A stretch of DNA of 64,000 nucleotides, from assembly GCA_013416795.1 (NCBI GenBank), contig RQSC01000009.1, positions 99,146 to 163,145 on the forward strand. The letters are read 5' to 3'. A model generated the notes under the pieces. It was not told the DNA's origin. It did not search any database and saw only the letters and a program-made list of their open reading frames with translations. The position numbers and the translations under genes are program-made. Origin of the DNA: Prasinococcaceae sp. CCMP 1430. Lineage: Eukaryota > Plantae > Prasinodermophyta. Position 1 is the first letter of the stretch, and every line of letters begins with the position of its first letter. Shown piece after piece: positions 1 to 64,000 of the stretch.

Positions 1-113
<113 letters not shown>

Positions 114-256
114 GCGCAGCGCCACACGTGGCACGGCGCGACAGGCAGCGGCAGGCGCGGGAGCGCGCAAGCACGCGCGCGAAGGCTCCCGCGCGTGAGC
201 GCGAGCGCGCTCGTTCGGAGTGGCGGCGGCGGGGACGAGGACGGGGTGCCCACACC

Positions 257-682
257 ATGTCGGGCATCGCCCCGGTGGGGGCTGCGGCGGGCGGCAGCGC
301 AGACACTAATGATGCGCCGGCCGGCCTTGGCCTCGGCATGGGGGCGCTGCCGCCGCCGCCCAAAGGCACGCGCTATGTCAAGGTTCATACGGACGCCGAT
401 GCGCAGAAAGCGGCGGGTGGCGGTGGCAAGGCGCTGACGGGCAAGCAGGCGGCCGCGACGCAGCAGCAGGGGCAGCAGCAGGTGGACATCTCGCGGTGGG
501 TGTGCGTGTATCCGGCGTATCTCAACAGCAAACTGACGGCAAAGGAGGGGCGGCGGATCAGCAAGGCGCTTGCGGTCGAGGATCCACAGCCGATGGAAAT
601 GGCGGAGTGCGTGATCCAGGGGCTCAAGCTGCGGGCGGCGCTCGAGAACAAGGGGTATTCACGCGACATTCTGCAGCGCGGG
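257..682 (+). CDS. SRP19: Signal recognition particle 19 kDa protein, C-terminally truncated
   Basis: Translation has SRP19 motifs RWVCVYPAYLNSKLTAKEGRRISKALAVEDP and KGYSRDILQRG. The expected continuation (RVRVQL...) is absent and the frame runs into VPS24. Confidence 0.85.
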
Positions 683-709
683 CCGGCGGCCGGCGGCGGC
701 GGTGTCGCC

Positions 710-1503
710 ATGGAGAGGGTCAAGGCCATCTTCATCAAGAAGCCCAAGCCCAAGGAGCAGGTGCGCGAGTGGCAGAGCAACCTGCGGAGGGAGCAGCGCG
801 CCATCGAGAGGCAGATCCGCGACATCGAGCGCACGAGGAAGGTGAGCGCCCGCGGTGCCGCGCGGCGGGGCGGCTCCGCGAGGCGCCAGGCGCGCGCGGC
901 AGCGGCCGCGGCAGTCGCGCTGACGCGCGCATCGTCTCGCCCCGGCGCGCTCGCCGCGACTCGCAGTCCGTTGAGAAGGAGGTGCGCAGCGCTGCGAAGC
1001 GCGGCGACACCAAGTCGTGCAAGGTCCTCGCCAAGGAGATGGTCTTCGCCAAGCGCACCGTTGCACGGCTGCACACCAACAAGGCGAATCTGAACAGCGT
1101 GTCGCTGCAGCTGGGCGAGCAGCTCGCCACTGTCAACGCCGTCGGACACCTCGAGAAGAGCGCGGGCGTCATGGAGGCCATGAGCAAGGTGATGAACAAC
1201 GCCGAAATGGCAGCCAACCTCCAGAACATGACCAAGGAGATGACCAAGGCGGGCATCATCGAGGAGATGGTCAGTGATAGCATGGCCGACGCGCTGGACG
1301 ATGACGACCTCGAGGATGAAACCGAGGAGGAGGTGGCCAAGGTCCTCGCGGACGTCGCCGGCGACGTCCTCAAGGACCTCCCTGGCATGGAGAGCGTCGC
1401 CAACCTCGTGCAGGAGGAAGCGCAGGCACAGGAGGCGCAGGGGACGCCGCAGGAGGAGGAGCTCGACGGGCTCAAGCAGCGGCTGGCTGCCATGCGCGCA
1501 TGA
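710..1503 (+). CDS. VPS24: ESCRT-III subunit VPS24/CHMP3 (exons 710-841, 967-1503)
   Basis: Snf7-family sequence LRREQRAIERQIRDIE...AAKRGDTKSCKVLAKEMV...LHTNKANLNSVSLQL...TKAGIIEEMVSD and a C-terminal MIM-like LKQRLAAMRA. The GT-AG intron 842-966 with a GCTGAC branch joins the two frames. Confidence 0.9.
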
Positions 1504-1596
1504 AAGGCGCGGGCAGCAGCTGCATAGCAGAGACTCCCTGTGGTAGTTGTACATTATGGGACATTGACTCCGGCGACGGAGGGCCGCGCGGCCGCC

Positions 1597-1806
1597 TCAC
1601 ACCCCGGGCAAGGGCGGCTGCTTGAGCGCGTTGCGCAGCGCGCCTACCTCCGCGCCTTTGCGTCGCATGAATTGGCTCACCTCGAGCATCTCGGCGTCCG
1701 CCACCGCCCCCAGGTCGCCGCTGTCACCCTGCGCCTTCGCGTCCAACGCCTCAGCGTGCGCCGCGTCGGCGTCGAGCAGCTCGAGCTGCAGCGAGCGCAG
1801 CACACT
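1597..1806 (-). CDS. Last exon of a hypothetical protein (5' part lies in the N-gap)
   Basis: CAG acceptor followed by an ordered helical-looking frame, SVLRSLQLELLDADAAH...GALRNALKQPPLPGV-stop, convergent with VPS24. Confidence 0.45.
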   Translation of the reverse strand, partial: SVLRSLQLELLDADAAHAEALDAKAQGDSGDLGAVADAEMLEVSQFMRRKGAEVGALRNALKQPPLPGV

Positions 1807-3689
1807 CTGCGGTCGCGCGCGCGGCCGTCCCAGGCGGCGCGACGCCCGCGCTTGACGCGGCGCCCCGCACGCCGCGNNNNNNNNNNNNNNNNNNNNNNNN
1901 NNNNNNNNNNNNNNNNNNNNNNNNNNNNNNNNNNNNNNNNNNNNNNNNNNNNNNNNNNNNNNNNNNNNNNNNNNNNNNNNNNNNNNNNNNNNNNNNNNNN
2001 NNNNNNNNNNNNNNNNNNNNNNNNNNNNNNNNNNNNNNNNNNNNNNNNNNNNNNNNNNNNNNNNNNNNNNNNNNNNNNNNNNNNNNNNNNNNNNNNNNNN
2101 NNNNNNNNNNNNNNNNNNNNNNNNNNNNNNNNNNNNNNNNNNNNNNNNNNNNNNNNNNNNNNNNNNNNNNNNNNNNNNNNNNNNNNNNNNNNNNNNNNNN
2201 NNNNNNNNNNNNNNNNNNNNNNNNNNNNNNNNNNNNNNNNNNNNNNNNNNNNNNNNNNNNNNNNNNNNNNNNNNNNNNNNNNNNNNNNNNNNNNNNNNNN
2301 NNNNNNNNNNNNNNNNNNNNNNNNNNNNNNNNNNNNNNNNNNNNNNNNNNNNNNNNNNNNNNNNNNNNNNNNNNNNNNNNNNNNNNNNNNNNNNNNNNNN
2401 NNNNNNNNNNNNNNNNNNNNNNNNNNNNNNNNNNNNNNNNNNNNNNNNNNNNNNNNNNNNNNNNNNNNNNNNNNNNNNNNNNNNNNNNNNNNNNNNNNNN
2501 NNNNNNNNNNNNNNNNNNNNNNNNNNNNNNNNNNNNNNNNNNNNNNNNNNNNNNNNNNNNNNNNNNNNNNNNNNNNNNNNNNNNNNNNNNNNNNNNNNNN
2601 NNNNNNNNNNNNNNNNNNNNNNNNNNNNNNNNNNNNNNNNNNNNNNNNNNNNNNNNNNNNNNNNNNNNNNNNNNNNNNNNNNNNNNNNNNNNNNNNNNNN
2701 NNNNNNNNNNNNNNNNNNNNNNNNNNNNNNNNNNNNNNNNNNNNNNNNNNNNNNNNNNNNNNNNNNNNNNNNNNNNNNNNNNNNNNNNNNNNGCGCCGGC
2801 GCCGCGCGCAGTGGCGCCCGCCCGCCGGCGCTGGCCGCCCCTCCCCCCGGGTTCGCACGCGCGACACCCGGTTCCACGCCCCGGATCCACGCCATCAGCC
2901 CGCGCCCATTCCCAAACACACCCGTTCCATTCGCCCCGGACCGGGGTCGACGCGCGCGCCGCGGAACCCGAGACCTCGGGACTCAACCCAAGGTTCGGAA
3001 GCATCTGAGGATTCCACGGAATCCACTGTTTATTGGAATTGTATCGAGCATGGCGCGGAACCCCAACGGTCGGAATTTTTGTTTGGGGGTCGGTTCCTTC
3101 CTTCCCCCCTCGGTTGCTTGGTTGCGTGGCTGGTTGGTGGTTCGAATCCGAAACGGGGCCGGAAGGGGCGCGCGCGCGCGCGGCCGTTCGCGCGGCGGGC
3201 CCCGGATTCGACCCGGTTTCGCCCGCGCGGCGCTTTCGCGCGCGNNNNNNNNNNNNNNNNNNNNNNNNNNNNNNNNNNNNNNNNNNNNNNNNNNNNNNNN
3301 NNNNNNNNNNNNNNNNNNNNNNNNNNNNNNNNNNNNNNNNNNNNNNNNNNNNNNNNNNNNNNNNNNNNNNNNNNNNNNNNNNNNNNNNNNNNNNNNNNNN
3401 NNNNNNNNNNNNNNNNNNNNNNNNNNNNNNNNNNNNNNNNNNNNNNNNNNNNNNNNNNNNNNNNNNNNNNNNNNNNNNNNNNNNNNNNNNNNNNNNNNNN
3501 NNNNNNNNNNNNNNNNNNNNNNNNNNNNNNNNNNNNNNNNNNNNNNNNNNNNNNNNNNNNNNNNNNNNNNNNNNNNNNNNNNNNNNNNNNNNNNNNNNNN
3601 NNNNNNNNNNNNNNNNNNNNNNNNNNNNNNNNNNNNNNNNNNNNNNNNNNNNNNNNNNNNGGGCGGCGGCGGCGGCGGCGCGAGCCGCG

Positions 3690-4632
3690 ATGGAGTGGGA
3701 GCTCTCGCCGCTGCCCGGCGACGAGGCCGCGGCGGCGGCCGCGCGCAAGGAGCCGTGGTTCGTGTCGGACAAGGAGAACATGGACCCCCGCGCGGCGATA
3801 AGGCGCCGCCGCGGTGGGCACGGGCTCGGCGGCGGCGGGCCGCCGAACGGGGGTGCGTCGCGCGCGCCGCGCAGCTCCCCCTCCTCCCCCCTCCCCCCTC
3901 CCTCGCGCCCCCTCGCATTTTCGCACGGCGCGAGTTCGAACGGCGCTTTCGGCGCGGGCCGCCCGGCGGGCCCTGGCGAGCCCCAGCACGGCCGCCACGG
4001 CCATCCCCGACCCCTCCGGAGGCCCGAGCGCAGAGCATCGCGTCGGCACGCGCGCTGACCCCCCCCTGCCCCCCTCCTCCCTCCCTTCCCGCGCCCCCCC
4101 TTTGCGTCCCCCTCTCCGCTCCGCTCCTGCGTTCGTTCGTATTCTTTCGGGCGGCAAAACGAAACACCCCTCCGCGAAAACGCGAAAACGCGGCGCAGGC
4201 GCCGGGTGGGCGACGCCGTCCGATAAGGACGCCGTCCAGGCGCGGCTGGGGGGGGAGGGCGCGACGGGCGACGCGATGGACATCGCGGCCGACATAACGC
4301 CGCAGTCGGTGCTCCTGCGCGCGCCCGGCGCCGCGCCGGGGACCGGCGCAACGCCCGTGCCGTCGACCGGCGGACGCAGCACCGGCGGGCGCAGCGCGGG
4401 CGGCGTGCGCACGCCGATGATGGACATCACGCCCGAGTTCGTCCGCGCGGAGGACGCGGTGGACTCGGCAGCGCAGCAGGAAAAGGAGAACGAGCGACAG
4501 GCAAAGGCGCGAGACGCCGCGGCGAGGTACTACACGGCGACGGGGTACGGCCTGAGACACCAGCACCAGAAGGAGCAGCAGGAGCAGCGGGCGGGCTCTG
4601 CGGGCAGAGCGCCTCTGCGGTCGATGCGATGA
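3690..4632 (+). CDS. Small disordered protein with KEN box, D-box-like motif and C-terminal MR tail; candidate APC/C regulator (exons 3690-3852, 4199-4632)
   Basis: The phase-1 intron 3853-4198 (GTGCGT...GCTGAC...CAG) restores one frame. Motifs are DKENMDP, RTPMMDIT, EKEN and terminal RAPLRSMR-stop. The start may extend into the upstream gap. Confidence 0.65.
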
Positions 4633-4923
4633 TTCGGCGGGGTCGGGCCGCCGCCGCTAAGGCGCGGCTACCGACGCGTGCGCACCGCGCACACAGACAC
4701 ACAGATACACAGGCAGACAGCGGCGGGCTGCGCGGGCGATCGTGGCTCCATCGCCACGCGCCCGGCTGCGCCACGCCCGTCGACGCCACAACCGAAAGAC
4801 ACACGCCGCGAGAGCTCCTAGCGAGCAGACGCGCGAGACGGGCGACCTGTCCATACCTCGACCGGCGAGATAATCAATAATTTGCACACGTCGCGAACGC
4901 CACGCGCGGGAGGGGTTTGCAGC

Positions 4924-5172
4924 TCACTGAGCGAGCGCCGCGTCGAAGCCAGCGCCAGACACGGCGTCGATGAGCTTGTCAGCGATGCCCTCCGCGGCGT
5001 CCGCGGTGAGCTCGACGGTCGCGGTCTTCGCCTCGAGGTCCACCGCGACGCTCGCGACGCCCTCGACACTCTCGAGGGCCTTGGTCACGCTCGACGAGCA
5101 CCCGTCGCACATCATGCCGTCGACGCGAAGCGCCACGGCGGCGGCGGCGTCCGCCGCGCGCGCCGCGCGCCG
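4924..5172 (-). CDS. Heavy-metal-associated (HMA) domain copper-chaperone-like protein, N-terminus in gap
   Basis: LRVDGMMCDGCSSSVTKALESVEGVASVAVDLEAKTATV contains the MxCxxC HMA signature. Confidence 0.85.
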   Translation of the reverse strand, partial: RRAARAADAAAAVALRVDGMMCDGCSSSVTKALESVEGVASVAVDLEAKTATVELTADAAEGIADKLIDAVSGAGFDAALAQ

Positions 5173-5548
5173 NNNNNNNNNNNNNNNNNNNNNNNNNNNN
5201 NNNNNNNNNNNNNNNNNNNNNNNNNNNNNNNNNNNNNNNNNNNNNNNNNNNNNNNNNNNNNNNNNNNNNNNNNNNNNNNNNNNNNNNNNNNNNNNNNNNN
5301 NNNNNNNNNNNNNNNNNNNNNNNNNNNNNNNNNNNNNNNNNNNNNNNNNNNNNNNNNNNNNNNNNNNNNNNNNNNNNNNNNNNNNNNNNNNNNNNNNNNN
5401 NNNNNNNNNNNNNNNNNNNNNNNNNNNNNNNNNNNNNNNNNNNNNNNNNNNNNNNNNNNNNNNNNNNNNNNNNNNNNNNNNNNNNNNNNNNNNNNNNNNN
5501 NNNNNNNNNNNNNNNNNNNNNNNNNNNNNNNNNNNNNNNNNNNNNNNG

Positions 5549-8500
5549 CCTCAGCGCCGAGGATCTGGCGTGCCTCCCGCCGACGCGCTCGTGGCGCGCG
5601 AAGACGCCGCCGCGGAGCTCTCCGCGGCGCTCGGAGGCCTCGTCGCCGCGCGCGGCGCGGCGCCGTCGCCGGGCAAGGGCGTGCTTGCCGCCAAGGGCGG
5701 CGTCGCCAACAAGGAGAACGGCGCCGAGAATGGCGCGGCGGCGTCGACGCCCAACTCTGGCATCCTCAAGAAGGTGCACGCGCGCACGGCACTTGCGCCC
5801 CTGTCTTCGCGCAAGACGGACTCGCCCGTGCGCAAGAAGCCGCGCAAGAGTATGAACCGCCGCGTGAGCTTCGCGCCGGTCCTCACGGAGACGCGCTTCT
5901 TTGGCGAGGACGGCGGCGAAGCGTCCGACGCCGCGGCCGCGGACGCGGCGGCGCCAGCGCCTGTCGAGCATGCCCCTGCCGCCGCAGCGCCGCCTGCCGA
6001 TCCGGCCGCAGAGCAGGCGGAAGTCGCCGCCATGGATGACGACGAAGTGGTGGCCGCATCGCCCGAGGCATCGCCGATGCAAGCGGCGTCCTCGCCTGCT
6101 CCCGACGCAGTGTCGGGGGGCGACGAGCTCGCCGACGAGGCGGACGAGGCCTCCCCGGGGGAGGCCGCAATGGCGGCCGCGGCAAACTTCGACGCGGCCG
6201 ACTTTGCATCGCCGACGCTGGCAGCACTGAACGCAGACGCGGAGGTCCCGGACAGCGCCTCGCCCGCCCATGTCGAGGGCGAGCAGTGCGACACCACCGT
6301 TTTCATCCGCGCGCACCTGCCCGCTCGCGAGAAGACCGCCGGGCAGATGCCCGACACGATCGACCTTGCCAACCAGCTGGACGCCGCCGGCGAGCCAACG
6401 AGCACGGCAGCGCTTCCCAGTCTCTCGGCAATCGCGGACGCCGACGAGGCAGCTGCGGACGCACCGCATGCGACACTCGCAGCGTGGCGCGCCGCGGGTA
6501 GCCCAACGGTCCCCAGCCCGGCCGCTCCTGAGGCTGGTGACATGGCCGTGCCGCCGCCCCCTGAGCCCACTTGCACCATGGATCTTCCGAACATATCGGC
6601 AATTGTTGACGCCGATGAGGCGGCGGGTGAGCCCGCAGACGCCACCACCGGAGCGGAGAACGAGGGGCCCGCTGAGCCCACCTCCACGATGAATCTGCCG
6701 AACATGGCGGCGCTCGTTGATGCCGATGAGGCGGCGGGCGAGCCCGCCGACGGAGACGGCGCGGCCGAGGAGGAGCCTGCTGAGCCCACCTGCACGATGG
6801 ACCTGCCCAACATGGCGCAGCTCATCGAGGCCGATGAGAAGGCCGGCGCCGCTGTCGCGACGCCGTCGGCTGGTGCGGCTCCCTCGGAACCCATGGCCCC
6901 ATCCACTGGAATGCCTGCGGGGGTCGTGGGCGGCGCCTTCAACGCCCTTCTTGGCGTGGCCCAGACGCCCGGTGCCACTTTTTACACCGCCACCACGGAT
7001 CCCTCCCCGATGCCAACGCCGGCTGATGCGACCTCTGCTTCGCCTGCTCCTTCCGAGGCCGATGGCCCGTCGCCCAGCCCGTGCGCGCCGTCTGCTGGCC
7101 CGTCCCCGGAAGCGCCCCCGAGCGCACAGTCAACCGGGTCGGCCGCCATGGAATTGACGCTCGCACCGGCAGAGATCGCAAACGCCGTGTCGCCGGCTTC
7201 GTTCCTGCCAGGCCGTGTGTCTATGGGCTCCGTTCGCAACTCGATGGGATCGCTGGCGGACACCCCCACGGGCACGGCGGGCGATGTCACTCTGGGCATC
7301 ACTATGGCTCTCGAGAAAGCTCTCGAGGGCGGCGAGCACCCCCGCTGGGGCGCTGCCGCCAATGGGGGCGATGAAGGCCAGGACGGCACCGCGCTCACCG
7401 ACGAGCTGCCGCTGGCAGCAGAGGCGGAGCCGCCTGCCGCCGCTACGCCTGCGTCAGAGGCCGCAGACTATGGCACCGGCCTCACCGAGGAGCTGCCTGC
7501 GGCCGCCGAGGAGGCCGTCGCCGCCCCCTCGCCGGTGGCGTCAGAGGCTCCGAGCATGGGCACCGGCCTCACCGAGGAGCTGCCTGCGGCCGCCGAGGAG
7601 GCCGTCGCCGCGCCTTCGCCGAAGCCGTCTGAGGCTCCGAGCATGGGCACCGGCCTCACCGAGGAGCTTGATGGCGATGGTGCTGACTACGGCACGGGCC
7701 TCACCGAGGAGATCGCCCCAGGTGCTCTCGCGGCCGCAACCGAGTACGGTACTGGTATCACCGGGGAGATGAACGAAGCCGACTATGGCACAGGCCTGAC
7801 CGAGGAGATCGCTCCTGGTGCCCTTGAAGCTGCCCAAGCCGCTATGGTGCGCCCGTCGACAACCATGCATACGGCGGCTCTCAACCAGACATACCACACG
7901 GGGGCCACAGCCACAATTGATGTGGGCGGACCAGCGAGCACGCGCCCGTCTGCGACGTATCATACCGGCGCGACCGCCACAATCCACGAGGCGGCAATGG
8001 AGGCCGATGAGGAGGACGAGCCCCTCGAGGATGAGCCAGCGCAGGCAGATGCTACCGAGTACCATACGGGTGCTACGGAGACGTACCACACTGGCGCAAC
8101 CGCCAACATCTCCGATGCCGCGGCCGAGCCCGAAGAAGCTGATGCCGATGTGCAAGAGGCTGAGATGCCTGAGATGCAAGCTGACATGATGGAGGGCGGG
8201 ATGGCCTTCGATGCGCACTCTTTCCTCGAGGAGCACGGCGTGTCCTTCCGCACCGACAACCTCGAGAATGCGCGCCGCAAGAGCGCATTCCCGGCGCCGA
8301 TTCTGCTCGAGTCGCCGGAGCCCGCGCCTACCACGGCACGCGGCTGCATGTCGATGCTCTCAATTGCCGGGCCCGAGCTGCGTTCCAAGGAGGAGGCCGT
8401 CGCAGAACTCACTCGTGCAAACGCCAGCCGCCGCGCGGCGGCTGGTCGCCACGCCGCCGCGCTGGCGGAAGCGCCACCGGCTGCGCTGCTCGCACTGGGC

Positions 8501-9631
8501 CCCGATGGAGCTCGCGATGAGCTGCGCTCGCTAAAGCGCCGCTGCCGCATCTCCGCGGACCGCGCGTGGGCGGAGATGCGCCACGCCCTTGAGGTTAGCC
8601 GTGCGCGTGCCCTCGAGGCCGAGGCAGAAAAGCTCGTTGCGGAGAAGAGTCGCATCGCCACCGAAATGCTGGCGCTCAGGGAGCTGGCCGGCCTCGTTCG
8701 CAGCGCAGCCGCGTCCGCGGCGGAGGGCGCAGCCGCCGCGCGTGCCAAGACGGCCGACGCAGCGACGTCCGATGCCACAGCTGCCGAGGCGCGCGCGGCG
8801 CTGTCAGTGCGCCGCGCCGAGGTCAGGGGTTTCGCCGCGCAGCGCCGCGACGCCGCTGCACGTGTCGAGGCGCTGCGCGCCCATCTCGCGGCTGCCAGTT
8901 CTGAGGCGAAGCTCCTGCGCGAGCGGCGGCAAGCCGCGCAGCAGCGCGCGATTGCTGCAGGCCGCGCGCTGTCGACAGCACCGACGCCCGCGACCAAGTC
9001 GCGCATCATTGCCAAGGCTGCGGAGGTCAAGGAGGAGCTCGACGTCCTGCAGGGGATGCACGCGTGGACTATCACGGCGTTGCCGGGCAAGGGGTGCAGC
9101 GGCAGCGACAGTGGGAACCTGTGCGTCGACGTACAGGGTCTGATGCGGTATGCACTGGGGAACGGGAGGGTTGAGCTCGCCGAGCCGGGCTCGCGCTTTG
9201 CGAGCTTCATCGCGGCGCTTGCGGGCATGCCTGAAGGCGCGAATGCCGCCGGCGGGTGGACCGATGCACGGCCGGCGGCGTTCGCCGTGCAGGCGTTGGA
9301 TGTCGCAGCGGCGCGTGCTGCATCGGCCATTCGCATGGCCAACCGCGCTGTGATGCATCCCGCTGTGGTCAGTGCCGCCCCGGCTGTTAATGCCGCGGGC
9401 GCGCCGGTTGTGGCGCTCACAGCAGCGGGCAGCGCCACCGGCAGCCGGCTGAGTGCAGAGATCGACGTCGTGAGCGGGGCGTGCACCGCCACACTGCTGG
9501 CAGCCGGAAGTTCGGCACTGACGGCTGATGTTGTCGCCCAGGCGGCGCGGGCGGCGCCTGCAGGAGTCGACGCCGCTTGCACTGCACTCGGAGAGCTGCT
9601 GCTTGGTGACAGCGCCGCGGGCAGCGAGTGA
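5549..9631 (+). CDS. KNL1: Kinetochore scaffold KNL1/Spc105/Spc7 (start in or near the gap)
   Basis: N-terminal SGILKK (about 5756) and RRVSF (about 5858) PP1-docking pair, acidic repeats with TM(D/N)L and one MELT (7148-7159), then a coiled coil and a folded C-terminal region, as expected for KNL1. Confidence 0.85.
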   Translation, partial: PQRRGSGVPPADALVAREDAAAELSAALGGLVAARGAAPSPGKGVLAAKGGVANKENGAENGAAASTPNSGILKKVHARTALAPLSSRKTDSPVRKKPRKSMNRRVSFAPVLTETRFFGEDGGEASDAAAADAAAPAPVEHAPAAAAPPADPAAEQAEVAAMDDDEVVAASPEASPMQAASSPAPDAVSGGDELADEADEASPGEAAMAAAANFDAADFASPTLAALNADAEVPDSASPAHVEGEQCDTTVFIRAHLPAREKTAGQMPDTIDLANQLDAAGEPTSTAALPSLSAIADADEAAADAPHATLAAWRAAGSPTVPSPAAPEAGDMAVPPPPEPTCTMDLPNISAIVDADEAAGEPADATTGAENEGPAEPTSTMNLPNMAALVDADEAAGEPADGDGAAEEEPAEPTCTMDLPNMAQLIEADEKAGAAVATPSAGAAPSEPMAPSTGMPAGVVGGAFNALLGVAQTPGATFYTATTDPSPMPTPADATSASPAPSEADGPSPSPCAPSAGPSPEAPPSAQSTGSAAMELTLAPAEIANAVSPASFLPGRVSMGSVRNSMGSLADTPTGTAGDVTLGITMALEKALEGGEHPRWGAAANGGDEGQDGTALTDELPLAAEAEPPAAATPASEAADYGTGLTEELPAAAEEAVAAPSPVASEAPSMGTGLTEELPAAAEEAVAAPSPKPSEAPSMGTGLTEELDGDGADYGTGLTEEIAPGALAAATEYGTGITGEMNEADYGTGLTEEIAPGALEAAQAAMVRPSTTMHTAALNQTYHTGATATIDVGGPASTRPSATYHTGATATIHEAAMEADEEDEPLEDEPAQADATEYHTGATETYHTGATANISDAAAEPEEADADVQEAEMPEMQADMMEGGMAFDAHSFLEEHGVSFRTDNLENARRKSAFPAPILLESPEPAPTTARGCMSMLSIAGPELRSKEEAVAELTRANASRRAAAGRHAAALAEAPPAALLALGPDGARDELRSLKRRCRISADRAWAEMRHALEVSRARALEAEAEKLVAEKSRIATEMLALRELAGLVRSAAASAAEGAAAARAKTADAATSDATAAEARAALSVRRAEVRGFAAQRRDAAARVEALRAHLAAASSEAKLLRERRQAAQQRAIAAGRALSTAPTPATKSRIIAKAAEVKEELDVLQGMHAWTITALPGKGCSGSDSGNLCVDVQGLMRYALGNGRVELAEPGSRFASFIAALAGMPEGANAAGGWTDARPAAFAVQALDVAAARAASAIRMANRAVMHPAVVSAAPAVNAAGAPVVALTAAGSATGSRLSAEIDVVSGACTATLLAAGSSALTADVVAQAARAAPAGVDAACTALGELLLGDSAAGSE
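7472..7665 (+). repeat. 87-bp tandem repeat encoding GTGLTEELPAAAEEAVAAPSPxxSEAPSM within KNL1
   Basis: Near-identical units begin at 7472, 7559 and (partial) 7646. Confidence 0.9.
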
Positions 9632-9942
9632 GCGTTGCCCACGCGCGCGCGCACACACACATACCCCGCGTGCTCCCACGTGCATATGGTCCTCTTTCGA
9701 GCTTCTGTGCTTTCTAGGTGCCCTGAGCGCGTGTTCGTACTACTGTACGTAGAGTAGAGAGGAACTCAAAATAAGGCACGGCTCGATCTTACGACGGCAT
9801 GTCGTGTGCCTTCTTACTTTTTCTACATATCCACGCGATCGCGCGCGGTGTGCCTCGTGATCTCGGTAGCGACCTCGCCGTCTGCAGACCTTTGTACGTG
9901 GCGAGTTCGATCGCGCGTCCGAGCGCGCCCATGCCGCAGGCG

Positions 9943-10865
9943 CTACCTGAGGAGCCCGCTTTGTGCAGCCTCCTGTGGATCGTCGCTGCCTCGAATGTCG
10001 TCTCCTTCACTGCCATCCTTGGGGCTTACCGCCTCGCCGCCCTCAGTGTCGGTGCCATCGCCACCGAGGCCACCTCCTCCGATCGTGCCGCCGCCATCGC
10101 CGCGCTCATTCCCATACTGCTTCCGCGCGCGCTGCTCGTCATTGACAGCAGCTTCAACAGCCTCAAGTACGCCCCCCACGACGCGACTTGCTTGGTCGTT
10201 CCCGTCCTGCGCATCAGCAACTCCCTCCCCTCGCGCCGCATCGACGCTTTGGAGCTTTTCTTCCGCCTTGGCAGCTGCCTCGAGCGCCTCCGCAAGCTTC
10301 TGTTCAAGCGCGGCGTTGGTCTCGGCGAACTCCGAGGCCTGCTCGCGCTCGCAACGGGGGAAGATGCATGACACCGGCACCCGTCAGTGCCATGGCAAGC
10401 GCGCGCGCCTTCGCGTCGTTGCGTCAGCGCCGCTTGGGCGAACAGCTGCAATCTACAACGCACCTCGCGCTCAGCATTGGCGAGTTTCTCGGAAAGTTCC
10501 TGTGCGGACGCGCGCAGTTGGGCTGACACCGCCTCGGAATCGGCCAGTGCAGCCCCCCCCGACGCTTTTGTCTCCTCGCACTTGAGCGCAGCGTCCTTGT
10601 ACTTAGCGACGTCCTGCTCGGCGTGTGCGAGGCGCTCGGCCGTTGCCTCGGCACGCGCGGTCACGCGGCTCACATCGGCGATCGCCTCGCGATAGAGCGA
10701 CTCAAATTGCGAGCTCCGGCGCAGCGCAGCAGCGCTCGAGGCGGCCGACCGGTTCCACAGAGCCCCGAGGCCGAGCAGCCCGGCGGCCCCGACCCCCCAC
10801 ACCAGCAGCGTCGTCTGCGCGCGGCGCGGACCCCCCACCCCCGCGCCGCGCCCGCGCACGCCCAT
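9943..10865 (-). CDS. Hypothetical type II membrane coiled-coil protein (exons 10865-10464, 10338-9943)
   Basis: N-terminal hydrophobic segment LLVWGVGAAGLLGLGALW, long heptad-like region and acidic/Gly tail. A phase-0 GT-AG intron joins the two ORFs. Confidence 0.6.
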
Positions 10866-11339
10866 CGCCCAGCTGCGCTGCCGGTGAGCTTTAATACCTT
10901 TCTCGCCCCGCGCCCCGCGCCCCGCGACCCGCGCCTCGCGCCGCCTGTGCCAACGCGCCACCCCCACTTCCCCCCCTCCCCCTCCCCGCGACGCCACACG
11001 CGCTCCACCACGGCACTGCGCGTCCGTCGGTTGGGGAACGCTCCCAGTGCGCGCGCGCGCGCGCCCCTGCGCGGCGGGGTTAAGGTTCCAACAATTAGGG
11101 TAAGTCAGGAAGTAGGGTTAAGTGTACGTATATACGGTATGCAGCACGCACAGACACTGCTCTGTGCGGGGTTAAGGTTACGAGGGATAAGGGTTGATGG
11201 TATTTGGGGTGTAAAAAGGGTTTGAGCGCCGGCTCGGGCGAGATCGCGATCGCGGCCGGAGCAGATAAGGCTTGGCTCGAAGCTGGTGCAGGGCAGGGTG
11301 GGGGTGGGGGTGGGGGTGGGCGCGCCGGCGGCCACGCGC

Positions 11340-12171
11340 GGCCGCGCAGCAGGCGAGCGGCGGCCGCGTGGCCGTGGTCGCGCCGGCGGCGGTCGAGCAG
11401 AGGGTCGGCGAGGGATGGACGCTGGTCGACATTCGCGATCAGGCGCAGCACGACAGGGCGCAGCTCGACGGCGCGAAACACGTGCCGCTCTTCGTCTCCG
11501 AGGAGGCGAACGACGCGACCGCGATGGGCAGGAAGGTTCGTAGGGCGGCGGGGCCGCGCCGGCGTGTGCGCTGCCTCGCGCGCCCGCATGTCCGATCGCG
11601 CGCACCTGTGGGATCGCGCGCGCGTGCACGCTCGTTGCGCCCCGCGCGTTTGGCGATCGCGCGCTGACTGCCGCGGCCACGCATCCGCCCTGTCGCCCGC
11701 CGCTCCTCCCGTCGCCCTGCGCGGCCGTGCCTGCGCACGGGCAAACGCGCTCGCACCATCACGCTGCCGGGACCGACGTCCCTTCAGGCGGTCGTTTTTG
11801 GCACGATCGGTTGGTTTAGCGGCCAGCAGCTCACTCGCGAGAACGAGGGCTTCGTGCAGGATGTCGAGGCGGCCGTCGGCGGGAACCGCGCAGACTCCCG
11901 TGTGCTGCTCGCGTGCCAGACGGGTTTGCGCTCTGAGCTGGCCGCGCAGCGCCTGCTCGCCCTTGGGTTCGGCGAGGTGGCGTACGTCGTGGGCGGGCTC
12001 AACGCTGCCAAGGGCGCCGGCCTGAAGACCACCGGCGAACGCGACATCTGGGAGGCTGGCAAGGGTGGCGTCTCGCAGTACTTCAACACGATCGTCAAGG
12101 TCGTGGTTGCCCTCGTGGGCCTCGCGTGGCTCGGCGTCACCGCGTACATCGAGCTCGGCTACGCTGATTGA
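11340..12171 (+). CDS. Plastid-type rhodanese-like protein, STR9/STR10-like (intron 11536-11787; start codon not found)
   Basis: GWTLVDIRD...AKHVPLF...RVLLACQTGLRSELAAQRLLALGFGEVAYVVGGLN plus a C-terminal TM helix. The intron is in phase. Confidence 0.8.
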
Positions 12172-12491
12172 GGCGGGAAACGTCCTCATGCGAGCAGGCG
12201 CCGGGCGGGCGCGTCGGAGTGTACATAGCGTAAAAGCGGAGCGAGTTGTGGTGCCTTTGGTAGATGGCATGGCCGCCTCACGCGCGCACGGGCGCTTGCG
12301 GGCATCCGGCCTTGAAGGTCTGCTGTCAGCTTTGGCCACGCTCGCGCTCGCGGGGCCGTGGGGGAAATATGCTACTATCACAATGTTACAAGCAACGGCG
12401 TGGCCGCGATGTGCTGCGCGGGTGGGGTCGCGCCAGCGAGCGGAGCGCGCGATTGCACTGGGCCGTGCGCTGCCGAGGCATGCGCGCTTGG

Positions 12492-13163
12492 TCAGTACGC
12501 GATCGCAGAGGACCACGGTACTACCGGCCGCGGGTCATCTGAGCGCAGATACGCGCACAGCAGCACGCCGTGCATGAACCATGCGATGCAGAGAGCTTGA
12601 ATCGCCGACCGCGCGCCCTCGCCAAGCCCCGTTAAGATGACCATCGGTATAGCCACCGCCGTGAGGAGCTTAGTTTCTAGAGCGCTCAGCACGCCGCCCC
12701 GCGAGAAGGACACGGCGACGAAGAGCGCCGCTGTTGCCGACACAAAGAGCATGCCCTTCGCATCTCCGCGGCCAGGCTCCACCGCCGTCGCAGTCTGTGC
12801 GCCCGCGCCCTCCTCGAGTTCTGTACCCTCGTGCGCCGCGCCATTCCTTGCACCGGTCCGCGCCCCCTTGTCCGCACGCTGCCGCGTCTCGTCTCCCTCC
12901 AAGCGCGCCGCTTTGAGCTCCCTCCTCTTGACGGAGAGCTTCGCCCGCGCCACTGCGAGATCTTCTGCGAGCGCGCGCGAGTGCTCGCGCTCTCTCTCGA
13001 GCAGCTCCGCCGCCTGCATCATGCCAAGCGCGCGGTTGCGCACTGTGCGGGCGGCGCGGAGCGGCGCAAGCGCCACGCCTGCAGCAGCACAGATGCATGC
13101 CCACGGAAGCGTCGCAAGGTACCACGCGAGCGAGAGCAAGCGCTGCATAGCGCTCGACAACAT
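12492..13163 (-). CDS. Hypothetical membrane protein with a central coiled coil
   Basis: ATG-initiated 223-aa frame with an N-terminal hydrophobic stretch, a charged helix and about 3 C-terminal hydrophobic segments. Confidence 0.55.
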   Translation of the reverse strand: MLSSAMQRLLSLAWYLATLPWACICAAAGVALAPLRAARTVRNRALGMMQAAELLEREREHSRALAEDLAVARAKLSVKRRELKAARLEGDETRQRADKGARTGARNGAAHEGTELEEGAGAQTATAVEPGRGDAKGMLFVSATAALFVAVSFSRGGVLSALETKLLTAVAIPMVILTGLGEGARSAIQALCIAWFMHGVLLCAYLRSDDPRPVVPWSSAIAY

Positions 13164-14004
13164 CGCCCCTCCTCCGCGCAGCGGGGGGGGGCGAACGTGG
13201 GGTCGCGAAGGCGGTGGGCGCGCAGCGTGAGCAGTTACTTTCCTCCGCCGGGAGGGCCCACCGGCCCCCGCGCACTCAGCCTGGCTTCGGCGCACGCGTG
13301 GAGCTGTTCGGAGGGCTCGCGGGACAGCCTCGCCGGCCCCTTGAACGCTCCTTCCCACCACCGCCCTGCGTCACACGGCACAGCCCCGGGTGCGCGCCCC
13401 CAGCGCGCCCCCCGCGCGTGTGCGTGCAGTGGCGCTGGCCGCACCGCTGGGCGCCCCCCCCGCTGCCGCCGCGGCGCACGGGAGCGGCAGGCGGCAGAGC
13501 CGACGCCGAGGCCCCATCGCCTAGGCGCGCGTCGGTAGGTGCGACGGCAGCGCAAGGTACGGCATCGTCGCCTCGATCTCAACCGGCACGAGCCCCAACG
13601 CCTGCACCAGCAGCACCTGCACCACCACCACCACCAGCACCTGCACCAGCAGCAGCAGCAGCAGCAGCACGAGCAGATTCAGGCCCCCTTCGATTTTGAT
13701 GGAGCTTTCGCATGCGCGAACGCGCAAAGGCCGAAACGCATGCGAAGCGCGCGCCGCTTAAAAAAAAAAAGAGGCACGAAACGCGCTTTACCGAGTGCTG
13801 TTTCGTGGCGTTTTTTTTTTTTTTGCGTGCGCGCCTCGTGGGGCGGGTGGGCAGGCCGGGCCCGGGGCGCTGCGCGCACGTGCCACACGGGGCGCGCACG
13901 CGCGCTCGCGCGCGCGCGCGGCGCTGCGGGTGGGGCGATCGGCGGGAGACGGCGGGTGTTCGGTTGGGTTGAGGGGTGGGGTGGGCTGCGGGTGGAGAGC
14001 GGGC

Positions 14005-15975
14005 ATGGGGCTCGACGATGGCCTCGCGGCGCCGCAGCGCCGCACGGCGCGTCGACTGCGGAACGCGATGTGCCCGCACACGCCGGCGGGCATAGGCGCG
14101 CTCGTTCTCGCGGCGACGGTGGGCGGTGTCGTCCTGACGCTCTTCATGCTGGGCCTAGGGCCCAGCGAGGTGCGCGAGCGCTACGCGGAGGTCCACCAGG
14201 GCGGACCCACGGCGTCGGCGGGGCGGAGAGGAGGGCCCCGCGCGCGAGTCGCCGCGGAGGTCGCCGCGGCCGACCGCATACACGTCGCTGCGCAGGCGGG
14301 CGAGCGCCTCGCCACGACGCTCTCGAAGCGCGACTGGCATTCCGAGCGCGTGCCGCTCGAGGACGATTTCGACCCCATCGAGGCAATGCGCCTGACGCCG
14401 ACGCAGGCTGAGTGTCTCGCCGACTACGACGAGCGCTGGGCGGCCGCCGTGGGCCTGCGCTCCGCCGTGATGCCAACGACGTTCGTGCGCCTGCCGATGA
14501 GCTTCGACGCGGTGCGGGTGCGCGCGGAGATAGCGGCCGCCATGGGTGCCAAAATGGAAGACGTCGAGGCTGGCGTGCCCGACTGGTTAAGCGCGGGCGT
14601 GGACGGGCTGCACGGCGGCCCCGGCTGGGTGGCCCGCCCACCCGACAAGCTTCGCGGCACCAACACGACCAAGGTGTTTAATTACTTCTGGGCGCTCGTG
14701 GAACAGGAGGACCCGGAGGCGTCCAACCAAAATCCCGACGGCAAGGAGGGCCCTTTCGCGCTGTCGGGGCCGAACGAGGGCGAAGACCCCCGCCTGCTGC
14801 GGATGCCGTACACCAGCCAGCTAATCGCCTCCTTGCGCGTTCCTGTCGGGCGCTCGCGCCTGATGCTCGTCAAGGATGGCGATAAAGTCATGCGGCACGT
14901 CGGTGCGTGCTGCCATAGGCTCGGGCCATTGACAGCAAGCCTGCTCAGGCTCGCTGCTTGCATGCGGCACCTCCTTTTCGTGCCAACGCCTTCGCAAGCT
15001 CCTTGTGCGATTGTGCTGACCGGATGATGTGCCGCCGCCCTCCCTGCGAGACCCCACGCAGATCTGAAGGATCACCTCAGGCACATGGGACAGTCATATT
15101 TGCCCACGACAATAAAGGGCTACTGGGGCCGACGCTATCGCGTGCACCTGCCGCTCATGACGGCGGACGAAGTCGTCTTCGAGGGAACTTCCCACGAAGA
15201 TCCCTCGAAGGCTCACGAGATGCATCGGCGAGCTCGTAATGATGCGGACGACTGGGACGGAAGGCTCAGCGTGAATATGTGTGAGGGTGAGGCGTGGGTC
15301 TTCGACAACGCTATGCAGCACGCCGTGCGTAACACGTGGGACAGGCCGCGCGTGCACCTCGTTGTGGATACGATCGGAAGTCTGCCGTTCTACGAGAAAG
15401 TCGCTGCAGGTGACCACATTAATAGTAATCCTGCTGAACCTACGCCGGTGAAGCTGCCCAACAAGCCGCCGTCGATCCTCGAGACACCCTCCAGCGACAA
15501 CGTGGTTGACCTGACCGTCGAGAATTGGCGCGACTCTCCCCCCTTCGAGGCGATGGACGCCGAGAGCGCGGCGAGCTACTTGCTCGACTCTATCGCGTCG
15601 CGCCTCTCGCCGGAAGCGCGCAGCATGTTTGAGCAAGTCGTGCACGCCGTGCTGGCGCGATGGCCGGAAGCGACGTCGCCTGCGTACAAGATGACGGACG
15701 CCGCTGCGCGCAAGGCCGAGCTCGCTGCGCGCCGTCGCCTGGCCGATGCCATCCGTCGGGGAGCGGCCGCCATCACGTGCGCGAGTGCCGACGGCGCGCT
15801 GCTGTCCAACGGCGGCGGCATCTCCCTGCGCGACGCGGTGGAAGCCTTCGCCTTCAACGCGCTCTACTTCGAGTGCGACGGCGTGCTCGACCCCGAGGAG
15901 AGCTCAGATCGTGGGCCCTGCTTCTTCAAGCGCCCGAACCAACACAAGAGCGGCCACAACCGGAGGCACGCCTGA
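14005..15975 (+). CDS. Type II membrane 2OG-Fe(II) oxygenase, aspartyl/asparaginyl beta-hydroxylase-like (exons 14005-14902, 15062-15975)
   Basis: Splicing creates the HxD motif (RHVD). Also VGRSRLM, RVHLPL, GEAWVFDNAMQHAVRN and RVHLVVD, typical of the Asp/Asn hydroxylase family, and an N-terminal TM helix. Confidence 0.7.
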
Positions 15976-16361
15976 CGCCTATGCAGAGGGCGGAGTTGCG
16001 GCGCTGTCACGCGCTGCGCGCTGCGCGTAAGCAAGGAATCCCACGGCCCACGACCTCGCGGCGCTGCGCTGCAACGCCGCGCTTGAGCGCCGCTCGGGCC
16101 GCATACCGCGCAGACGCGCCGCCAGCGCGACCTCTGTGATGTGCGCCGTCGCAATGCGCATGCGAGCCGATTTAAAAACGCGACCTCGCCACAGCGCGCG
16201 CGCGCGAAGGCGCGGCACCCCCATCCACGCTTGCCCCCCTCGCATCGTGCGCGTGCCCACCCACGCAGCGCGGCGCCGCGCGCCGCCGCGCAGGGCGGGC
16301 CGCGCTGGGGCGGCAGGGGTGGCAAGGCGGGAGGGGACGAGTGAGCACTCGGGGAGGTGAA

Positions 16362-17347
16362 ATGGCGTCGCCATCGCCGCTGTCGCCGCTGTCGCAGCCT
16401 TCGCCTGGGCCGCTGGCGCCCACACCGACGCAGGCCTCCGGCGCTGGCGCAGGCGCCTCTGCGGGGGGTGGGGGGAGCGCGAGTGCAGCTGCGGGCGAGT
16501 CGGCTGCTGCCGCCGCCGCGCGGCTGAGACGCGCGGCGGACAGGCTGACGCTGAAGGTCGCCCTTCTGGGCGACGCGCAGACGGGCAAGACGAGCCTCAT
16601 GATCAAGGTGCGCGTTGGCGCTCGCGCGCCGCCGCGCTCCCCTGCGCCGGGCCACGCTCCGCCGCGCTGCGCCGCCTCCCTCGCGCGCGCCCCTGCGCCC
16701 GAGTCAGCGAGTGCGCTGACGCGCGCGTGGGGCGACTGTGCAAGTTCGTCGAGGAGCGCCGCGTGGACGATGACTACGTGCAGACGCTGGGCGTGAACTT
16801 CATGGAGAAGACCGTGCCCGTTCGTGATACGGACGTCGTGTTCTCGGTGTGGGATCCGGGGTCGCAGCGCGAGTTCATGCAGTCGCTGCCGCTGGTGTGC
16901 TCGGACGCGGACGCGTTCCTGTTCATGTTCGACCTTGGCCGCCGATCGACGCTCTCCAGCATCAAGCGCTGGTACTGCGACGCGCGCGCGACCAACGCAG
17001 CAGCGACGCCCGTGCTCGTGGGTACCAAGTACGACTTCTTCTGCAACCTGCCTGAGGAAGAAAGGAGGGAGACCGCGCGCCAGGCGCGCGCGTACGCGCG
17101 CGCGATGGGCGCGCCGCTCGTGTTTTGCTCGGCGCGCCACGGCGTCAACGTGCAGACGCTCTTCCGCGTGGTCACCGCCGCCGTGTTCGGCGCCCCCGCT
17201 GGCGTTCGAGAGTCGACCGACTTCGCCGACGGCCCGATCGTCGAGCTGACTGGGCCGGAGAACGGCCACCATCACGCCAGCGACGGAGGCGCGGCGAACG
17301 GCCCCGGTGGCGCCGAGGGCGGCGCAGACGAAGCCCCGCGCGGTTGA
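16362..17347 (+). CDS. SPG1: Tem1/Spg1-family small GTPase of the SIN/MEN (exons 16362-16607, 16745-17347)
   Basis: LKVALLGDAQTGKTSLMIK|FVE...YVQTLGVNFMEK...FSVWDPGSQREF...LPLVCSDA...LFMFDL...VLVGTKYD. Confidence 0.88.
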
Positions 17348-17770
17348 GCGCGGTGGCCTTCACTCGCGGATGTAACATGTACATGTAGGCTGTCGAGCGC
17401 TCGCCAGTGCGCTGGGGGTCGGGCGAGGAGGGGTCGGCCGACAGCTCCTCCCCGCCCGAGCCGCATGCCGCGCGAGGCCCCCGGGGCCTCCGCCACTGCT
17501 ATATATTGACGATGTATGCAGCCACGGGAAAGTCTTTGTCTGCGATTGAAACTTTCCCGTGGGTTCATGCATCGTCATTATTTATTACGAACCCAGGCAT
17601 CTCGCGGCGCTCGCGGACGGCGGCCCCCGCGGGCGGCGGGGGGCCCGGACGGGAGGGATCGGATCTTCGCCGGGGAAGCGCCGGCGGCCGCGCAATCCGC
17701 GGGGCGTCAAACGGCCCCGAGTTGCACCCGGGCGTAGATAGACAGGTGGCTGGCTCGGCGTAAAAAAAGG

Positions 17771-17812
17771 CCAAACCAAACCAAACCACACCACACCACA
17801 CCACACCACACC
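17771..17812 (+). repeat. (CCAAA)3(CCACA)5 pentanucleotide microsatellite
   Basis: Read directly from the sequence. Confidence 0.95.
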
Positions 17813-18525
17813 GAGAAAAAACGCCGAGCGGAGAGAAAACAAAGCCCCCCCGAAAAAGTAAAAAAAAAAAAATCCGCGGCGCGCAGATACTCTCTCTCGC
17901 GCGCGGGAAAGCGTCAGCGCGGGCCGGCGCGCGTTTAGGGTCGAAAATGGACGGCGCAGCTACGGTATCATTTTGACCTCGGGTATCGGCATTGTTTGGG
18001 GTTAGGGTTAGTGAGTTTCAGGAAAAAGGGGGGCAGGGGGGATGGGGGGACCGGGGGCGGAGTTTGCGTTTCGCCGCGCGCGCGCGCGCGCGCCCGCGTT
18101 TCGCTTTCGCTTTCGCTCCGCGCGCGTGTCGCGGGACGGGCGCGGCGCGATGGACGTTCGAGCGGATTTCGCGAGGGGTTTCCGCGGGTTTTCCCCGCGC
18201 GCGCGCGCGCGCGCGCGCGGCGCACCGCCGCGATATCTGCGCTCACTGCGGCCCCGCGNNNNNNNNNNNNNNNNNNNNNNNNNNNNNNNNNNNNNNNNNN
18301 NNNNNNNNNNNNNNNNNNNNNNNNNNNNNNNNNNNNNNNNNNNNNNNNNNNNNNNNNNNNNNNNNNNNNNNNNNNNNNNNNNNNNNNNNNNNNNNNNNNN
18401 NNNNNNNNNNNNNNNNNNNNNNNNNNNNNNNNNNNNNNNNNNNNNNNNNNNNNNNNNNNNNNNNNNNNNNNNNNNNNNNNNNNNNNNNNNNNNNNNNNNN
18501 NNNNNNNNNNNNNNNNNNNNNNNNN

Positions 18526-19990
18526 CGCTGTCGCGGCGGAAGCTGCCGGCGCGGCCTCCGACCTGGGGGCCGCCGCGCAAGCGGGGGCGGGGGCCGAGGC
18601 CGGGGCCGGGGCTGAGGCGGAAGCTGAGGCGCCGGCGGCCAAGGAGGGCAAGCTCTGCGTGCTCGGCCTCCCATGGAAAACCAAGGACGACGGCCTCCGC
18701 GAGTACTTCTCCAAATTCGGCGAGCTCGTCGACGCCGTGGTCATGACCGAGCGCAGCACGGGAAAGTCGCGCGGCTTCGGATTCGTGACGTACAAGGACG
18801 AGGAGACGGCCGAGAGGGTGGCCTCGGAGGAGCACGAGGTGGACGGGCGCGCGGTGGAGGTGAAGAAGGCGGTGCCGCGCGGTGAGCTGCGCAGCGCGCG
18901 CGAGGGCGAGGGCGGGTCGCCCGGCAGGGGGGCGACTGCGCGCATATTCGTGGCGCGCATCAGGAGCTCGGTGACCGACGCCGACTTCAGGACGTACTTC
19001 GAGCAGTTCGGTCCGATCTCTGACGCGTACATGCCCAAGGATCACGTCACGAGGGAGCACCGCGGCATCGGCTTCATCACGTACGACAGCCCCGGGCCGG
19101 TGGAGATCGTCATGGCGCGCACGCACGAGCTCGACGGGCAGGTGGTCGCGGTGGACCGCGCGACGCCGAAAGACGAGAGCCATGGGGGGCGAGGGCGCAG
19201 CGGCGCGGGCGGGAGCGGCGGCGGCAGGCGAGGCTCCGGCCGGGGTGGCAACCCCAACGCCATGCTGCAGGGCTTCGCTCGCATGAACCTAGGCTACGGC
19301 ATACCGGCGGCGCCGTACATGCAGGGCGGCATGCCCAACCCGCACTACGGCTTCAGCAGCGGCGTGGTCAACCCGCAAGGCTACCCTCCGAACTATCCGA
19401 ACTACAACGCGGCGGTGCTCGGGCAGCACCCCATGGGCGGGCCTGTCGGCGGCATGGCGCACCTGAACGCCGGGGCGCAGACCGGGTGGGTCGGCATCGC
19501 GCAGGCGCAGGGGCATCCGGGGGCGGGAGGCCAGTACCCAGTGGGCATGGGCCAGCAGTACGCGATGCACCAGCAGCACTTCGGCACAGGCTCGCCCCAA
19601 GCCACGATGCAGCAATATCAGGCGCAAGCTCAGGCGGTGCAGCAGGCCCAGGTGCAAGCGCACGCGCAGGCGCAGGCTCAGGCGCAGGTGGCGCAGGCGC
19701 AGCAGGCGGCCCAGGCACAGGCGGCGCAGGCGGTGCAGCAGGCTGCCCAGGCGCAGATGCATGGGCAGGCGTTGCAGGCGCCACCGAGCCCGCAGCTGGG
19801 GCCTGACGGCAGGGGGCAGCCGCACCAAGAGATGCACCCACCGTCGCACACGGAAGGCGCCATGAGTCCGTATCAGCAGCAGCTCGATCGCGCGCGCGCC
19901 GCCCTGGAAGGCGACGACGAAACCGACCCGTGGGCGGCGGCGACGCAGCAGCAGAGCTCGCCCCGCACGACCTCGCCGTACACCACGTGA
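18526..19990 (+). CDS. Two-RRM RNA-binding protein (hnRNP A/Musashi/DAZAP1-like) with a Gly/Gln/Ala-rich tail; start in gap
   Basis: KLCVLGLPW...KSRGFGFVTY and RIFVARI...HRGIGFITY are RNP2/RNP1 pairs, followed by a low-complexity C-terminus. Confidence 0.88.
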
Positions 19991-20155
19991 TTGTCCCTGC
20001 TCATGTGCACCTGTACCATTTGTCCGCTACGGCGTCTCCCCTGTCTGCCCACTGCGCCGAGCGCGCGCGGCGCGCGCGGCGCGCGCGCTCGCGCACGCAC
20101 GCGCGCGTCCACACCCGTCCGCACCGCAAGCTCGTGCGTTTCCTCATGAGTAACG

Positions 20156-22363
20156 TTACGCGAGATAGTTATAGATGTTTGAGTTCTCGCGGTCGCGCTC
20201 CAGGTATTCGCGGTCGATCAGCGACTCGATCCTCTTCTTGCAATCGGAGTTCTTGACCGGAAACTTCAGCTGGATCATGAGTTCCGAGATGAGCAGCTGA
20301 TGCGAGAGCGTCTTCCGGGTCTTCATGATGCGCACGATGGCAGCGTCCACCTGGTACTGGCGGTCGGCGAAGACGCGCTCATTCGTGGCCGCGTTCTCCT
20401 CGACCGTCTCCTTCAGCTGGATGGCATTGATTTTGATGCGCATCTGCGGGGACGTGAAGTCGGCGTTGAAGTGGAACATGTCGCCGTCCTCCACGTCGCG
20501 CCCCTTGGGCTCCTTGCGGAGCACGCGCACCTTGCCGCACGCGAGGCTCTGTAGTGTGCGCCGCAGCTCCTTGTCTTGCAGGCGCGTCCCCGCCGCAATG
20601 TCCTCGAGAGAGAGCGCATCGCTGTCATTGAAGAGCATGAGCACCACCGCCTGGAAGAGGCTCACCTGCAGCTCCTTCTTGCTGCCCTTGGGAAAGTGCG
20701 CCTGCAGCACGCACTGGCCGAGAGCGTTCTGCCAGACGAGCCGCCGGCCGGAGTGCTTCTCAAGGTAGAACTCGCGGAAAATGTCCTGGTACTGCGTGAG
20801 CTGCGTGGGCAGCGACACCTCCATGAGGGGATAGGTGGGCCAGAAGCCCATGGTGAGCACATGCACGGTCATCGCGTCCTTGGGCATCTTCTTGGCGTGC
20901 GCGCTGTCGCGGAACGCCGCCATGATGTCCGTGGAGATGTCGATGTCCTTGAACATGCCCTCGAGCTTGGCGGTGTACATCGAGCCGCACTCAGCCTTCA
21001 GCTTGGCGATCATGCTCTTTTCGGCGTCGATGCTCGCGCTCTTGCCCAGCAGCAATCGCTTGGCCAGATCCTTCTTGAAGAAGGCCTCGAAAACGTCCTT
21101 GCCCTGCAGGTAGCGGAAGAGGGTGAGAGCGCGCTCGAGGATGGCCTCCAGCTCCTCGTCACTGGCGCCCTTGTTGCCCGAGCGCAGCGTCTGGTCGACG
21201 AACTTGGCTACCAGCTCGGCCGGCCGCGAGCCGCGCATGTTGATGAAGGCCTCGAAGGCCTCCTTGAGCGCGTTGGCGAACGCCGGCGCCGACGCGAACG
21301 CCTGCTCCAGCACGGCGTCGAGCTTGGCCTTGAGGGCCAGCAGCGACTCCACCAATGTGGCGTCCGCTTTGTCGTCCATGACGATGGACTGCCCCCGCCG
21401 CTTGATGTAGCTTGACCAGCACACCCGCAGCTGCGCGTGGGCCTCCACGCGCCCCATCAGCGTGAACAGGCGCGCGAGATCCTCGCGCCTGTCGTCGTCG
21501 CCCAGCTGATCGAAGCCCTTTTCCAACACGGCGTCGACGTGCACCTGCAGCAGTTGCCTCTCCACCTTGGGCACCAGCTGCTTGCGCGTGGCGGGGTCCA
21601 GGTAGTGTGCGCAGCGCTCGCCCTCCTCGCGCAAGCGGCCCTCGCAGTGCAGCAGGTACGCGGGGACGTCAGCGGCGGCGAGCTGCCTCGAGGACTCGGC
21701 CGCGTAGAACTCCTCGCTCGCCGCCAGGAACGGCCTCTCGAACGCGCGCGGGTAGGTCCCCAGCTCTCGGAACATGCCCAGCAGGCTCTTCAGCAGCGAG
21801 CGGTCCACTGTCTCCCCACCGCGCTCCGCCTCGATCACGCGCAGCGCACCGGCCACCGCCCGCTGCTCGACCTCCGGGCGCCCACACAGGTGTTGCCGGA
21901 AGAAAGAGAGGCCCATCTCCCACAGCGACTTGACGCCGTTCGACTGAATGACGTACGTGCGGTCCAGGTACAGAAAGATGGAGCGGATGGTGAGCATCTG
22001 TTCGCAGTGGTCCGCCCACGCGGCCGCCATCGCGCGCAGGAAGGCGGAGTGGTCGGGGCTCGCCCCCTCTAGGGCAGCCATGACCCCCCCGATGTGTGCA
22101 TCCACCGCCACGCCCAGTCTTGTGTACAGCGTCGGCGCGAAGCTGTGCAGGCAGAGGTCCTCGACCGCGCGGTACAGCTCCTCGTAGGACGCTGCGACGG
22201 GCCGCTTGCCGTGCACCGCGGCGACGGCGAGCTGGAGTCGCGCCCAAGTGTCCTCGGCGAAGTTTTCGGGCAGCTTGGGCTTGGCTCGCAGCGGTTTGAT
22301 CTTCAGCGTCTTCACGGGCGCGCCGTTCGCCTTGCGCGCGAGCTGCGCCCCGCCGCCCATCAT
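20156..22363 (-). CDS. CUL4: Cullin-4
   Basis: KPKLPENFAEDTWARL N-terminus, DVFEAFFKKDLAKRLLLGKSASIDAEKSM, and the neddylation domain DRQYQVDAAIVRIMKTRKTL...YNYLA. No introns. Confidence 0.95.
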   Translation of the reverse strand: MMGGGAQLARKANGAPVKTLKIKPLRAKPKLPENFAEDTWARLQLAVAAVHGKRPVAASYEELYRAVEDLCLHSFAPTLYTRLGVAVDAHIGGVMAALEGASPDHSAFLRAMAAAWADHCEQMLTIRSIFLYLDRTYVIQSNGVKSLWEMGLSFFRQHLCGRPEVEQRAVAGALRVIEAERGGETVDRSLLKSLLGMFRELGTYPRAFERPFLAASEEFYAAESSRQLAAADVPAYLLHCEGRLREEGERCAHYLDPATRKQLVPKVERQLLQVHVDAVLEKGFDQLGDDDRREDLARLFTLMGRVEAHAQLRVCWSSYIKRRGQSIVMDDKADATLVESLLALKAKLDAVLEQAFASAPAFANALKEAFEAFINMRGSRPAELVAKFVDQTLRSGNKGASDEELEAILERALTLFRYLQGKDVFEAFFKKDLAKRLLLGKSASIDAEKSMIAKLKAECGSMYTAKLEGMFKDIDISTDIMAAFRDSAHAKKMPKDAMTVHVLTMGFWPTYPLMEVSLPTQLTQYQDIFREFYLEKHSGRRLVWQNALGQCVLQAHFPKGSKKELQVSLFQAVVLMLFNDSDALSLEDIAAGTRLQDKELRRTLQSLACGKVRVLRKEPKGRDVEDGDMFHFNADFTSPQMRIKINAIQLKETVEENAATNERVFADRQYQVDAAIVRIMKTRKTLSHQLLISELMIQLKFPVKNSDCKKRIESLIDREYLERDRENSNIYNYLA

Positions 22364-23119
22364 GGCGCCCCCCCCCCCACACACACTCACCCCGGTCACC
22401 CCGCCGCCGTCACCGTGCTTCGAAAGTGCGGCCGCCTCCGCACCGCGCCCGCCGCCGCCGCCGCCGCGCGACCCGGCGGTGTGGCAGCGCGCGCGCGCGC
22501 GCGGCCAATGCCCGCGCGCGCGCGCGCCTTTGAGGTTACACCCCCAAACCTCAACATCAAATGTCAGATATAATAGCATACAGTTATAAACCCTTTCAAC
22601 GCCCGTCCCGCCGGGCGCGCCTTTTCGAAACGCGCCGCCGCCGAAATCCGTCGGCGGGCCGATCGGCCCCGGGGGCGCGCGCGCGCGCCCCGGATCTGAC
22701 CCGTGACAATCGCCGCGCGGACCCGGCCGGCGCCAGAGCCCGACCCGGGGATACCGCAGAACAGACCCGGAGTCGGCGCGCGCGCGACTCGACTCGCTCT
22801 CGCTCTCTCTCGCGCGCGTCCGCTTCGATGTCCGCCGACCAATCTCCCCGGCGAGGGCGCGCATGCCGAGAAAAAGACCCGAAATCGTCGCGACGCGTGC
22901 GCATCTGAGGCACGAGACAGGCGCATTGACCGAAGATCTGATTTGAATTTGCGGACGCGCAGCGGCAAGCGTCCGGTGCCGACCGATGCCCGATCCGCTC
23001 GGCGCGCTGCAGTGCGGCGCCACAGGCCTCGCGGGCGCGCGGCGTCCCGGCCAAGGACGCGGCACGAGCGGGCGCAGGGGGGCGTCGCGCGCGCGGCTGG
23101 AGCGTCGCGCGGGGCGGGG

Positions 23120-24400
23120 ATGGCGCTTATGACAACGCGCACCCTCGAANNNNNNNNNNNNNNNNNNNNNNNNNNNNNNNNNNNNNNNNNNNNNNNNNNN
23201 NNNNNNNNNNNNNNNNNNNNNNNNNNNNNNNNNNNNNNNNNNNNNNNNNNNNNNNNNNNNNNNNNNNNNNNNNNNNNNNNNNNNNNNNNNNNNNNNNNNN
23301 NNNNNNNNNNNNNNNNNNNNNNNNNNNNNNNNNNNNNNNNNNNNNNNNNNNNNNNNNNNNNNNNNNNNNNNNNNNNNNNNNNNNNNNNNNNNNNNNNNNN
23401 NNNNNNNNNNNNNNNNNNNNNNNNNNNNNNNNNNNNNNNNNNNNNNNNNNNNNNNNNNNNNNNNNNNNNNNNNNNNNNNNNNNNNNNNNNNNNNNNNNNN
23501 NNNNNNNNNNNNNNNNNNNNNNNNNNNNNNNNNNNNNNNNNNNNNNNNNNNNNNNNNNNNNNNNNNNNNNNNNNNNNNNNNNNNNNNNNNNNNNNNNNNN
23601 NNNNNNNNNNNNNNNNNNNNNNNNNNNNNNNNNNNNNNNNNNNNNNNNNNNNNNNCGTGGCGGCCCGAGCTGGCGCTCGGGCCTCGGGCGACGCGCTCGC
23701 TGCGCGCGACCGGCTGCTTGACGCAGTTGAGGGCACGCGGCGCGGGGCAGCGACCACGCCCGCCGCGCGCGCGGCCATCGAGGAGGCCGTGGACGAGCTC
23801 GAGCGCCTCGGCAAGGGGAAGACGTACACTGGCGCCGAGCTGAGCGCCGCATGGCGGCTAGTGTGGACGACCGAGAAGGAGACGCTTTGGCTGCTAGAGA
23901 ATGGCGGGCTCTTCGGCACGGCGGCGGGCGAGAGGTACGAGGGCGCGTCGATGCCCAGTGGGGGCGTGGTTTGGTCGTGCTGGTGCATGCGCACGGGTGT
24001 GTGTGAGGGTGGGGGTTACGGTGTGCAGCGCGCGCGTGCTCGAATATGCGCGTGGCTGCTGACGCAGGTGCATACGCGGTCTTGCTCCACTAGCTACCAA
24101 GTGATTGACGTGGAGGCCGGCAGCCTGAACAACATAATCACGTTTCCGCCGGGGGGGCTGTTCAACGTCGACAGCGACATAAGCGCGGACGGCGCGCAGC
24201 GCACCAACTTCCAGTTCACGGCGGCCGCGCTCACCGTCGGCGAGCCCTTCCCGCTTCTCGGTGGGAGGACCTTCAACCTTCCCCCGAAGGGCCAAGGGTG
24301 GTTCGACACCGTGTACATGGACGAGAGGATACGAGTCGCGAAGGACATCCGCGGGGACACGCTGGTGGTGGAGCGCTCGGACTACGTGATCCCGAAATAG
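23120..24400 (+). CDS. PAP/fibrillin family protein (contains an N-gap; in-frame intron 23935-24093)
   Basis: LLDAVEGTRRG...IEEAVDELE...LSAAWRLVWTTEKE...GWFDTVYMDERIRVAKDIRGDTLVVER. Confidence 0.85.
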   Translation: MALMTTRTLEXXXXXXXXXXXXXXXXXXXXXXXXXXXXXXXXXXXXXXXXXXXXXXXXXXXXXXXXXXXXXXXXXXXXXXXXXXXXXXXXXXXXXXXXXXXXXXXXXXXXXXXXXXXXXXXXXXXXXXXXXXXXXXXXXXXXXXXXXXXXXXXXXXXXXXXXXXXXXXXXXXXXXXXXXVAARAGARASGDALAARDRLLDAVEGTRRGAATTPAARAAIEEAVDELERLGKGKTYTGAELSAAWRLVWTTEKETLWLLENGGLFGTAAGERYEGASMPSGGVVWSCWCMRTGVCEGGGYGVQRARARICAWLLTQVHTRSCSTSYQVIDVEAGSLNNIITFPPGGLFNVDSDISADGAQRTNFQFTAAALTVGEPFPLLGGRTFNLPPKGQGWFDTVYMDERIRVAKDIRGDTLVVERSDYVIPK

Positions 24401-24618
24401 TAGCGGCGCGGCGTGGCGCAACGTGGTGCTGAGCTCGCGGACGGTGTAGGCAGTGAGCAGTGTCAAGCTACCAGTACAGCGATGTGTTAGCCATGTACAT
24501 CGGTGGCCCGCGCGACGCTCGAACGCGTGCGCGAGCGCGCAGGGCTCACGCTAAATGTGATGAGTGGGTGGGCGGGAGCGCCGTGGCTTCATGCGCTCCC
24601 GTGCGCGCCTCACTGCGC

Positions 24619-25586
24619 TCACTCGCACGACTCGACGAACTTCCTGCGCATGGTCCGCACGAAGCCCGCGAAGTTGTTGCCGCCCATCAGATCCGTCAGA
24701 AGCTGCGCGGCGCCCTCCACCGGCGGCGTGCACTCCTTGAGCGTGTACGAGTTGTCATCGTGCACGTGCAGCGAGAACGAGAACTCACGGTCATGGTCCG
24801 CGGGGTCGATCAGCGTGAAGATGAGCTTGAGCGTGTCGTCTCCGTACTCAAAGCGCAGTCCCAGCCGCTGCCTGTAGAGGTCAACGCAGCGCTTTACCGC
24901 GTCGAGCTTGCCCTGCTTGATGGCGCGCGACTCTTGAACTGAGCGCTCCTCATCCGCCGCCTTGGACTTCTGTGCATCGACCTCGCTACGCAGGGCGTCC
25001 ACCTGCACTGGTAGCGCAGCTGCCTGCGCGTGCACTGCCGCGAGCTCGCTCGCCAGGCGCGACTCCGTTGTTTGCTGCTGCTCCAGAGTGCGCGCCGTCT
25101 CGGCGGCCTTCACCTGGAGCTCGCCCTCGCGCTCTTGCAGCTGCGCGATAGCGGCTGCGCGTGGTTGTGGTTGTATTGTGGGGAGCGCGGGCAAATGGAG
25201 CACGTGTCAGCCATGCGGCGCGGCCGTGCTTGCCCGCTTGCGCTCGAGAGCTAACAACGGAGCGGCGCGTGCCCGCGCGCTCTGTTTCCAGCCCGGGCCC
25301 CGCCGCCCGCCGCGTCGCTGCGCACGCCCGGCCCCGCTCGCGCGCGCGCGTCACCCTCACCGTTGGCATCGTGCACGCGCTTGACGTGTGCCTTCTTGGC
25401 GTCCTCGACGGCGGTGAGCTGCGCCGTCGCCCACGCGTCGAACTCGCCGCGCGTGAGGTGGAAGATCAGGAGGCCAAGCTCGGCCGCGCTCTTCGCAAGA
25501 GCCGTCGCCGCTGCCGCCGCCGCTGCCGCCGCTGCGCCCGGCACGCGCGCTCGCACCTTGATCTTCGTCAGCGTGGCCGCGCTCAT
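24619..25586 (-). CDS. SPC25: NDC80-complex subunit SPC25 (intron 25360-25155; a further in-frame intron near the 5' end is possible)
   Basis: Coiled coil followed by YRQRLGLRFE...LKLIFTLIDPADHDREFSFSLHV...YTLKECTPPV...NNFAGFVRTMRRKF, the SPC25 RWD-like domain. Confidence 0.88.
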
Positions 25587-26234
25587 TGTCAGCGGCGGGG
25601 GATTGGACGCCGCGCGCGCTCCCGCTCAAGAGGAGAGGGGGGGGGAGGAGGCGCGCGCGGCGCCGCCCGCGCGCGGTGTGGTGGTCGGGCGGCGGCGGCC
25701 ACCAGCCAGCCCGCTGCAGCTGCGGGTCGCCGCATCGCCGCATTCTCGCGGACCGCAGCCGAAATGCGCATCCGCGCGAATCCGCACATATGAGATCGCA
25801 TCCGAACGCGCCCGCGGTCGCCGCCTTCCCGCAGAACAAAAACAAAAACAAAAACAGATCTGATCGAAAGCGAGCCCCGCTTGCCCCTTTTTTCCAGGTG
25901 CTCGCGCGAACACATTCTGTAAAATCTAAATCTAAATCCGGGTGCGCGGCGGGGGGGCCTCATCGGCCGACCCGACCCTTCGGGCGTCGGGCGCCGCGGC
26001 GAAAGCTTCGGCGCGGTTTCGCAACCGGGTAGACCCGCAGGCGGCGCCGCAGCGGCTTTGCGGATTTGATGACCGCATTTCCGCGGGTTTCTGCCGCGGC
26101 GGCCGCGGGCGGGGCGGCGGCTGGGGCGATGGGCCGCGCTCGGTCGGAGAGTTTCGGACAGTGCTGGGTTTGGGCTCCGGCTGGGCTGAGCCGGCCCCGG
26201 CGGCGCGCCCGCGCGAGCGTGCGATGCGGCGGCA

Positions 26235-29010
26235 ATGGTAGCGCGATGGAAGCTCTCGCTGGCGCGCGGGCGAGCGGGCGAGCGGCCGCAAGAGGGCACG
26301 CCGCGGAAGCGCGGGCGCGACGGAGGCGGCGACGTCGGTGTGGACGCGGCCGCGCTTCGGGGAGCGCGCGAGACTTCGCCCGATCAGTCGGTCGAGCCGT
26401 TCCAGTCGCTCGAGCCGTTCCAGTCGCTCGAGCCGTCTTGCTCGCCCGAGAAGGCATGCGCGCCCTCGCGGCCGCGCTCGCGAGCGGGCGAGGAGCTGCC
26501 GGTGTGTGCGCCGGCGCCGGCGTGCGAGGCATTCGCGCACTCGCATGAGCCCGGATGGTCACAGCAGGTGGCCGACAGCGACGAGTCCGAGCATGCTGCT
26601 TCACCAGGCGTCGAAGAAGAGGTGCGCGAGCCGGAGCGCGACCTCCCGCTGGAGAAACAGCCCTACCCACCGTCCTCATGTCCCGTATGCGGCGAGGCGG
26701 TGGCGCACGGCGCTGCCGGAGAAGCCCACATCGCCGCGTGTCTTGCCAGATGCTGGGCAGGCGACAATTCAGATGAGGACGTCGGCGGCGGGCCAGCGAA
26801 GCGATGCGGAGAGGACGGCGCGAAAGGGGGGGGTGAGGACCTCACGGGAGCATTGGAAAGGCAGCGTGGGGGTGGATCTGGCGATGAGTTCAACAGGGAG
26901 GACGACGATCCGGGCTGCCAATGGGAGGACGACGACGAGTGGCCTGCCATCGAGGAATACTTCAGCCAGCATCCGAATGCGAGCGGAGCGGGCGGCGGGG
27001 GCGCGGCCGGTGACCAGCGTGGCGATAGCGATGAGTCAGATGAGGAGTCGCCTTTTCCCGACGACGATGTTGATGAGCTCATGCGCGAGGTAGCAGGCGA
27101 TGGTGCGATGAATGAGGACGCGGATGCCGGCGCCTCAGAGGGTGCGCTGGAACTTCGTCCGCGGCCTCTGCACGACGCCGGCGGTGACCAGGAGCTCACA
27201 CCGACGCACGCGCACGTGCACGAGGGCGCATCGTGCGTGTCCGATGAGGTCGTGGCGTTGTTGTACGGAGCGGGCCTGGAAGATCACGTAGGCGCATTCG
27301 TTCGCGAAGAGATTTGCATGCTGTCACTGCCGCTACTATCGGAGGCTGACTTCCTCGAGCTGGGTGTCACTGACAAGGGCGCGCGGGCGATACTGCGCGG
27401 CCTTGTGCGAGAGAGGGACAGGGCGATGCCTACGCTTCCTCGAGCCGCTGATGCGTCAAGCGGCGCTGGTGCGGTCGGCGGGCACTGGGGTCGTCGCGCG
27501 GGCGGGACTGTTTGCGCGCGGGAGAGCGCGACCGCGCCGTCACCCGACGCAGCCGCGTCTCGCCGCACTCGCATCACGGACTTCTTCGCGAATCCCCGTG
27601 CGCCGCGCACCAAGCGGGCACGCGCAGAGCACATCACGGCGTACTTTGCAACGGAGAGTGGGCGCACGCTGCCACCTCCGCCTGCGCGCGACACGCCTGC
27701 TGCCACCGGCGCGACCGCTGGTCGGAGCAAGGGCAGGCGCGGCGGCAATGGCAGCAACAAGGGCGACGGCAGCAACAAGGGCGACGGCAGCAAGCAGACC
27801 AAGACAAAATTCGACGGCGAGCCACCACCGTCAGTGCGCGTGCCTGGCACGAGTATCCTCGTCGATGGCTTCAGATATCGCTCCGTGCCGTGCTCGAACT
27901 ACATCCTGACGCATTTCCACGCGGACCACTACGTCGGGCTCACCAAGCACATGGCGTGGTGCTCCAAGGAGTCGGTGGTATGGTGCACGCCAATCACGGC
28001 TGCTCTGGTGCACGCGCGCATTGGCACACCACGCGAGCGGCTGCGCGTGCTCGCGGTGGGAAAGAGCGCCGATATCGAAGGCCACCGCGTGACCTTCGTG
28101 GACGCCAACCACTGCCCGGGCGCAGTCATGGTCCACGTGCAGCTCAAGGGCGGCGGCTGCGTCCTGCACACGGGCGACTGTCGATGGGATGGCGCGCGCA
28201 TGCCGGCTATTCTGAGCGCGCTGCCGCCCGCGCAGACGCTCGTGCTCGACACGACGTATTGCAACCCGCAGTATACGTTTCCACCGCAGGCAGAGGTTAT
28301 CGACTTCGTCGAGAAGGCTGTTAAGGCCGAGGCCTTCAATGGAGGTGCGCGCGCGAGAGAGAGAGCACTGCCACGCAAATCGACGAGGCTCGCACAGCGC
28401 CGGCTCGCTTCCCCCGCGCTCTTCTCCAGCTTCTCGTGCAACAGGCGCCCTGGCTAATTCGCGCATTTCCTCGCGGTCTTTATCACCACGCTGCGACCCT
28501 GTTGTAGGTCAAACGCTCTTTCTGATTGGAAGTTACTCCATTGGCAAGGAGCGTCTCTACCTTGAGCTCGCGCGGAGGCTAAACACCAAGGTGTACGTCT
28601 CGCCGACCAAGCTCGCCACGCTCAAGCTGCTGGGGCTGACGCCCCCGTACTTGCGCCTATTGACCACCGATGACAAGCAGGCACGCATACACATAGTGCC
28701 GCTGTGGAAGCTCACAGCGAAGAACATGCGTGCGATCGCAAAGTACTACAAGATGCGCTTCAAGGTGGTCGTCGGCTTCGCGCCCACCGGCTGGTCGCAG
28801 GGCGGGCCAAGCAAGACCACGCGCGGCATCGGCAGCAAGTCGAGCTGGTCGAAGGGAACGCTGGTCAAGTACAGCGTGCCGTACAGCGAGCACTCGTCTT
28901 TCGACGAGCTGCGGCAGCTCGTGCGCTTTGTTAATCCGGCTCGCATCGTGCCGCACGTGTTTGGTGGCGCGTCGGCCGACGACATGGTCGACATGCTTCG
29001 AGGATCGTGA
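26235..29010 (+). CDS. SNM1: SNM1/PSO2 (DCLRE1A-like) crosslink-repair nuclease with UBZ-like zinc finger and SAM domain (intron 28345-28507)
   Basis: CPVCG..H..C zinc finger, SAM-like LEDHVGAFVREEICMLSLPLLSEADFLELGV, MBL motifs LTHFHADHYVGL, DANHCPGA and LHTGDCR, and beta-CASP VPYSEHSSFDEL. Confidence 0.9.
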
Positions 29011-29068
29011 GGCGAGACGCCATCTCTTAATAAGTAATATACATGTACGCGACGATAAGCAGTCTCTC

Positions 29069-30429
29069 TCAGTCGTCCTGGATGCCACACACCATATTGG
29101 CGGGGACAGCCACGTCGAGCTTCTTGGGGTAGGCCAGGCCGAGGTTGTCCATGAGGTCACAGAATGCGGCCTTGTCTTTCGTCAGGCGCGGATTAAAGAG
29201 CTCCTCGTCGCGGACGCACGTGACGTTCCGCCCCTTGTAGTCGTGCGCAGGGAAGAGCGCCGTGTCGCCATGGAGCGTCAGGACGCGCGCGTGCACGCCG
29301 TCGTACAGGTCCGCCGGGCTGCCCTGCTGGAAGTCGGTCCTGCGAGTGCGCGCGTGCGCGGGCGCGTGCGCGAACGCACGCACAGAGCGGGGGTCAGCAC
29401 GCGAGCTCGCGCGCTCGCCGCTGCGCGAGACGAGCCGACGCGTCGCGCGCTCGCGTCGCGCGCGCACCTCCCACAGCCGCGGACCAGGACGGCGTCGCCC
29501 GTGAACGCGAGCTTTCCCAACACATATGTCACGCATCCGTTCGTGTGGCCCGGGGTCGCGACGTTCGCGAGCTCGAACTTGCCGAACTTGATCTTGTCCT
29601 CGGGTGTGATGAGAACGTCCGCCTTGGCGCCGCTGGCTTTCGCGATCACCGACCTGAGCCCTGGCACGCGCTTCTTGAGCTCGCCGGTGCCGGTGATGTG
29701 ATCGGCGTGGCAGTGCGTGTTGAGCGCGTACTTGAGCTCGAGGCCGAGCGATGCGACGACCCGCAGGTCGCGATCGACCTGCTCGAGGACGGGGTCGATC
29801 AGGACGGCCTCCTTGCTCGTCCTGTCGGCCAGCAGGTAGGTGTACGTGCTCGAGCCGCCGCCCTCAGGCGCGGGGCCGTCGAACATCTGCCGGAAGATCA
29901 GGTCGGCGTCCGCAGCCGCGGCCGCGGGCGCTGCCTCGCAGAGCGCGCGGTCGCCCAGCTCGCGGCGCAACCACGCCACGAGGGGATGGACGGGCTTGCC
30001 CTCCTCGGCGTCGGCACCGGGGCTCGTACCCGCGGTCACGTTGAGGTCCATGTCGCGCCCCAGCTGCAGCGCGGCGTCCGCGTTGTACCCGTGCCTATCG
30101 GCGAGCGCGAGGAGCAGCGCCGCCGAGGACCGCGTCGCCGTGGAGCACTGGATCATGCACGGGCGAGGCAGCTCGCGCAGCACGCGGCGCAGGTCGTCGG
30201 CGCACTCGGCGGTGAGGCCCGCCGGGAGCATGACGGGGACGCACGCGTACTGCACGCCCGCGGCTGTCACAGCGTCCTTAGGGCAGCCCTCCGCACCCTC
30301 GGGATTCAAGAAGAGCCACGACCTGTACTGCCCCTTGAGCGCATCGACCTGCGCCGCAGACAGCGCGCCGCACAGGTGCACGTCGGCCGGCACCGCCGGC
30401 CGCTGCACGCCGTCCTCGCCGGTCGGCAT
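29069..30429 (-). CDS. ETHE1: Persulfide dioxygenase (ETHE1-type) with a fused N-terminal DUF442/Blh-like Cys domain (exons 30429-29468, 29339-29069)
   Basis: LIFRQMFD...[10 protein letters not shown]...[11 protein letters not shown]...TPGHT...[12 protein letters not shown]|RTDFQQG. The N-terminal domain carries [11 protein letters not shown]. Confidence 0.88.
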
Positions 30430-31599
30430 ATCGCGCGCACGCGCGCCGCCCACGCGATCGCCGCCCCCCCCACTCCCGCACCTAGCGGCGGCGGCGGCGC
30501 CAAGCAGAGGCTCCTCGCGGCGGCCACCGGTGTGGTTCGCACTGTGCGCGCCACGCCCGCGCGCGCGCGCGCGGCCGCAGGCGATGCAGTGCTGTGGGCG
30601 GCGTGCATGGTCTCAATCGCACTTTGCGTCGCCATGCGCGCGCCTGTCGCGTCGCCGGTGGCCGTGCACTGGGCCGCAGCCGTGGCTGCAGCGTGCACAG
30701 CGGGGGCGAGCGCAGGAAGGCGACGCGAGGTGCTCTTATCGGAGGTTCAGCTGCCTCGAGGGCCGCGGCTGCGCGCGTGCGTGGTGCCCGCGATTGGCGA
30801 TGCCGCAGAGACGCTCGCGTGCGTTCTCGCGGCAGCGGTTACCGCCGCGACCGCGCGCGCGACGCTGCCGGCGGCAGCACGTGCCGCCGCCGCCGCCCGA
30901 ACCGCGCCCTCCCGAGCAGGGCAACCCTCAGCATGCGACGCCAGCCGCGCCCGAGCGCGCGCTGTGGCGCCCTTCTTCCCCCTGCCGCCACCACCCACCG
31001 CGCCAGCAGTGAGCGCGCTCGCATGTCGCGCAGTACGCACTCGCTGCCCGCGCATGCGTTTTGACCTGATAACGTGAGCAATCCAGAGGCATCACGCGAC
31101 GCCACACGTTGCCTTTGGGGTTTAGGCTGCGGCGGTCCGTTGCCGGAGTTAGGGGTCGGACAAATTCGAGATCGATCGAGATTCGAAATGACGTGGACGT
31201 GTGATTAGGGTTCATTGTTTGATAGGGTTTGGTTCATACCTGGCGCGGCATGCGGGCCGGAGCGCGGCGGCGTTTCGTCGGCGAAGGCTCCTCGTGGTGC
31301 GCGGCGGCGGCCAATAAATATGAAGCATGTGCCACCGTTCGGTTTGACCTGAGCCATCACAAATGCATGCGCCGGCGCATGCCGCGCGCGACGCATGTGA
31401 TGTTGTTGCTGACTGCTTCTGAGGACGCCGGTGGACACAAAGTACGCCTCCACCGAGTCTGGTTCGGGCTCGGCGAGAGGCGGATGGAAGACGATGCCCA
31501 CGCCATCATCGCGTGTCATCGACTCTGCATGGTCGGCCCACTTCAGGAAGTCGACGAGCGGGCAGGACGAGAGCTGCGGTGCCTCTCGAGCCAGCCACT

Positions 31600-31967
31600 C
31601 GAGCAGCGGCTCGTGGTTCTGGGCGGGATGGGTGGATGTGGATGAAAAGTGGTTCTACCGTCTTGAGCACATGGGTGGGCCGCGCATAGAGTACTACCCA
31701 ACGCTCGCGGCCATCCCGAGTGTCAGCACAAGCAAGTCGCGTATTGCGAAGGTGAGTGCGCGCGACGCGCGCCCCTCGAGCGCGCGCACGTCCGCGCTGA
31801 CACGCGCGTGGTGCTCGCCCCTAACATCATGTTGAAAAAAACTTGCTTACTGCGACGCAATGGTGGATGTGTTCATTGCCGAGTAGGTTGCGGCCCTCGG
31901 CGATCGCTACGTGGCATTCAAGTTTGATCGAGCTAACGCCCTCGCCCACCCTTCGTGCTTCCACAAG
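31600..31967 (+). mobile_element. Probable Tc1/mariner (plant MLE-like) transposase relic interrupted by a spliceosomal intron
   Basis: VDVDEKWFY...SKSRIAK resembles the plant/oomycete mariner motifs HVDEKWFY and SKRFITKVMF. Intron 31752-31886 has a GTGAGT donor and GCTGAC branch. No TIRs identified. Confidence 0.45.
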
Positions 31968-32020
31968 GTACGGCGCCGGCACATCACTTTGCGTGCGGGG
32001 GGGGGGGGGGGGGGGGGGGN

Positions 32021-32059
<39 letters not shown>

Positions 32060-32589
32060 GCCAGCGGGGGGAGGAGCTGGAACGAGTCCGCCCCCCACGC
32101 CGCAATGGGCTGACGCCGCACGGACCCCAAATTGCATCCGTGGATCAGGGTTCATTTACAGGGTATACAATTTACGTCAAATCGCATTGGCGCGCCGCCT
32201 CCGCGCAATTCGCGCGCGCCTCCGCCGCCTTTTGCGCGGCTTCGAACGCGCGCCGCGGCGCACCGCTCGCAGCGCACCCGCGGGGGGGAGGGGGCGGGAA
32301 GAGGGGGTACACCGCGCGCGACGCGCGGCGCAGAGGGGAGGGGAGGTGGCAAGGGAGGGCGCTTAGCAGGAGCGGCGCCCGCGGGCGGCGCGGAGGGGAG
32401 AGGAGAGGCGAGGGAGGGCGCGAGCAGGAGCGGCGCCGGCGGGCGGTTCGTACGTTGGCTCCCCGGCGGGACAATGGGACCGGCGGGGGGCGCCGCGGGG
32501 GGGGGCAGCGGCGGGGGCGCGCCACCGGCCAGGGAGAGGGATGTTCGGGAGCGCGAAGGGGCGCCGGCAGGCGGGCCGGCCAATCGCCG

Positions 32590-35500
32590 CGCGATGTCTT
32601 CGCCCGCGTGCTGGCCGAGGCCGGCATCATGGTGGGAGCTGATGCGGGGTCGGTCCCCGCGCTGGCGCTCGGCGCGGACGCGCGCTCGGCGCGCCGGCGC
32701 GTGCAGAGCGCCCTCTGCCTGGACGCCGCACTCGCGGAAAAGTTCATGCAAGGCCTCACCGAGTACGTCGACGTGGGTGAAAGCGCGCTCCGCGCGGCGC
32801 TGCGGCCGCTCTCTGTGCACGATGGCATCAGCCGAGGCGGCGGCGGGGGCGGCCGCGGCGCCGCCTTCGGCGGCGTCTCGCGTCGAGACTCGCTGCTGCG
32901 ATGCCTGCTGTGCGTCGCGGCCCTCCAGAAACAGGTCGCGCAGCTCCTCATCGAGAAGATCCCCGAACATCTCGACGACGGGGACGCCGCAGGCGGGGTC
33001 GAGGGTAGCATTCCGCGAATGATACTCATGTGCTTCCGCTGGCTCGAGGTCTCCAACGAATCCGAGGCGATCACCAGCCTGCTGCTCGACGTGCTCGCCG
33101 ACGCCGGGGAGCACCCTGAGCTCGTCCGCGAGATCGTGGCCGTCCTGCCAGAGGTCACCACAGACGCGGACAACGTAAAGGTGTATGCGCGCCTCAAGGA
33201 GGCGGTCGATGACGACGCCTCCCTCCTGGCCCCAGTGCTGGATGTGCTCTCGAATATGCAGCTGGAGGAAGAAGACATGGCCGGCGCCGTCAAAGAGTTC
33301 CAGGGGCGCCTGGACTCGGCGAGAGCAGGGGACTTGCCCATGTTGCTGCGCTTCCTCATGCAGAACGTCACGGTGGATGGGGCGGATGGCCTGGCAGCCG
33401 CCGTTCGCTCAAAGCTGCGATTCTCTGTGGAAGGCGCGCCGACCGCTGCCGCGCCCGACCGCAAAGGCAAGCGCAAGGCCGCGGACGAGTCGGGGTCCAC
33501 GGAAGCGCTCGTGCTTGACGCGCTGGCACAGGCGCTGCGTTTTAGGCCGCATGTCTCGGGCGCCTTCTTGAAGGCAATCAAGTCCGGGCGCGCCTCCGTG
33601 CCGAGCGCTGCGACGACCGGTGGGAGCGAGCAAGACGGCGACGAGGAGGAAGACCAAGGCGCAGGCGGCGCTCAGATGGGCGACGCCTCTGCGAGCGGAC
33701 CCCGAGGTCACGTGGTGATTGACATATGGATCCTGCTGGTGCTCATCGCTAGTGGGGGGGCGTCCGCCAAGGCTGCGCACGACGCTCTCCGACGAGATGT
33801 TGCGCGGGGCGCGCGTCCTCTCGAGTTGGTCGACGCTGCCGTCTTGAAGCGGAGGGCCGCTTTAGCATCGTACTTCCAAGCGCTGCTCGCGGCCGCGGGC
33901 GATCTCTGTCGTGGCGGCGATCTCATCGCGTCGCGTCTGGGGGGGCGCATGTACGCGGACGCTTTCCGGGCGTTCGCCGATTCGTACAGTCGCCCGGAGG
34001 TTCTGGGTCGCATCGTCTCCCACGCGGGCTCAGGAGAGACGACCGAAGCACGCGCGGCTCTGGGTGCGCTCCTTGAGCTGGCCACGAGCGATCCATCGCG
34101 CCTGCTGGCACACGCATCCTTTGTAGAGAGCGTGCTGGACTATCTGGACGCATTTGGCGAACAGGAGGTTGATATGGTGTACTGCACATTTGCTCGGCTG
34201 TCGGCATACGCGCGCCGCTCCGATGCAGCCGGGCAAGGCGCAGATGCAGAGGCAGACGCCGAGCTCATGATCGTCCTGCGAAAGCAGCTCTCCCACTCAG
34301 AGCCGCGCTACCAGCGAATGGGCGTCATTGGGGTCACCGCCGTCGTCACTCGACTCGCCGAAGTGCCTTCGGGCGACGACCGCGAGGGCGAGGCTCCGCC
34401 GGCCGTGGAGTGCGCCTCGAATCTGCTGGAGTTTGCTGCGGAGCAAAGCAAGCGCACGCCCAAGATACGCGCGTTCCTGTGTGAGCGCTTGGCAGATGCG
34501 GTCCGCTGTGAAGGGGAGAGCATGCACGCGAATGTGCTCAAGTGGATAGAGGAAAACCTGATGGGCACCTTCGAGACCGTCTATCTGGGTGACCTGGAGA
34601 GCGACCAGCCGATGAATACGCACATGCAGCCACTACTGCGAGTGCCGTGGAGCGACCACGCCCTGTGGCTCCGGCTCGACGGATCGGACGCTCCAATCTA
34701 TGTTGACTTGATGCCGCAAGGCCTCAGCGCCGAGGATCGCCAGCTGAATTTGCACGGCGGCACGATGCTCCCGATGGCCGCCTCCTTCCGCTTGATGGCG
34801 AGCCACGCCGCGGCAAGCGCCAGCGGCGCGTTGGATGGCATTGACGCCGTGCTTGGCGCTCCGTTGCTCATGCCAAGCGCGCCGACGATTTCGGACGCTG
34901 CATGCGGGTCCGCCACTCCCGCGGATGCTGCGACCGTCGCATGCTCGCTCGCTTGGGCGAAGGCGTGGATGCGCGAGCTCGTGGCCGCATTTTCTCCGTA
35001 TGCGCTGGAGCTGGATCGGCGTGACGCCTCGACTCAAAACACGGTGTCGGCAAAGGTCATTTGCCGCTGCCTCGGTATCCTGCAGATTGAGTCCATCATG
35101 GCGGAGATATTCGTGCGGTACCCCGGAGTGGCGAAGGCCGTGGCGGAGGCCACCGGCCGTCGCCTTGTCGAAAGAAAGTCAGCGGGCGGCAGCAAGGTGG
35201 GCCGGCCCCCGAAGAGCAGGACGGCGGACAAGGAGGACCAGACTCCCGCCGACGCCAGCTTGCTCCCCCCAGAGGGCGCGACGCCCGTCGCCACCCCTGG
35301 CGTCACTCTCAATGATGCCAATTCCACTGTGAGCGTCGAGCGGGCCATGTCGGTGATCCGCGAGCCGCTGCCGCTCGCCGCCGCCGATGTGCTGCCGCTG
35401 CTCAGCCAAGTCGCTCGTCAAAAGCCCTCGTCAAAGTGCGGCGGGAACTCTGCGGGACCGGCGATGCTCACGTCGCCAATCTCCAAGGGATTCACGCCGG

Positions 35501-37089
35501 TGCTGCCAGTCGCCGCCATGCTGTTGGTGGATCTGGAACAGAAGGTCAACGACACGCTCACAAAGCGCATGCAAAAGCAGCCTCTGAGCCGAGCTGCCGC
35601 AAATTCGTCGGGTGGGAGCGAGTACAAGGAGGAGGCGGTGGCGTCGCGGCTTCTATCGGTTCTGCACGGCGCAGTGCGGCCGTGTTTGGACGCTGCCCGC
35701 GCCGCCCTCTTGGCGGAGGAAGAGGAAGGCTTGGAGTTCCCCAGCGACGCCGACGCGGACGGCTCGGGGATCACCGCGCGGCGTGCCGAGCGCCTGCGCC
35801 AGGGTCTGGAGCCGCTCGTCGACGCCGATGCAGCGGGGGCGGTCACACTGGCATCCTTCAAGCTCGCGCTCGCCGCCCTCAAGGCCAGCGACCGCATCGG
35901 CTCGATGTCGAGCAAGGATCTCTACGCGGGTCGTGGGAGCAACTTCCACGCGCCCTCCGTGAAGGTCGCTGTGCGCCGCGCTCTCGGGGGCTCCACGGAT
36001 TGGACAAGTGCGTTCAAGTACGTCGAGGCGCATCTCGATGCTTGCATGATCGCCGGCCTCTCCGCCGCAGTCGTTGCGGTCGAGCTATTGGCCGAGCTCG
36101 AGACCTGCATCGCCCAAAAGCTGAAGAATGGCAGCACATCGCCGATGACAACGCGCGTATCAACGGCCGCACAGCGCGTGCTGGAGCATGACTGGGCCAA
36201 GGCAGCGGACGACGCGGCGCGGCGGCGCGGCCTGGATGCACTGCCACCAGCTGCTGGTGCTATGTATGGTGCCAAGGGGTGCCGCGGTGCCACCCTCAGC
36301 CGCCTCGTGCGCATCCATGTGCGCTACGCACGATCCACGCCCGAGGCCGTCGAGGGCTTGGTCGAGAACGTGCTGGGCAAGGTGGGCTCAGGCGGAGCGG
36401 GCGGTGGCAAGAACCGTGCAGACGCTGTCGAAGGTCAGCCTGCTCTGTGCGGCGCCACGCTTGCCACATGGATAGTGGCCTGCCGCGAGGAGGCGCTCGC
36501 GCTCCTCAACAAGAGCGTGCGACGGGGACAGTCGGCGCTCGACGGCAGGCGGGAGGACGACATTGCAGCGCGCAGCGCGCTCAAGTCCATCGAGACCAAC
36601 GCGGTGGCCGTCGCCCGGCTCATCCTGTTGGCGAAGAAGTACGAATCGAACGCAGCAGTCCTGACCCAATCGGCGCGCGGCGCTGGCAAGCTGCTGGAGG
36701 CGATCATGCGCGCTCGCACTTTCCTCGACAAGTACATGAAAGACGACGGCACGATCGCCGAGTTGGTCGGAACCAGCATCTTCGCACGCAAGGAGATCTC
36801 GAAAGCGACGCGCTTCACCCAGCAGCTGTGTGCGGATGTCAAGCACAGGAAGTCTTCCGCTGTGCAGCGCGTGGTCCCGCAGACGAAAAGGACGCTGGAG
36901 AAGTACGTGTTCTTCGTCAAGTCGATGATGCACCGCCACAGGGACACCATCTCGGAACAAGTATCCCTGCAAGTCGCGAACCTCAAGCACAAAAACCTGC
37001 AGGGCCAGGAGGTGCTAAGCCAGGTCGTCCCGCCGTCCTCCGACCACGATAGTGGAGAATACGAGAGTGACAGTGACGACGCTGAGTGA
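32590..37089 (+). CDS. FANCD2: Fanconi anemia group D2 protein (true start uncertain; first in-frame ATG at 32629)
   Basis: DSLLRCLL...QVAQLLIEKIPE, IPRMILMCFRWL, the monoubiquitination-site region ELMIVLRKQLSHSEPRYQRMGVIG, and C-terminal VPQTKRTLEKYVFFVK...NLKHKNLQGQEV. Confidence 0.88.
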   Translation, partial: RDVFARVLAEAGIMVGADAGSVPALALGADARSARRRVQSALCLDAALAEKFMQGLTEYVDVGESALRAALRPLSVHDGISRGGGGGGRGAAFGGVSRRDSLLRCLLCVAALQKQVAQLLIEKIPEHLDDGDAAGGVEGSIPRMILMCFRWLEVSNESEAITSLLLDVLADAGEHPELVREIVAVLPEVTTDADNVKVYARLKEAVDDDASLLAPVLDVLSNMQLEEEDMAGAVKEFQGRLDSARAGDLPMLLRFLMQNVTVDGADGLAAAVRSKLRFSVEGAPTAAAPDRKGKRKAADESGSTEALVLDALAQALRFRPHVSGAFLKAIKSGRASVPSAATTGGSEQDGDEEEDQGAGGAQMGDASASGPRGHVVIDIWILLVLIASGGASAKAAHDALRRDVARGARPLELVDAAVLKRRAALASYFQALLAAAGDLCRGGDLIASRLGGRMYADAFRAFADSYSRPEVLGRIVSHAGSGETTEARAALGALLELATSDPSRLLAHASFVESVLDYLDAFGEQEVDMVYCTFARLSAYARRSDAAGQGADAEADAELMIVLRKQLSHSEPRYQRMGVIGVTAVVTRLAEVPSGDDREGEAPPAVECASNLLEFAAEQSKRTPKIRAFLCERLADAVRCEGESMHANVLKWIEENLMGTFETVYLGDLESDQPMNTHMQPLLRVPWSDHALWLRLDGSDAPIYVDLMPQGLSAEDRQLNLHGGTMLPMAASFRLMASHAAASASGALDGIDAVLGAPLLMPSAPTISDAACGSATPADAATVACSLAWAKAWMRELVAAFSPYALELDRRDASTQNTVSAKVICRCLGILQIESIMAEIFVRYPGVAKAVAEATGRRLVERKSAGGSKVGRPPKSRTADKEDQTPADASLLPPEGATPVATPGVTLNDANSTVSVERAMSVIREPLPLAAADVLPLLSQVARQKPSSKCGGNSAGPAMLTSPISKGFTPVLPVAAMLLVDLEQKVNDTLTKRMQKQPLSRAAANSSGGSEYKEEAVASRLLSVLHGAVRPCLDAARAALLAEEEEGLEFPSDADADGSGITARRAERLRQGLEPLVDADAAGAVTLASFKLALAALKASDRIGSMSSKDLYAGRGSNFHAPSVKVAVRRALGGSTDWTSAFKYVEAHLDACMIAGLSAAVVAVELLAELETCIAQKLKNGSTSPMTTRVSTAAQRVLEHDWAKAADDAARRRGLDALPPAAGAMYGAKGCRGATLSRLVRIHVRYARSTPEAVEGLVENVLGKVGSGGAGGGKNRADAVEGQPALCGATLATWIVACREEALALLNKSVRRGQSALDGRREDDIAARSALKSIETNAVAVARLILLAKKYESNAAVLTQSARGAGKLLEAIMRARTFLDKYMKDDGTIAELVGTSIFARKEISKATRFTQQLCADVKHRKSSAVQRVVPQTKRTLEKYVFFVKSMMHRHRDTISEQVSLQVANLKHKNLQGQEVLSQVVPPSSDHDSGEYESDSDDAE

Positions 37090-37460
37090 GCCGGAGGGCG
37101 TGGTCGGCGCCGCGCGCCTGCCCGCCACCTGCGCATCACATTTTCGTTAACATTTACAGGCCAGATTGTGTACACGCCCCGCAACGCGCGGCCCACCCAG
37201 CATCATCGCTCACAGCACTCCCGCCCCGCCGCCGCCAATGGCGCCCTCCGCCGAGTCAACAGCCGGCAAGCTCGCGAGGTCCGTCGCAACGCTCTCAAGC
37301 TCGCGCGCGTACCTGCGCATCGAGCCGCGCGCGCGCGGCGCGTGCACGGGAGACCAGGAGCGTCAGCCTCGCAACAGATCGGAGCTGCGCTCGCGCGGTA
37401 ATGCCTGTGTGGATGCGCGCTGCTCGCGCGCTTGCGCAAAGCCTCACAAGCGCGCCATAC

Positions 37461-38970
37461 TCACGAGTAGAGCGAGTGGTCCATCAGGCTAAGCCCCACT
37501 CCGACCAGGGGCGCCTGGAGGGCCGCCAGCACGTCACCGGAGCCAAGCCCCCCCAGCACGCCCGCCGCGAGCTCGCTCCTCCCCAGCGCGTCCTGCGCGG
37601 GCCCCGGCGCAAGCGCCTCCACGCGCCGCGCCACGCCGTCCGAGCGGATGACGTACGTGAGGCCGAGCGGCAAGAACGGCACCCCCACGTGCACCGCTGG
37701 CACGGGCAGGCTCGGCATCTCGGGCAGGCCTGCGGCCACGCCGCCCATTCCGTCTAGGAAGGGCACGGCCGGCAGCTCGGGGAGCGACGGCAGCAGCTCG
37801 GGGGGGGATGGCAGCTCGGGCAGCAGCCCAGCCACCAGGTCAAAGGGGTTTAGCGCGCTCGCGTCGTTCTTCGACGCGCTGTTCGATGCGTTGTTTGCGT
37901 CGTCGCTCAGCGTGAGCGCGTCGTGTTTCGAAGGCGCCGGCGCCTCAGCACCACCTGCCGTGCCAGCCGCCGCCGCTGGGCTGCTGGGGGTTTCTGCGGG
38001 GCCGGCGCCGGCCGACCCCACCAAGCGATCAGCAAGCCCCTGCGCGGTGCGGGCTGCCAGGACGAGCGGGTCGGAGGCACCGTACGAACGCGGCACGGGG
38101 TCGCCCTCGAGCACGAAGGAGCGCACTGCGTCGTCGGCGAGGCCAAGCCGCCGCAGCAGCGCCTCTCCCGCCTCGCGCGCGCCGCCCGGTGCGCCGAGCG
38201 CGTGCAGCGTGCCATAGGTATACGTCGGCAGCCACCCCCTCTCTCTGTCCGCGGGTTCCTCGCCGCACGAGAGCGCCCGCGCGGAGGCGATGGCGGCGAG
38301 CAGCATGGCCAGCGCCCCGCCCATGCTGTGGCCTGAAAGGAGGACGCGCGCATCGCGCGCGCCGGAGCGCACGCCCACGCACGCGTCGAGGTGACCCCGC
38401 GACGCCAGCACGTCGAAGAGGTCCTCGGCGATGCCAAGCAGGCCCGCATGCGCTAGCACGCTAGCGCTGGGGCCTACGAAGAGCTCAGCCGCGGCGCGCG
38501 CGCGCTCGGCAGCGGCGAAGTTGAGCGCGCCGTCGTCGAAGCTGAGGTCGCCGGTGCCGGCCCGCGGCGGCAGCGGCGCGTCCGGGCGGCGCGCGAGCAG
38601 CGGCGTTGCCCAAGAGCGCGCGAGCGCCAGCGATACGGCGCCTCGGTCACCGCCGTCGGCGGTGTCGAACTTCACGCCCCGCACCAGCACAAACTTGACG
38701 GCGGCCGCGTCGGCGGGCGGCTGGGCCGAGCCAGCGCGCCAGCGCACATCCTCCGCCCGCAGCGCCGCCGCCGCGCCGGCGCTCGCGCGCGCTTCGCCCT
38801 CAACCACCACCCAGCAGGTGTGCTCATCAGCGCCCTCATCAACGAGGCGGACACCAAGGCGCTCGCACGCGGCGAGGCGCTCCTCCCCGGGCTCGCGGTA
38901 GGCGATCTGGCAGAGCCTCGCGATCTCCGAGCCCGCCGCCAGCACGGCGCGGTCCGCCGCCGCCGCCGCG
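37461..38970 (-). CDS. Class 3 lipase-like alpha/beta hydrolase (start codon not identified)
   Basis: Nucleophile motif LLSGHSMGGALAMLL; FVLVRG, AHAGLL, LHALGAP, EGDPVPR and terminal MDHS fit the Ser-Asp-His layout. Confidence 0.8.
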
Positions 38971-39749
38971 GCAACGCACACCACCGCGCGCGCGCGCACG
39001 CACACCGCCGCCCCGTCCGCGCGCCGAGACGGCGCCGCGCCGCGCCGCGAAAAAACGGTTAAGAATTGCGTTTTGTTCTCGGGTCGTTTCGACTTTCAAT
39101 ATCAAATCGAATATACCAGTTGGTATGATTATCCGGAAGTGAGTACAGTATGACGGCATGCGCACGCTGCGCGCAGGCGCGCGCGTTCGCATGCGTTTTG
39201 ATGGCGAATTTCGAAAATCGCCATCAAAACGCACGGCGAGCGCACGCGGCGAACCGCAAACGGCGCGAGCGCGCATTTTGGGTTGCTTTGTAGACCCTGA
39301 TGATCCGTTACAACTCGAACATTTTACGGATTGAAAACACAACGAAATATTCATATGTAAAAAACCTTTCGACGTTTCATGAACAAACGACGGAAGGTTG
39401 GCGGTTCCCCCGAGTGCGTGCGCGTGGTGGCGGCCGATGCGGCGCCGGCGGCGGGGCGGCGGGGCGCGCGCAGGTGGGAGGCGGCAGAGTCCCCCGCCGC
39501 AGAGAGGGTGGGGCGGCTGTGCGGTGGGTGCGCGTGGAGGCGACGGGGCCTGCTGTGGCGAGGCGCAGCCGCGGGGGTGGCGCGCTGGACGTGCGCGTCC
39601 CGCCAGACGCCTGGCTCGGGCGCACGCGAGCATCGGCGGCGCTTCGCAGCCTGTGTGGTGTCTGGCGGAGGGTGGGGTGGGGGTTGGGTGGGTGGGTGGG
39701 TGGGTGAGGCTGGGCAGGCGCCCTTGTGGGCGGTGCAGGGGGAAGCGCC

Positions 39750-40326
39750 ATGCCGTATAGCCAGGGGTGGTACTACAAGGAAGATCTGCGCCGGCGGCGC
39801 GCGCGCGACTCTGAGCTCAACAACGTTGCCAAGGAAGTCGCCGCGGTGTACCACTCAGTCGACCCCAGCATCGTGGCGGAGCTCACGGCACCAACGAGGA
39901 AACATCTCGAGGGACCGTACTCGAAGGTGCGGCATGTATGCACTGCGAACTTGTTACAACTCATCCTCGCCCTTGTACCGCCTCGTGTGCGCGCAAGAGG
40001 GCGCTCTGGCTGTGCGACGCTCTTAGCACTGACTGCCGAGTGTCGCCGGCGCGCGGGCGACGACACTCATGCGCCTATAGGACATACCGAGGACCAACGC
40101 CCTCACGTACGAGGCACCGAAGGCCATCCAGGCTGCTCAAGGTGCTCCCACCATCAATAGTACCAACGATGTTGGCAAACAGATCGTGACAGCAGGCGAC
40201 GCGCACCCAGATTGCGCGTCGGGGGCACGCAAGGCGCAGCACAAGCGCTCGCCAAACTACAAAGCCGCCGCAGCACGGGTGCTCGGGGCGCACATGAAAG
40301 CGCGCAGCCTCGGCGGGGTCGACTGA
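39750..40326 (+). CDS. Small hypothetical protein (exons 39750-39926, 40081-40326)
   Basis: ATG, phase-0 GTGCGG...ACTGAC...TAG intron, and an open spliced frame MPYSQGWYYKEDL...GPYSK|DIPRTNALTYE...SLGGVD-stop. Confidence 0.55.
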
Positions 40327-40478
40327 GTCTTCCCATTCAAGCATGTGGCACGCGCGCGCGCGCGCGCGCGCCACACCCTGTGCGCCCTGTCCATCAGATG
40401 TTATTCCACCGAACTCTTTTATTCTGCGTGTACCGTAGCGGATGTTTGACATGCACGAGCGCGTGCGCCTCTCGGCCG

Positions 40479-42864
40479 TCACAACGCCGCCTCAGCGGGC
40501 GCCGCGGCGGCTCGGGCCTCTTCACCCGCACGGGTGAGCACCTTGCGAAGCGCTGGGCCACCGCCCACGCCGCCCGCGAGCAGCGTGCACGCCTCTGCCG
40601 CAGTCGCGCTTCCCGCGAGCACGGCCTGCGTGTGCGCCAGCACGCGCTCTGGCCGGCGCTCAGCGACCAGAAGCAAGAATTTGGCAGCCTCGCCAAGCGC
40701 CATCGCGGCACCAGCGTCTTTCAGGGGAAAGCCTGGCCTCAGAGGCATCTGGAGGCAGGCATCCACCGCGAAGCGATCGATAGCGAAGGTGTCAAACCCT
40801 TGCACGAGGGCGTTAGCGTCGCGAGGAAGCCACTCGCGCACCATGTTTGCAGCGGTGGAGACGCACAGCTTGCGCACGCCCATCTCCGGGTGCTCCGCGG
40901 CACACGTGAGCATGAGCGATGCCAGCGCGTCCAGACAGGGCGGCCCCGCCGGCGTGGGCGTCAGCAGCGCACCGCAAAGCGCCGCGGTCGTCAGTGAGAA
41001 GCTCAAGGCGATGATGGCCTTCTGTAGCTCGTTGCGCACGCGCGCCTCCTCAGTGTTCTGCGAGGCCGCGTCGCCGACTATGCCCACCGCGCTCCCGTTG
41101 CCCCCAACAACCTCAGCCCCACTCCCGCTGCCGCCGTTGACCATGGCCACGGTCAGCGGTACGAGGCGCCCCATTGCGCCGCACACCAGCTCCCCCGCGG
41201 CCGCGTCGCCCCTGAAGCGCGTCGCGAGCTGTCCACAGAGCGTCATCGCCGACGTGAGGTCAGCGGCTTCGCCGCCGGACAGCAGCAGCTCCACGACGAG
41301 GGGCACGTGCTCCAGCGCGGGCGCGCCCACGGCCTCGACGAGGCGGTGGAGGAGCGCGGCCACGCGCGCACACGCCGCGCGCGCGCCGCATCCGCCGCAT
41401 TCGCCACCGCCCAGCCGGCGCGTTGCGCGCGCGGCGAGCCCCAGCGCGCCCACCAGCGGCGCCGCTACCGCTGGCCGCGCTGCGAGCAGCTTCTTCGGGA
41501 AGCCCTTGGACAGCGCGGCCACGCACACGCAGAGCTTGGTCACGGCCGCGGCGGCGGCGGATGCCGCAGGCTCGGCCAAGATTGCTCCCCCGTCGTCCAT
41601 CCCTGCAAGCCCGCCCGCGAGGAGGTTGACCACGGCGCTCGTGTGCGATGCCTGCGCCTGCTCGGGCACGGCCTCGAGGCCCAGCATGTTGCCCACGGCC
41701 TCGAAGACGTATAGCTTGTCGTCGGGGGCGTTTCGGACGGTGGCGCCTACGGGGGCCGCCTTGCCCGCGGCCTCGGCGGCGGGCGCCAGCAGGTCGCCCA
41801 CGGCGTTCACAGCCTCCTCGAGGTGCGGGAGGAGCTCCCCGCCCTTGCTAAAGACCTTGACAAATCGGCAGAAGAGGTAGCCCGCGCGCCCGGACACCGC
41901 GGGCGAGGGGTGCCGCATGCCGTGCGGGCCCAGAAAGGCTCGCAGCGCGGGCGCCACCAGCGCCGGCTCGCGCCTGAGCAGTGGCGCGTAGCGCACCGTC
42001 ACCTCGAGGCGCGCCAGCGCTACCGCTCGCCGCGCGCCGTGCGGCAGCTCGCGAGCGCCCAGCACCACCGCCAGCGTCGCGCGCAGGCCCCTGCGCGCGT
42101 CGCTCTCGCCTAACCCCCCGTCGCCACCGCCACCCCCACCCCCACCGCCGCCGCCCGTATTACCCTCCGCCCCCGCGCCCGCCGTGCCCCACTTCGGTGG
42201 CTTGGCGGTGCCGAGCACCTCGTCGACCATGCCCTCGCCCAGCCTGTGCAACATTGTGAGCGCCGCCTCGAGCCTCGCCGCCGAGCCCGGCGTGGGCGTA
42301 GGCGCGGTGGTCGCGGTCGCGCCAGCAAGCTCGTCTGCGGTCGCGTCAACCATCAGCGCGCCGACGCCGCAGCTCTCGTGGGCGTACGCGAGCGCCTCGA
42401 GCGCGAACGCCGCGCAGCGCGCCGGCGCGCAGCGGCAGAGGTTGCGGAAGGCCGCCAGCGCCTCGGCGCGCGCCTCTTCGAACTCCTCGAGCTCCTCGTC
42501 CACGGGCGTGCCGACGATCAGCGCGCCAGAGGCGGCGACCCCCGCCGCGGCGCCCACGCTCGCGCTCACACTGCTGCTGCCCTTGCCCGCCACGTCCAGC
42601 CATTCGTCGCGGCGGTACGTGATGCGCGAGGAGATGGCGTGCAGCGCGAGGTCGACGGCACCGAGGCCCTGGGCGCCCGCGTTCGTCTCCGCGCCGCCAA
42701 GACCGCCGCCGGACGCGGCACCCTCAGCATCCCCCCGCCGCACGTGCGCCACAAAGCGCTCGAGGAAGCCCATCGCGGCGCGCGCGGTGGGGGTGCCCGC
42801 CTCGGCGCCCCCCGCCACGCGCAGCACGCGCGGCGCGAGCGCGTCGAGCTGCGCGCCGGCCCAC
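40479..42864 (-). CDS. XPOT: Exportin-T (tRNA export receptor, PAUSED-like), N-terminal part in gap
   Basis: LEAALTMLHRLGE, LEVTVRYAPLL, FLGPHGMRHPSPAVSGRAGYLFCRFVK and DDKLYVFEAVG match the exportin-T C-terminal domain. Confidence 0.82.
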
Positions 42865-44611
42865 NNNNNNNNNNNNNNNNNNNNNNNNNNNNNNNNNNNN
42901 NNNNNNNNNNNNNNNNNNNNNNNNNNNNNNNNNNNNNNNNNNNNNNNNNNNNNNNNNNNNNNNNNNNNNNNNNNNNNNNNNNNNNNNNNNNNNNNNNNNN
43001 NNNNNNNNNNNNNNNNNNNNNNNNNNNNNNNNNNNNNNNNNNNNNNNNNNNNNNNNNNNNNNNNNNNNNNNNNNNNNNNNNNNNNNNNNNNNNNNNNNNN
43101 NNNNNNNNNNNNNNNNNNNNNNNNNNNNNNNNNNNNNNNNNNNNNNNNNNNNNNNNNNNNNNNNNNNNNNNNNNNNNNNNNNNNNNNNNNNNNNNNNNNN
43201 NNNNNNNNNNNNNNNNNNNNNNNNNNNNNNNNNNNNNNNNNNNNNNNNNNNNNNNNNNNNNNNNNNNNNNNNNNNNNNNNNNNNNNNNNNNNNNNNNNNN
43301 NNNNNNNNNNNNNNNNNNNNNNNNNNNNNNNNNNNNNNNNNNNNNNNNNNNNNNNNNNNNNNNNNNNNNNNNNNNNNNNNNNNNNNGCTGCGGCAGGCAC
43401 ACCGCGCGCGCGCGCGCAGCACCTCGCTTGGCCGACGTCGCGCGCGGCGACGCCCGCAGGTCAAAGCGAACGCGGACGCGCGGCGCTGACTCAGCGCGCT
43501 TTTTTAGCGCGCCGAGGGGGCCCCGCCGCGCGGAGCAGGGACGCCGAGCGCAACGAGAAAGGCTTTTTTGACTGTGCGTATCAAATGCCATCGAAAAAAG
43601 GACGGGCGCGCTCCAGTACAAACAAACCTCTCTGCAGACAGTGTAAAAAGCTTTTTACTGTACAGTGCGGAAAGTCTCTATGAGTAGCCTGGGTAAAACT
43701 GGGCGCCCTGGCGAAGCGGCGCGCGCTGGAACGATTTTGAGGCGGGCGTAAATCCGCCTGGCGAGGCGAACGATTTTAAAGACGACCTCTGTACATACTG
43801 GAGTCTAGACTGCAGTACATCGGTGTACATCAAATGCCACGGAGAAAAACAGTCCCGAAGGCCGAACGCGGCCTGAAGTTTGGGCGTATTCTCGCCCAGG
43901 AGGGTCTGTACAGTACTTATCGTTCGCAGAGCGTTTTTTTATGGGTTTTTCGTTCTGGGTGTGGTTTTTGGTTTCGGGGGATGCGTTTGGGTTGGGGTGA
44001 CCTTTCTCGAAGGCGCGATGAATTCCAGAAAATCTGCCGCACCGCATGCGCAAGAAAAGGCGCGAGGCCCGCGGGTTCGTGCGGTGTCCCCCGCGAATCA
44101 TCCGGAATCGGCGCGAGATCCTCATGATAGCGTTTGGTTTTTTGTTTGCGGTTTGGATCCCAACCGGCCGGTGACGGACTTTTTGATCGGGGCGTCGCGC
44201 GCCGCTCGGTCTTCCTCCTGTAAACATGTCTCCCGTGGGTATGTACTTCGACCGCTTCGACGGGGTTCCTCCGCGATCGATGCGCTGCGGCGGGGCGCGC
44301 CTCCTCGATCCGATCGCCCATCCGACGCCCCGCGGCGGGGCACGCGTGGCGGCGGCATGGGCCGGCAATCCCAACCAATCCTGCCCGGGTTGGTCCCACC
44401 GCGGCCGCGTGGGGCGCGCGCGCGCCCCCACGTGTAATGCACGTGCGAATGGGGGCCCCCACGTGGATGCGTTTTCGCATTGATTTTGATGGCCCGTTGC
44501 ATCCATATCAAGACGCACTGGGAGGGCGCGCGTCCGGAGGACTCCGCAATTTGGGTTGCGTTCGCATTTCGTGATTGAGGATTTTTATCAGGGTTCAATA
44601 CGCAGAGTAGG

Positions 44612-44623
44612 AACCCTAAACCC
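44612..44623 (+). promoter_or_regulatory. Telo-box (AACCCTAAACCC) about 70 bp upstream of the SMC1 ATG
   Basis: Exact plant-type telomeric motif in an AT-richer island just 5' of the CDS. Function is inferred from plant telo-boxes. Confidence 0.5.
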
Positions 44624-44688
44624 CAATTATGAGGTCCGCTCGACCCGTCCGGACGCAGACCTCGAGGCGGCGGGCGGCGGCGGGCGCC

Positions 44689-47600
44689 ATGGCGGCCTCG
44701 GATGGGTTCGTGGAGCGCGGCCTGCTGCGCCTGGAGACGGAGAACTTCAAGTCCTACAAGGGCGTGCAGACGTTCGGGCCGTTCAAGGACTTCACGGCGG
44801 TGATCGGGCCGAACGGCGCGGGGAAGTCGAACCTGATGGACGCGATCTCATTCGTGCTGGGCGTGACCACGCGCGCGCTGCGCGGCTCGCAGCTGCGCGA
44901 CTTCGTGTACTCGCACGAGGAGGAGCCCGCCCCGCGCCGGTGCGCGGTGACGCTCGTGTTCCGCGGCGCCGACGGGGGCGAGATCGCGTTCTGTCGCACG
45001 GTGCACGCCGCGCAGGGCAACTCGGACTACCGCATCGACGGAAGGCCGACGACGTGGGAGGCGTACCAGGACGCGCTCAAGGAGCTCGGCGTGAACGTCA
45101 AGGCGCGCAACTTCCTGTGCTTCCAGGGCGACGTCGAGGCCATCGCCTCCAAGAGCCCCAAGGAGCTCACCGCGCTGATCGAGGAGGTCAGCGGCAGCGC
45201 CGAGCTGAGGAAGGACTACGAGGCGGCCGAGGCGGTGCGCAAGAAGGCCGAGGGCGCGCTGCAGCACGCCACGCAGAAGCGCAAGATGCTCACCTCTGAG
45301 AGGCGCCAGAAGAAGGACCAGAAGGAGGAGGCCGAGCGGCACATGCAGCGCGTGGAGGAGCTGCGCGAGCTCAAGGTGGAGAAGGCGCTCTTCCAGATGT
45401 TCCACGCCAACCGTGACATGGAGACGGAATCGGCCGAGCTCGAGAAGATCAATGAGAAGGTTGCCGAGGTGGCGCGCTCGCACCTGGTGACCGAGGGCGA
45501 GATCAAGGAGCGCAAGAGGGTGCACGCCAAGCACGTCAAGGAGAGCGTGATCGTCGAGAAGAAACTGGCCAAGAAGAAGGCCGACCTGGACACGCGCAGC
45601 CCAGCCGCGGTCAAGATGAAGGAGGAGATGAAGCGCGCGCAGCGCAAGGTGACCTCGGCGCAGAAGGACGTGGCCAAGGCCGCGGAGGCTGCCGAAAAGC
45701 ACAGCGCCGAGCTCGTGCGCCTCGAGGGCGAGCTCGAGGCCGTGACGGTGGCGAGCGAGGAGTTCGAGAAGAACGTCAAGGCCGGCTCAAAGGGCAAGGG
45801 CAAGGTGCGCATGGCTGCCGACCAGCTGGACGCGTACAACAAGAAGAAGGAGGAGGCCGGCTCGAAGACCTTCACGCTGGTGCAGGATCGCGACGTCGCC
45901 GAGCGCCAGCTGCGCGCCGACAAGGAGCGCCTGAGCGGCCTCCAGGCCAAGAGCGGCGAGGTGGCCGCGCGCGAGGCCTCGCTCGAGAAATTGGGCAGCG
46001 ACGGCAGGGAGCGCAAGGCCAAGCTGGAGACGGAGATTTCCAAGACGCGCGAAGAGCTCACCGATGCGAAGAAGGAGGAGAAAGCGCTCGCCGACAAGCA
46101 CCGCAAGGCGCGCTCGCAGAAGGCGGAGCTGCAGAAGGAGCTCGAGACAATTGAGGGCAAGCTCAAGGAGGCGCGCGCCGACCGCCGCGAGAACGAGCGC
46201 GACGCCAAGGTCGCGCAGGCGCTCGAGGACATGAAGCGCCTCATCCCCGGCGTGCACGGCCGCGTGATGGACCTGTGCCGCCCAAAGCAGCGCAAGTACA
46301 ATCTTGCAGTGACCGTTGCCATGGGCAAGAACATGGACGCCGTGGTGGTGGAGGATGAGCGCGCCGCCCGCGAGTGTATCCGCTACCTGAAGGAGCAGCG
46401 CGTGGCCGTCATGACTTTCCTGCCGCTGAGCTCCATCCGCAGCAAGCCTATCCGAGAGAGCCTGCGGCAGCTCGGTGGCTCCTCGCGCCTCATCGTTGAC
46501 GTCGTCGACTACGAGTCGCGCTTCGAGGCGGCGGTGGTGTACGCCTGCGGCAGCACGGTCGTCTGCGACACCACGGAAGAGGCCAAGGAGCTCACCTTCA
46601 ACGGCGAGGAGCGCATCAAGGTCGTCAGCTTGGACGGCACGCTCATCGCGCGCAGCGGTGTCATCACTGGTGGCATCACCCAGGGCATGCACGACAAGTC
46701 AGGGCGCTGGAATGACAAGGCCATGGGCGAGCTGAAGGAGCGCCGCGCCGCCAAGCTCTCTGCGCTGGTGGACCTCGGCACCGACCAGAGGGAGCAGGCG
46801 GCAGAGGAGGACGCGCGCCAGCGCGCGGCGGGTCTGGAGCGCAAGCTCGGCTACCTTGAGGTTGATCTCAAGGCCACCAACAACAAACTCGACAAGGTCA
46901 CCAAGGAGCTGAAGTCGCTCTCGGAGGAGCGCGCCCGCGTCGAGCCCGAGCTCGTGGCGGTGAAGCAGGCGGTCGAGAAAGGCAGCGCGGCGGTGGAGTC
47001 AATCACCAACAAGATCCGCGCCGTGGAAGACAAGGTCTTCGCCGCCTTCTCGAAGCAGGTTGGCGTGCGTTCCATACGCGAGTACGAGGAGACCCAGCTC
47101 AAGCGCGCGCAGGAGGAGGCCGAGCGCCGCGCGGCGCTCTCGAGCCAGCTCAACCGCCTGCGCGCGCAGCTCGAGTTTGAGAAGGGGCGCGGCGTCGAGA
47201 AGGGCGTGCCCAAGGCCGAGAAGGCGCTGCAGCAGGCCGAAAAGGCGCTGGAACGCCTCAAGGGGGAGCAGGCCAAGGCCAACGAGGCGCTGGAGGCCTC
47301 ACGCTCGGAGCTGGACGAGCTCTCGCGCACGATGGCCGATGCGCGCGCCGCGGCTGACGAGATCGACGTCGAGGTCAAGGAGCTCGCCAAGGTTGGCGCC
47401 GAGCAACACAAGAAGGGCACCGCACTCAAGAAGGAGGCCACGAAGCGCGAGGCGGCGATGGAGAAGGCGCGCAATCAGCTGCTCGACCTTTGGCGAGCTG
47501 CGCGCGTTGAGCAGCTGAAGCTCCCGCTCACGAACGCTGCTGGTTCGGAACGCCAGCAGGGGGATGAGCCCATGGAGATCGACGGCGATGACGGCGAGGG

Positions 47601-48399
47601 CGAGGACGACGACACTGTGCCTGCGCTGGACTTCGACTCGCTGGAGAGGCGCCTCACCAAAGCGCTCAGCGCGAAGGAGATCGGGCGCATCGCGGACGAG
47701 TTCGCCGAGAGCATCGACACGTTGGAGCGCGACGTGGAGGCGAGCGCACCCAATCTCAAGGCCCTGGACCAGTACGCCGGCCTCAAGGACAAAGAAAAGA
47801 CTGCGGTCGACGAATTCGAAGCGGCGCGCCTCGAGCTCAGCGCCGCAGGCGCCACCTTCGAAAAGATCCGCCAGCAGCGCTACGACCTCTTCATGGCGGC
47901 GTTCTCGCACGTGAGCGGCCATATCGATGCGATCTACAAGCTGCTGACGACGGGTCCAAACATGCCCGCCGGTGGCACGGCCTACCTGAGCCTGGAGGCT
48001 CAGGACGACCCCTTTCTCGCGGGCATCAAGTACACCGCCATGCCTCCCACCAAGCGCTTCCGCGACATGGAGCAGCTCAGCGGCGGCGAGAAGACCGTGG
48101 CGGCGCTGGCGCTCCTGTTTTCAATCCACTCCTTCAAGCCCGCGCCATTTTTCGTGCTGGACGAGGTCGATGCGGCGCTGGACAATGCCAACGTGGCGCG
48201 CGTGGCGCGCTTCCTTCGCGAGAAGGCATCGGAGAAGCGTGGCGGTGACGACAGCGACGATGCGGGTTTCCAGAGCGTGGTCATCTCCCTCAAGGACGCA
48301 TTCTACGAGCACGCGCATGGGCTGGTCGGCGTGTACCGCGACGCAGAGAAGAGGTCCAGCAGCACGCTCACGTTCGACCTCACGACGCTCGTGGCGTGA
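44689..48399 (+). CDS. SMC1: Cohesin subunit SMC1
   Basis: ENFKSYKG...[20 protein letters not shown] Walker A, hinge region [10 protein letters not shown]...[12 protein letters not shown], and [18 protein letters not shown]...[15 protein letters not shown]. Confidence 0.97.
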
Positions 48400-48610
48400 G
48401 CGCGGCTGTCTGCGACCGGGCGCAGCGGTGGCGGGCAATTAGAGGTCGCGCGCGCGACGGATGCCATCTCATGAGTGCGCGTTGGCGCCACTGCATATTA
48501 CATACATACACCCGCTCTCTTGTCAGCCCGCGCAGTCTCAGCGCGCGCGCGGGCGCTCAGAACGCGCCGGTAGCCCCTGCGCGCTCCCCAACCCCCTTCA
48601 CCAGCGCGCC

Positions 48611-49300
48611 TCACCACCCCTCGGCGGGCAGCGAGTAGTCGCGCTCGTGCATGCTCAGCACGAAGAGGTTTCCCTTGTCCCCTCTGCAGACGCGCAAGTC
48701 ATCGTCGAGGTAGGTGATCTATCCAGGCGCGCACGCCGATCATGTCAGCGCACACGTCCACAGCGCAGCTCGCGGCGCTCGCGCGATTGGAGCGCCGGCC
48801 GGGCGGGGGCTCCACGCACCTTGAGCCAGCCACGCGCGCGCTCGGGGGCCTTGACCTTCAGGAAGCCCGCCAAGCGGAACGTGTCGAACTGCACATCGAC
48901 GATGTCATCCGCGCCGCGTGGCGTGAGCTTCGCTCGCACTGCGTTGAAGAGCGGAGCCCCCTCGAGGTTCTCCGCGCGCAGGCTGCCCGCATCGAGCGCC
49001 TGCAGGATTTTGCCCCACGGCCGCAGCCACTTTGGCTTGGAGGTGCCCAGGATGGACGCCGAGGTGGTGTAGAGCAGCTCCCACTGGCCGTTGAGGCGCG
49101 CCGAGCTCAGCGGGTCGTCCGTAGGGTTGAGCGCCTCGAGCGCAGCAGCGAGCGCGTCGACGTTTGCAGCCTGCTCCTCGCTCGCCGCGGCGCCGCGGTC
49201 GATGCCCTCGAGGGACTTGAGCAGCTCCTCCTTCGCCTGCAGCGCCGCCGCAGACGGCGCGGGGCCGAGCGCGCGCGCGCGCGCGCGCGCAGGCCGACGG
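48611..49300 (-). CDS. PAP/fibrillin family protein (intron 48819-48719; start unclear)
   Basis: AKEELLKSLEGIDRG...LEALNPT...LNGQWELLYTTS...RGWLK|ITYLDDDLRVCRGDKGNLFVL. Confidence 0.88.
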
Positions 49301-49648
49301 GGACTGGGCCGACGCCTCAAGCGCCGCCACGTACTCGAGCAGCGCCCGCAGCGCGCTATGTGGCGCCACGGCGCGACGCCGCGCTCACACGTCACCCCGA
49401 AATGCACCACTTTTACCCACGGGAGACTCAAAAGTGTCATATCACATTGCATTCAAATGGCAAATGCTGCGCTGCGAGGTCAGGTGCGCAGGCCGATGGT
49501 GCGGCGCCACGCTGCATGCAGCGGGGTGCCAGGGAGGAGTGGTGGGCTGGGGGGTTGGGTACTGGCCACACCGCTCGCGTCGTTGCGCCGCGCCGCCCCT
49601 GCCTGCCCACCCCGCACCGCGCGCGCTACGCTGCGCGCGGGGCGCGGC

Positions 49649-51035
49649 ATGGCGCCGGCGGACGCGCCGCGCGGCCGTGGTCGTCGGATCGGGCTTCGTC
49701 GGGCTGTCGAGCGCGCTCGCGCTGCAGCGCACCGGGCGCTTCGCGAGCGTCACGCTGCTCGAGCGCGCGGCGGGCGGCGCGGGGAGCGGCGCGTCGGCGT
49801 CGGCGGGCAACGCAGGGACCTTCGCTGCCTACGCTAACATCCCCGTCGCGCGTCCCGGGCTGTGGAAGGACGCGCTGCCCATGCTGCTGGACAACACCAA
49901 GCCGCTGTCGCTCGCGGCGACTCCCCACCTGCTTCGCATGCTGCCGTGGGCAGCGCGCTTCCTGCGCGCCTGCCGACCCGATGCCGTGCGCCACTCGGCG
50001 CTTGCGCTCGGCGCACTGCTGCGCGAGGCGCAGGCGGCGTATGATGCCATTTTTGAGCAGGCGGGCGTCGACGTGGACGCACCCATGGGAGCGGCGTACG
50101 CGCCCAACCCGGAATCGGTGGAGCTGCCCTTCGCCGCCCGAAACGGCTACATGATCTTGCAACGCACGCCCGAGGCGATGGAGGGCAGCAAGGCCAGCGC
50201 TGCGCTGCGACGCGAAGGCCTCGGTCCCTCGCTGCGCATGGAGGCGCTGGACACGGCGGGCGTCAAGGACCTCGAGCCTGGCGTGAGCGAGCGAGCGTGC
50301 GGAGGTGGCGCGTGGTACTTCCCGGACGGCTGGTTCCTGCGCGACCCGGCGGCGCTCTGCCGCGCGCTGGCCGATGGTTTTGAGGCCGGTGGGGGGGAGA
50401 TCGTCTCCGGCGCGAAGGGTGACGTCGTGTCGCTTGTCCCGGGTGCGGGCGGGGCGCGCGTGAGCGTTCGAACGGCCGGCGGCGCCGCACACGAGGCCGA
50501 CGTGTGCGTGATTGCAGCGGGAGCGCACTCTGCCGCGCTGTCACGCTCGCTGGGCGAGCGGATACCCCTGGACACCGAGCGCGGCTATCACGTTGAGTGG
50601 GCGCAGGGCAGCGAGGCGACGCTCACGCGCCCGGTGTGCTCAGTCGACGGGGGCTTCATCGCGACGCCGATGGCCAACGGGATGCGCGCGGCGGGGTTGG
50701 TCGAGTTTGGCGGCACGCGCGCGCCTCCCGTGCGCGCGCGCTTCGATCAGCTCGAACGCGCCACGCGCGAGCTGCTCGTGGACGATAGCGCGCGTGGCCT
50801 TGGCACGCGAGAGGCCGGGCGCGACTGGCTAGGCTTCCGGCCGACGCTACCGGACGCACTGCCCGTCATTGGGCGCGCACGCAGTTGCGAGGCGGTCATA
50901 TACGCCTTCGGCGCGCAGCACATCGGCTGGACGTGCGGCGGCATCACGGCCAAATTGGTCACAGAGCTTGCGCTGGGCGAAGAGCCTTCGGTCGACCTGG
51001 CACCCTACAGCGCCTCGCGATTCAGACTGTGGTGA
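49649..51035 (+). CDS. FAD-dependent D-amino acid dehydrogenase/oxidase (DadA-like); start uncertain
   Basis: VVVGSGFVGLSSALAL Rossmann motif, ASAGNAG, IAAGAHS, ERGYHV, WLGFRPTLPDALPVIG and AFGAQHIGWT. The nearby ATG at 49649 is out of frame with the ORF. Confidence 0.8.
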
Positions 51036-51279
51036 GGCGCACCCTCCTCACCGGCGCGCCAGCCAGTGTGAACGTGAGCGGTCGGTATTAATGATATAAT
51101 GACATTGTGTGGTTTTGGCAAAGTGCGCAGGGCACGCGGCCGCGCGCGAGCTCAGCAGCGCAGGGCCGCACCGCCGCGGACGGCGAGCTCTCACACGCAG
51201 CGCGCGCGAGGGGGATTGGGCGTGCTCGTACTCATACATGGTAGACTACACGGCGACACGTCAGACCGACGATCAGAGC

Positions 51280-52636
51280 TCACCCACTGGCCTCCTCGGA
51301 CGCATCCTCCTCCTTGTTCGGATCGACGCCAGCCGATTTGAGCGCCTTTTCTACCGTGGGAGCGAGTGCGATGGCTGCACCCAGGCGCAGAGGCACCAGC
51401 AAGCGCACGCCATTAATGAAGACGGCTCCAGCGCCCAGCAGCCGTGCCTTGTCAGCCGGATCGCTGAGGTCGAGCCAGGTGCCGTCGGCCACTTTGTACC
51501 ACGAGAGCGCCAACGGGAACGCAATCGCCCAGAATCCCAGCTCAACGAGCACGTACGAAAGCGTGCCCGCGAGGCCAAAGCTCTTCACGTTCGCCATGGA
51601 CAGGGTTGGTGCACCCTCGGTCTTGCTCGTAATTCCGTAGGTGATCAGGGCACTCGAGAGCGCCACCAGGCCCAGGGCAGCGGGATACGAGGGGTTGAAG
51701 GGCGCATCGCCCGCGAGCAGCTCGCCGTACTTCACCAATGCGGCGCCGCCGGCAGACCAAAGCGCAAGCTTGAATATGAAGCCATCCTCGTCAAACGGCT
51801 TTGGCTCGGATGCCGCAGGTGCTTCGGCTGCGTCGCCGATGCGCTTGCCCTCGTTCCACACGCGGTAGGCCGCGTAGGCGCAGGCCGTGTTACCCGAGAG
51901 CGTGAGCAGGGCCTGGAGTGGCACCAGCGCACCGATCTCCGGCGGGTTGTAAAAGACGTGGAAGGTGCAGGCCGTGAAGCCCGAGGCGAGAAAGGGCGAC
52001 ATGGCCCAGGTGAGGCCCTTCCAGGCCTTGTTGCCCGAGTGGTCGCCGTACGCCCACACAAGCGACATAGCGGTCGCCCACTCGGTCACGCTGCTGACAT
52101 GCACCACCCAGGTGGGGAGGCTGAGCGCATTGGCCGGCTCGTCGTGCAGCGCACCCGCGAGTAGCGCCGGCGCGGCGACGGCGGCGACGGCGCAACCTGC
52201 AAGCGAGACGCCCACCAGCTTGCCCACTCCCACGATCGGTACGTCCCCGTCCGACTCCTCCCCTCTCGGCAAGGCCAAAGCGCGAGCGAAGCCCAGCGCG
52301 AAGAGGAGGTTCGAGAGGGTCAGAAGTGCCTCGCTCGAGCCATGGAGTACGTCAACGTTCGCGAGGATGTCGCCGAACCGCGCCTTCGCGACGATTCCCG
52401 CCGGGATGGTGGCGAAGACGAACAGCAGCAGGAATCGCGCGCCGAAGTTGGACAGCGGCGGCGTCTTGGTCTCGGGGCGCGAGAGGAAGTACAGGTAGCC
52501 CAGGTACGGCGCGAGCCCTGCCTGGAACAGTTTCGTCTCCACCCCTGCGAGCGCGGCGGGCAGGCCGTTGGCGCCAACGCTCCACGCGTCGGTCGCGAGG
52601 GCGGCCACCTCCTGCGGCGAGGCCTTCCCAGCACCG
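51280..52636 (-). CDS. Plastid membrane protein with DUF3593 and DUF2499 (Ycf49-like) domains plus an extra C-terminal membrane domain; 5' end missing
   Basis: LFQAGLAPYLGYLYFL...FLLLFVFATIPAGI...NVDVLHGSSEALLTLSN (DUF3593-like) and ALSLPTWVVHVSSVTEWA...WKGLTWAM...TFHVFYN...LQALLT (DUF2499-like). Confidence 0.8.
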
Positions 52637-52972
52637 CCCCCCCCCGTCGAGTCGACAGCCAGCATCACATCTCGCGCCAGGTGCTCTTTTCGCACGATGT
52701 CGTCCCCGTTGATTGCGGGTGCGCCACCTTCGTCCACGTTGAACGCGGCGAATTCGCCGAGACTTAGCGTAGCCACCACGCCGTCGGCCGCTACGAGGCG
52801 CACAGTGAGGTTCTGATATCGCACTGTGGCATTGCGAAAGATGCGCGAAACCAGCGATATGAGCCATCCCTTTGGTCGCTGCTTCTGCTGCTTCTCCTGT
52901 TGCTGCTCCTCGCCGGTGGCATCATGAGGGGCAGCGTCCACATCTTCGGAAGGAATGTGAGGGCTCTGAGCC
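52637..52972 (-). pseudogene. Isolated fragment of a VPS13/chorein-N-like lipid transfer protein
   Basis: GWLISLVSRIFRNATVRYQNLTVRLVAADGVVATLSLGEFAAFNVD...VRKEHLARDVMLAVD resembles the VPS13(B) N-terminal region. Bounded by a C-run and a single N. Confidence 0.5.
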
Positions 52973-52973
52973 N

Positions 52974-53658
52974 GCAGGGGGGGCCACGGGCGGCGCCCAC
53001 CGCGCAGGCCGCTGGCGTGGGGAACGCGACGGCGCCCGTGAACGGCAACGGCGGCGCGCCGGCGCGTGATAACGGCGTGTTTCTGTTGCTGGTGCTTAAC
53101 ATGGGCGTCTACATCGCCGATCACGTCCTCAAGTTGCCTGTCGGGGAGAGCATGTACCTGTGGCACGCGCACCCCCAACCGTGGCAATGGGTGACGAGCC
53201 TCTTCGCACACGGCTCGTGGGGTCACCTGAGCGGCAATATGTTCTTCCTCTACGTCTTTGGGCGCATCCTCGAGGAGCAGGAGGGCTCGTGGGCGTTGGT
53301 CTTCACCTACCTGCTTTGTGGCGTGTGCGCAAACGTCGCGAGTGTGCTCCTCCTCGGCCACGGCGCAGGCGGCGCGACGATGGTCTCGCTGGGCGCCTCG
53401 GGCGCCGTCTTCGGCCTCTTCACCGTCGCCACCCTCGCCAAGATCAGCTTCAATTGGAAGCGCCTGCTCGAGTCCGTCATCCTCGGCAACTTCGTCGTCG
53501 AACGGCTGTGGCAGGAGGGCGCCATGCAGCTCGGGGGCGGCGCCATGGCGGGGGGCGCCATGGTCAACCACATCGCACACATCGCCGGCGCGCTCGCCGG
53601 CGTCATGCTCATCATGCTGCTCAACTCGCTGCCCAAGGACGACGGCAGCGCCGCGTGA
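52974..53658 (+). CDS. Rhomboid-family intramembrane protease (plastid RBL-like), 5' end lost at a single N
   Basis: PWQWVTSLFAHGSWGHLSGNMFFLYVFG, catalytic GASG, and HIAHIAGALAG. Confidence 0.9.
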
Positions 53659-54009
53659 GGTGGAATCCCTAATAAGGATACGTAGTAGTACTACTGTAGT
53701 GTCACCAGACTGCAGTGAGACGCGTACGTACAGTCTAGTAAGGGTTTTGTTATTGGGGTTTACTAGTAGGGTTCGTATGCTCCGACGCGACGCAGCAACG
53801 GCGAGGTCAAAATGCACGCGCAGTTCGGAGGTCGAAACGCACGCGGGCGCGCGAGAAATTCGAAAACGGCGCTCCTCGCGCTGGCGCGCGCGTGGGTGGG
53901 TCCGGTGGGGGTGGGTGGGTGGGTGGGGGGCGGGGGCGCCACACTGCTGCTGCCGCTGCGCAGCATGCCGACCGCGCGGGCTGACGCGCGGCCCGCGCGC
54001 GGCGCGAGC

Positions 54010-55395
54010 AGGAGCGCGGCCCCGTCAGCTTCCGCGTCGTGCGCGCCAACCTGCGCATCGGCTCGCTCACTCTCGACTCGCTTGTGTGGAAGAATGGCAT
54101 GGCCGACTGGCGGCCCGCGCGTGACGTGCCTCTCTTTCGCGCGGCCGTCGCTGCCGGGGGTTCTCCCATGTTTGCAGGGGGCGTCACTCCCACGGCCAGG
54201 CGCGGCGCGGGCGGTGCCGACGCTGCGAATGGCGTGACGCCCAGCGCCGTGCCGCCCGTGACGCCAGCGGCTGCGAAAGCACAGGTACGCGCGCGCGCTC
54301 GCCGGGCGAGCACGCATTCACCGGCGTCGCGCGGTTGGCGGTGACGCCTGCGGCGGTGAATATTGCAACTCCTGTGGCTCGGAGCGCTCGCGCTGCTGCG
54401 TGCCCCGCCCGACGCGCTGACACATACAACGCCCCACATGTCTCGCCTAGGCGACTTCGGCAGCGGCAGCCACCCCCGGCTTTGTAGAGGGCACCGGCGT
54501 GGCCACTACAACACCGGCACCGTCGAAGACGGTGCGCCGCCTCCGGATGGCTAACCCCGAAGAATGGTGGTACCTCGGCGCGGGTGGGGTGGAAATGGGG
54601 CCGTACGGCGTTGGCGAGGTGCGCTCGATGCTCAACGACGGCACCATCACGCAGCACACGTGGGTGTGGGGTGGGGCGACAGGCAGGTGGGCGAGGGTCC
54701 TGGACTTGCCGCCACAGCTGATGACTGCGACGGACGGGGGCCCGCAGTCCGTACGCGCGGACGGGCCTGCGGGCGCGGCTGTTGGCGGCGAGTTCATGTC
54801 ACGAGGCCCTCACATGAATGGGATGGGCACAGGCCCTACTCTCCACCAGCCGCCCCCCATGTCGCCGATGCGCGCCCACGGGGACGCGCTGGCGACCGAG
54901 CTGGCAGAGTGCAAGGCGGCGCTCTCAAAGACGCACGAGCTGCTCGTCGCGAAAGACGCGAAACTCAAAAAGTACAAGGCCAAGTTGCGGCAGGCAGGCG
55001 ATGAACTGCGCGCGCGTGACGGCGAGCTGGCTGTGCTCAGAGAAATGCTGGCGCAAGCGCGCGAAATGGCAGTCGGGGTCGGCGTGCACGCAAGTGGTGC
55101 GGTCGCCGCGCGCGTGCCAGTGCGGACGCCAACGCACACGAATGGTGCCGTCCACGCAAGCGATCCGATGCAGACGCCAATGCAAGGGTCGGAGCCCATG
55201 CAGAAGGCGTACACACGTGCTCAGCAGGTGCGATCATCACCGCAAGTGGCATGGGCTGCACAGGAGCGGGGGGGTTGCGGCGCGCCCGCAGGTGACGGCG
55301 GCGCCACGGGCGAGGTCAGTGGCGCAGGCTCGGTCGGCCTGAGCTCGGCCGAGATCGCATCGATCAAGGCTCTGCTGTCCGCCGTTGCGGTATGA
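54010..55395 (+). CDS. Protein with two GYF_2-like domains and a coiled coil (exons about 54010-54284 and 54451-55395; first exon not found)
   Basis: GPVSF...LTLDSLVWKNGMADWRP and WWYL...MGPYGVGEV...ITQHTWVWG...WARV. The phase-0 intron 54285-54450 is in frame. Confidence 0.7.
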
Positions 55396-55674
55396 CCCGC
55401 GCCCCCGTTGCCTTGGTCGGGCGGTGGTCAAGGCACGCCGGGCTCCTGGCGTCTCTCAGAGAATCGGCGCCGATGCGCGGCCCGCGGCGCAAATCAGCGT
55501 AGGCAGCTGCCGCGGCAGCGCGTGCGCGCCGCCATAATCCAGCACACTCGCATCCAATACCTTCGAGACGAATGAGTCGAGGCGCGTCGCCGCGGCTCGA
55601 GTCTTGCATCGAGGAAGGGATGCTTATAGCTATGTTACAAGGAAAATGCGCGCGGGGCGGGATGGTGAGCAGCA

Positions 55675-56144
55675 TCATCTCGACGAACGCTTCTTCTTCT
55701 TCTGCGGCGTGGCGCCATTCTTCCCCTGGCCCTTGCCGCCGTTGCCCTTCCCCTTACTTTTGTCGCCATCGCCAACGGCCTCCTGTTGCGCGCGCCCCAC
55801 GCACGCGCCGAGGAGAGGGTCAGGGGGCATGGTGGCGGCGAATCGCACGCTTGAGCGCGCTCTTGCACCCTAACAGCCCGATCGGCGAAGGCGGGGCTCC
55901 AAGCGCGCACACGGACCTTGCCGTCCAGCTTCTCCGCGGAGGGCAGCCACTTCACCGGGTTCTGGTTGAAATATGGCCAGTCGGGCACCGCCGCGACGAA
56001 CGCCAGCAGCACCCCCGCTGCGTACACCACGAGCATGAGGTTGTAGCTCTCGCGCACGTAGCCAATCACCAGCGCGAGCAGCATGAACGCGAACACGATG
56101 CCCTGGTAGAGCTGCTCGCTGAGCTCCTGCCCCTTGAAGTCCAT
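55675..56144 (-). CDS. SPCS1: Signal peptidase complex subunit 1 (SPC12) (exons 56144-55917, 55782-55675)
   Basis: MDFKGQELSEQLYQGI...IGYVRESY...VPDWPYFNQNPVKWL is the SPC12 signature. Confidence 0.9.
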
Positions 56145-56354
56145 GGCCGCGGGCGGCGCGGCGCGGCGCGGCGCGCGCGGCGCAGCGCGGGCTTCTCTCT
56201 CAGGCCGCAGTCCAGAGCAGACACAGTCCGTAGCTGCTGGTGCGCGCGCGGCGGCGCCCACTCCCGCGCCTGCCCGGCGCGGCGGGGGGTGAAACGACGG
56301 CCACGGCGAAGGCGCGCGGCCGCCCCATTCGCGCCGCGCGCGGCGCGCGCTCAC

Positions 56355-56660
56355 CTTGTCGTAGTGGTTGTCACTCCAGATGGGCTCCTCCATGCTCTGC
56401 CAGACCTTAAACGCCTTGAGGCGAGACTCGAGCAGCCATTCGGGCTCCCCCTTCTTCGCGGAGATGAGGCGCACGGTATCCTCGGTGAGACCCTTGTCGA
56501 TGGTCTCAGACTCGATCTCCGTCTTCCACCCGTGCTTGTACGGCTTTGCGAGCAGCTTGTTGAGCCGCTCGGTCTCGGTGAGCTCCTCCTCTTCGGCCGC
56601 CGGCGCCGCGGCGGCGCCCGACGCCGCCGTCTCCGCGCCTACGCCAACAGCAGCCGCCAT
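56355..56660 (-). CDS. SUFB: First exon only of Fe-S assembly scaffold SufB
   Basis: KPYKHGWKTEIESETIDKGLTEDTVRLISAKKGEPEWLLESRLKAFKVWQSMEEPIWS followed by a GTGAGC donor. No downstream SufB exon is found in the window. Confidence 0.85.
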
Positions 56661-56892
56661 CAAAACGCACTCGGCCTGCGCGGCCCATGCGAACTGATGG
56701 CGCCGCGCCGCTCCGCCTTTTTTTTCCGCGTGCTTTTCGGGCGAATATTCGCGGCAAAAGAAAGCGCGCGAAAGAAAACAGAAACAGGGGCGACGCGCTG
56801 CTGGAGGGGGCGCGTGGCCAGCGGGCGGTCTTACACGAGCCGAGCCAGGCGCGGCGCTGCGGCTGCTGGGGCCCTCGGCGCTGGCATCGCGC

Positions 56893-57964
56893 TCACGCCG
56901 CCTTGATGCACTCGTCGACGTCCGCCGGTGCGAAGATGAGCTCGCCGTTGCTCTCCAGCTGGACCTGGTAGACGGCCGCGGGGTCCCCTGCAGCCCACTG
57001 CGGGTGGCGCCACCAGTGGGCGACGACCTTCCCGTGGACGAGCTCGCCCGCGTTGCACACAACGCGCGTGCCGACTGCGAAGCGCGGGGTGGCGCCACAC
57101 ACGTCCAGCACGCTGTCGAGCACTTCAATCGCGCCGTGCTCCCTAACTCCCGCAAATCCCGGGCCCTCCGCCCAACCGCGAAGAAAGAACGCCAACTCCG
57201 CGCGCTTCGTGTCGCCATCAGCGCCCGGATCGCAGCACAGGCAGGCCACCGCCGCGGCCATGCCCATGCCGCGGTTCAAGTTGAAGATGTTGAAACCCTT
57301 GCCAGCTGCGTTTTTCGCATTCTCTGCGTGCCGCTTCAGGCTCTCGCCAAGCGATATGAGCGTGCGCGCGGACAGCGGCGCACGAGAGCCATCCGACACC
57401 GCCGACAGCATGGTGTGCGTGCGCTTGATCGCGAGGCTCATGTCGCCCGCCGCGCCGATCGCAGCAGCACACGCCTCGTCGATGAGGTCCATCTCCGCCG
57501 CGACCGCCGGCGGCGGCGCTCCGGCTGTGCTCATGTCGACGTCCCCGGACTCAGCCGACTGCATCGCCATGCACACGGCCTCCGCCGCGTCGAGGTACGC
57601 GTTGTAGGCTGCGACGACATCGTCGAGGTCACCGTCAGCGCCTGCTGCGAGAATCACATCCCACGTGAGTGCCGTCGGCGGCATGAAGTTCAAGCCCACT
57701 GTGCTACTGTCTACTGCCTCGGTCGCCGCGATGAGCGCGTCGATGTAGGCACGGTACGCGGCGAGCGCCTCCTTGCGCGCTCCGCCCACCACTGCCTTGC
57801 GCGCCGCGGCGAGCTCCACAGCGGCGGGTTCGTTCGCCCCCGCGCCCCCGCCCACTCCCGCTCCAACTTCCGCACTCGCGCTCGCCCGCCCCGTGATCCC
57901 ACACCGGCGCGCTTGCCGCGCCAGCCTCGGCGCCGCCGCACGCCCCGGCCGCCTCGCAGCGCCC
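56893..57964 (-). CDS. Hypothetical protein with a C-terminal SH3/KOW-like domain; 5' end lost at a single N
   Basis: Long frame ending PRFAVGTRVVCNAGELVHGKVVAHWW...AVYQVQLESNGELIFAPADVDECIKAA. Confidence 0.65.
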
Positions 57965-58051
57965 NTGTGACACTTGGTAAGGGCATGTACACGTACTATT
58001 ACAAAGTCGTACAACAGGGGCACAGCCGTGGGCCGACGCCATGGACCGGCG

Positions 58052-58406
58052 TCATGCGGCCTTGTCGTCAGCAGCGGCCCCGCTCACCGCCGAGGGCGCT
58101 TCGACTGCCCGCAGCTTGCGTTGCGGCAGCGCAGCCCGCAGCGCGGCGCCCCAGTCGCCGCCATTGGCGTGAGCGAGGTGAAGCGCCGCCACGCACTGGT
58201 CGACTGTCAGAATAGTGACCGACGGCACGCTGGCGCCCAGCGTCTCGGCCAGCGGCAGCCGCCGCGCACACACACCGCTCGCTCGCGCGCCGTTGAGTGT
58301 GGTCTGCACCGAGCGCTTGTAATCACAGAGCCCCCCTACGACGTACACAGCGTCCTTCGCGACCTCGCGCAGAGGCTCTTCCGCATCGGGGGACATGACG
58401 ACGATC
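58052..58406 (-). CDS. C-terminal exon of a TRM10-family tRNA m1G9 methyltransferase (SPOUT)
   Basis: MSPDAEEPL...[12 protein letters not shown]...ARRLPL...ILTVDQCV...[14 protein letters not shown], preceded by GCTGAC...CAG. The N-terminal half is absent. Confidence 0.75.
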
Positions 58407-58670
58407 CTGACGGGAGTTCCTCTCGCGGCTCCGCGCATCGTCAGCAACGCGCGGCGCCCGGCGACGACGAGGGAAGGAGAGAGGGACAGGGGGGGGTGGG
58501 GCGCGGCGCGGCGCGCGCCGTGGCACTTGTGGCGCGCCGCGCGCCGCTGCAGCCACCGTCGTGTCGCAGCCCCGCTCCGTTTCATCTTTTCTTTCGCGCA
58601 GCGGAAAATTCCGCTGCTCCTTTCCGCTGTATCTGTCAGAACCGACGAAAGGAAACTTTTTAAAATAATT

Positions 58671-60706
58671 TTAGTACACGCGCTGCGTGCGGCGCGGCGG
58701 CGAGCGGCGCGGCCGCTCGTGTCAGCGATGGGCACGCATGTCGGTGCGCGAGAGGGCCAAGGGAGGGAGGGGGGAAGGGGGCGCCAAAGCGAGGGGGGCG
58801 CGCGCGGAGGCAGCGCACGCAAAGGATCGAGCTCGAAAGGGCGGGCTGTCAGCGCTCTAGGCCCTTCACGCGCATCGCGTACCTTCACAGGCACCACGTG
58901 GTGCATCTCGTCGTCCAGCGGCTGGTCGTGCACGGGTCTGTAATCGAGGCGCGTCTTGCCGGTCGTCGCGTCTGTCCACCCGAGCGTGTGCTTCATCCAT
59001 TCCTTGTCATCACGGTCGGGATAGTCTTCGTGCGCGTGCGCGCCGCGCGACTCCTTGCGCGCCTCCGCCGAGTGCATGGTGATGGCCGCGTTCTCCAGCA
59101 GGTTCTGCAGCTCGAGCGTCTCAATGAGGTCCGAGTTCCACGTCATTGAGCGGTCGCTGATGCCCACGTCGTCGATGAACTCTCTGTAGATGGCGTCAAT
59201 CTCGGCGACGCCCTCCTTCATGGTCTCCGAGGTGCGGAACACCGCCGCGTTGTTCTGCATACTCCGCTGCAGCTTGCCCCGGAGCTGCGCCGTGGTCGAG
59301 CCGCCCTTGGAGTAGCGCAGCTTGTCGAGGCGCGCGATGTGCTCCTCGCCGAAGTTGGCCGGCAGCTCCTTGTGCGGGCGGCCGGGCGTGTCGGTCTCAG
59401 CGATGCGGTTGGCGCATGCGCGACCGAACACCACGATGTCGAGCAGCGAGTTGGCGCCCAGGCGGTTGGCGCCGTGCACCGACGCCGACGCGGCCTCGCC
59501 GGCCGCCAGCAGGCCCGGCACCACGCGGTCGGGGTCGTCCTTGGTGGGGCTGAGCACCTCGCCGTGGTAGTTGGTCGGGATGCCGCCCATGTTGTAGTGC
59601 ACGGTGGGAATCACGGGGATGGGCTCCTTGGTGACGTCGACGCCCGCGAAGATGGCGGCGGTCTCCGAGATGCCGGGCAAGCGCTCCGCGAGCGTCTCCG
59701 GCGGGATGTGATTCAAGTGCAGGTAGATGTGGTCCTTGTCGGGCCCAACGCCGCGGCCCGCGCGGATCTCCATGGTCATCGAGCGGCTCACGACGTCGCG
59801 CGAGGCGAGATCCTTTGCGGTGGGCGCGTAGCGCTCCATGAAGCGCTCGCCCTCCGAGTTGCGCAGGATGCCGCCCTCGCCGCGGCTACCCTCGGTGATG
59901 AGGCAGCCAGCGCCGTAGATGCCCGTGGGGTGGAACTGCACGAACTCGAGGTCCTGTAGCGGCAGGCCCGCGCGCGTCACCATCGCGCCGCCGTCGCCGG
60001 TGCATGTGTGCGCCGAGGTGGCGGAGAAGTACGCGCGGCCGTAGCCCCCCGTGGCGAGCACGGTCTTGTGCGAGCGGAAGCGGTGCAGCGTGCCGTCCTC
60101 CATGCACATGGCGAGCACGCCCACGCACTCGCCCTCGTCCATCAGCAGGTCGAGCGCGAAGTACTCCACGAAGAACTTGGTGTTGTGGCGCATGGCCTGG
60201 CCGTACAGCGTGTGCAGCAGCGCGTGTCCCGTGCGGTCGGCCGCGCACGCGCAGCGGTACGCCTGGCCGCCCTTGCCGAACTCCAGGGACTGCCCGCCGA
60301 ACGCACGCTGATAGATCTCGCCCTTCTCGTTCCTCGAGAACGGCAGGCCGTAGTTCTCCAGCTCGATCACCGCCTTCGGCGCCTCGCGGCACATGTACTG
60401 GATGGCGTCCTGGTCGCCCAGCCAGTCGGAGCCCTTGATGGTGTCGTACGCGTGCCAGCGCCAGTCATCCTCAGTGCGGTTGCCCAGCGCCGCGTTGATG
60501 CCGCCCTGCGCAGCGACGGTGTGCGAGCGCGTCGGGAAGAGCTTGGTGATGCACGCCGTGTTGAAGCCGTTCTCGCTCAGGCCGATGGCGGCGCGCAGGC
60601 CCGCGCCGCCGGCGCCCACCACCACCGCATCATACTCGTGATCGATCACTGTGTAGTCGCCCACCGTCGCCGTCTGGAGGCCGCGCGACGCAGCCGCGCC
60701 CTGCTT
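58671..60706 (-). CDS. SDH1: Succinate dehydrogenase flavoprotein subunit (exons about 60706-58883 and 58682-58671; first exon missing or in gap)
   Basis: [19 protein letters not shown]...[17 protein letters not shown]...[17 protein letters not shown]...[13 protein letters not shown]...ESRGAHA. Splicing gives the terminal VK|RVY-stop. Confidence 0.97.
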
Positions 60707-60835
60707 GGGAGGCGCGCGCGGTAGGGGCGGCCAGGCGGATCGCGTCGAGTCAGCGGCAGCTAGAGCGCGCGGTGAAGCGCCTATCCTCCTCGTCTCCTCC
60801 GCGCGCGCCTCGCCCAGCCCCGCGCCCCGCGCCCG

Positions 60836-60900
60836 CACACCACACCACACCACACCACACCACACCACACCACACCACACCACACCACACCACACCACAC
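60836..60900 (+). repeat. (CACAC)n pentanucleotide microsatellite running into an N-gap
   Basis: About 13 units read directly; same unit as at 17786-17812. Confidence 0.95.
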
Positions 60901-61662
60901 NNNNNNNNNNNNNNNNNNNNNNNNNNNNNNNNNNNNNNNNNNNNNNNNNNNNNNNNNNNNNNNNNNNNNNNNNNNNNNNNNNNNNNNNNNNNNNNNNNNN
61001 NNNNNNNNAGCCCCGAGCGAGCGCGCCTCCCCAAGGCCGCGGCCAGCGAGCCCGCCCCCGGTGGCGGCCGCGGCCCACCAACAGCCGCGGACGGCGCGCC
61101 GGCCGAGCAGTAGTAATACAGTAATTGCCGCGAGCCCCGCCTCCGTTTGGCGCGCGCGCGCGGTCCGCGACGGCCCGGCGTCGGGACGCGATGTTCCCAG
61201 TCATTCGCCCGCCTCGAGGGTGCCTGCTTGCTTGGTCGGGCGCGCAAAGACTTTGACTTTGTGTCAGATTGGCCGAAACGCCTTCTTGGATCTTGCTCGT
61301 GCTCTTTAGGCTGTGGTGCGTGGCAGGCGTGCGTGCGCGCGGCACGTACAGTACCATCAGATGGTACGTACCATCAAATGGCATGCGCGCCGCGCCGCGC
61401 GGGCGATGTGATGTGTCGCGCGCGGCCCCTCGCGCGCGCCGGCGAGGGCGCGCGCCGGCGAGGGCCCGAGAGCTGCGGTGGGGTCATGGGCGCCGGACCC
61501 CCACGGAGGGGGTCCCGCCGCCAATATCAGAATTACGGGGTAGTCAACAAAAAAAGGGCGAGGGCCGCGCGGGTCGCGCGACGCCCGGCTCTCTGGGGTA
61601 GGGTAGTAGGGGAGGGGGGAGGGGCCCGTGCTGCAGTGGGATGGCCGGCGCGGCATCGGGGC

Positions 61663-63102
61663 TTAGTTGCCCTTGCGCTGCTTCTCGACCTTCGCCTTGG
61701 TCTCGGCGGCGGCGATCTTCTGCAGGTCGAACATGCGCTCGAGCGCGTGCATGTTCTCGATGGTCTCCGCGACCGTGCGCACGTCGCCGTCCGAGCGCAG
61801 CGCCTGCATGGGCCCGTGCAGCAGCTTGTTCATCACGCCGCGCGAGAGCTCCTCCACCGCTTTGCGCTCCTTCTTCGTCAGGTCGCCCATCCTGCCCAGG
61901 GCCTTCTCCAGCTCCGACACGCGGATGTCCTCGGCCATCGAGCGAAGGCGCTTGATGGTGGGCACGGTCTCCAGCGAGTCCCTCCAGCTCTCGAAGGTCG
62001 CGAGCTCGTCCGCCAGCACGCCCTCGGCCATCTTGGCGCGGCGCAGGCGCTCCGCCTTGTTGGCCTCCACGACCTCCTTGAGGTCGTCCACGTTGTACAC
62101 GGCCGAACCCTCCAGGTCGGCCACCTCAGCCCCCACGTTGCGCGGCACGGAGATGTCGACGTACCGCCGCACGCCGTCCACGGCCGCGCTCGCAGCCGGC
62201 AGCCCCGCGCAGTTGTCCTCGGTGAGCAGCAGGTCGGTCGAGCCCGACGCAACGAACACCAAGTCTGACTCGCCCACCACCCGCAGCATCTCGGGCATCA
62301 GCTGGATGTCGAACTCGACGTCCGGGAAGTCCTCGGCCAGCGCCTCCGCGCGCGGCATGCTGCGGTTGAGCAGCGTCACCTTCTTGACGCCCTTGCTCTG
62401 TGCGTGCTTCACCAGCAGGCGGCTCATCGTGCCCGCGCCGATGATGGCGATGCTCGCGTCCTCGAGCGGCGCGTCGAGCTTCATCTGCATCAGCTCGACC
62501 GCCGCGGAGGACACCGACACCGCGCCCTCCGTCAGCCGGCACTCGGCGCGCGCGCGCTTGCCGCACGTCACCGCCTGCTTGAACAGCCCGTTGAGGTTGC
62601 GCCCGAACCCCTCGATGTCCTGCCCGAGCTGGTACACGTTCTTCACCTGCGCCAGGATCTGGCCCTCGCCGAGGACGAGCGACTCGAGGCCGCTCGACAC
62701 GCGCAGGAGGTGCATCACGGCGTCGCGGTCGCGCAGCACGAACAGGTACGGCGTGAGCTCCTCCTCGGTCACGCCGCCGTACTTGCACATCCAGTCCATG
62801 ACCTCCCGGGCGCCGCGCTGCCAGGACACGGCCTGCACGTACACCTCCATGCGGTTGCAGGTGGAGAGGATGCCGGCCTCCTCGATGTGGGGCATGGCCG
62901 TGAGCTCGGCGATGGCCGTCGCCCACTCCTGCTCGGGCACGGCCACCTTCTCGCGCAGCGAGACGGGCGTGGAGTGCACCGTCAGGCCGATCGAGATGAG
63001 GGCCGGCTTCTCGCTCACGTAGCGGTCCGCCCCGCCGTTGCCGAGCGCGGCGAGCGCGCGCGACGAGGACGCGGCCGACGCGGGCCGGTGCGAGACGGGC
63101 AT
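61663..63102 (-). CDS. HEMA: Glutamyl-tRNA reductase
   Basis: IGLTVHSTPVSLREKVA...LSTCNRMEVY...LVLGEGQILAQVK...IIGAGTM...YVDISVPRNV...NKLLHGPM. Confidence 0.96.
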   Translation of the reverse strand: MPVSHRPASAASSSRALAALGNGGADRYVSEKPALISIGLTVHSTPVSLREKVAVPEQEWATAIAELTAMPHIEEAGILSTCNRMEVYVQAVSWQRGAREVMDWMCKYGGVTEEELTPYLFVLRDRDAVMHLLRVSSGLESLVLGEGQILAQVKNVYQLGQDIEGFGRNLNGLFKQAVTCGKRARAECRLTEGAVSVSSAAVELMQMKLDAPLEDASIAIIGAGTMSRLLVKHAQSKGVKKVTLLNRSMPRAEALAEDFPDVEFDIQLMPEMLRVVGESDLVFVASGSTDLLLTEDNCAGLPAASAAVDGVRRYVDISVPRNVGAEVADLEGSAVYNVDDLKEVVEANKAERLRRAKMAEGVLADELATFESWRDSLETVPTIKRLRSMAEDIRVSELEKALGRMGDLTKKERKAVEELSRGVMNKLLHGPMQALRSDGDVRTVAETIENMHALERMFDLQKIAAAETKAKVEKQRKGN

Positions 63103-63110
63103 GCGCCCCN

Positions 63111-63377
63111 GGCGGCCGCTGCGGCCGCCGCACGCAGCATGATGTCGCGGTCCTCCTGCGATGCGAGGCTGGCGCGCGAGTCGCGCAGGAGCTCCTGCAG
63201 CTCAGTGCGCCGCCCTTCGGCCGCCAGGCGCGCGGCAGCCGCCGCATAGATGGTGCTCGCTCCCAGGCGAAACTCGGTTGTGACACGCAACGCGAGGCTC
63301 GACGCGTCGGGTCCACCAGCGACGAGCAGGGCCTCGGCCGCCGCTGCCCGCCGTGCGTGCACGCGCTTCTCGCGCAC
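63111..63377 (-). pseudogene. Isolated exon resembling the C-terminal region of spastizin (ZFYVE26/SPG15)
   Basis: RRAAAAEALLV...SLALRVTTEFRLGASTIYAAAAARLAAEGRRTELQELLRDSRASL...DRDIMLRAA resembles the conserved spastizin C-terminus. Preceded by a CAG acceptor and cut at a single N. Confidence 0.55.
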
Positions 63378-64000
63378 CTGCGCGCGTGTGAGGGCGTCGG
63401 ACGAGGTGGGGCGCTTGCGGGTGAGCACACGGCGCAGAGCGCGCAAGCAAGAGCACAGCGCGGTGATGGCGCGAAAGCACTCTCTAGCATGGACGCGCGC
63501 AAACTCGTACGTCTTCCTGATCACGCGCCACGAGGCCCCAGTCGGACGCCGGCCGCGCGCGCGCGTCGTCTGCCGACGTCCCGCGAAGCCGCGGCCGCAG
63601 GGCGCGCTTCCCCCGCGAATTCAAGCCCGGGCAATATAGCACCGCGCGGATTTCAAGCCCGCGGGACGCGGAGATCCGCCCGCGCGCCGCGCGCGCGCGA
63701 CGCCGAGATCCCGATCGCGCGCCCGCGCGGATTGCGGAATGGAACCCACGCGGAATCCACGCCGTTTTGCGGCTCTGCATGCGGAATCCACCCGCGGAAT
63801 CGCAGGCGAAAAAGGAAGGGGGGTCGGCGAGGCGGATGCCGCGCGCGCGCGCGCCGCGCGCGCGCGCGCGCGCGCATAGGGGTTCGCATGCCCACCGCCC
63901 GCGGGCTAATCCGCGCGACGACGACGCTTGTTCCGCGCGGCAATCTTTGTGGTTTCGAAATTGAGGGTTTGCAAAAACAAACAAACGGGGAGCGAAAAAG

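Follow-up and report, generated by a model that had tools for sequence, protein, structure and literature searches.

A candidate APC/C-binding protein with OSD1/UVI4-like motif order in a prasinodermophyte alga

Inhibitors of the APC/C occur across kingdoms and include Emi1/Emi2, Mes1, Acm1 and OSD1/UVI4. They seem unrelated between kingdoms and are missed by homology searches, a case that Cross and Umen have made for GIGAS/OSD1. In one phylostratigraphic study UVI4 goes back no further than the vascular plants, and in the literature that we searched we met no description of an APC/C inhibitor from an alga. A small gene in a 64,000-nucleotide stretch of DNA from Prasinococcaceae sp. CCMP 1430 (the whole stretch is called the window below) raises the question of whether a green alga carries such a protein, and it would bear on whether such inhibitors go back far in the green lineage or have been reinvented repeatedly. 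We regard the candidate as a reasonable but unproven first algal regulator of the OSD1/UVI4 kind. Defined as it is by the order of its motifs, it would offer a concrete gene for work on the algal cell cycle, including multiple fission and the diel-gated division of picoplankton.

Short motifs in a disordered protein

The predicted joined frame of two exons comprises 597 nt and encodes 198 aa, in frame. Its features, in window coordinates, are as follows.

3690..3852, plus strand: exon 1, with ATG at 3690, 54 codons plus one base, encoding MEWELSPLPGDE...PPNG, with a provisional start codon
3768..3788, plus strand: extended KEN box DKENMDP, aa 27-33, which fits [DNE]KENxxP and aligns with the plant GxEN/KEN box
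3801..3818, plus strand: RRRRGG, a basic patch at aa 38-43, seven residues past the EN of the KEN box, aligning with plant RRGRG
3853..4198, plus strand: putative intron, GTGCGT...GCGCAG, C-rich, with GT..AG ends
4199..4632, plus strand: exon 2, with an internal Met at 4276 and the stop TGA at 4630-4632
4204..4239, plus strand: GWATPSDKDAVQ, aa 57-68, a possible degenerate positional counterpart of plant SWYPRTPLRDIT and the nearest thing to the securin WAGE
4276..4323, plus strand: MDIAADITPQSVLLRA, aa 81-96, which repeats the DITPxxV..RA segment internally but has no Arg at P1
4408..4449, plus strand: D-box-like RTPMMDITPEFVRA, aa 125-138, with R1, T2-P3 (a minimal CDK site), M4, D6, I7, T8 and P9
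4456..4599, plus strand: predicted long helix, aa 141-188 (AF2, single sequence), with a second KEN inside it (EKEN, aa 149-152, 4480-4491)
4606..4629, plus strand: C-terminal RAPLRSMR, a canonical RxxLxxM D-box match fused with an MR tail

The earlier note on this DNA had described a disordered protein with DKENMDP, EKEN, TP sites, RTPMMDITPEFVRA and a RAPLRSMR end, and all of these motifs are present in their places; the TP sites number five, and there is one SP site. The AF2 single-sequence model agrees with the claim of disorder in that it predicts a largely disordered chain with a C-terminal helix, the pLDDT being 73-83 across aa 141-188 and ∼50 elsewhere. An acidic stretch follows the D-box-like motif.

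The KEN box fits the published extended consensus [DNE]KENxxP (PMC5717348). When compared with the canonical D-box RxxLx[DE][hydrophobic]xN (PMC5717348), RTPMMDITP retains R1, D6 and I7, with M4 and P9 in place of L4 and N9. The residues of high-affinity, Cdc20-optimal D-boxes include P3, D6, I7 and T8 (PMC12401543), and the candidate carries R1, P3, D6, I7 and T8, which are optimal for Cdc20 binding. Phosphorylation at P2 is known to block D-boxes (PMC5717348, PMC12401543). The sole strict match to RxxLxx[ILVM] in the candidate is RAPLRSM, at the extreme C-terminus. From the residue frequencies of the long ORFs of this genome, a KEN box together with an MR end is expected by chance in ∼0.2 proteins per 10,000, and all three of KEN, R.P[LM].D[IV][TS] and a terminal MR in ∼1e-5 per 10,000 proteins. 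The motif triad is real, and its origin by chance is very unlikely.

In our best reading, which is tentative and draws on the sequence motifs, the disordered protein would bind the APC/C by way of three short motifs, in the arrangement seen in OSD1/GIG1, UVI4/POLYCHOME and Mes1. The WD40 propeller of CDC20/CDH1 would receive DKENMDP on its top face and RTPMMDITP would fill the D-box groove, where CDK phosphorylation of the TP at P2-P3 would switch binding off. The C-terminal Met-Arg, presented by the long helix, would dock in a TPR groove (the IR-tail/C-box site, on APC3 or APC8) and so would retain the protein at the APC/C, where as a pseudo-substrate it would restrain the destruction of cyclin and securin. 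The data show the motifs and their order, the coding potential, predicted disorder with a C-terminal helix and a modest, order-specific likeness to the plant family, whereas binding to the APC/C, inhibition in place of mere turnover, cell-cycle timing and common descent with OSD1/UVI4 are only inferred.

Comparison with seed-plant OSD1 and UVI4

For the comparison, ∼200 seed-plant POLYCHOME/GIG1 proteins were fetched and profiles were built on 179 of them. As the seed for this family, exon 2 was aligned with four D-box blocks of 21 residues each, taken from Fig. S1 of PMC3406007, and the test profiles were rebuilt solely from the fetched plant proteins. The plant HMM (179 sequences) gives two weak colinear matches in the candidate, at 6.2-6.3 bits, a score that is equalled by 9-11 of 20,000 shuffles (p ∼5e-4) and by one of 378 six-frame ORF chunks and that lies far under database significance. 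The first match (candidate aa 19-42) is the block of the KEN box and basic patch and scores 1.4-1.8 bits by itself; the plant arrangement of a GxEN/KEN box, then a Pro, then an RRGRG-type patch is present in the candidate as DKENMDP-RAAI-RRRRGG. The second match falls on the D-box-like motif, where six of the eight residues are identical to plant RTPLRDIT. Alignment with hhalign falls there too, in local mode on the 8-residue D-box alone (P 0.022); in global mode it returned a meaningless 2-column alignment.

The C-terminus was scored with a tail PSSM derived from the 179 plant proteins, which gives the candidate 7.5 bits (p ∼1.1-1.5e-4). The candidate end LRSMR also occurs as a variant among plant tails, for which the consensus is L[ML][ST][ML]R, with MR in most. 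When the HMM and tail p values are taken as independent, their Fisher combination is ∼1e-6. Global alignment to 11 diverse plant members scores 61.5, versus 24.5 ± 7 for shuffled sequences (z 5.3; none of 3000 as high), these nulls being shuffles and not real disordered proteins. With within-block shuffles as the null, which keep the local composition, z is 3.2-4.1, and with block-order shuffles it is 2.3-3.3; the reversed candidate scores 18.2, and the candidate ranks above 277 ORF chunks in the same alignment. Addition of the candidate to the plant family with mafft --add aligns the KEN box, the basic patch, W..TP, [LM][LM]DI, TPE and the tail. W58 and its TP are thereby placed on the plant W and TP, and the distances of W58 resemble the plant values (29 aa to the KEN box and 141 aa to the C-terminus); the W58-TP segment is itself no D-box.

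The likeness extends to overall form. OSD1/GIG1 and UVI4/POLYCHOME are, like the candidate, disordered proteins of ∼200-250 aa, and they have in common with it the order of a KEN/GxEN-P-Arg patch, R-T-P-x-x-D-I-T, C-terminal helices and an L[MR]SMR end. For Arabidopsis GIG1/OSD1 the AF2 model also shows disorder, with helices towards the C-terminus that reach the MR tail, and P9 of the D-box is not Asn in the candidate or in the plant OSD1/UVI4 proteins. The candidate differs from them in its second KEN box and its duplicated DITP segment. Several plant hallmarks are absent: the Leu at D-box P4, which 179 of 179 plant proteins have and which ranks among the key residues of the degron (PMC5717348), is Met in the candidate, and the WYP that precedes the D-box in 178 of 179 plant proteins is GGV. 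Nor is the plant spacing matched, with 96 aa from KEN to D-box versus 18-35 in plants and 74 aa from D-box to C-terminus versus 115-183. The N-terminal MPExRDR is also absent; the candidate begins MEWELSPLPGDE, though masked bases before 3661 may hide the true N-terminus.

The OSD1/UVI4 sequences in this comparison are all from seed plants, with a profile similarity to the candidate of only 6.3 bits. In a protein search with the plant profile, the best 120 of 344 matches are all angiosperm, and a metagenome scan with the plant alignment returned grass and dicot DNA only, so that no sequence bridging the seed plants and the alga was found among those best 120 of 344 matches or in that scan. The earlier suggestion of an OSD1/UVI4-like protein stands in part: the colinear triad is there, with modest statistics, while the invariant L4, the WYP and the spacing are not, and the profile score stays at 6.3 bits. 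The candidate resembles the plant family modestly but in an order-specific manner, and by its sequence descent from that family is possible. That inhibitors of the OSD1/UVI4 type predate land plants, dating from the ancestor that green algae and plants share, with this gene as the first recognised algal member, seems to us rather doubtful. If it is true, the D-box would have been relocated and gated by CDK, and a layout of KEN box, basic patch, W-TP and MR tail would be ancestral.

Substrate, chance and convergence

An alternative that we consider unlikely is that the protein is an APC/C substrate and not an inhibitor, either an algal securin of the PATRONUS/RSS1 type or a mitotic MR-tail protein destroyed early, like Nek2A. 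KEN and D-box motifs mark substrates as much as inhibitors, and high-affinity D-boxes separate the two only quantitatively (PMC12401543). In Nek2A a KEN box occurs together with a dimerising helix and an MR tail, and, as may be proposed for the candidate, the C-terminal MR beside the helix mimics an IR tail and binds core APC/C (PMC5717348). Nek2A is, however, a kinase with a folded domain and a substrate, whereas the candidate has no folded domain. Securins are disordered, fast-diverging and known in green algae such as Ostreococcus lucimarinus, and the family descriptions of PATRONUS/RSS1 recall the candidate in disorder, an N-terminal KEN/DEN box, APC/C regulation and occurrence in green algae. 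The candidate also has a WA dipeptide (within GWATPSDKDAVQ) and the acidic stretch past its D-box.

Against a securin stands the WAGE motif, which is described as very highly conserved within the PATRONUS/RSS1 family from monocots to algae. W-A-[KR]-[DEG]-G-[VI]-E is unmatched in the candidate, whose sole WA segment has Q where the pivotal E is expected. The securin-like reading of the earlier note is not supported by the one feature compared, this published motif. Securin D-boxes are N-terminal, forming a double D-box ahead of WAGE, but in the candidate the D-box lies behind the WA position and the N-terminal pair was not found: its KEN is at aa 28 and no RxxL occurs within aa 1-124, with the sequence further upstream masked. 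An MR tail is undescribed for the PATRONUS/RSS1 family, and no separase-type pseudosubstrate patch was recognised in the candidate.

We find it improbable that the protein is disordered and specific to its lineage, with an unrelated function and with motifs that are coincidental in an A/G/R/P-rich sequence, although several observations would suit such a protein. A word-indexed search with exon 2 and an exhaustive HMMER search of 1.84 billion representatives returned two near-identical 118-aa metagenome ORFs plus low-complexity matches, with no further homologues. Two marine metagenome contigs (TARA/ENA), 99% identical, carry exon 2. No orthologue outside near-identical strains was found by the protein searches or by a JGI metagenome scan, in which exon 2 had no relatives, and neither Pfam nor the PDB gave a match for the candidate. 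The D-box-like motif lacks L4 and N9, both key residues of a D-box, and there is a selection bias in that the candidate was chosen for its motifs. Differences between strains in the exons are nearly all non-synonymous (eight versus one synonymous), being too few to be informative. They miss the motifs; the VRA after the D-box-like motif reads VRP in both other strains, and R40P lies within the basic patch in one strain. Several results weigh against coincidence: KEN, R.P[LM].D[IV][TS] and a terminal MR have a joint chance of ∼1e-9 per protein, the candidate when aligned globally to the plant family outranks every one of the 3000 full shuffles and of the 277 ORF chunks, the tail PSSM has p ∼1e-4, and the KEN box fits the extended consensus over seven residues.

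Shared descent is a separate matter, as KEN, D-box and MR tail arise convergently, for example in Mes1 and OSD1 (PMC3406007). Mes1, a meiotic inhibitor of Schizosaccharomyces pombe, is like the candidate a small protein with KEN, D-box and MR tail in the same order, and it acts as a pseudo-substrate (PMC3406007). This likeness is one of description; Mes1 is unrelated in sequence, which means that such an architecture can arise independently.

Gene model, upstream island and neighbouring genes

Our reading of the motifs takes them to lie on one protein. A real two-exon gene is part of our best explanation, to which we give slightly less than even odds, and its product would be intrinsically disordered and no shorter than 198 aa. 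The earlier note had predicted a spliced protein of ∼200 aa with an intron at 3853-4198 and a stop at 4630; both are present in the predicted model, and the coding statistics switch frame accordingly. In its own frame, each exon has a high GC3 (0.96 for exon 1 and 0.90 for exon 2), and a scan of codon log-likelihood gives strongly positive values at 3663-3812 in frame 0 and at 4203-4622 in frame 1, so that the coding frame changes from 0 to 1 across the putative intron. No codon periodicity is seen in 3853-4198 or in the 3′ flank. The AG at 4197-4198 is the sole AG within 4050-4226, and three GT donors (3814, 3853 and 3934) are in frame with it. Because of this single AG and these in-frame donors, the join of the exons is well motivated, with the exact donor still a prediction.

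That exon 1 (to a stop at 4056-4058) and a 118-aa ORF from Met 4276 are instead separate products, which would put the KEN box and MR tail on different proteins, is highly improbable: prokaryote-style gene callers call the 118-aa ORF alone on the metagenome contigs, frame-0 GC3 stays fairly high until ∼4020, and a heuristic search of the window's introns for a donor consensus was too noisy for use, but the frame-1 coding signal begins at ∼4203, 70 nt ahead of Met 4276, no consistent periodicity runs through 3853-4198, the GTGCGT donor and the sole AG connect both coding frames exactly, and the 118-aa product would by itself retain the D-box-like motif, EKEN and MR tail.

The window is N-masked through 3660 (3245-3660, 416 masked bases). 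Frame 0 runs on without a stop into the masked bases, so the real N-terminus may be further 5′; the TARA/ENA contigs begin at window position 3668, and the masked 5′ end is therefore not recovered from them. Ahead of the mask lies an unmasked island.

2793..3244, no strand assigned: upstream island, a possible promoter region, with four AACGG (MSA-core) sites and an E2F-type site

The MSA-core sites include CCCAACGGTC at 3062, and the E2F-type site is TTTCGCGC at 3234. AACGG is enriched in the island, the background being a mean of 0.52 cores per 452 nt, with four or more in 0.09% of the window's tiles. Assignment of the island to the candidate gene is unproven because the 416 masked bases separate them. 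The sole other MSA-core cluster in the window adjoins a signal-peptidase SPC12 gene, and the MSA element is consequently not validated here as a mitotic marker.

The distance of ∼1 kb to KNL1 given in the earlier note holds approximately: past an N run at 5548 there is a long ORF with a weak match to Knl1_RWD_C (E 2e-4, below Pfam's cut-off). Between the candidate and this KNL1-like ORF lies an HMA-domain gene, on the opposite strand.

Gene model and close relatives of the candidate

The interval 3690-4632 (+), flanked on both sides by N runs, fits a two-exon gene model whose junction keeps the frame and yields a putative protein of 198 aa.

3690-3852 (+): exon 1, GC3 0.96 in its own frame
3853-4198 (+): putative intron, GTGCGT...CAG
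4199-4632 (+): exon 2, GC3 0.90 in its own frame
1877-2792, 3245-3660, 5173-5547, 18259-18525, 23150-23655, 42865-43386 and 60901-61008: N runs (masked)

No third-position GC periodicity was found in the putative intron or the 3' flank. With a codon log-likelihood model trained on the long ORFs of the window, strongly positive values fall in frame 0 at 3663-3812 and in frame 1 at 4203-4622, the latter signal beginning 70 nt upstream of an internal Met at 4276; this switch of frame requires an intron. The AG at 4197-4198 is the only one within 4050-4226 and can be joined in frame to three GT donors (3814, 3853 and 3934), which, taken with the frame switch, makes the exon join well motivated, with the exact donor provisional among the three. 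Frame 0 runs without a stop into the masked bases that end at 3660, so that the N-terminus is provisional as well; the N run at 3245-3660 conceals the 5' end of the gene and its proximal promoter. The protein of about 200 aa proposed in the earlier note, spliced across 3853-4198, agrees with our model, whose donor and N-terminus are provisional. A tandem CGCGAAAACGCGAAAACGCGG lies at 4150-4190, at the 3' end of the putative intron; read on the minus strand, it contains a pair of E2F-like sites, one at 4151 (TTTGCCGC) and one at 4172 (TTTCGCGG).

Searches for homologues (word-indexed search, exhaustive HMMER over 1.84 billion representatives, Pfam, PDB and a JGI metagenome scan) turned up no relative other than near-identical copies. 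Two marine metagenome contigs, L001 and L002, one from TARA and one from another ENA assembly, share 99% identity with the window and align at 3668-5144; since they begin at 3668, they supply no extra 5' sequence. Their few exon differences from the window, 8 non-synonymous and 1 synonymous, leave KEN, RTPMMDIT, EKEN and MR untouched, a count too small to weigh. Many of these differences give rise to Pro codons, and both contigs have VRP at the window's VRA. The non-synonymous excess could reflect genuinely relaxed constraint, or else errors of assembly in DNA of very high GC content.

Motifs of the candidate and their likeness to plant OSD1/UVI4 proteins

Ala, Gly, Arg and Pro abound in the candidate, which carries five TP sites and a single SP site. 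The motifs quoted in the earlier note (DKENMDP, EKEN, TP sites and the RAPLRSMR end) are all present in its translation.

aa 27-33: DKENMDP
aa 38-43: RRRRGG
aa 57-68: GWATPSDKDAVQ, holding the only WA
aa 81-96: MDIAADITPQSVLLRA
aa 125-138: RTPMMDITPEFVRA, D-box-like region
aa 149-152: EKEN
C-terminus: RAPLRSMR

The KEN box is an exact match to the consensus [DNE]KENxxP of Alfieri et al. (PMC5717348), where the D-box is RxxLx[DE][hydrophobic]xN, with R1, L4 and N9 critical, Pro frequent at P3 (the third D-box position) and recognition blocked by CDK phosphorylation at P2. The candidate's RTPMMDITP has R1, T2-P3, D6, I7 and T8, but P4 is Met and P9 is Pro; a strict RxxLxxM occurs in the tail only (RAPLRSM). 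AF2 predicts exon 2 to be disordered save for one long helix (aa 141-188) directly before the free tail, much as the Arabidopsis GIG1/OSD1 model is disordered with C-terminal helices reaching MR.

The plant family, which is covered by neither a Pfam family nor a solved structure, is laid out by Cromer et al. 2012 (PMC3406007, Figure S1) as follows: the N-terminus is MPExRDR; next come a GxEN/KEN box with P after it, an RRGRG patch, LPSWYPRTPLRDIT and xVRAIERRR; angiosperm members then have K.LLDIT and the helix TPxKKLLNSIDxVEK; and the end is ...RTLMSMR. The first search was seeded with four D-box blocks of 21 residues taken from that figure, and a second search started from 11 diverse matches. 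About 200 POLYCHOME/GIG1 proteins (P0005-P0209) were fetched, from seed plants throughout among the matches listed, and statistics were taken over the 179 full-length members. The D-box has Leu at P4 in 179/179, is directly preceded by WYP in 178/179, and at P2-P3 always has Thr, Ser or Ala, then Pro; P9 is mostly Ala, His or Ser and never Asn (0/179). This D-box is thus non-canonical and could be phosphorylated by CDK. The tail is LMSMR in 165 of the 179, LRSMR being found as well, and spacings are 18-35 aa from KEN to D-box and 115-183 aa from D-box to C-terminus.

Profiles built solely from plant proteins gave two weak, colinear local hmmsearch matches to the candidate, totalling 6.2-6.3 bits: residues 19-42 to the KEN-plus-basic block and 125-160 to the RTPLRDIT..VRAIERR block. 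This score was equalled or exceeded by 9-11 of 20,000 composition-matched shuffles and by 1 of 378 six-frame ORF chunks of the window. Against a PSSM made from the 10 C-terminal residues of the plant proteins, AGRAPLRSMR attains 7.5 bits (p ~1.1e-4 against genome-like background, 1.5e-4 against shuffles), a value reached by 0/670 other ORF ends. Fisher combination of HMM and tail gives ~1e-6 if independence is assumed, or ~0.01 expected per 10,000 proteins, a figure that allows for the gene having been chosen by its motifs. In local mode, hhalign recovers only 8 D-box columns (P 0.022). Aligned globally (BLOSUM62) to 11 diverse plant members, the candidate scores 61.5 on average, against 24.5 +/- 7.0 for full shuffles (z 5.3; 0/3000 equal it), 18.2 for the reversed candidate and 46.5 for the top of 277 ORF chunks; z is 3.2-4.1 for shuffles within blocks of 6-20 residues, which keep local composition, and 2.3-3.3 for block-order shuffles, which keep the motifs. 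With mafft --add, candidate and plant pair as KEN/KEN, RRRRG/RRGRG, W58..TP/WYPRTP, MMDI/eudicot LLDI(T), TPE/TPEKK and LRSMR/LMSMR.

The UVI4/OSD1-like reading of the earlier note is partly supported: the motif order agrees, and HMM, tail and global scores lie above shuffles, but overall similarity is equivocal and the candidate differs from plant members in four features: Leu at P4, the WYP prefix, motif spacing and the N-terminal MPExRDR. Asn at P9 is missing from both.

Proposed function and competing explanations

We propose that the KEN box and D-box-like motif would dock on the co-activator and the MR tail in a TPR groove, and that through this multivalent attachment, possibly gated by CDK at T126, the candidate would act as a pseudo-substrate. 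The motif matches, with the predicted disorder and the helix before the tail, make this wholly inferred mechanism the most likely one. Cromer et al. show that CCS52A1 binding and function both require the D-box and the MR tail (PMC3406007). In a peptide study, Pro3 and Ile7 were optimal and RAPLSDITN was the best natural-type binder; the same paper recalls that Acm1 is an inhibitor, not a substrate, owing to its high-affinity D-box (PMC12401543). P3, D6, I7 and T8 of the candidate may simply be optimal D-box residues. Convergent assembly of the three motifs is known: Cromer et al. set the unrelated Mes1 beside OSD1 (PMC3406007). Given these residues, this convergence, the four differing features and the equivocal overall similarity, we do not claim family membership; that the candidate works like OSD1/UVI4/Mes1 is better supported by its sequence than that it is an OSD1/UVI4 orthologue. 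In the literature searched, no OSD1/UVI4-like protein was found to have been described from an alga. The reading rests on motifs in one species, a putative splice and a masked 5' end, and it offers a concrete, testable candidate for a regulator class beyond the reach of homology searches.

An early APC/C substrate of the Nek2A kind, its function otherwise unspecified, is compatible with all the observations; the MR tail of Nek2A, beside a dimerising helix, mimics an IR tail and attaches to the APC/C core at the C-box site of Apc8 (PMC5717348). Were the gene model wrong, KEN box and tail would lie on separate products, but a 118-aa ORF by itself still has the D-box-like motif, EKEN and MR. Chance is disfavoured by the HMM, tail and global-alignment statistics and by motif frequency, although the nulls are shuffles, not real disordered proteins; from simple residue frequencies, KEN with R.P[LM].D[IV][TS] and an MR end is expected ~1e-5 times per 10,000 proteins, and KEN with an MR end alone ~0.2 times. 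The securin-like alternative of the earlier note gains no support from the WAGE motif: the PATRONUS/RSS1 family extends to green algae and is marked, in the cited literature, by an N-terminal DEN/KEN box with D-boxes, a WAGE motif and an acidic C-terminus, but the candidate's single WA, in GWATPSDKDAVQ, does not fit WAGE, its D-box-like motifs come after that WA, and an MR tail is not described for securins.

Neighbouring genes and the upstream island

2793-3244: unmasked upstream island, 452 nt, four AACGG (MSA-core) sites
4927-5136 (-): HMA-domain ORF, 70 aa, Pfam HMA E 4e-18, MxCxxC-type
5549-9628 (+): long Ala/Pro/Glu-rich ORF, possibly KNL1-like
55638-57218 (-): signal-peptidase SPC12-domain ORF, E 4e-25

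The HMA ORF, similar to ATX1-like copper chaperones, and the candidate gene are convergent, and an A/T-rich stretch at ~4860-4890 separates their 3' ends. KNL1 had been placed about 1 kb from the candidate; a long ORF does lie ~0.9 kb downstream, its start concealed by the N run 5173-5547, and its Knl1_RWD_C match, though weak (E 2e-4, 21.9 bits against a cut-off of 27.8), is consistent with a putative KNL1.

The four AACGG cores of the island compare with a window mean of 0.52 per 452 nt, and at least four occur in 0.09% of window tiles. Within it, CCCAACGGTC at 3062 fits the plant MSA consensus and an E2F-type TTTCGCGC lies at 3234, a combination suggestive of cell-cycle control; the island may be the promoter of the candidate or of a gene upstream. 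The sole other four-AACGG cluster in the window, at 55351-55802, adjoins the SPC12 ORF.
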